Translations under genes and position numbers: made by a program | Shown here: positions 1 to 19,089 of the stretch, piece by piece | How the letters are laid out: the number at the start of each line of letters is the position of its first letter | Numbering within the stretch: the stretch's first letter is position 1 | The notes under the pieces: generated by a model | What the model was told of the DNA's origin: nothing | The model's input: only the letters and a program-made list of their open reading frames with translations | Databases searched by the model: none | Assembly (NCBI GenBank): GCA_038833255.1 | Contig: JAWBIX010000005.1 | Span: 1 to 19,089, forward strand | Direction of reading: 5' to 3' | Length of the DNA stretch: 19,089 bases | DNA from: Nanopusillaceae archaeon | GTDB taxonomy: Archaea; Nanobdellota; Nanobdellia; Nanobdellales; Nanobdellaceae

Positions 1-914
1 TTTATTGTTGTTTTTAGTTTTTCTTTTGTTTCTTTTATCATTAAATCTGAAGATGTTAATAATTTATCTCCAGCTTCTCTTGAAGGTTTAATAATTCCTT
101 TAGCTAATAATTGTTTCCAAGCAATATATATTCCTCTATCATAAAAAGCTATTCCATCTCTTAAAAAAGTGTATATAACCGGATTCGCTTCTGCTAAAGA
201 ATACCAAAATTCTGTTAGAGTATAAACTTGAGGATGTAAAATTTTCTTGGAATTTAAAATAATTTGACATTCTACTGCCTTAGAACCAACTATTTGATAA
301 AGTTTTGATTTTAATTCTTCATAAGTATGTTTTTTAACATCAGTATCATCTATAATCACGTAAACATCTACATCTGATGTTTCTACATTTCTTCCCTTAA
401 CTTGTGATCCTGCTAAAGCATATGCTACAACATACTTAGAAAAAGTTTCTAAAAGAAGATTTTTGTGTAAAACAACCAATTTAAATATTTCTAATATTCC
501 CCTATCATATATTATCTCCCCGCTAGCAAGTAAATCTAATAAATCAAATCTAGAATCCATAGAAATATCTCTTATATCAGACATCGTTAAAATATGTATC
601 CACAAATTTAGATTTTTTTCTTTAACAAAGTTTATTATATTTTCAAGGATCTCATATTTAATTTTTAATTTATCTTCAATTAATTCTAAATCGTAATCCG
701 ATATTAATATTACCAAATGGTCTTTACTTTTTAATTCCTTCTCATATCTTTTTTTAAATTCTTCAATATCCAAATTATCTATCCTTCTAACGTAAAAATA
801 CAAATCTTCTAATAATTTTACTATTTCTTCTTTTTTTTCTTTAAAAATTTCTATACCTAAAATTCTTTCTTTAAATTTAGATTTATCTAAATATTCTAAA
901 ATTTCCTTTTCCAT
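1..914 (-). CDS. Pol-beta-superfamily nucleotidyltransferase-domain protein, C-terminus cut by window edge
   Basis: The minus-strand frame is open from ATG (914-912) to position 3. It is absent from the ORF track because no stop lies in the window. Hand translation: MEKEILEYLDKSKF...YVVAYALAGSQVKGRNVETSDVDVYVIIDD...FLRDGIAFYDRGIYIAWKQLLAKGIIKPS... The G-S...SDVD + hydrophobic strand + DD pattern is the minimal NTase signature. The upstream half (..DHLVILISDYD...LASGEIIYDRGILEIF..) looks like a degenerate second copy. Confidence 0.6.
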   Translation of the reverse strand, partial: MEKEILEYLDKSKFKERILGIEIFKEKKEEIVKLLEDLYFYVRRIDNLDIEEFKKRYEKELKSKDHLVILISDYDLELIEDKLKIKYEILENIINFVKEKNLNLWIHILTMSDIRDISMDSRFDLLDLLASGEIIYDRGILEIFKLVVLHKNLLLETFSKYVVAYALAGSQVKGRNVETSDVDVYVIIDDTDVKKHTYEELKSKLYQIVGSKAVECQIILNSKKILHPQVYTLTEFWYSLAEANPVIYTFLRDGIAFYDRGIYIAWKQLLAKGIIKPSREAGDKLLTSSDLMIKETKEKLKTTI

Positions 915-938
915 TTTAATCAAATATTTAAAATGATT

Positions 939-1433
939 TTATATATTTTTTCTTAACCATTTAAGTAAATTTTCTAAATCTATTTCGTCTTTTTTTTCAG
1001 TTTTAATTTCTTCTTCTTTTTTAATAAAAATCATACTAACAATTTTATTTTTTAAGTTTTCTAATTCTAAACTATCTGCTTTTTTTCTGGGTAATATTAA
1101 CTTTATATCGTCCCCATCAAATCTTGGAAATATTTCTATAGAAATATGTTTTGTTTTTTCATAATCTTTATTTAAATATAATAAAATAACTATTTTATTA
1201 GTATTAAAAATTATCTTTAAAACTTCTGACAACTTTTTTGCTAAAACAAACATCTTAACATATATTCCGTCGTCTAAATTATTTAAATCTTCGTAATGTT
1301 TTCTTGGAAATATTATCAAATGTCCTGGATTTACTGGAAAAATATTTAAAACGCATACTATGTCTTCGTCTTCATATATTTTATAAGATGGAATTATATT
1401 TTCTGCTATTTTACAAAATATACATTCATCCAT
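939..1433 (-). CDS. HIT-fold (histidine triad family) protein with a degenerate triad
   Basis: 164-aa ORF. The N-terminus CIFCKI....P..KIYEDEDIVCVLNIFPVNPGHLIIFPRKH is typical of HIT/Hint proteins. The position of HxHxHxx reads K-H-I-S-I-E-I-F-P-R (1134-1148). It has a K/E-rich C-terminal tail. Confidence 0.75.
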   Translation of the reverse strand: MDECIFCKIAENIIPSYKIYEDEDIVCVLNIFPVNPGHLIIFPRKHYEDLNNLDDGIYVKMFVLAKKLSEVLKIIFNTNKIVILLYLNKDYEKTKHISIEIFPRFDGDDIKLILPRKKADSLELENLKNKIVSMIFIKKEEEIKTEKKDEIDLENLLKWLRKNI

Positions 1434-1466
1434 AAAATTTTAATTAAAAATAATAATAAAATTTTT

Positions 1467-2414
1467 ATGATAAAAATATTTTTAGCTATATTAAGTATAA
1501 AATTAGCAGCTCTTGCAACATATTTAACAACCGAAATATTATCCAAATACGTCTATTCTTATTCTAAGGATTTTGGATATATGGGTAAAATCTTTCTATT
1601 TGTTTATTCAGGATTAATATTTATTCTACTACCTTTGATAACTTCTATAAATTTAGCATTAATTGGAGAATCAAATTTAGCATATTATAATATTTTGTAT
1701 AATGTTCTATTGGATGCTACTATATCTAGTGGAATATTAATTTTAATAAGCAAAAAAGACGAAAAAATAATTCTTGATAAAAAGATAATATTTATCACAT
1801 CTTTAATCTTTACTATAAACATATTTTTGATAATTAAAGGGTTTTTAAATATGCTCGATTCCTTTGTTTTATTCTTTTTATTTATTTTTTCTTCTTTATA
1901 CTTATTAAAAAGTAATATAGAGAAATCTAATTATAAAAGCTTTAAAAATAATAAAAACATAGTAGATCTTTTATTTAAAATCTTTTTTATTTTAATTTCT
2001 TTTATTATTTTTATTATTTGCAGTCAAATCTTATCTTATAGCGCTATTTATTTAAAAAATATTTTAAATAATGCTCCTCTAGTTGCTTATATAATTAACC
2101 TAATATCTAATACTGCACCTAATTTTCTTTTTGGATATATGATTTATAAAGAATCTAAAAACTTTGAAGAAGCACATTTATCCATATTTGGACAATTTTT
2201 TTATTCATTTACCATTTGTATAGGAATTATTTGCGGTATTCTTCCAATATTGTTTACTAATAAAGACGTTATAGTATTGCTTTCTTCTTTTATAGCTCTG
2301 TATTCATCCATGATAATTTTTAATCTATATGCATATGGACATTCTCTTCCTAAAGAAGTTGGAATATTTTTAATAATGTTAGGTCTATTAGTTGGCTTAA
2401 TAACAATATATTAA
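1467..2414 (+). CDS. Polytopic integral membrane protein (possibly a highly diverged CaCA/YrbG-like cation antiporter)
   Basis: 315-aa ORF with ~9-10 hydrophobic segments. Two weakly similar segments (..ALIGESNLAYYNIL.. and ..LISNTAPNFLFGYMIY...LSIFGQFFYSF..) loosely recall the two alpha-repeats (GTSLPE...GNxxGS) of Na+/Ca2+ exchanger-type proteins, but without the acidic residues. The family call is weak. Confidence 0.55.
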   Translation: MIKIFLAILSIKLAALATYLTTEILSKYVYSYSKDFGYMGKIFLFVYSGLIFILLPLITSINLALIGESNLAYYNILYNVLLDATISSGILILISKKDEKIILDKKIIFITSLIFTINIFLIIKGFLNMLDSFVLFFLFIFSSLYLLKSNIEKSNYKSFKNNKNIVDLLFKIFFILISFIIFIICSQILSYSAIYLKNILNNAPLVAYIINLISNTAPNFLFGYMIYKESKNFEEAHLSIFGQFFYSFTICIGIICGILPILFTNKDVIVLLSSFIALYSSMIIFNLYAYGHSLPKEVGIFLIMLGLLVGLITIY

Positions 2415-2439
2415 AAATTTATCGACATGTATTTAACTA

Positions 2440-2556
2440 ATGAGAAGAAGTTCGAGAAGATGGAAAAAATATAGAAGACCTCGTTGGAAATGGCAAAAGA
2501 AAAGAATGAAAGAAGAAAAAAGATTAAGAAAATTAGCAAGATTGAGGGCAATATAA
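2440..2556 (+). CDS. rpl41e: 50S ribosomal protein L41e (38 aa; below ORF-track size cutoff)
   Basis: Hand-translated ATG..TAA: MRRSSRRWKKYRRPRWKWQKKRMKEEKRLRKLARLRAI. It is extremely basic. The RWKWxKKRM core matches the eL41 signature (eukaryotic [21 protein letters not shown]). Confidence 0.7.
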   Translation: MRRSSRRWKKYRRPRWKWQKKRMKEEKRLRKLARLRAI

Positions 2557-2570
2557 ATATTTAAAAATTA
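2556..2570 (+). promoter_or_regulatory. Candidate TATA/BRE promoter of the 16S rRNA precursor
   Basis: AATATTTAAAAATTA is centred ~26-30 nt upstream of the first G+C-rich nucleotides of the leader (hairpin starts at 2594). A second TATA-like run lies at 2581-2593. Confidence 0.35.
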
Positions 2571-2593
2571 TCTTATACGATTTAATATATATA

Positions 2594-2647
2594 CCCTGTA
2601 GGGTCTCACCTGCAGATATGATGAAGCAGGTATCTCCTACAGGGAAA
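2594..2647 (+). ncRNA. H/ACA-like guide hairpin with K-loop in the 16S 5' leader (candidate)
   Basis: - Lower stem: 9 bp, CCCUGUAGG (2594-2602) / CCUACAGGG (2636-2644).
- Internal loop: GUCUC (2603-2607) / AUCU (2632-2635).
- Upper stem: 6 bp, ACCUGC (2608-2613) / GCAGGU (2626-2631).
- Apical loop: 12 nt, AGAUAUGAUGAA, able to form tandem sheared G.A pairs (C-box-like UGAUGA opposite AGA).
- An A-run (ANA position) starts 14 nt after the upper stem. Confidence 0.35.
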
Positions 2648-2673
2648 AAATGTGGAGATATCCGAAAATGGAA

Positions 2674-2689
2674 GAGATTATCCCGGATT
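2674..2689 (+). promoter_or_regulatory. 5' arm of the 16S rRNA processing helix
   Basis: GAGATTATCCCGGATT is the exact reverse complement of 4235-4250 (16/16 bp). The two arms bracket the 16S gene. Confidence 0.8.
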
Positions 2690-2738
2690 GCGGCCGTACT
2701 TCTCGGGTTTAGGCCCGCGGTGGGGTAAACCCCACCGA

Positions 2739-4228
<1,490 letters not shown>

Positions 4229-4234
4229 TAGTTA

Positions 4235-4250
4235 AATCCGGGATAATCTC
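4235..4250 (+). promoter_or_regulatory. 3' arm of the 16S rRNA processing helix
   Basis: AATCCGGGATAATCTC is the reverse complement of 2674-2689. It starts only 7 nt after ...GCUGGAUC. Confidence 0.8.
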
Positions 4251-4262
4251 CAAAATTTCAAA

Positions 4263-4268
4263 TTTTTT
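4263..4268 (+). terminator. Oligo-T tract downstream of 16S (candidate archaeal terminator)
   Basis: A TTTTTT run lies 13 nt after the processing-helix arm. Archaeal RNAP terminates at oligo-T tracts. Confidence 0.35.
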
Positions 4269-4286
4269 AATTTCAAAATCTTTTAT

Positions 4287-5534
4287 ATGTTTGAAATAAA
4301 AAATAGAGATATTGCTGGAAGAATTGGAATTTTAAAAATTAGCAACAAAAAAATAGAAACTCCTCTTTTATTACCTGTAATAAATCCAAAAAAACAAGAA
4401 ATTTATCCGAAAGAAATGCAAGATAAATATAAAGTTAATGCCATAATGACAAATGCTTATATTATATATTCTGACAAAAAATTAAGAGAAACTTTATTAG
4501 AAACTAATTTAAATAAATTTTTTAATTTTTCAGGAGTAATAGAAACCGATTCTGGATCATACCAGATCTTACACTATAAAAAAGACATTGATGTTTCAAA
4601 TAAAGAAATAGTTAAATTTCAAATAGAAATTGGAAGCAATATAATAAATGTTTTAGATTTACCTACAGATATTGATAAAAATTGGGAAGAGGCTAAGAAA
4701 GAACTAGAAATAACAATCAATAGAATTAGAGAAGGTATAGAAATTAGAGATTCTTTAAATAAAAACGTTTTAATTAACGGTGCTATTCAGGGAGGGATAT
4801 ATTTAGATCTAAGAAAACAAGCTGCAATAGAAGTTAGTAATTTAAACGTTGATATATACGCTATAGGAACTATAGTTCCATACATGATAAAGTATGATTT
4901 TTGTAAATTATTTGAAACAATAATGGTACCTAGAGTTCTTTTACCCTTAGATAAACCCGTTCATTTATTCGGATTAGGACATCCTCTAACAATTCCTTTA
5001 TCTATAGCTATAGGATGTGACATTTTTGACTCGGCATCTTATGCTTTGTATGCAGACGATAATAGAATAATGACGCACTATGGAACTTTTAGACTAGAAG
5101 AATTGGAAGATTTTTACTTAGAAACAAAAAACAAATGCTATCATATTTCAGAAATAAAAGAAATGCAAAAAGAAGAAAAAACAAAAATAATTGCTGAACA
5201 CAATCTATTTGTATTATTAAAAGAAATTTCTATAATTAAAGATTCTATAAAAAATCAATATTTATTTGATATTATTTTATTTAAAGCACATTATCACAAA
5301 TCTCTATATAAAGCTACAAAATATATATTAGAAAAGTTTTATTATTGGCTCAAAAAATTAGATCCTATAAGAAAACGTAGTGGAATTGTTTATGGCGGAG
5401 ATTTACTGGAGATAAGAACAGATGTGAAAAGAGCAATAGAAAGATTGAATGAAAGAGTAGATCCTAAAGATTTCGAAGATATTTATAAATATGTTTTTCC
5501 TTTTAACAGTATAAAAAATGATAAGATATTATGA
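4287..5534 (+). CDS. tgtA: Archaeosine tRNA-guanine transglycosylase (ArcTGT), catalytic domain only
   Basis: 415-aa ORF. It shows MFEIKNRDIAGRIGILK...IETPLLLPVINP, TNAYIIY, ETDSGSYQ (catalytic Asp), HLFGLGHP, FDSASYALYA and AEHNLF, all characteristic of ArcTGT. It lacks the C-terminal C2/PUA domains of ~580-aa homologues. Confidence 0.85.
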   Translation: MFEIKNRDIAGRIGILKISNKKIETPLLLPVINPKKQEIYPKEMQDKYKVNAIMTNAYIIYSDKKLRETLLETNLNKFFNFSGVIETDSGSYQILHYKKDIDVSNKEIVKFQIEIGSNIINVLDLPTDIDKNWEEAKKELEITINRIREGIEIRDSLNKNVLINGAIQGGIYLDLRKQAAIEVSNLNVDIYAIGTIVPYMIKYDFCKLFETIMVPRVLLPLDKPVHLFGLGHPLTIPLSIAIGCDIFDSASYALYADDNRIMTHYGTFRLEELEDFYLETKNKCYHISEIKEMQKEEKTKIIAEHNLFVLLKEISIIKDSIKNQYLFDIILFKAHYHKSLYKATKYILEKFYYWLKKLDPIRKRSGIVYGGDLLEIRTDVKRAIERLNERVDPKDFEDIYKYVFPFNSIKNDKIL

Positions 5535-6012
5535 AAAAGTAATAAAAAGAGAAATAAGAAGAACAAGAAGATTTAGAAAAAATAGTTATATAAAAATTAT
5601 TGGAATTTTATCTAATGTTTATGATTTTTCTATGCAAATTATAGAAAAAATATCTAAAAAACATAATTTAAATATAAAAATTGATAAAATAATATACGAA
5701 AATTTAACAGATGTCAAGTTAGAAGAAAATGCTATATTTATAATTCCATTAGAAGGAGTTTTCTTGTCTTATCTTTTATATAACGTTAATAACAATGAAA
5801 AATATTATTTTATTTTTAAAAAATACAAAAATTTAAATATTAGCTATAAAGTCTCAGAATATGTATTATCAAAATATATAAACAAAATTCCATACTCAAT
5901 AGATAAAACATACAATAAAATCATAGAGTTTATGTACAAACTCTTTGAAAAAAATGAAAAATACGCTATATCCTTAGGAAAATTTTTAGATTATATTGAA
6001 AAATATTATTAA
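5518..6012 (+). CDS. Hypothetical protein (weak resemblance to a decayed PP-loop ATPase N-domain)
   Basis: 164-aa ORF overlapping tgtA by 17 nt. A basic N-terminus is followed by KIIGILSNVYDFSMQIIEKISKK, where PP-loop enzymes have hhhhhSGGxDSxxhhxhh. There is no intact motif. Confidence 0.4.
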   Translation: MIRYYEKVIKREIRRTRRFRKNSYIKIIGILSNVYDFSMQIIEKISKKHNLNIKIDKIIYENLTDVKLEENAIFIIPLEGVFLSYLLYNVNNNEKYYFIFKKYKNLNISYKVSEYVLSKYINKIPYSIDKTYNKIIEFMYKLFEKNEKYAISLGKFLDYIEKYY

Positions 6013-6037
6013 ATTTTTATCTATCTAATTAATTTCT

Positions 6038-6448
6038 ATGCCAATATTCAAATTAAGAGGATATACTTTAGAAGAACTTCAAAAAATGTCATTAGAGGAA
6101 TTTATGATAAAAGTTGCAAACGCTAGATTAAGAAGAACTTTATCTAGAAGACTAAAATTTGGTTTTCCACCAGAATGGGAGAGATTTTATGAAAAGTGTA
6201 AATTACAAAAAGAAGGAAAATATAATAAACCTGTAAAAACCCATTCCAGAGAAATTCCAATTTTGCCTTTTATGGTAGGTTGTAAAATTGCTGTATATAA
6301 TGGAAAAGAATATGTAGAATATGAAGTAAAACCAGAAATGATCGGAAGAAGAGTTGGAGAATTTTCATTTACAACAAAGAAAGTTAAACATTCTGCACCA
6401 GGAATTGGAGCTTCTAGATCATCTAGATTCTTAAAAGCCGGTAAGTAA
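6038..6448 (+). CDS. rps19: 30S ribosomal protein S19 (uS19)
   Basis: 136-aa ORF. It shows ..RGYTLEELQKMSLEEF...ARLRR.L.R.........KTHSREIPILPFMVGCKIAVYNGKEYVEYEVKPEMIGRRVGEFSFTTKKVKHSAPGIGASRSS, matching archaeal S19p / eukaryotic S15. Confidence 0.9.
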   Translation: MPIFKLRGYTLEELQKMSLEEFMIKVANARLRRTLSRRLKFGFPPEWERFYEKCKLQKEGKYNKPVKTHSREIPILPFMVGCKIAVYNGKEYVEYEVKPEMIGRRVGEFSFTTKKVKHSAPGIGASRSSRFLKAGK

Positions 6449-6449
6449 A

Positions 6450-7274
6450 CTAAAAATTAAATAAAGTATAGATATTTAAAGATTTTGGAAACATTGGGAT
6501 TACTAATTTAAATATAATAAGTGTAAGAAATAAAAAAATAATAGAATGTTTTAGCCCTGCTTTATAAGATCCTTTATACATCTTTCCTATAGCTAATCCA
6601 GAAAAGAACGATTGTACTATAGATATTATATATAAATTTGAACTTATATCTTCTGTTCTAATTCTACTTCCATTTTCTAAATTAGAAATATCTAAAAAAG
6701 GCACTAGAAATATTATCATTATCAGAGAAGTTATAAGGAAAAAGAAAAATACAATATAAGAATGAATTACATTTTCAAACAATAACGATTCTCTCTGTTT
6801 TTTTAATTGTCTTACTTCTTTTATAGATTTTACTGCTGCTTCTAATCCTTTATCTAATTCTCCTCCAGATTTATATATATTAATTACACTTTTTATTATT
6901 TTAGAAATTGTTTTATTATTACATTCTTCAGAAAATAATGCAAAAGATTCTACAATTCCAACCCCCCAATCAATTCTTGCGGATAGATTTTTTATTGCCC
7001 TGTTTAAAGGTCCATAATCTGCTTTTTCTAAATAATTTAACGCAATTGGAAGCGGAATACCAGATCTTAAAAGTTCAACAAGATCTATTGAAAATCTAAA
7101 AAAACTATTTTCTTTTATTTCTTCTTTTTTTGAAATATAAGAGTAGTATAACAATGTTGGTAAAGAAGATAAAACTATTGATGTAATTAAAACATCCTCA
7201 AAAGGATAATTTAGATTTGAAAAAATAAAATATAAAAAGAAAAATAGAATTACTGATATTATTTCTACTTTCAT
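6450..7274 (-). CDS. FlaJ/TadC-like type IV filament platform protein, C-terminal half (single T2SS-F domain)
   Basis: 274-aa ORF. It has N-terminal TM helices, then a cytoplasmic helical domain FSIDLVELLRSGIPLPIALNYLEKADYGPLNRAIKNLSARIDWGVGIVESF...IINIYKSGGELDKGLEAAV, then TM helices (T2SS-F/FlaJ repeat architecture). Its start overlaps the upstream stop as ATGA (7271-7274). Confidence 0.75.
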   Translation of the reverse strand: MKVEIISVILFFFLYFIFSNLNYPFEDVLITSIVLSSLPTLLYYSYISKKEEIKENSFFRFSIDLVELLRSGIPLPIALNYLEKADYGPLNRAIKNLSARIDWGVGIVESFALFSEECNNKTISKIIKSVINIYKSGGELDKGLEAAVKSIKEVRQLKKQRESLLFENVIHSYIVFFFFLITSLIMIIFLVPFLDISNLENGSRIRTEDISSNLYIISIVQSFFSGLAIGKMYKGSYKAGLKHSIIFLFLTLIIFKLVIPMFPKSLNIYTLFNF

Positions 7275-8665
7275 ATTTCTAATTTAGAAATAAAAATCAT
7301 TACGCCTAAATTTATCATTGGGAGTACTACTAACGAAAGCAAATTAAGAAATTCTGAAATAGTTAGTCCAAAAATCGTTGGTGAAATTGCAGATAACATA
7401 ATTCCTACCGATATAATCAACATCGGCACTGTCAAAACCAAACCAACATATAAATCTGAAAAATTTTTCATTGTTTGATTTAATTTTTCTAAATCTGTTC
7501 TATAAAGTAATAGCTGGTTTTCTGTATATATCATAAAAAATTCTTTTACATTTCTACCAGATCTCAATGTTAAAAGTAGCTCATCTAAAAACTCTCTAAA
7601 TCTTTCAGAAGGAGTAGTATCACGAACATGTTCTATTGCATCAGAAATGCTAATTCCTGTATTTAACAAATCTGCTAATCTCTTAAATTCTAAAGATAAA
7701 GCACCGTAATCGTCTGTTTCTGCTACCAATCTAAAACACGTTTCTATATCTATTCCAGTTTGAAGTAAAGATAATATATGAACTGATAAAAAAGGAAGAT
7801 TCGTATCTATTTCTCTTTTAATTAAGTTTTCTTTATAGTTTATATAAAGATATAACACTATTGGAAAGAGAAAGATAAAAATAAATAATATTGCAATAAG
7901 TAAAATTTCATATAAGTATATAAATAAGAATAAAAAAATTGACAAGAGAATAAAAAATGAAAAAAATATTAATGATAAAAATTCTGATGGATTTAAATTT
8001 ATTTTTCCTTTAAATATTATTTTTCTTAAATTATAATGAAAAATTGGATATTTATCCAAAATATATCCAGATATTTTTCCAAAAATCAGATAGGATATAT
8101 CTACAAAAATCTTGTAAAAGTCTATTTTTTCTAAATCTTTTTTTATTTTTTTTCTAATTTTATAAAAATCTTCAATATTCTCTCTTTCTTTTTTAGATAT
8201 TTTTTTAGTTTCTATTTTTTTTATTTTATCTATATCTATAATTCTTTCCGCTCTACTTAATTCTTCTTCTATTTCAGAAATTTCAGAGTAGATTTTTTGA
8301 TTTTCTGGTTTATATTCCAAAATTGGAGATACAATTTCCTTTATACTTTCAAAAATTTTCTTCTTAGATTCTTCTTCAATTGAATAATTTTCCTTTATAT
8401 ATTCTGTCAATAATGAAATATTGTGCTTTATTTTGCCAAAATATATATATATTTTTGATTCTAACTTTAAGATTTTTTCATTAATTTTTCTTAGCTGTAA
8501 ATAATAGTTTTCTTTAGAAATTTCAGAAAGTTTATATTTTATTTCTAATTCCCTTTTTCTATTTAATAATTTATTTAGAATATTATAAGTTTTTTTAATA
8601 TCTTTTATAAGCAAAAATATTGATTGTACTATTTTATTTGCAAATTCTAGAGACTCTCCTCTCAT
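7271..8665 (-). CDS. FlaJ/TadB-like platform protein, N-terminal half, with ~190-aa K/E-rich coiled-coil extension
   Basis: 464-aa ORF. Residues ~1-190 are predicted helical and charged. TM helices follow, then LPFLSVHILSLLQTGIDIETCFRLVAETDDYGALSLEFKRLADLLNTGISISDAIEHVRDTTPSERFREFLDELLLTLRSGRNVKEFF (T2SS-F/FlaJ repeat), then more TM helices. Confidence 0.75.
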   Translation of the reverse strand: MRGESLEFANKIVQSIFLLIKDIKKTYNILNKLLNRKRELEIKYKLSEISKENYYLQLRKINEKILKLESKIYIYFGKIKHNISLLTEYIKENYSIEEESKKKIFESIKEIVSPILEYKPENQKIYSEISEIEEELSRAERIIDIDKIKKIETKKISKKERENIEDFYKIRKKIKKDLEKIDFYKIFVDISYLIFGKISGYILDKYPIFHYNLRKIIFKGKINLNPSEFLSLIFFSFFILLSIFLFLFIYLYEILLIAILFIFIFLFPIVLYLYINYKENLIKREIDTNLPFLSVHILSLLQTGIDIETCFRLVAETDDYGALSLEFKRLADLLNTGISISDAIEHVRDTTPSERFREFLDELLLTLRSGRNVKEFFMIYTENQLLLYRTDLEKLNQTMKNFSDLYVGLVLTVPMLIISVGIMLSAISPTIFGLTISEFLNLLSLVVLPMINLGVMIFISKLEI

Positions 8666-8675
8666 TATATTTTAT

Positions 8676-8683
8676 TTTAAATA
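8676..8683 (+). promoter_or_regulatory. TATA box for the FlaI-like gene
   Basis: TTTAAATA lies at -34..-27 from ATG 8710. This is consistent with a leaderless or near-leaderless mRNA. Confidence 0.45.
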
Positions 8684-8691
8684 TCTCAAGA

Positions 8692-8700
8692 TTATATAAA
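8692..8700 (-). promoter_or_regulatory. TATA box for the split FlaJ operon
   Basis: The minus strand reads TTTATATAA at -35..-27 from ATG 8665. It mirrors the FlaI TATA within the 44-bp divergent spacer. Confidence 0.4.
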
Positions 8701-8709
8701 ATTATAATT

Positions 8710-10209
8710 ATGGAAATTATGCTAAACTTAAAACCAAAAATTCCAGTAATTGAAATACCTAAAAAACTTGAAGATACAAATATTGTTTATCCTTTAATTG
8801 AGCCTTTTGCTTATGCAAAAATATATTACAATAAAAAAAGAGCAACAATATTATATGAAGTTTTAGAACCTGCTTTGTCAGAAGATGAAAAAAAGCTTTT
8901 AGATTCAATAAAAATGGGAATAAAAGATCTATTATTTGTAAAATTATCAGATATAGAAGATTATAAGAAAGCTATAAGTTATTTAGAAAGATTATATAAA
9001 ATTTTATTAAAAGAACTATCAATAAAATTAAATAAAAAACAATATCAAAAAATCTTTTACTATGTTTTTAGAGATATATATGGATATGGAAAAATAGAAC
9101 CTCTTATGAGGGATCCGTTCATTGAAGATATTAGCTGTACTGGAACTCTATCTCCGATATACATCGTACATAGATTTTTTGGAAATCTAGAAACAAATAT
9201 ATTTTTTTCGGATGAAGAAGAAATCTTAGATATTATAGAAAAATTTGCTCTTAGATCAAAAAAATATATATCTTATTCCGATCCAATTTTAGATGCAACA
9301 CTACCTGATGGATCTAGAGTTAATGCTACATATTCAAAGGAAATTACAACCAGAGGTCCTACTTTTACAATTAGAAAATTTAAAGAGAATCCGTGGACTC
9401 CTATTGATTTAATTAAGTTAGAAACTGCTAGCCCAGAAATGCTCGCATATTTATGGCTAGCTATCGAATATAAAAGAAATATAATAATAATAGGAGGTAC
9501 TTCATCTGGAAAAACTACTTTTCTTAATGCTATTTCAATGTTCATACCTCCTTCAGCTAAAATAGTTTCAATAGAAGATACTAGGGAAATTAAATTATAT
9601 CATAAAAACTGGATTCCTTCAACTGTAAAATACTCTAGTGATAAAAGTAAAGAAATAGATATGTTCGTTTTGTTAAAAGAGGCTATGAGACAAAATCCGA
9701 ATTATTTAATAGTTGGTGAAGTTAGAGGGAAGGAAGCGTATGTTATGTTTCAGGCAATGGCGTCTGGACATGCTTCTTTATCTACAATGCATGCAGAATC
9801 TACAAACTCGTTAATTTATAGATTAACATCCCCGCCAATAAATTTATCTGAAAGCTTAGTAAACCTATTAGATATATCTATCTTAATGTTTCACGATGTT
9901 TCTACAGGAAGAAACGTGAGAAAAGTAAAACAAATCGACGAAATTATTAATAGCAAAGAATATAACACTATTTTCTATTGGGATCCTTTTGAAAAAAAAT
10001 TTAAAACAAATTATAAATCACATGTACTATACAAAATACATAGAGAATATGGAATACCTTATGAAGATATTGTTAAAGAGCTAATAATAAGAAGTAAATT
10101 ACTACATAAACTTTCATTTTATAATTTATCTCCCGAGGATTTCTTTAAAGTTATTAATACTTATTATTTTAACAAAAAATATATTTTGGAATTATTTAAA
10201 ATTTCTTAA
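8710..10209 (+). CDS. flaI: FlaI/ArlI-type type II/IV secretion-family ATPase (archaellum or type IV pilus assembly)
   Basis: - Motifs: Walker A IIGGTSSGKTTFLNAI, Asp box IVSIEDTREI, Walker B NYLIVGEVRGKEA, His box GHASLSTMHA.
- N-terminal YPLIEPFAYAKIYYN....ILYEVLEP is typical of archaeal FlaI.
- I chose the start at MEIMLNLK (8710) rather than the ORF-track 8620, which overlaps the divergent gene and promoter. Confidence 0.88.
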   Translation: MEIMLNLKPKIPVIEIPKKLEDTNIVYPLIEPFAYAKIYYNKKRATILYEVLEPALSEDEKKLLDSIKMGIKDLLFVKLSDIEDYKKAISYLERLYKILLKELSIKLNKKQYQKIFYYVFRDIYGYGKIEPLMRDPFIEDISCTGTLSPIYIVHRFFGNLETNIFFSDEEEILDIIEKFALRSKKYISYSDPILDATLPDGSRVNATYSKEITTRGPTFTIRKFKENPWTPIDLIKLETASPEMLAYLWLAIEYKRNIIIIGGTSSGKTTFLNAISMFIPPSAKIVSIEDTREIKLYHKNWIPSTVKYSSDKSKEIDMFVLLKEAMRQNPNYLIVGEVRGKEAYVMFQAMASGHASLSTMHAESTNSLIYRLTSPPINLSESLVNLLDISILMFHDVSTGRNVRKVKQIDEIINSKEYNTIFYWDPFEKKFKTNYKSHVLYKIHREYGIPYEDIVKELIIRSKLLHKLSFYNLSPEDFFKVINTYYFNKKYILELFKIS

Positions 10210-10220
10210 AAAATTTTTTT
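10208..10220. terminator. Bidirectional A6/T7 tract between the FlaI stop and the 23S 3' flank
   Basis: AAAAAATTTTTTT gives T7 on the plus strand (after flaI) and T6 on the minus strand (after the 23S processing-helix arm). Confidence 0.4.
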
Positions 10221-10227
10221 AGGGGTC

Positions 10228-10244
10228 GAGGGTTATATAACCCA
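10228..10244 (-). promoter_or_regulatory. 3' arm of the 23S rRNA processing helix
   Basis: GAGGGTTATATAACCCA (plus strand) is the exact reverse complement of 13186-13202 (17/17 bp). Confidence 0.8.
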
Positions 10245-13185
10245 CGGGCGATTGGGAGCGGTCGGCTCACTCCTCGGAAACCCTCGGAGCTTACACCGCC
10301 GCCCCATCAACGGGGTCTTCTACCCCAGCCCTTAACGGCCGCCTATTTTCGGGGTGGGGTTCGCCCTTAGATGCTTTCAGGGCTTACCCCTTATGGCGTA
10401 GCTACCGGGCTTGCCCTCGTCGGACAGCCCGTCCACCAGTGGCCACGGACCGCCGTTCCTTTCGTACTAGGCGGTCCTTCCCCTCAGGCGGCCAGCACCC
10501 CCGACAGTTAGAGACCGAACTGCCTCGCGGCGTTCTGAACCCATCTCACGACCCCTTTTAATGGGTGAGCACCCCCACCCTTGGCGGCTTCTGCACCGCC
10601 AGGATAGGGGGAGACGACGTCGAGGTCACGAACCGCGGGGTCGATGTGGGCTCTCGCCCGCGACTGTGCTGTTACCCCCGGAGTAGCTTTTCCGCCAGCC
10701 CATACCCCCACCAATGGGAGTATGGGGTTCGCTAGGCCCGGGTTTCCCCCCTGCGCCCCTTGATGGTCGGGGCGCAGTCAGGCCGGCTTTTGGCCTTGTC
10801 CTCCACAGCGGAGTTCTGACCCGCTTGAGCCGACCTTTTGGACCCCGCCGATATCTTTTCGGCGGGGTGCCGCCCCAGCCAAACCGCCCACCTGCCGCTG
10901 TCCTCTTCCGAGTTAGTTCCAAAGGGTCCAGAGGCGGGTGTTTCATGGACGCATCCCTTCAACCTAGCGGCTGAAGTTCATCGCTCCCCGCTACGCTACA
11001 CACTGGACCCTTTGGAACAACGGCAGGCTGCGGTTAAGCTTCACGGGGTCTTTTCTACCCATCGGGGGTCCCTGGCCTTCTCACCAGGACGGCAGGTTCA
11101 GGGGGTCCCGGCCAGGGACAGTGGCGGGCTCGTTACACCGTTCGCAAAGCCGGCATTTAACCGGCAAGGCATTACGCTACCTTAAGAGGGTCAGAGTTAC
11201 CCCCGCCGTTTACCGGCCCTTAGCCCCCTTGAACGGGGGGTTCAGGTACCGGCACTGGGCAGGTGTCGCCCCCGGTAAAAACCCTTTCGGGCTATCCGGG
11301 AGCTATGTTTTTGATAAACAGTCGGCCCGCCCTTGTCACTGCGACCTGCGGTAGCAGGATTATCCCACTACCGCAGGCACCCCTTCTCCCGAAGTTACGG
11401 GGCCAATTTGCCGAGTTCCCTTGGCCGGGTTACCCCCACGGCCTTAGGCTTCTCACCCAGGGGACCAGTATCGGTGTGCGGTACGGTCACCCGGGATCGT
11501 TTCCCTTTCCCTTTTCATAGCTGCCAGGCCTCGGCGGAAATTCAGGGATTGAGCCGGTTCTCGCCATTACGGCACTCCCCGGCCCTATTCCCCTTATCGG
11601 AGGTAAGTAGGTTTTACCCTACCCCTCCGTCCGCCTAGCCCGACAGGTCGGGAAAGGGACTTGCGTTGCCGCACCTACCCGGGTGGTAGGGGAATATTAA
11701 CCCCTTTCCCTTTCCCCATACTCCTCTCGGAGTATGGGTTAGGACCGACTAACCCCCAGTTGATCTTCATTGCTGGGGAAACCTTTCCCCCTTCGGCCAA
11801 CGGGATTCTCACCCGTCTGATTCCTACTACCGCGGGGATCTTCATTCCGGACGGCTCCAGAGCCCCTTTCGGAGCTCCTTCTAGGCCATCCGGACGCCCG
11901 CCTACCTCACGCGGATCAAAGATCCGCGGACCTGGGTCTCGGCGGCCGGCTTAGACCCGTCCGTTTTCGAGGCCTACCCCCTCGCCGGGTGAGCTGTTAC
12001 GCACTCCTTAGATGATGGCTGCTTCTAAGCCTACATCCCCGGTGTCTTAGGGGGTAGACACTCTTCCTTTTCACTTAGCCGGCACTTTGGGGCCTTAACC
12101 CAGGTCTTGGTTGTTCCCATCTCGGATACGCGGCTTTCCCGCGTACCCCGTTTCCCGGGATCTACGGATCTACCGGCTTCGGAGTTGGACTCCGTAGGGA
12201 TAACCCCTACGGAATCCGTAGCTCTACACCGGTAGAATCCTCCCCCGAGACTTGACTGCAGCCAATTTCGGCGGGGACCGGCTATCACCGGGCCCGATTG
12301 GCTTTTCACCCCTACTCCGAGGTCATGAGAGGGATTTTTCCCACCTCTTCGGGCCTCCACGGGGGTTTCCCCCCGCTTCGCCCTGCCTCGGAGTAGATCG
12401 CCCGGTTTCCGGTCGTATCCGAGTGACTATCCGCTCTTTCGAACGGGTCCCCTCGCGGTAAACCCGCTGCGGGATCTCGGTTTCCCTACGGCTTCGGGGA
12501 TAAACCCCTTAACCTCGCCACTCGGATACACTCCCCCGCACGTTCTTCCAAACGTACGGCAAGACAGGTTAATCTTACGGTTGTACTCGCCCGTTGCCGA
12601 GGCTTTCCAACCGTAAGACCTAACCTGCCTTGCCCGACTATCCCTACCCGGTTTCAGGCTCTTTTCACTCCCTGTCACGGGTTCTTTTCACCGTTCGGTC
12701 GCCCTACTATGCGCTATCGGACTCGGGGAGTATTTAGCCTTGGGGGTTGGTTACCCCCAACTTCCCGACGGAAATCCAACCGCCGGTACTCCGGAAGTGG
12801 GGATATCCTGTTATAAAAACCCCTACGGGACTGTCACCCTCTACGGTCCCGGACTTCCACCGGAGTTCGGAGTTTTTATAACAGGATATCCCCCACCCCT
12901 TAACACCACATCTCCTCTGAGTTACCTCAGAGGATTAGGTTTAGGCTTTTCCCCGTTCGGTCGCCCCTACTAGGGGAATCACACTTTGTTTTCTTTTCCT
13001 GCGGGTACTGAGATGTTTCACTTCCCCGCGTTCCCCTCCCTTACGGGATGTTCGGATTTTATCCGAACGGGAGTTCCCATTCGGGGATCCGCGGATCTTC
13101 GGTTGCATGCACCTCCCCGCGGCATTTGGCCGCTTGCCGCCCCCTTCTTCGGCTCCCGAGCCCAGGCATCCACCGGGTAGGTTAC
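10245..13185 (-). rRNA. rrl: 23S (LSU) rRNA, archaeal, ~2.94 kb
   Basis: - The minus strand begins GUAACCUACCCGGUGGAUGCCUGGGCUCGGGAGCCGAAG.
- It contains the sarcin-ricin loop CCUAGUACGAAAGGAACGG and CUGAAAGCAUCUAAG near the 3' end.
- It is G+C-rich throughout. The length leaves no room for a large intron. The ends are approximate. Confidence 0.97.
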
Positions 13186-13202
13186 TGGGTTATATAACCC
13201 TC
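13186..13202 (-). promoter_or_regulatory. 5' arm of the 23S rRNA processing helix
   Basis: TGGGTTATATAACCCTC (plus strand) pairs with 10228-10244 in the minus-strand precursor. The core GGGTTATATAACCC is itself palindromic. Confidence 0.8.
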
Positions 13203-13230
13203 TCATTCCCCTCATCTTTAATCAGAAGTC

Positions 13231-13256
13231 TCTCCCTTACCTTTCAGTAAGGGAGA
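13231..13256 (-). other. Perfect 10-bp hairpin in the 23S 5' leader
   Basis: The minus strand reads UCUCCCUUAC-UGAAAG-GUAAGGGAGA. It lies ~25-45 nt downstream of TATA-like runs (13262-13295), so it is probably at or near the 5' end of the pre-23S transcript. Confidence 0.5.
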
Positions 13257-13318
13257 TCATACTATTGTTAGATATAATCTAGCAATATTTTAAAATCTTT
13301 ATAAATTGTTGTAAAATT

Positions 13319-14995
13319 ATGATTGAATTGGAGAAAAAAGAAAACTTTTCCGAATGGTATAATCAAATAATTAGAAAAGCGGAAATAATTGATGACAGAT
13401 TTCCTGTAAAAGGAATGCCCGTATATCCACACTATGGATTTTCCATAATAAAAAATATTTTTTCAATTTTAGAAAAAATGTTAGATAAAGAAAAGTATAG
13501 AGCTATATGGATGCCGATTCTAATTCCAAAAGAAATATTTCAAAAAGAAGAGGAGCATATTCGTGGTTTTGGAAGCGAAGTATTTTACGTAAAACCTAGC
13601 AACCCTCTAGAAGAAGAAAAAGAAATATATTATATACTTAGACCAACGTCAGAAACAGAACTTTATTATATGTTTTCTTTATGGATTAATTCCTACAAGG
13701 ATTTACCACTTTTAGTTTATATGACTAACACTGTTTATAGATATGAAACAAAAGCAACAAAACCTTTAATTAGAGGTAGAGAAATTTTGTGGATAGAAGC
13801 TCATACTGCTCATAAGGATATTGATGATGCTTACAAAAACGTCAAAAAGTCTATGGAAATTTATTCCTACTTATTTTGGAATGTTTTATCGATTCCCCAT
13901 GTTTGGGTCGTAAGACCAGATTGGGATAAATTTGCAGGAGCCCAAAAAACTTTCGCAGCAGATACTATATTAGCTGATGGTAAATTTTTACAGATAGGTA
14001 CGACACACATGCTTGGTCAAAATTTTTCAAAAGCATTCGATATAAAATTTCAGGATAAGCATCCATACGTAAAAATCTCAGAGAATACTTTTGAAGCAAA
14101 AAACAAAAATGGGGAATATAAATTTATAATAAATATTTTCGATAATACTATAGAAGTTAAATTTTATGAAAAAAATATTGAAAAAGCAAAAATTTTAGAT
14201 AAAATTGAATTCTCTGGAGAGATATCTGAAGATAATGAGGAATTAATTGAAAAAATTAATAAAATATTAGAAAAACATTTTCCAAAAGAGTTTTTAGATT
14301 TAGATAACAATAAATATGTTTGGCAAACCTGCTTTGGAGTATCTATGAGATTATTAGCTGCGGTAATAGGAATACATGGTGATGATAATGGTTTAGTTTT
14401 GCCTTTTAGTATTGCACCAATACAAATAATTATAATTCCAATATATTATTCCGAATCTGAAAAAAATAAAATTTTAGATTACTGTAAAAAAATAAAAAAT
14501 ATTCTTTCCAATAAATATAGAGTAGAAATTGATGACAGAGATGATAAAACTCCAGGATGGAAATTCAATTACTGGGAAATGAAAGGAGTACCAATTAGAA
14601 TAGAAATTGGATTTAAAGAATTAGAAAGTACAACTGTAACACTTTGTGATAGATTAACTAAAAAAAGAAAATCTATTCATTTAGACAAAATTGAAGAGTG
14701 TATAGAAGAGATTTCAAATGAGATGGATTTAAAACTAAAAGAGCGTAGTAAAAAATTTTTTGAAGAAAGCATAATAAAGGTTACCTCCATAGAGGATCTA
14801 AAAAATGTTATAGAAAACAAAAAAGCAGCTAAAATTCCTTTTTGTCTAAATGAAGAATGTGGTAAAAAGTTAAAAGATACCTTAAATATTGATGTTCGTG
14901 GCTATGATATAATTCCGGAAGTTGCTGAAGATTTTGAATGTATTATTTGTAAAAATAAAGCAAAATATTGGTGTTATGTTGGAAAAAGTTATTAG
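13319..14995 (+). CDS. proS: Prolyl-tRNA synthetase, archaeal/eukaryote-like type, with an ~84-aa insertion
   Basis: 558-aa ORF. It shows FSEWYNQIIRKAEIIDDRFPVKG, LRPTSET, VYRYETK.TKPLIRGREI.WIEAHTAH, GQNFSKAF, WQTCFGVSMRLLAAVIGIHGDDNGLVLP, the anticodon-binding block IDDRDDKTPGWKFNYWEMKGVPIRIEIG, and a Cys-rich C-terminal domain ending in Tyr. Confidence 0.92.
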   Translation: MIELEKKENFSEWYNQIIRKAEIIDDRFPVKGMPVYPHYGFSIIKNIFSILEKMLDKEKYRAIWMPILIPKEIFQKEEEHIRGFGSEVFYVKPSNPLEEEKEIYYILRPTSETELYYMFSLWINSYKDLPLLVYMTNTVYRYETKATKPLIRGREILWIEAHTAHKDIDDAYKNVKKSMEIYSYLFWNVLSIPHVWVVRPDWDKFAGAQKTFAADTILADGKFLQIGTTHMLGQNFSKAFDIKFQDKHPYVKISENTFEAKNKNGEYKFIINIFDNTIEVKFYEKNIEKAKILDKIEFSGEISEDNEELIEKINKILEKHFPKEFLDLDNNKYVWQTCFGVSMRLLAAVIGIHGDDNGLVLPFSIAPIQIIIIPIYYSESEKNKILDYCKKIKNILSNKYRVEIDDRDDKTPGWKFNYWEMKGVPIRIEIGFKELESTTVTLCDRLTKKRKSIHLDKIEECIEEISNEMDLKLKERSKKFFEESIIKVTSIEDLKNVIENKKAAKIPFCLNEECGKKLKDTLNIDVRGYDIIPEVAEDFECIICKNKAKYWCYVGKSY

Positions 14996-15226
14996 GTGGC
15001 CGTAAGCCGTTTTTAGTATCTATTCTTCTAATCGGCAACCTTTTACCGGCGGGTCTTCTTTCTCAAGATACCGAAGGGCTCTCCAAGGTTGCCTCAGGTT
15101 ACCCCGAGGCATTGCCTTTTCATTTTCATATACCCTTCGGCTCTTTATTTCTTATGAAGTTGCCGGGGATTTCTCCCCCCGACTTACGTCGGCGCCCTAC
15201 GGTAAACGGACTTTCCAACGGCCACC
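14995..15226 (-). ncRNA. rnpB: RNase P RNA (reduced form, 232 nt)
   Basis: - Minus strand: GGUGGCCG-UU-GGAAAGUCCG...AGAAGAAU-AGAU-ACUAAAAACGGCUUA-CGGCCACC.
- Conserved regions: CR-I GGAAAGUCC (15208-15216), CR-IV AGNNNNAU (15022-15029), CR-V ACNRAA..GGCUUA (15003-15017).
- P4 forms from AAG(U)CCG/CGGCUU with a bulged U. P1 is an 8-bp terminal helix.
- Tandem GNRA hairpins sit in P8/P9-like positions, followed by a P10/11-P12-like arm.
- It is a G+C-rich island with a TATA box at -33..-25. Confidence 0.85.
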
Positions 15227-15230
15227 TATA

Positions 15231-15237
15231 TTTATAA
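15231..15237 (+). promoter_or_regulatory. TATA box for the Sec61-beta gene
   Basis: TTTATAA lies at -30..-24 from ATG 15261, directly abutting the RNase P RNA +1 on the other strand. Confidence 0.4.
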
Positions 15238-15250
15238 GTTTCTCTTAAAA

Positions 15251-15259
15251 TATTAAAAA
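15251..15259 (-). promoter_or_regulatory. TATA box for the RNase P RNA gene
   Basis: The minus strand reads TTTTTAATA at -33..-25 from the first G of GGUGGCCG (15226). Confidence 0.45.
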
Positions 15260-15260
15260 T

Positions 15261-15431
15261 ATGACTACAAAGAAAGTAGAAATTTCCCCTATTAGAAGCT
15301 TTGCCGGAATATTTAAATTTGGAAAAGAGAAATCTAAACTAGCTATAGATAAAAACACTTTAATAGCTTTAGCAATTATTCTGTCTATTTTAATATTAGC
15401 TGCTCATCTTTTATTTAAGTATTTTATATAA
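15261..15431 (+). CDS. secG: Preprotein translocase subunit Sec61-beta / archaeal SecG (56 aa; below ORF-track cutoff)
   Basis: Hand translation: MTTKKVEISPIRSFAGIFKFGKEKSKLAIDKNTLIALAIILSILILAAHLLFKYFI. The AG(L/I)xx(F/Y) motif, followed by a short linker and a single C-terminal TM anchor, matches archaeal Sec-beta architecture. Confidence 0.55.
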   Translation: MTTKKVEISPIRSFAGIFKFGKEKSKLAIDKNTLIALAIILSILILAAHLLFKYFI

Positions 15432-15437
15432 AAAACT

Positions 15438-15869
15438 ATGAACTACAAGGAACTTCTCTCTGAAGTTTTACACATATACAACGTATCTTTAAAAAATAAT
15501 AAAGGCTTAGAAACTGTAAAACAATTAATAAAAGCTTTATGTGACTTTTACGATTCAGCAATAACCGAATATTTGCAATATTTAAAAAAAAATGGAAAAA
15601 TAAAAGAAATTCCAGAAGCTCCAATAAAAAGATTGGATCTATTTGAAAGTCTTTTTACCTCTGAAGACATAAAACCGATGTTAGAAGATTACAAAATTTT
15701 AAGATTTTGCATAAATTCTGAGATTATAACAAAAGATGAATATAGAAGATCTATGAAAATTATATGTTCGTCTTTAGATAAGACAATAGAGATAAATCAA
15801 AAAAAATTAAAAGATTTCGTAGAAATGGCCAAAAAGTTTTCACAAATTATTGAAAAACAAATTGGCTGA
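15438..15869 (+). CDS. Hypothetical all-helical protein, overlaps the MinD-like gene
   Basis: 143-aa ORF with an ATG start. I recognise no motif. Its 3' end overlaps the next gene by 20 nt. Confidence 0.5.
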   Translation: MNYKELLSEVLHIYNVSLKNNKGLETVKQLIKALCDFYDSAITEYLQYLKKNGKIKEIPEAPIKRLDLFESLFTSEDIKPMLEDYKILRFCINSEIITKDEYRRSMKIICSSLDKTIEINQKKLKDFVEMAKKFSQIIEKQIG

Positions 15870-16617
15870 CGTATTTTCAATAATTTCTGGTAAAGGAGGA
15901 GTAGGAAAAACGTTTATTTCTATAAATTTAGCATATGCTATAAGTAAATTTAATAGAAAGGTTCTTTTAATTGATGCAAATATTACAACACCAAACGTGA
16001 GTATTGTTTTAAAAGTTGATAGAAAAGGCAAAACCATTCATGATTTTTTAAGATCTAAGATTGATTTAGAAGATGCCATTTTTAAAACAAAATACGGATT
16101 TGATCTAATTCCGGGAAGTCTCCAAATAGAAGATCTTATAGATATAGATTTAGATAGATTATGTTTTTTATATAAAATTAGAGAAAAGTACGATTATATA
16201 ATACTAGATTCTTCAGCTGGTCTTGGAAGAGAAACATATTCTTCTATTAAAGCCTCTGACGAAGTTATATTGGTTACAACTCCTGAAAAAGCAGCGTTAA
16301 TGGATGCTTTAAGAGCGATAAAAATATGTAAAACTTTAGGAACAAAAATAAGAGGAATAATTTTAAATAGATACGATACAAATGTAGATCTTTATAAAAT
16401 AGAAACTTTACTAGAAGAAAAAATAATAGGGGTTGTTAGAGAAGATGAAAATGTTCAATATAGTATGAATATTGGTGTTCCATTATTAGAAGTAGATCCT
16501 GCTTCTCCCGCATCTTTAGATATACTAAATATATCTAAAAAGATCTTAGGAATAAGAGAAGATACAAAAGAAGAAGGATTTTTAAGAAAAATATTTAAAA
16601 TATTTAAATGGAAATAG
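15850..16617 (+). CDS. minD: MinD/ParA-family P-loop ATPase
   Basis: It has the deviant Walker A SGKGGVGKTFISINLA with the signature Lys, VLLIDANI, and Walker B DYIILDSSAG. The length is typical of archaeal MinD homologues. The only start codon close to the P-loop is TTG (15850). Confidence 0.85.
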   Translation: MKNKLADVFSIISGKGGVGKTFISINLAYAISKFNRKVLLIDANITTPNVSIVLKVDRKGKTIHDFLRSKIDLEDAIFKTKYGFDLIPGSLQIEDLIDIDLDRLCFLYKIREKYDYIILDSSAGLGRETYSSIKASDEVILVTTPEKAALMDALRAIKICKTLGTKIRGIILNRYDTNVDLYKIETLLEEKIIGVVREDENVQYSMNIGVPLLEVDPASPASLDILNISKKILGIREDTKEEGFLRKIFKIFKWK

Positions 16618-16877
16618 ATTTTCAAATAAATAAAATTTTAGAAATTATTAAAGAAAAAAAACCAAAAAAAATTTTATTACAATTTCCAGATGGTTTAAAA
16701 CCAAAATCAAAAGAAGTATATGATGCTATAAAAAATTCTTTTCCAGATATAGAAGTCTATATATGGTTAGGGGAAAATTTTGGTGGTTGTGATGTTCCTA
16801 TATGGCTAGAAAAATATGGATTTGATCTTATAATAAATATTGGACACTTGAAAGTTTTAATGAAAAAAGAAGTATGA
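16608..16877 (+). CDS. dph2: Diphthamide synthase Dph2, N-terminal domain-1 fragment only (split gene or remnant)
   Basis: 89-aa ORF. ILLQFPDGLK...IEVYIWLGENFGGCDVP...GFDLIINIGH matches the first ~85 residues of archaeal Dph2 (QxPEGL and YGACD motifs; the Cys is the domain-1 Fe-S ligand). The ORF stops right after the GH motif, and the downstream ORF is unrelated. Confidence 0.7.
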   Translation: MEIDFQINKILEIIKEKKPKKILLQFPDGLKPKSKEVYDAIKNSFPDIEVYIWLGENFGGCDVPIWLEKYGFDLIINIGHLKVLMKKEV

Positions 16878-17104
16878 TTCAGAGGTTTTATTTCTTTCTT
16901 GGTATTATTTTTATTTTAATTGGTTTTCTATTTATAGTCATTTCATTTTTAAATTTATATAAAAACGGAAAATTTGCTTTTATAGGATTAATTGGCCCAT
17001 TTCCAATTATAATAATTAACAATAAAATATCTTATTTTACAATAATTGCTTTGCTTTTATTTTTATTTATGGTTTTTTTATTAATTTTATTATTTTTCCA
17101 TTAA
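16874..17104 (+). CDS. Small two/three-TM membrane protein (DUF131-like?)
   Basis: 76-aa hydrophobic ORF with an ATGA overlap on the upstream stop. The central FIGLIGPFPIII recalls the IGPIPI motif I associate with a small archaeal membrane-protein family. The family call is weak. Confidence 0.5.
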   Translation: MIQRFYFFLGIIFILIGFLFIVISFLNLYKNGKFAFIGLIGPFPIIIINNKISYFTIIALLLFLFMVFLLILLFFH

Positions 17105-17764
17105 ATTTTCTTCAAAAAATTTGTAGACTTCTTTAAGATTCTTGAAAATTTTATATACTCCAAGATTTTTAAGTTCTTGTTTACTACTAGCCCCTGTTAA
17201 TACTGCTATAACATTTATTCCAGCTAATTTTGCCGAAATTACACCATAAACCGAATCTTCAATAGCTATACATTCTCCTGGTAGCAAACATATTTTTTTT
17301 GTTGCCAATATATATGGTTCTGGATCTGGTTTTGTATTTTTTACATCATCTGAAGTTATTATTACATCAAAAAAATTTTCTAAACCAAGATTTTTTAATA
17401 TTCTTTCTGTAATAAGCCTATTTGAAGAGGTTACAATTCCTAATTTATACTTTCTTTCTCTTAGAAAAAATAAAAGTTCTTTAGCTCCAATATTAAATTT
17501 TATTTTATCTATATTTTGTTCTAAAATTTCATTTTTCATTTTAACAAATTCTTCATATGAGATTCCAAAATCTTTTATATATTTTTCATAAATCTTTTTA
17601 GCTAATTCTTCCGGGGATTCACCACTATTTTTAATAAGGTTTTCTTTAACTGAAATTTTCAATTTCTCAAAAAGTAGTTGATATGTCTCTGCATAAATTG
17701 GCAAAGAATTAACTAGAGTTCCATCTAGATCTATAAATACTCCTTTTATATTTTTTAAAAACAT
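17090..17764 (-). CDS. HAD-superfamily hydrolase, subfamily IA (phosphatase / beta-phosphoglucomutase-like)
   Basis: - Motif I: FIDLDGTLVNS.
- Motif II: GIVTSS.
- Motif III: K.KPDPEPY.
- Motif IV: IAIEDSVYGVISAKLAG. Confidence 0.85.
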   Translation of the reverse strand: MFLKNIKGVFIDLDGTLVNSLPIYAETYQLLFEKLKISVKENLIKNSGESPEELAKKIYEKYIKDFGISYEEFVKMKNEILEQNIDKIKFNIGAKELLFFLRERKYKLGIVTSSNRLITERILKNLGLENFFDVIITSDDVKNTKPDPEPYILATKKICLLPGECIAIEDSVYGVISAKLAGINVIAVLTGASSKQELKNLGVYKIFKNLKEVYKFFEENLMEK

Positions 17765-17768
17765 ATCT

Positions 17769-18335
17769 TTATTTTACCAGTTTTAATATTTCTTTTTCAT
17801 CTAAATTTTTTCCTACATATTCAAAATACGACCCAGATAATTTATTTCTCGCAATTTTTAGTAGTTTTTTAATTATTGACACCATTTGTTCATTATCAAA
17901 GTATATAGATAGAACTATGTCTTTTCTATAAATTTGAGCTGCTCTATACAAGGGTTTTCCAAAGGAAAGTCTCATACCTTGAGAAATTCTATCCGCAGCA
18001 ACGCCTCCTCCTCCATAAACAATTGGATGTTCTCTAACAATATGATGTGGATATTTTCTTATTATAAACAAAAAGTCTTTGACATCTTTTTCTAAATGTT
18101 TCAATAAATTAATTCTAACTGCTTCTAAAGAATAATCAGATATTTGAATATTTAATAAAGATATAAGATGACCAACGTATTTCCAGTCTCTTGGGATTTT
18201 TGTCTTATTTCCCATTATCATCATTCTCAATTTTGCAGGTGGTGCTCCGGGTATTTTGTTAAGTGATTTAGAATATGAAAACCTCGTATATGCTCTCTCT
18301 ATTTCTCTAAATATTCTCCAAGGTCTCTTAGCCAT
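17769..18335 (-). CDS. rpl10e: 50S ribosomal protein L10e (uL16)
   Basis: 188-aa ORF. It shows MAKRPWRIFREIERAYTR......IPGAPPAKLRMMIMGN and ...GMRLSFGKP...AAQI, typical of archaeal L10e. Confidence 0.88.
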   Translation of the reverse strand: MAKRPWRIFREIERAYTRFSYSKSLNKIPGAPPAKLRMMIMGNKTKIPRDWKYVGHLISLLNIQISDYSLEAVRINLLKHLEKDVKDFLFIIRKYPHHIVREHPIVYGGGGVAADRISQGMRLSFGKPLYRAAQIYRKDIVLSIYFDNEQMVSIIKKLLKIARNKLSGSYFEYVGKNLDEKEILKLVK

Positions 18336-18814
18336 TATATCATTGACATTAGCAAATTATTTATATTTTCTCCCCAATAACCGTAAGCCCCACCATCTTT
18401 ATAACTCACTTTAATTCCTTTCCTTGGATATCCTCCAGATGGGGGTTTAAGTCTAAAGAAGGGTTTTAATCCCGGAATATCTTCTAACTCCATTTCAAAA
18501 TTAAAATATTTATCAATAAATTCATCTAAAGAAATATTTAAAGTTTTTTTAAGATATTCTTCAGAAAATCTTTTATTTCCAATTAGTCTTCCTCTTTTTA
18601 ATAAGAGATTTTTGAAGGTTTCTTTATTAATTTCCCCCCAAGCTACCCATGGCTCTACTTTTTTTATCATTCCTACTATAGATGCACTATTTTTAGTAAC
18701 TATGGCTACATTTGTACGTCTTAATCTTAAAAGATATAATGTATCTTTTATTTCTTTACTTGTTTTTGTAACTCCTTTAATTCTTATAACAGCTATTCTT
18801 TTTAAATCCATCAT
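18335..18814 (-). CDS. rpl30: 50S ribosomal protein L30 (uL30)
   Basis: 159-aa ORF. It shows AVIRIKG....SKEIKDTLYLLRLRRTNVAIV......IVGMIKKVEPWVAWGEINKETFKNLLLKRGRLIGNK and ...LKPFFRLKPPSGG, typical of archaeal L30P. Confidence 0.9.
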   Translation of the reverse strand: MMDLKRIAVIRIKGVTKTSKEIKDTLYLLRLRRTNVAIVTKNSASIVGMIKKVEPWVAWGEINKETFKNLLLKRGRLIGNKRFSEEYLKKTLNISLDEFIDKYFNFEMELEDIPGLKPFFRLKPPSGGYPRKGIKVSYKDGGAYGYWGENINNLLMSMI

Positions 18815-19089
18815 ATTAGACCAAATCTTAATCCTAAAAGCTCTGAATATTCTTCCTTTATTCTATATTCTGTAGTTTTCTTTAATGCTTTATAAGCTGC
18901 GAAAATAAAATTTATTTTCTTTCTGGTTTGACCAAAAGATTTCATCCAAATATCTCTAATACCTGCTAATCTTAGCAATTTTTTTATCTCATCTGGAGCA
19001 ACTAATCCTGTTCCAAAAGGTGCTGGAAGAAAAATAACTCTTACGGATCCTTGCTTACCTTCAACTTTAAATGGAATAGAATGTGGTTG
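18811..19089 (-). CDS. rps5: 30S ribosomal protein S5 (uS5), C-terminal part, N-terminus beyond window
   Basis: Hand translation of the minus strand from 19089: QPHSIPFKVEGKQGSVRVIFLPAPFGTGLVAPDEIKKLLRLAGIRDIWMKSFGQTRKKINFIFAAYKALKKTTEYR... This is the S5 C-terminal domain signature (PAP.GTGL.A....L.LAGI.D). The stop TGA (18813-18811) overlaps the rpl30 ATG. Confidence 0.88.
   Translation of the reverse strand, partial: QPHSIPFKVEGKQGSVRVIFLPAPFGTGLVAPDEIKKLLRLAGIRDIWMKSFGQTRKKINFIFAAYKALKKTTEYRIKEEYSELLGLRFGLI

Follow-up and report, generated by a model that had tools for sequence, protein, structure and literature searches.

A conserved hairpin with box H/ACA architecture at the start of the 16S rRNA leader of a Nanopusillaceae archaeon

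Could the precursor of a ribosomal RNA carry, at its own 5' end, the RNA that guides its modification? In archaea, the known H/ACA RNAs are independent small RNAs by which pseudouridylation is guided in trans, and we found no report in the literature of an H/ACA element within the leader or spacer of an archaeal rRNA. The question is raised by the 16S locus of a Nanopusillaceae (Nanoarchaeota) archaeon, contained in a stretch of 19,089 nucleotides that we call the window, where a hairpin is predicted to occupy approximately the first 55 nt of the pre-16S leader. The original prediction described it as an H/ACA-like K-loop hairpin and, from the complementarity of its internal loop to the 790 loop of the 16S rRNA, as a possible guide acting in cis. 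The analysis reported here indicates that the hairpin exists as an RNA element, that it is conserved, and that it is built like an archaeal box H/ACA RNA of the single-hairpin type. Its most likely nature, in our judgement and with moderate confidence, is that of an H/ACA-type protein-binding module built into the 16S leader.

The 16S transcription unit and its leader hairpin

The features of the locus are collected in Table 1. In N. equitans, TTTAAA is found ~27 nt upstream of the transcription start (PMC3491384), and the spacing from the TATA-like box of the window would place the start of the 16S transcript at about 2587-2593, 1-7 nt 5' of the hairpin. This spacing suggests that the hairpin is transcribed with the leader, as does the fact that neither a second promoter nor an oligo-T stretch precedes the 16S gene.

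Table 1. Features of the 16S leader, its hairpin and the candidate target (window coordinates)
Feature	Position	Strand	Sequence	Basis or remark
TATA-like box A	2560-2567	+	TTTAAAAA	Equivalent box at the same distance in all relatives
Lower stem, 5' strand	2594-2602	+	CCCUGUAGG	Minimum-free-energy fold, 9 bp with 2636-2644
Internal loop (pocket), 5' strand	2603-2607	+	GUCUC	Complementary to 16S GAGAC (3493-3497)
Upper stem, 5' strand	2608-2613	+	ACCUGC	6 bp with 2626-2631
K-loop, 12 nt	2614-2625	+	AGAUAUGAUGAA	Tandem sheared G2615.A2624 / A2616.G2623 above an A2614.A2625 layer
Upper stem, 3' strand	2626-2631	+	GCAGGU	Fold and both-side changes in relatives
Internal loop (pocket), 3' strand	2632-2635	+	AUCU	Complementary to 16S GGAU (3487-3490), one G.U
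Lower stem, 3' strand	2636-2644	+	CCUACAGGG	Pairs with 2594-2602
A-N-A box region	2645-2648	+		A-run from 2645, the 14th nt past the upper stem
Mini-hairpin	2650-2667	+	AUG-U[GGA GAUA UCC]G-AAA	Conserved, follows the A-N-A box
16S processing stem, leader strand	2674-2689	+	GAGAUUAUCCCGGAUU	Exact reverse complement of 4235-4250
Leader box	2690-2707	+	GCGGCCGUACUUCUCGGG	0-1 differences in most related leaders
16S rRNA gene	2739-4235	+		Rfam RF01959, 1408.5 bits
Candidate target, helix-24 (790) loop	3487-3497	+	GGAU-UA-GAGAC	Pocket complementarity; U3491 = 16S position 753
16S processing stem, trailer strand	4235-4250	+		16-bp helix with 2674-2689

The hairpin sits 5' of the leader-trailer processing stem and outside it. 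In archaeal pre-rRNAs the splicing endonuclease cuts a bulge-helix-bulge motif of such a helix, and ligation of the ends yields a circle. No 3-nt bulges of this motif are evident in the 16-bp helix of the window; a circular pre-16S junction is present at the homologous processing stem of a Nanopusillus-type contig (L122), and no ligated leader-trailer product was found in the related contigs searched. Between the hairpin and the gene, the 4-bp stem of the mini-hairpin covaries among leaders (UAGA/UCUG, UGGA/UCCG, UGAG/CUCG), and the leader box carries up to four changes in three of them (L220, L224, L230). The 16S gene is unlinked to the 23S gene (10233-13197, minus strand), the leader of which also begins with a hairpin, a plain one of 10 bp that has no A-N-A box. 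At gathering thresholds Rfam reports only the rRNAs in the window, and a scan of the window for tRNA and tmRNA genes found nothing.

Positions 2594-2644 fold into a single hairpin with a minimum free energy of -26.1 kcal/mol (z-score -3.16; 0 of 200 shuffled sequences folded equally well), and this minimum-free-energy fold contains one additional pair, G2603.U2635, within the internal loop. The pairs of the lower stem are all standard. The coordinates and sequences given originally for the stems, the internal loop, the 12-nt loop and the A-run are all correct, and the fold is the hairpin that had been proposed. The K-loop register that the original prediction gave as an example, the one of Table 1, is also that kept in the relatives, where the alternative register is not kept. 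As for the box, A2645 aligns with a stem-closing U of L224, and the AAA at 2646-2648 with AUA in L220 and L224 and with ACA in the remaining relatives. Two other readings of the region were tried and dropped: the loop motif AUGAUGA suggested a box C/D RNA, a reading rejected because the motif is not conserved (it is absent from L220, L224 and L015) and is accompanied by neither terminal C (RUGAUGA) and D (CUGA) boxes nor a guide arrangement upstream of D or D'; and a pairing of 2631-2637 (UAUCUCC) with 2654-2660 (GGAGAUA), possible in the window, is lost in L220 and L224.

Conservation of the hairpin among related leaders

Further relatives were sought through the gene for tRNA-guanine transglycosylase (TGT), which neighbours the 16S gene of the window. 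Nine of the 12 contigs reached in this way stop within the 16S gene or do not show the window's gene order, N. equitans being one of these cases (its TGT gene does not adjoin the 16S gene); the viral contigs scanned yielded only unrelated collagen-like repeats. A hairpin is found at the equivalent place, past the same small ORF and TATA box, in eight related leader lineages. Seven of these bear a small internal loop, a K-loop or K-turn 6-7 bp above it, and an A-N-A box (ACA, AUA or AAA) 13-15 nt past the upper stem, while the lengths of the stems and loops differ, with a lower stem of 8-11 bp and a 3' loop strand of 3-5 nt.

The stems are maintained by compensatory change. Among five leaders compared, six pairs are changed on both sides, four of them among the six pairs of the upper stem, and the covariation score is 0.437, whereas shuffles give 0.248 and none of 500 attains the observed value; every slid register scores far below it. 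In the lower stem, a G-C pair is replaced by C-G in L224, and other pair types occur in L015, L092, L037, L230 and Nanopusillus. The G.U pairs of the window, L092, L230, L159 and L160 suit only an RNA of the plus strand. Above the upper stem, the pattern N-GA-(5-6 nt)-GA-N of the K-loop is kept in five leaders (window, L220, L224, L015 and L092) despite the changes in the stems, and in L037 and L230 the K-loop is replaced by a K-turn of the form GA, C-stem hairpin, NNU-GA, the C-stem of which has itself undergone compensatory changes (CAGGG/CCUUG versus CUGGGU/ACCCGG). The H/ACA-like K-loop reading is thus strengthened by the covariation, the retained GA...GA, the K-turn exchange in a sister clade and the constant spacing of the A-N-A box.

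The internal loop behaves otherwise. The pockets are small, 6+5 nt at most, and that of L015 is able to close nearly completely; within the clade of the window (L220, L224) the pocket is conserved no better than the stems. In L224 the AUA box could moreover join an extended stem with the 5' flank. The leaders of Nanopusillus and Nanobsidianus (about 20 sequences) possess a perfect 16-bp hairpin followed by ACA, with neither pocket nor K-loop, from which it follows that the family-wide function of the hairpin, whatever its nature, is independent of both.

Comparison with archaeal H/ACA RNAs

The lower stem of archaeal H/ACA hairpins measures at least about 7-9 bp, and that of the window hairpin has 9 bp. 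They place the K-loop 5-6 nt above the pocket (PMC7991803); here a 6-bp upper stem is followed by A.A, G.A and A.G layers, a K-motif whose binding by L7Ae is predicted from sequence. The distance from upper stem to the single-stranded box is 14-16 nt in archaeal H/ACA RNAs (PMC4652768) and 13-15 nt from upper stem to box in the leaders, the window box being AAA inside an A-run. Counted from the pair that closes the pocket up to the second G.A pair, the GA stem has 9 layers in the window hairpin, against 10 in productive guides (PMC4652768).

This combination is rare. A descriptor of a K-loop hairpin with an A-N-A at 13-16 nt has only 19 matches in 2.9 Mb, and these include the leaders of L015, L092 and the window. 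A covariance model built from the element matches 16S leaders only in the 353 kb of related DNA searched, and it finds no second copy there or in the window. Comparison with the Rfam covariance models went against the H/ACA assignment, since none of the H/ACA models reaches its threshold: the best match, a weak one obtained at a permissive E-value, is to HgcG/Pab40, an H/ACA family, in its third hairpin, with 15.3 bits (E = 0.035) against a gathering threshold of 77. The leaders of the relatives, searched as permissively, match generic miRNA-like hairpin families and no H/ACA model. The known archaeal H/ACA models of Rfam (HgcE, HgcF and HgcG) derive from Pyrococcus sRNAs, which makes the comparison a weak test.

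With archaeal box H/ACA guide sRNAs such as the single-hairpin Pab/Pf sRNAs of Pyrococcus, the leader element shares the lower stem, the internal loop, the upper stem, the K-turn or K-loop, the ACA/ANA box at ~14 nt and a promoter immediately upstream. It differs from such free-standing archaeal genes in being the 5' end of a pre-16S RNA, with no terminator before the rRNA, in having an AAA or AUA box in the clade of the window, and in a pocket that the family does not conserve and that one clade has lost. The bona fide 159-nt, two-hairpin H/ACA sRNA of N. equitans displays in both hairpins the K-turn layout of the L037 and L230 leaders (GA, hairpin, GAU-GA); its pockets measure 9+7 and about 6+5 nt, against 5+4 nt in the leader element.

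The candidate protein partners are in part known from a relative. Nanobsidianus Nst1 encodes arCOG00987 (TruB/Cbf5), the Zn-ribbon protein arCOG00906/COG2260, which we take to be Nop10, and L7Ae. The arCOGs common to the two sequenced nanoarchaea, Nanobsidianus Nst1 and N. equitans, do not include GAR1, and no gene for Cbf5, Nop10, L7Ae or Gar1 is present within the window.

The 790-loop match, the alternatives and the proposed model

The first explanation to be weighed is that of a working guide, in which an H/ACA particle assembled on the leader would pair with the helix-24 loop of the same or of another pre-16S molecule and Cbf5 would convert U3491, equivalent to E. coli U789 (from the GGAUUAGAUACCC motif numbered 785-797). 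Several observations are consistent with it, beginning with the H/ACA geometry of the hairpin. The site is the sole geometry-correct match to the pocket in the 16S and 23S rRNAs of the window; exactly two nucleotides (U and A) are left unpaired, and the polarity is that of H/ACA guides, with the 3' loop strand bound on the 5' side of the target U and the 5' loop strand on the 3' side of U-N. With no more than one G.U pair permitted, such a match arises by chance with p = 0.013 (random pockets), 0.026 (permuted pocket letters) or 0.024 (the real pocket with shuffled rRNA); with G.U pairs unrestricted in number the values are 0.09-0.23. The proposed extension to 7+5 bp, GGGAU-UA-GAGACCC, also holds, two pairs of the lower stem being opened and 7 bp of it remaining. 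In the two closest relatives, L220 and L224, GUCUC is invariant, and the change of AUCU to AUCC in L220 preserves the pairing and gives nine Watson-Crick pairs.

Other observations count against it. At 37 C the core duplexes amount to -5.0 and -0.5 kcal/mol, although the rRNA of the organism contains 64% G+C; for productive guides a cutoff near -6 kcal/mol per duplex has been used (PMC4652768), and the shorter GA stem is a further departure from them. The extended duplex costs +6.5 kcal/mol of lower stem, and part of it is automatic because G-C pairs flank both loops. The change of U2635 to C in L220 favours neither reading, since it equally strengthens a G2603-C2635 pair inside the hairpin, and the pocket of the clade, as seen above, is no better conserved than its stems. 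The 790-loop site is invariant in all relatives, yet GUCUC is not conserved in the other clades, and the pockets of L015, L092, L037 and L230 are unrelated to it and have no geometry-correct target, exact or with one mismatch, in their own 16S rRNA or in the 23S rRNA of the window, while Nanopusillus has no pocket at all. The target predicted for an N. equitans H/ACA RNA, "16S U796", was considered as the same site and discarded, lying ~43 nt away in matching numbering. Of the original guide proposal, there remains a unique match of correct geometry, kept in two close relatives; pseudouridylation is not established by it, and a working guide appears to us possible but not probable.

A less likely explanation confines the hairpin to the binding of L7Ae, which its K-loop would recruit to the nascent leader, as a chaperone or as a coupling between the supplies of rRNA and ribosomal proteins, with no participation of Cbf5. 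GA...GA is indeed the best-conserved sequence feature of the hairpin, and L7Ae is reported to bind K-turns in the 5' untranslated regions of archaeal mRNAs (PMC5539422). Those elements too have their K-motif close to a transcript's 5' end, but they belong to mRNAs and act on translation, whereas the present one belongs to an rRNA and has an A-N-A at H/ACA spacing. Since the conserved mini-hairpin is directly 3' of the box, the A-N-A could be part of another motif (ANA-N-AUGU...). Against this, the constant 13-15 nt in spite of variable lengths is difficult to explain if no protein measures both ends, the box keeps its two outer A's with C, U or A between them, and Nanopusillus has retained ACA and lost the K-loop.

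Equally improbable, in our view, is an ordinary 5'-terminal leader hairpin, serving for end protection or as a processing landmark, whose likeness to H/ACA RNAs would be a coincidence. The plain, perfect hairpin of Nanopusillus and Nanobsidianus would suit this explanation, as would the simple hairpin that opens the 23S leader of the window and the lack of any Rfam family membership; the interchange of K-loop and K-turn with its covarying C-stem, the spacing from K-motif to A-N-A, conserved in four clades, and the rarity of the descriptor in background sequence argue against it. Finally, a DNA-level palindrome, for instance the operator of a dimeric protein regulating the rRNA promoter, to which the inverted repeat at about +1 to +55 and the perfect 16-bp palindrome of Nanopusillus might lend themselves, is very improbable in view of the G.U pairs, which would be A.C mismatches on the opposite strand, of the compensatory changes along stems of up to 16 bp, and of the conservation of an asymmetric loop and of a 3' box.

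The explanation that we favour, an H/ACA-type module built into the leader, would operate as follows. Transcription from the 16S promoter would produce the element as the first part of the leader. It folds on the plus-strand RNA, as the covariation and the G.U pairs demonstrate. The K-loop would be bound by L7Ae and the lower stem and A-N-A box by Cbf5-Nop10, a prediction based on the conserved geometry and on a related genome that encodes these proteins. The hairpin would then be removed with the leader upon cleavage at the processing stem and circularisation of the pre-16S RNA, the cut site being shown only for the Nanopusillus relative. In the last and least certain step, confined to the clade of the window, the pocket would pair with the 790 loop and position U3491 for modification. 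True pseudouridylation of U3491 is a tentative proposal, and about as likely is a non-guiding, protein-binding handle that would stabilise or chaperone the leader and the early precursor; the retention of the module in Nanopusillus with neither pocket nor K-loop points to a non-guiding role. That a leader-embedded H/ACA RNP acts on its own transcript at the universally conserved 790 loop, to yield pseudouridine at 789 or to hold the platform unfolded in early assembly, likewise seems to us possible rather than probable.

Several known systems offer comparisons. The intron of the pre-tRNA-Trp of Euryarchaeota contains a box C/D guide which has been shown experimentally to methylate its own precursor. 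It offers a precedent in cis for a guide inside the precursor of its proposed target, and differs by its class (box C/D, 2'-O-methylation) and its substrate (a tRNA); for the leader element, action in cis is only predicted. Among eukaryotic RNAs, the H/ACA domain of telomerase RNA and snR30/U17, which takes part in the processing of 18S rRNA, resemble the leader element as protein scaffolds that provide stability or pre-rRNA contacts beside or instead of pseudouridylation, and snR30 pairs with pre-18S RNA through its pocket (PMC7991803). These RNAs act in trans, and the pairing of snR30 takes place at the bottom of the pocket, whereas that of the leader element has the geometry of canonical guides. 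The H/ACA-like sRNAs of Pyrobaculum lack both the lower stem and the ACA box, and their rRNA targets are clear. As atypical guides they too are reduced, non-canonical hairpins with a K-turn (PMC4652768), while the leader element retains stem and box and its target is doubtful.

In conclusion, our observations describe a module conserved at the start of the 16S precursor across a whole family of reduced-genome symbionts. The variation among its clades, with a pocket matching the 790 loop, a pocket devoid of match or no pocket at all, constitutes a natural test set. No archaeal small RNP that aids rRNA processing or folding is known, and a role like that of snR30 has been considered unlikely (PMC8339473; PMC7991803). 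Could Cbf5, Nop10 and L7Ae be loaded co-transcriptionally onto an rRNA precursor, and a guide be delivered in cis, as one copy per rRNA, an economical arrangement for a 0.6-Mb genome? If so, the element of the 16S leader would be the first leader-embedded H/ACA guide, and possibly the archaeal equivalent of the snoRNPs that serve processing and chaperoning in eukaryotes, such as snR30/U17 and U3.

Setting and fold of the 5' leader hairpin

The window belongs to an AT-rich genome, with a G+C content of about 24% outside the rRNA genes and of 60-65% in the rRNAs, and its closest leaders and neighbouring proteins are those of the Nanopusillaceae (Nanoarchaeota): strain YN1, Nanopusillus acidilobi, Nanobsidianus stetteri and several metagenome-assembled genomes. 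The gene order is HIT-family protein, membrane protein, 38-codon basic ORF, 16S and archaeosine tRNA-guanine transglycosylase. In N. equitans, TTTAAA lies about 27 nt ahead of the transcription start (PMC3491384); the same spacing applied to the TATA-like box would set the start at about 2587-2593, so that the transcript would have the hairpin at its very 5' end. Neither a second TATA box nor a T-run longer than 3 is found between the hairpin and the 16S gene, and the hairpin should therefore belong to the pre-16S leader. The coordinates of the original prediction are all correct, and the hairpin that it described is the RNA minimum-free-energy structure of 2585-2660 (-26.1 kcal/mol), which adds one pair, G2603.U2635; with a z-score of -3.16, it is more stable than any of 200 shuffles.

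Features of the 16S and 23S loci and additional ORFs in the window
Feature	Position	Strand	Sequence or remark
Very basic 38-codon ORF	2440-2557	+	MRRSSRRWKKYRRPRWKWQKKRMKEEKRLRKLARLRAI; adjoins the 16S promoter on its upstream side
TATA-like box	2560-2567	+	TTTAAAAA
5' leader hairpin	2594-2644	+	
16S processing stem	2674-2689 / 4235-4250	+	exact reverse complements; 4235-4250 just past the 16S 3' end
Leader box	2690-2707	+	GCGGCCGUACUUCUCGGG; able to pair with GGCCCGCGG at ~2712-2722
16S rRNA gene, archaeal	2739-4235	+	
16S 3' end	4220-4235	+	...CUGCGGCUGGAUC UAGUUAA; continuous with the processing stem
23S rRNA gene	10233-13197	-	unlinked to 16S
23S processing stem	13187-13202 / 10228-10243	-	GAGGGUUAUAUAACCC / GGGUUAUAUAACCCUC; AGGGG/CCCCU beyond a bulge; core itself palindromic
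23S leader hairpin	13231-13256	-	10 bp, UCUCCCUUAC / GUAAGGGAGA; loop UGAAAG; ~25 nt after its own TATA-like box
89-codon ORF	16608-16877	+	matches only positions 1-56 of a 302-position diphthamide-synthase profile

The 38-codon ORF has no Pfam match and a weak NCBIfam likeness, far under the cutoff (17.6 bits), to residues 1-32 of archaeal ribosomal protein S4; similar ORFs also lie 5' of 16S in many distant DPANN loci (for example L028, L076, L004 and L013). Split and fragmentary genes are common in Nanoarchaeota, and the 89-codon ORF may be one of them.

Comparative evidence for an H/ACA-like element

Scanning genomes with the 16S 5' end and metagenomes with the leader box gave about 25 homologous leaders, to which the downstream transglycosylase gene added two close relatives (loci L220 and L224, with 85% and 72% protein identity) and a more distant one (L230, 62%). 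All relatives share one layout: small basic ORF, TATA box, 5' hairpin, A-N-A, AUGU mini-hairpin ending GAAA, leader strand of the processing stem, GCGGCCGUACUUYUCGGG-type box and 16S gene. The leader box is the same or differs once in most of them and is degenerate, with up to four changes, in L220, L224 and L230.

Applied to the five K-loop leaders, RNAalifold finds the lower and the upper stem, with six pairs changed on both sides, and 85% of the cells of the fixed structure pair. The covariation score is 0.437 (shuffles 0.248 +/- 0.046, none of 500 reaching 0.437), and slid registers all score 0.06-0.24. Covariation affects four of the six upper-stem pairs, and the lower stem changes from G-C to C-G in L224, from G-C to A-U and U-A to U.G in L092, from A-U to U-A between L037 and L230, and from A-U to G-C in Nanopusillus. 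Furthermore, the window, L092, L230 and the metagenomic variants L159 and L160 contain G.U pairs, which would be A.C on the opposite strand, so that the structure belongs to the plus-strand RNA and not to DNA. On this comparative evidence, the hairpin is a selected RNA structure.

The predicted K-loop is kept in relatives, in the register originally offered as an example: the pattern N-GA-(5-6 nt)-GA-N persists in five leaders whose closing stems are wholly different (AGAUAUGAUGAA in the window, AGAUACCUAUGAA in L220, AGAUUCAUGAA in L224, GGAUCAAUGAA in L015 and UGAUAGAUGAU in L092). In the case of L037 and L230, a true K-turn stands at the same height in its place, in the order GA, apical C-stem hairpin, 3-nt bulge ending in U, and GA, with a compensatory C-stem (CAGGG/CCUUG versus CUGGGU/ACCCGG). 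Such interchange is known for archaeal H/ACA RNAs (PMC7991803), and both hairpins of the N. equitans H/ACA sRNA share this K-turn layout. The box that follows the lower stem is ACA in five lineages, AUA in L220 and L224 and AAA in the window, both A's being kept and the middle base variable. It begins 13-15 nt after the upper stem in all seven lineages with a pocket, despite lower stems of 8-11 bp and 3' loop strands of 3-5 nt; in archaeal H/ACA RNAs the spacing is 14-16 nt and the guide strand trades off with the lower stem (PMC4652768).

A crude descriptor of these features gave 19 matches in the 2.9 Mb searched, the window, L015 and L092 leaders among them, and a covariance model of the element matched 16S leaders only in 353 kb. 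The loose K-loop-hairpin-plus-ATA descriptor is also fitted by an AT-rich sequence, L047 4359-4415 (+), TTATTTCTGAT...GGATTGAAAGAGAA...AATAAATA, which recurs in seven Nanopusillus loci (L047, L078, L129, L132, L144, L159, L175); it has weak stems and probably codes for protein. In Rfam, the window matched the final hairpin of HgcG/Pab40, an H/ACA family, below threshold (15.3 bits, E = 0.035), and the relatives' leaders had no H/ACA match; this is weak negative evidence, since Pyrococcus sRNAs were the source of the Rfam models for archaeal H/ACA RNAs.

No Cbf5, Nop10, L7Ae or Gar1 gene lies within the 19-kb window. Nanobsidianus Nst1 has, in its published annotation, arCOG00987 (TruB/Cbf5, Nst1_078), the arCOG00906/COG2260 Zn-ribbon RNA-binding protein (Nst1_407), which we take to be Nop10, and L7Ae (Nst1_339). 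All three families are common to Nst1 and N. equitans, and GAR1 appears in the gain/loss table only, being absent from their shared list. As N. equitans also expresses an H/ACA sRNA (PMC3491384), the machinery exists in the group, possibly without Gar1. To judge from sequence, the element works, in architecture, like an archaeal H/ACA hairpin, and a protein-binding module of H/ACA type embedded in the leader is the best-supported reading, which we consider somewhat probable.

Proposed pairing with the 790 loop and other readings

Within this reading, the hairpin might also direct pseudouridylation of U3491 (E. coli U789), its pocket (GUCUC/AUCU) pairing with GGAU-UA-GAGAC at 3487-3497, in the helix-24 (790) loop of 16S. 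The complementarity is real, of correct polarity and the sole such site in the 16S and 23S of the window. Chance levels with at most one G.U are 0.013 for random pockets, 0.026 for permuted pocket letters and 0.024 when the real pocket is set against shuffled rRNA; if G.U pairs are unrestricted, they are 0.09-0.23. GUCUC is invariant in L220 and L224, and the change of AUCU to AUCC in L220 turns the sole target G.U into G-C; however, the same U2635 to C change also makes G2603.U2635 a G-C pair. A 7+5 pairing is possible and still leaves a 7-bp lower stem, part of this extended match being automatic because G-C pairs flank both loops.

On the other hand, GGGAUUAGAGACCCC is identical in every relative, yet the pockets of other clades are unrelated (AAA/UUAA in L015, UGUA/GUC in L092, GGUGU/UCCGA in L037, UGGUGU/UCUUG in L230) and none of them has a match of correct geometry, whether in the 16S of its own locus or in the 23S of the window. 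In Nanopusillus and Nanobsidianus, about 20 leaders form a perfect 16-bp hairpin that retains ACA and has neither pocket nor K-loop, and in the window clade conservation of the pocket does not exceed that of the stems. The core duplexes amount to -5.0 and -0.5 kcal/mol, and the extended ones to -11.6 and -2.5 kcal/mol at a cost of 6.5 kcal/mol for opening two stem pairs; pairing also requires the helix-24 hairpin (-11.1 kcal/mol) to unfold. By these estimates, pairing is weak for a presumed thermophile, and against the cutoff of -6 kcal/mol applied to Pyrococcus guides (PMC4652768). What stands of the proposed cis guide is a unique, geometry-correct match kept in L220 and L224; a pocket that follows its target across clades does not, and modification of U3491 is a possibility that we consider less likely than not. 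Since the target match is not conserved across the family and the element falls outside the Rfam models, it is not classifiable as a proven guide sRNA.

Two further readings, an element for L7Ae only and a plain protective hairpin, are each unlikely beside the architecture described. A DNA operator is highly improbable, the G.U pairs placing the structure on the plus-strand RNA.

Probable release of the leader and related motifs

L122, a metagenome contig of Nanopusillus type (Ga0040875_100003, 1-1884), is a 1,884-nt circular permutation of a 16S unit of about 1,572 nt, in which the 16S 3' end, with the trailer ...AAUCCCCAAA, passes without a break into the leader ACUGCAGCGG... (ACUGCAGCGGAAU...) and the 16S 5' end. 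The junction is present twice, and the stem differs between copies by a compensatory G-C to A-U change. It looks like an assembled circular pre-16S intermediate and, as such, would fix the leader and trailer cut sites. The leader cut falls 3' of hairpin, box and mini-hairpin, so that in L122-type organisms the H/ACA-like hairpin would be released on the excised leader and not kept with the rRNA. The usual CCUCC anti-Shine-Dalgarno is absent from the window 16S and from most of the 16S 3' ends read in Nanopusillaceae relatives; the L037 tail, GGAUCGCCCCCCC, differs from the others.

We found in the literature no archaeal rRNA leader described as carrying an H/ACA-type element. Reviews know of no small RNP in archaea that takes part in processing or folding (PMC8339473) and consider an snR30-like role there unlikely (PMC7991803).

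The 23S leader hairpin is flanked (to ~13221-13262) by AUGA on its 5' side and AGAC...CUGA on its 3' side, from which tandem G.A pairs might arise, in a K-turn-like or C/D-like arrangement; the hairpin is not followed by an A-N-A box. In distant DPANN loci (L014, L073, L120, L008, L004, L097 and others), a conserved hairpin lies about 60-120 nt upstream of 16S, of the form AUGA-R-[UACUUAA...UUAAGUA]-Y-GAUG, a K-turn-like helix with GA on each side, and many of these leaders also carry an AUCRCCWCC box. The recurrence of this form suggests that many DPANN archaea may have K-motifs in their 16S leaders.

Follow-up and report, generated by a model that had tools for sequence, protein, structure and literature searches.

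A reduced RNase P RNA gene without P2 and P3 in a Nanopusillaceae archaeon, with covariation support from 29 homologues

The 19,089-nt stretch of DNA analysed here (the window), from an archaeon of the Nanopusillaceae (Nanoarchaeota), almost certainly carries at 14994–15227 on its minus strand the gene for the catalytic RNA of RNase P, in the reduced form of that family. RNase P is the enzyme that trims tRNA precursors. An identical copy of a protein encoded next to it is labelled as Nanopusillaceae, so the lineage presumed in the first-pass annotation is correct. The window RNA is typical of a reduced type that has been published, and its architecture is already known; compensatory changes across many lineages support the view that a cellular RNase P can do without the P2 and P3 helices, an idea that is itself not new.

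The identification, proposed in a first-pass annotation, is borne out by the covariance-model search suggested there. Run in E-value mode, the archaeal model RNaseP_arch (Rfam RF00373, clan CL00002) matches 14994–15227 on the minus strand end to end (model positions 1–288) with 83.7 bits and an E-value of 8e-24. A gathering-score Rfam scan of the whole window returned no RNase P match because this score lies 0.3 bit under the 84-bit gathering cut-off, a shortfall that would explain why the RNA has gone unannotated. Against the same cut-off a one-base variant scores 84.3 bits and the other nanoarchaeal homologues 63.9–81.9 bits, the E-values of nanoarchaeal homologues ranging from 1e-15 to 1e-24. 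As first described, the rRNAs apart, no other part of the window forms a G+C-rich island (0.43 at 15001–15300 versus 0.17–0.34 elsewhere), and the RNA of this locus folds with a minimum free energy of −95.5 kcal/mol (z = −6.67), none of 200 shuffles being as stable. The features of the gene and its flanks are listed here from the divergent neighbour to the 3′ side of the RNA.

15261–15431, plus strand: divergent 56-aa ORF with a weak Sec61-beta match (NF002318, E 8e-4; PF03911 weak in L138)
15251–15259, minus strand: TATA-box-like TTTTTAATA, with its centre about 28 nt before the 5′ end of P1
14994–15227, minus strand: RNase P RNA gene, about 232–234 nt, reduced nanoarchaeal type (RF00373 match; custom model R1, 237.6 bits)
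15219–15227, minus strand: P1 5′ strand (A)GGUGGCCG, pairing with 14994–15002; changes on both sides in 6 of 9 pairs among the 29 homologues
15206–15216, minus strand: CR-I GGAAAGUCCGU (Rfam alignment), with the P4 5′ strand at 15206–15213 and the bulged U at 15210
15193–15205, minus strand: P5 5′ strand (15201–15205), internal loop and P7 5′ strand (15193–15196), as helices of the alignment
15179–15192, minus strand: P8 hairpin CCGAC-GUAA-GUCGG (Rfam alignment; 3 of 5 pairs covary)
15165–15178, minus strand: P9 hairpin GGGGA-GAAA-UCCCC (Rfam alignment; 4 of 5 pairs covary, 99.3% paired)
15156–15164, minus strand: GGCAA with P10 (GG, invariant) and the P10/11 5′ strand CUUC; partners at 15052–15058
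15147–15153, minus strand: CR-II-like AAGAAAU on the J11/12 side of the S-domain, a conserved block that corresponds to ACAGAAAC in the Rfam model
15066–15144, minus strand: P11–P12 arm, comprising an 11–13-bp P11, a AUGAAAAUGAA / GGAGAG internal loop and a GUAA-capped P12
15060–15065, minus strand: CR-III-like UGAGAA, conserved in both alignments
15043–15058, minus strand: 3′ strands of P10/11 (GAAG), P10 (CC), P7 (CGCC) and P5 (GGUAA), from the Rfam alignment and covariation
15034–15040, minus strand: P15 remnant GG-UUG-CC, in which 3 nt replace a 41-position insert of the Rfam alignment
15003–15029, minus strand: CR-IV AGAAGAAU, the 4-nt J2/4 AGAU and CR-V ACUAAAAACGGCUUA, with 6 model positions deleted in the Rfam alignment
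15004–15010, minus strand: P4 3′ strand, within CR-V
14994–15002, minus strand: P1 3′ strand CGGCCACC(U), overlapping the stop codon of ProRS (14993–14995, plus strand)
14983–14987, minus strand: oligo-T run (CUUUUUCC), 7 nt past P1; the opposite strand encodes the ProRS C terminus

CR-I (GGAAAGUCC), CR-IV (AGAAGAAU) and CR-V (ACUAAAAACGGCUUA) stand in the correct order and with high posterior probability in the Rfam model alignment. These regions, the P4 with its bulged U and a P1 of 8 bp are present in the sequence as the first-pass annotation had read them; a terminal A-U would bring P1 to 9 bp, CR-I and CR-V build the P4 pseudoknot, and the linker from P1 to CR-I is the dinucleotide UU (15217–15218). 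The specificity domain is complete and type-A-like, comprising the P7–P10 cruciform, CR-II and CR-III and the P11–P12 arm. Its P8 and P9 hairpins and long GUAA-capped arm are as first described; for the P5/P7-like pairing the helices stand but the proposed GGG/CCC register does not, since P7 is GGCG/CGCC and P10 is formed by the CC next to it with the GG of GGCAA. Judged by its sequence, the AUGAAAAUGAA / GGAGAG loop probably forms a double K-turn-like element; in type A and type M RNAs, P12 is known to carry a double K-turn to which L7Ae binds (PMC5499556). P6, P16, P17 and the distal part of P15 are absent, in line with the earlier reading that P15–P17 are missing, and P15 is retained as 2 bp only, closing a 3-nt loop in the Rfam alignment. 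This loop measures 3–6 nt in the homologues (UUG, UUAU, UAUA, AAAAA, AUAG, UAUAGA), and its sequence differs among lineages, so the GGU that had been likened to L15 is not a conserved feature. The suggested pseudoknot between GGUUGCCG and CGGCAACU is likewise unsupported by the alignments and was rejected: it shows no compensatory changes, its 57.9% pairing is the same as the average of the shuffles, and in 20–24 of 27 sequences the pairs at its middle are disrupted.

We gathered 29 distinct homologues, all of the same layout and 61–99% identical to the window RNA, from Nst1 (Ca. Nanobsidianus stetteri; L091, OBNano contig), Nanobdella aerobiophila (AP019769.1), the complete genome AP031373.1 and metagenomes. 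CR-I lies exactly 2 nt past P1 in every one of them, and the alignments show hardly any change in CR-I, CR-IV, CR-V or the K-turn block. Homologues found by DNA pattern were selected on the spacing between CR-IV and CR-V, so that this spacing is independent evidence only in the eight loci found by synteny, which share it (L006, L086, L088, L091, L092, L093, L137 and L138). A ProRS scan of the genome collection yielded a single close relative (L006); its other 79 loci belong to distant archaea and hold no matching RNA, and at the ProRS locus of Nanoclepta minutus and at two other distant ProRS loci there is neither a gap after ProRS nor an RNA match. The reduced form is common to all sampled terrestrial Nanopusillaceae, cultured species included.

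Covariation among related loci, the check that the first-pass annotation had called for, exceeds chance in both alignments. With MAFFT, 40 pairs are changed on both sides compared with 19.0 in shuffles (0 of 500), and 83.7% of cells are paired compared with 28–51% when the partners are slid; the model-fitted alignment has 92.2% of cells paired and 37 both-side pairs compared with 17.5 (0 of 500). Compensatory changes back P1, P4, P5, P7, P8, P9, P10/11, P11 and P12. The P1 sequences of two homologues (L093 and L115) are wholly different, with pairing retained. Both-side changes occur in 4 of 4 pairs of P7 (98.3% of cells paired) and 4 of 4 of P10/11 (100%) and, in the model-fitted alignment, in 4 of the 7 bp of P4 (98.5%), where the helices of P12 also covary. 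P11 is out of register in the MAFFT alignment (41.8% paired), which was resolved by folding each sequence and by duplex tests: the helix forms in every homologue, in at least six unrelated sequences, with 10–13 bp (11–13 in all but one variant). As a separate observation, 27 homologues have the U at the P4 bulge that is held to be universal, and the lineages L115 and L138 have A there.

P2 and P3 were formerly counted in the universal core of RNase P RNA. The Rfam alignment deletes both strands of P2 and the entire P3, while the helices of the S-domain covary; the earlier picture of an RNA without P2/P3 that keeps its S-domain is therefore upheld, and none of the 29 homologues has space for either helix. 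Part of the original argument had been that only 4 nt separate CR-IV from CR-V. The 3′ strand of P2 is indeed absent there, but the Rfam model has those 4 nt as its regular J2/4 residues, so that the deletion is exactly the 6-nt P2 3′ strand between CR-IV and J2/4.

The missing helices are not encoded in the flanks, as had also been argued. The start codon of the divergent 56-aa ORF lies 35 nt from the 5′ end of the RNA and bounds the upstream space, and the conserved TATA box beside it, about 26 nt upstream of the RNA, leaves no room for flank-encoded helices; downstream lies the coding sequence of ProRS. Every clade has a TATA-like element equally far from the RNA (that of the Nst1 clade is TTTATATA at −29 to −22), and in the window TTTTTAATA is likely to be the promoter of the RNA gene. 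An oligo-T run follows P1 in most clades, though not all, and might tentatively be taken as an archaeal terminator. Domains of RNase P proteins are absent from the 19-kb window and from the listed ±10-kb neighbourhoods. The idea that a conserved 143-aa neighbour is one of the RNase P proteins, perhaps a diverged form of Pop5, has no support and was rejected: its Pfam match to NEPRO_N is weak (E 0.003, below the cut-off), and its confident AlphaFold model (pLDDT 88.6) bears no likeness to RNase P proteins and gives no more than weak matches to HEPN-like folds (E > 0.1, TM about 0.5). The examined loci contain only six tRNA genes, whose A+T-rich upstream regions permit several placements of a TATA box.

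The first-pass annotation regarded the architecture as new, a claim that the literature overturns. Podar 2013 described the RNase P RNA of Nst1 as short, atypical and unfoldable, with ‘partial degradation’, and reported three RNase P protein subunits, p21, p29 and p30, in the same organism (PMC3655853). A PNAS paper of 2026 stated that the RNase P RNAs of Nanoarchaeales (Nanopusillaceae) have lost P3 and P2 and drew the Nst1 secondary structure without them in its SI Fig. S12A (PMC12974513). These published accounts consist of a modelled secondary structure of one species only. As the loss of P2/P3 in Nanopusillaceae is already documented, their absence is no bar to counting the window RNA as an RNase P RNA. 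The Nst1 literature reports Rpp21, Rpp29, Rpp30 and L7Ae, with Pop5 not found.

Other readings of the locus have to be set against this evidence. An 89-aa plus-strand ORF (14968–15237) spans the region, which might thus be protein-coding, or else a chance cluster of G+C-rich hairpins; however, no gene with the product of this ORF is recorded, in agreement with its earlier dismissal as spurious, and substitutions among the homologues follow base-pairing rather than codons. The RNaseP_arch match (E 8e-24) and the covariation refute both ideas, whose probability is negligible. That P2/P3 might come from a longer transcript or from a separate RNA acting in trans, after the manner of the split genes of N. 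equitans, draws on the frequency of split genes in Nanoarchaeota and on a fragment of a split Dph2 at 16608–16877 in the window itself. Yet the only place for the P2 3′ strand is inside the RNA, between CR-IV and J2/4, where it is absent; a longer transcript would have to find its helices in the 35 nt before a divergent start codon, which include the TATA box, or in the ProRS coding sequence, and the published model is likewise without P2/P3 (PMC12974513); we consider this explanation exceedingly improbable.

The gene could also be a decaying, non-functional relic heading for the complete loss that N. equitans has undergone, for which one may cite the heavily reduced catalytic domain, the wording ‘partial degradation’ of Podar 2013 (PMC3655853), the failure to find Pop5 in Nst1 and the change of the P4 bulge from U to A in two lineages. 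A relic would not, however, keep every helix through compensatory changes across lineages whose ProRS proteins are only 55–60% identical, nor nearly invariant CR-I, CR-IV, CR-V and K-turn blocks, nor a conserved promoter geometry, and this pattern of helix, core and promoter conservation makes decay very unlikely.

Rather than a relic, the RNA can tentatively be viewed as part of a working cellular RNase P with a catalytic domain of P1, P4 and P5, in which lineage-specific protein contacts have replaced the scaffold of P2/P3 and P15–P17, and possibly Pop5, and in which the metal-binding bulged U of P4 may be A (L115, L138); we hold this fuller proposal as possible, though less likely than not. 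As for how the RNA most likely works, transcription would begin at P1 from the gene’s own TATA promoter, the S-domain would dock the elbow of the tRNA, and P4 with its flanking joining regions would hold the catalytic Mg2+ ions. Protein subunits, in Nst1 presumably Rpp21, Rpp29, Rpp30 and L7Ae, would take over the scaffolding role of the P2/P3 stack and P15–P17. If the fuller proposal is true, co-cultures of Nanobdella and Nanopusillus offer a natural system for the minimal RNA of RNase P catalysis. For annotation, all 29 nanoarchaeal RNase P RNAs reach no more than about the cut-off (63.9–84.3 bits against 84), so the gene will usually be missed, and pipelines may then keep a spurious ORF or wrongly imply that RNase P is absent, as in N. 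equitans.

Among known RNAs the nearest is that of Nst1, which is the same gene, with end-to-end alignment at 67% identity, shared neighbours, the 2-nt linker from P1 to CR-I, the loss of P2/P3 and P15–P17, and an S-domain. It differs at genus level: ProRS is about 60% identical, the sequences of P8, P11 and P12 differ, and CR-I reads GGAAAGUCC in the window and GGAAGGUCC in Nst1, matched by GGCUUA and GGCCUA, respectively. With type A RNAs (RF00373; for example Pyrococcus) the window RNA shares CR-I to CR-V, P1, P4, P5, the P7–P10 cruciform with P8, and P11–P12 with its K-turn region and GNRA cap, whereas the P2, P3, P6 and P15–P17 of type A are missing except for 2 bp of P15; a canonical type A copy from Methanomassiliicoccales (L071) scores 199.6 bits, compared with 63.9–84.3 for the nanoarchaeal RNAs. 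Type M RNAs (Methanococcales) resemble it in the loss of P6, P16 and P17 and in their reliance on protein (in part PMC5499556), but they lack P8 and keep P2/P3, whereas the window RNA keeps a covarying P8 and lacks P2/P3. Type T (Pyrobaculum and other Thermoproteaceae), a naturally miniaturised archaeal RNA of about 200 nt, is its reverse, having lost most of the S-domain and kept a catalytic domain with P2/P3. The yeast mitochondrial Rpm1 is also without P2/P3, keeps P1, P4 and CR-I, CR-IV and CR-V, and depends on protein (PMC3790967; PMC12974513 SI), but this organellar RNA is descended from a bacterial one, lacks a recognisable S-domain and works with an unrelated protein, Rpm2.

The minus strand of the only G+C-rich island besides the rRNA genes (0.43 G+C, in an A+T-rich background of about 17–34% G+C; the archaeal 16S and 23S rRNA genes reach 60–65%) carries the motifs that the first-pass annotation had read there as RNase P RNA. 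The RNA folds at −95.5 kcal/mol (z = −6.67), far better than shuffled copies. An Rfam scan of the whole window at gathering thresholds returned only the rRNAs, leaving RNase P RNA unreported; in E-value mode the archaeal RNase P model RF00373 matches 14994–15227 (−) over model positions 1–288 with 83.7 bits (E 8e-24), 0.3 bit below its curated cut-off of 84 bits. The identification is correct and the gene is real, and it is probably unannotated in the window; the 89-aa plus-strand ORF said to mask it exists as a reading frame, with no gene on record.

Features of the window
2739–4235 (+), 16S rRNA gene
10233–13197 (−), 23S rRNA gene
13319–14995 (+), ProRS, about 558 aa
14994–15227 (−), reduced archaeal RNase P RNA gene
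15261–15431 (+), 56-aa ORF
15438–15869 (+), 143-aa protein, always adjoining the RNA gene
16608–16877 (+), 89-aa ORF matching the N-terminal part only of Dph2 (diphthamide synthase)

Aligned to RF00373, the RNA lacks model positions of about 10–34, which comprise the P2 5′ strand and the whole of P3, and six positions between CR-IV and J2/4, the P2 3′ strand, while the 41-position P15–P17 insert has shrunk to 3 nt. Homologues were collected by synteny (L006, at 81.9 bits; L086, AP031373.1; L088, a JGI/NCBI contig; L091, the Obsidian Pool Nst1 assembly itself, contig OBNano_10002; L092; and L093, in which the RNA remains with the small-ORF cluster and ProRS lies 3 kb away) and by scanning metagenomes for AGAANNATANATACTAAANNNNGCYTA, the CR-IV/CR-V junction without P2. 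The pattern gave 42 loci, with CR-I at the expected distance in 22 and in variant form in one further locus, L115; the rest were rejected as chance matches of low G+C. Loci traced through relatives of the 143-aa neighbour, in the cultured Nanobdella aerobiophila (L137, AP019769.1) and a further clade (L138), were the source of two more copies. Together these are 29 distinct sequences, 61–99% identical to the window RNA (67% for that of Nst1). The P1-to-CR-I linker is exactly 2 nt in all 29; the 4-nt CR-IV/CR-V spacing is imposed on pattern-found copies, being built into the search, and is also present in eight loci reached by synteny alone.

Could the flanks supply the missing helices? Three positional arguments rule this out, in agreement with the first-pass annotation: the P2 3′ strand would need to lie inside the RNA, the upstream side is occupied by a TATA-like element (in every clade, centred about 26–28 nt upstream of the 5′ end of P1) and a divergent start codon 35 nt from the RNA, and downstream the 3′ end of the RNA gene overlaps the ProRS stop codon. 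The divergent 56-aa ORF is probably Sec61-beta, judging from an NCBIfam match (E 8e-4) and a weak PF03911 match in L138; the 35 bp between it and the RNA gene are a promoter region common to both.

Covariation was counted over P1, P4 (as a pseudoknot), P5, P7, P8, P9, P10, P10/11, P11 and P12. In a MAFFT alignment of 27 sequences, 83.7% of cells are paired (75.7% in shuffles, 28–51% with partners slid 1–3 columns) and 40 pairs are changed on both sides (19.0 in shuffles). The corresponding values in a model-fitted alignment of 29 sequences, which is biased towards structure and whose figures are to be read accordingly, are 92.2% (82.2%, 27–48%) and 37 (17.5). Compensatory changes thus exceed shuffles in both alignments, with 0/500 shuffles matching the observed values in either. 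For P4, the window has AAG(U)CCGU/ACGGCUU, L086 has AGG(U)CCAC/GUGGCCU and the Nst1 clade has AGG(U)CUGC/GCAGCCU; P1 changes from GGUGGCCG/CGGCCACC in the window to CGCUCCAG/CUGGAGCG in L093. P11, misaligned by MAFFT, was resolved by per-sequence folding and duplex tests as a helix of 10–13 bp in every variant (11–13 in all but one), across at least six unrelated sequences.

The structure proposed from the sequence is largely right, with three exceptions. P7 pairs as GGCG/CGCC rather than GGG/CCC, CC pairing with the GG of GGCAA. The suggested pseudoknot GGUUGCCG:CGGCAACU has 0 compensatory changes, is paired no more than shuffles (57.9% versus a mean of 57.8%) and has its central pairs broken in 20–24 of 27 sequences; pairing in P10 and in the P15 stub accounts equally well for the invariant GG and CC that remain. 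Nor is the 'GGU' likened to L15 conserved.

The P4 bulge is U in 27 of 29 homologues and A in two separate lineages, L115 8756–8992 (+), GGAAGGACC, and L138 5562–5796 (−), GGAAAGACC, with the rest of P4 intact in both; a review describes this nucleotide as 'universally conserved' and coordinating a catalytic metal. The most conserved S-domain block, AUGAARAUGAA opposite GGAGAG, looks like the double K-turn with which the P12 helix of type A and type M RNAs binds L7Ae (PMC5499556). In N. aerobiophila (L137 5590–5822 (−)) the first half of this block is degenerate, GAAAAAGAUGAG versus GAUGAAGAUGAAG, with GGAUUGG in place of GGAGAGG; that RNA may therefore retain one putative L7Ae site only.

The comparisons show that the RNA is homologous to RNase P RNA, that its catalytic core and promoter geometry are conserved, and that its structure is under selection. 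We propose that the RNA acts as the ribozyme subunit of an RNP, in which the intact S-domain would be bound by Rpp21–Rpp29 and L7Ae and the reduced C-domain by Rpp30, with or without Pop5, proteins replacing the P2/P3 stack and P15–17.

The neighbouring genes place the locus among nanoarchaea. ProRS has identical copies in MAGs GCA_038997685.1 and GCA_038892735.1, relatives at 81% and about 60% identity in Nanopusillaceae, and 59% and 52% identity to a 773-kb complete Nanoarchaeota genome and Ca. Nanoclepta minutus. It exceeds the about 480 aa of most archaea, and single-segment alignments to other archaeal ProRS proteins cover about 44% of it, pointing to a roughly 80-aa insertion common to Nanopusillaceae and Nanoclepta. 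The 143-aa protein has 14 matches in 5.8 billion proteins, the labelled sources all nanoarchaeal, including an identical copy labelled Nanopusillaceae archaeon. A block of 16 of its residues, LHIYNVSLKNNKGLET, is invariant; the confident AlphaFold model of the protein (pLDDT 88.6) is a helical bundle with a small sheet, fold comparison gave weak HEPN-like matches only, and similarity to RNase P proteins was not found. NCBI labels sister or near-identical MAGs Candidatus Aenigmatarchaeota (L006, P0001, P0122) or Nanopusillaceae (P0002, P0121); protein similarity supports placing the former in Nanoarchaeota, Nanopusillaceae. The Dph2 ORF is part of a split gene, the split being kept in all syntenic loci and listed for Nst1 (Podar et al. 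2013, PMC3655853).

The 16S and 23S rRNA genes are unlinked, on opposite strands and 6 kb apart, and the stretch between them encodes tRNA-guanine transglycosylase, ribosomal protein S19, and an ATPase and membrane proteins of type IV pilus/archaellum-like kind; the window has no 5S rRNA or tRNA genes. In L138 (2470–5796 (−)) ProRS is missing from the locus, and the 23S rRNA gene follows the RNase P RNA on the same strand after about 130 nt, making co-transcription a possibility in that clade.

The architecture had been put forward as new, a claim overturned by earlier publications that describe it in Nanopusillaceae, the family concerned here. Nst1 (Ca. Nanobsidianus stetteri) encodes RNase P RNA and three RNase P proteins (PMC3655853); its smaller RNA, apparent lack of Pop5 and possibly remodelled C-domain have been noted (Samanta et al. 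2016, PMC4919917), and a 2026 PNAS paper gives P2 and P3 as deleted in Nanopusillaceae, its supplement modelling the Nst1 RNA beside yeast mitochondrial Rpm1 (PMC12974513). Added here are covariation support across many lineages, extension of the reduced type to Nanobdella and other clades, the U-to-A change of the P4 bulge in two lineages, and an explanation from score and Rfam cut-off for the missing annotation: the 29 nanoarchaeal RNAs score 63.9–84.3 bits, at or below the 84-bit cut-off, whereas a canonical Methanomassiliicoccales RNase P RNA, present by chance in locus L071, scores 199.6 bits.
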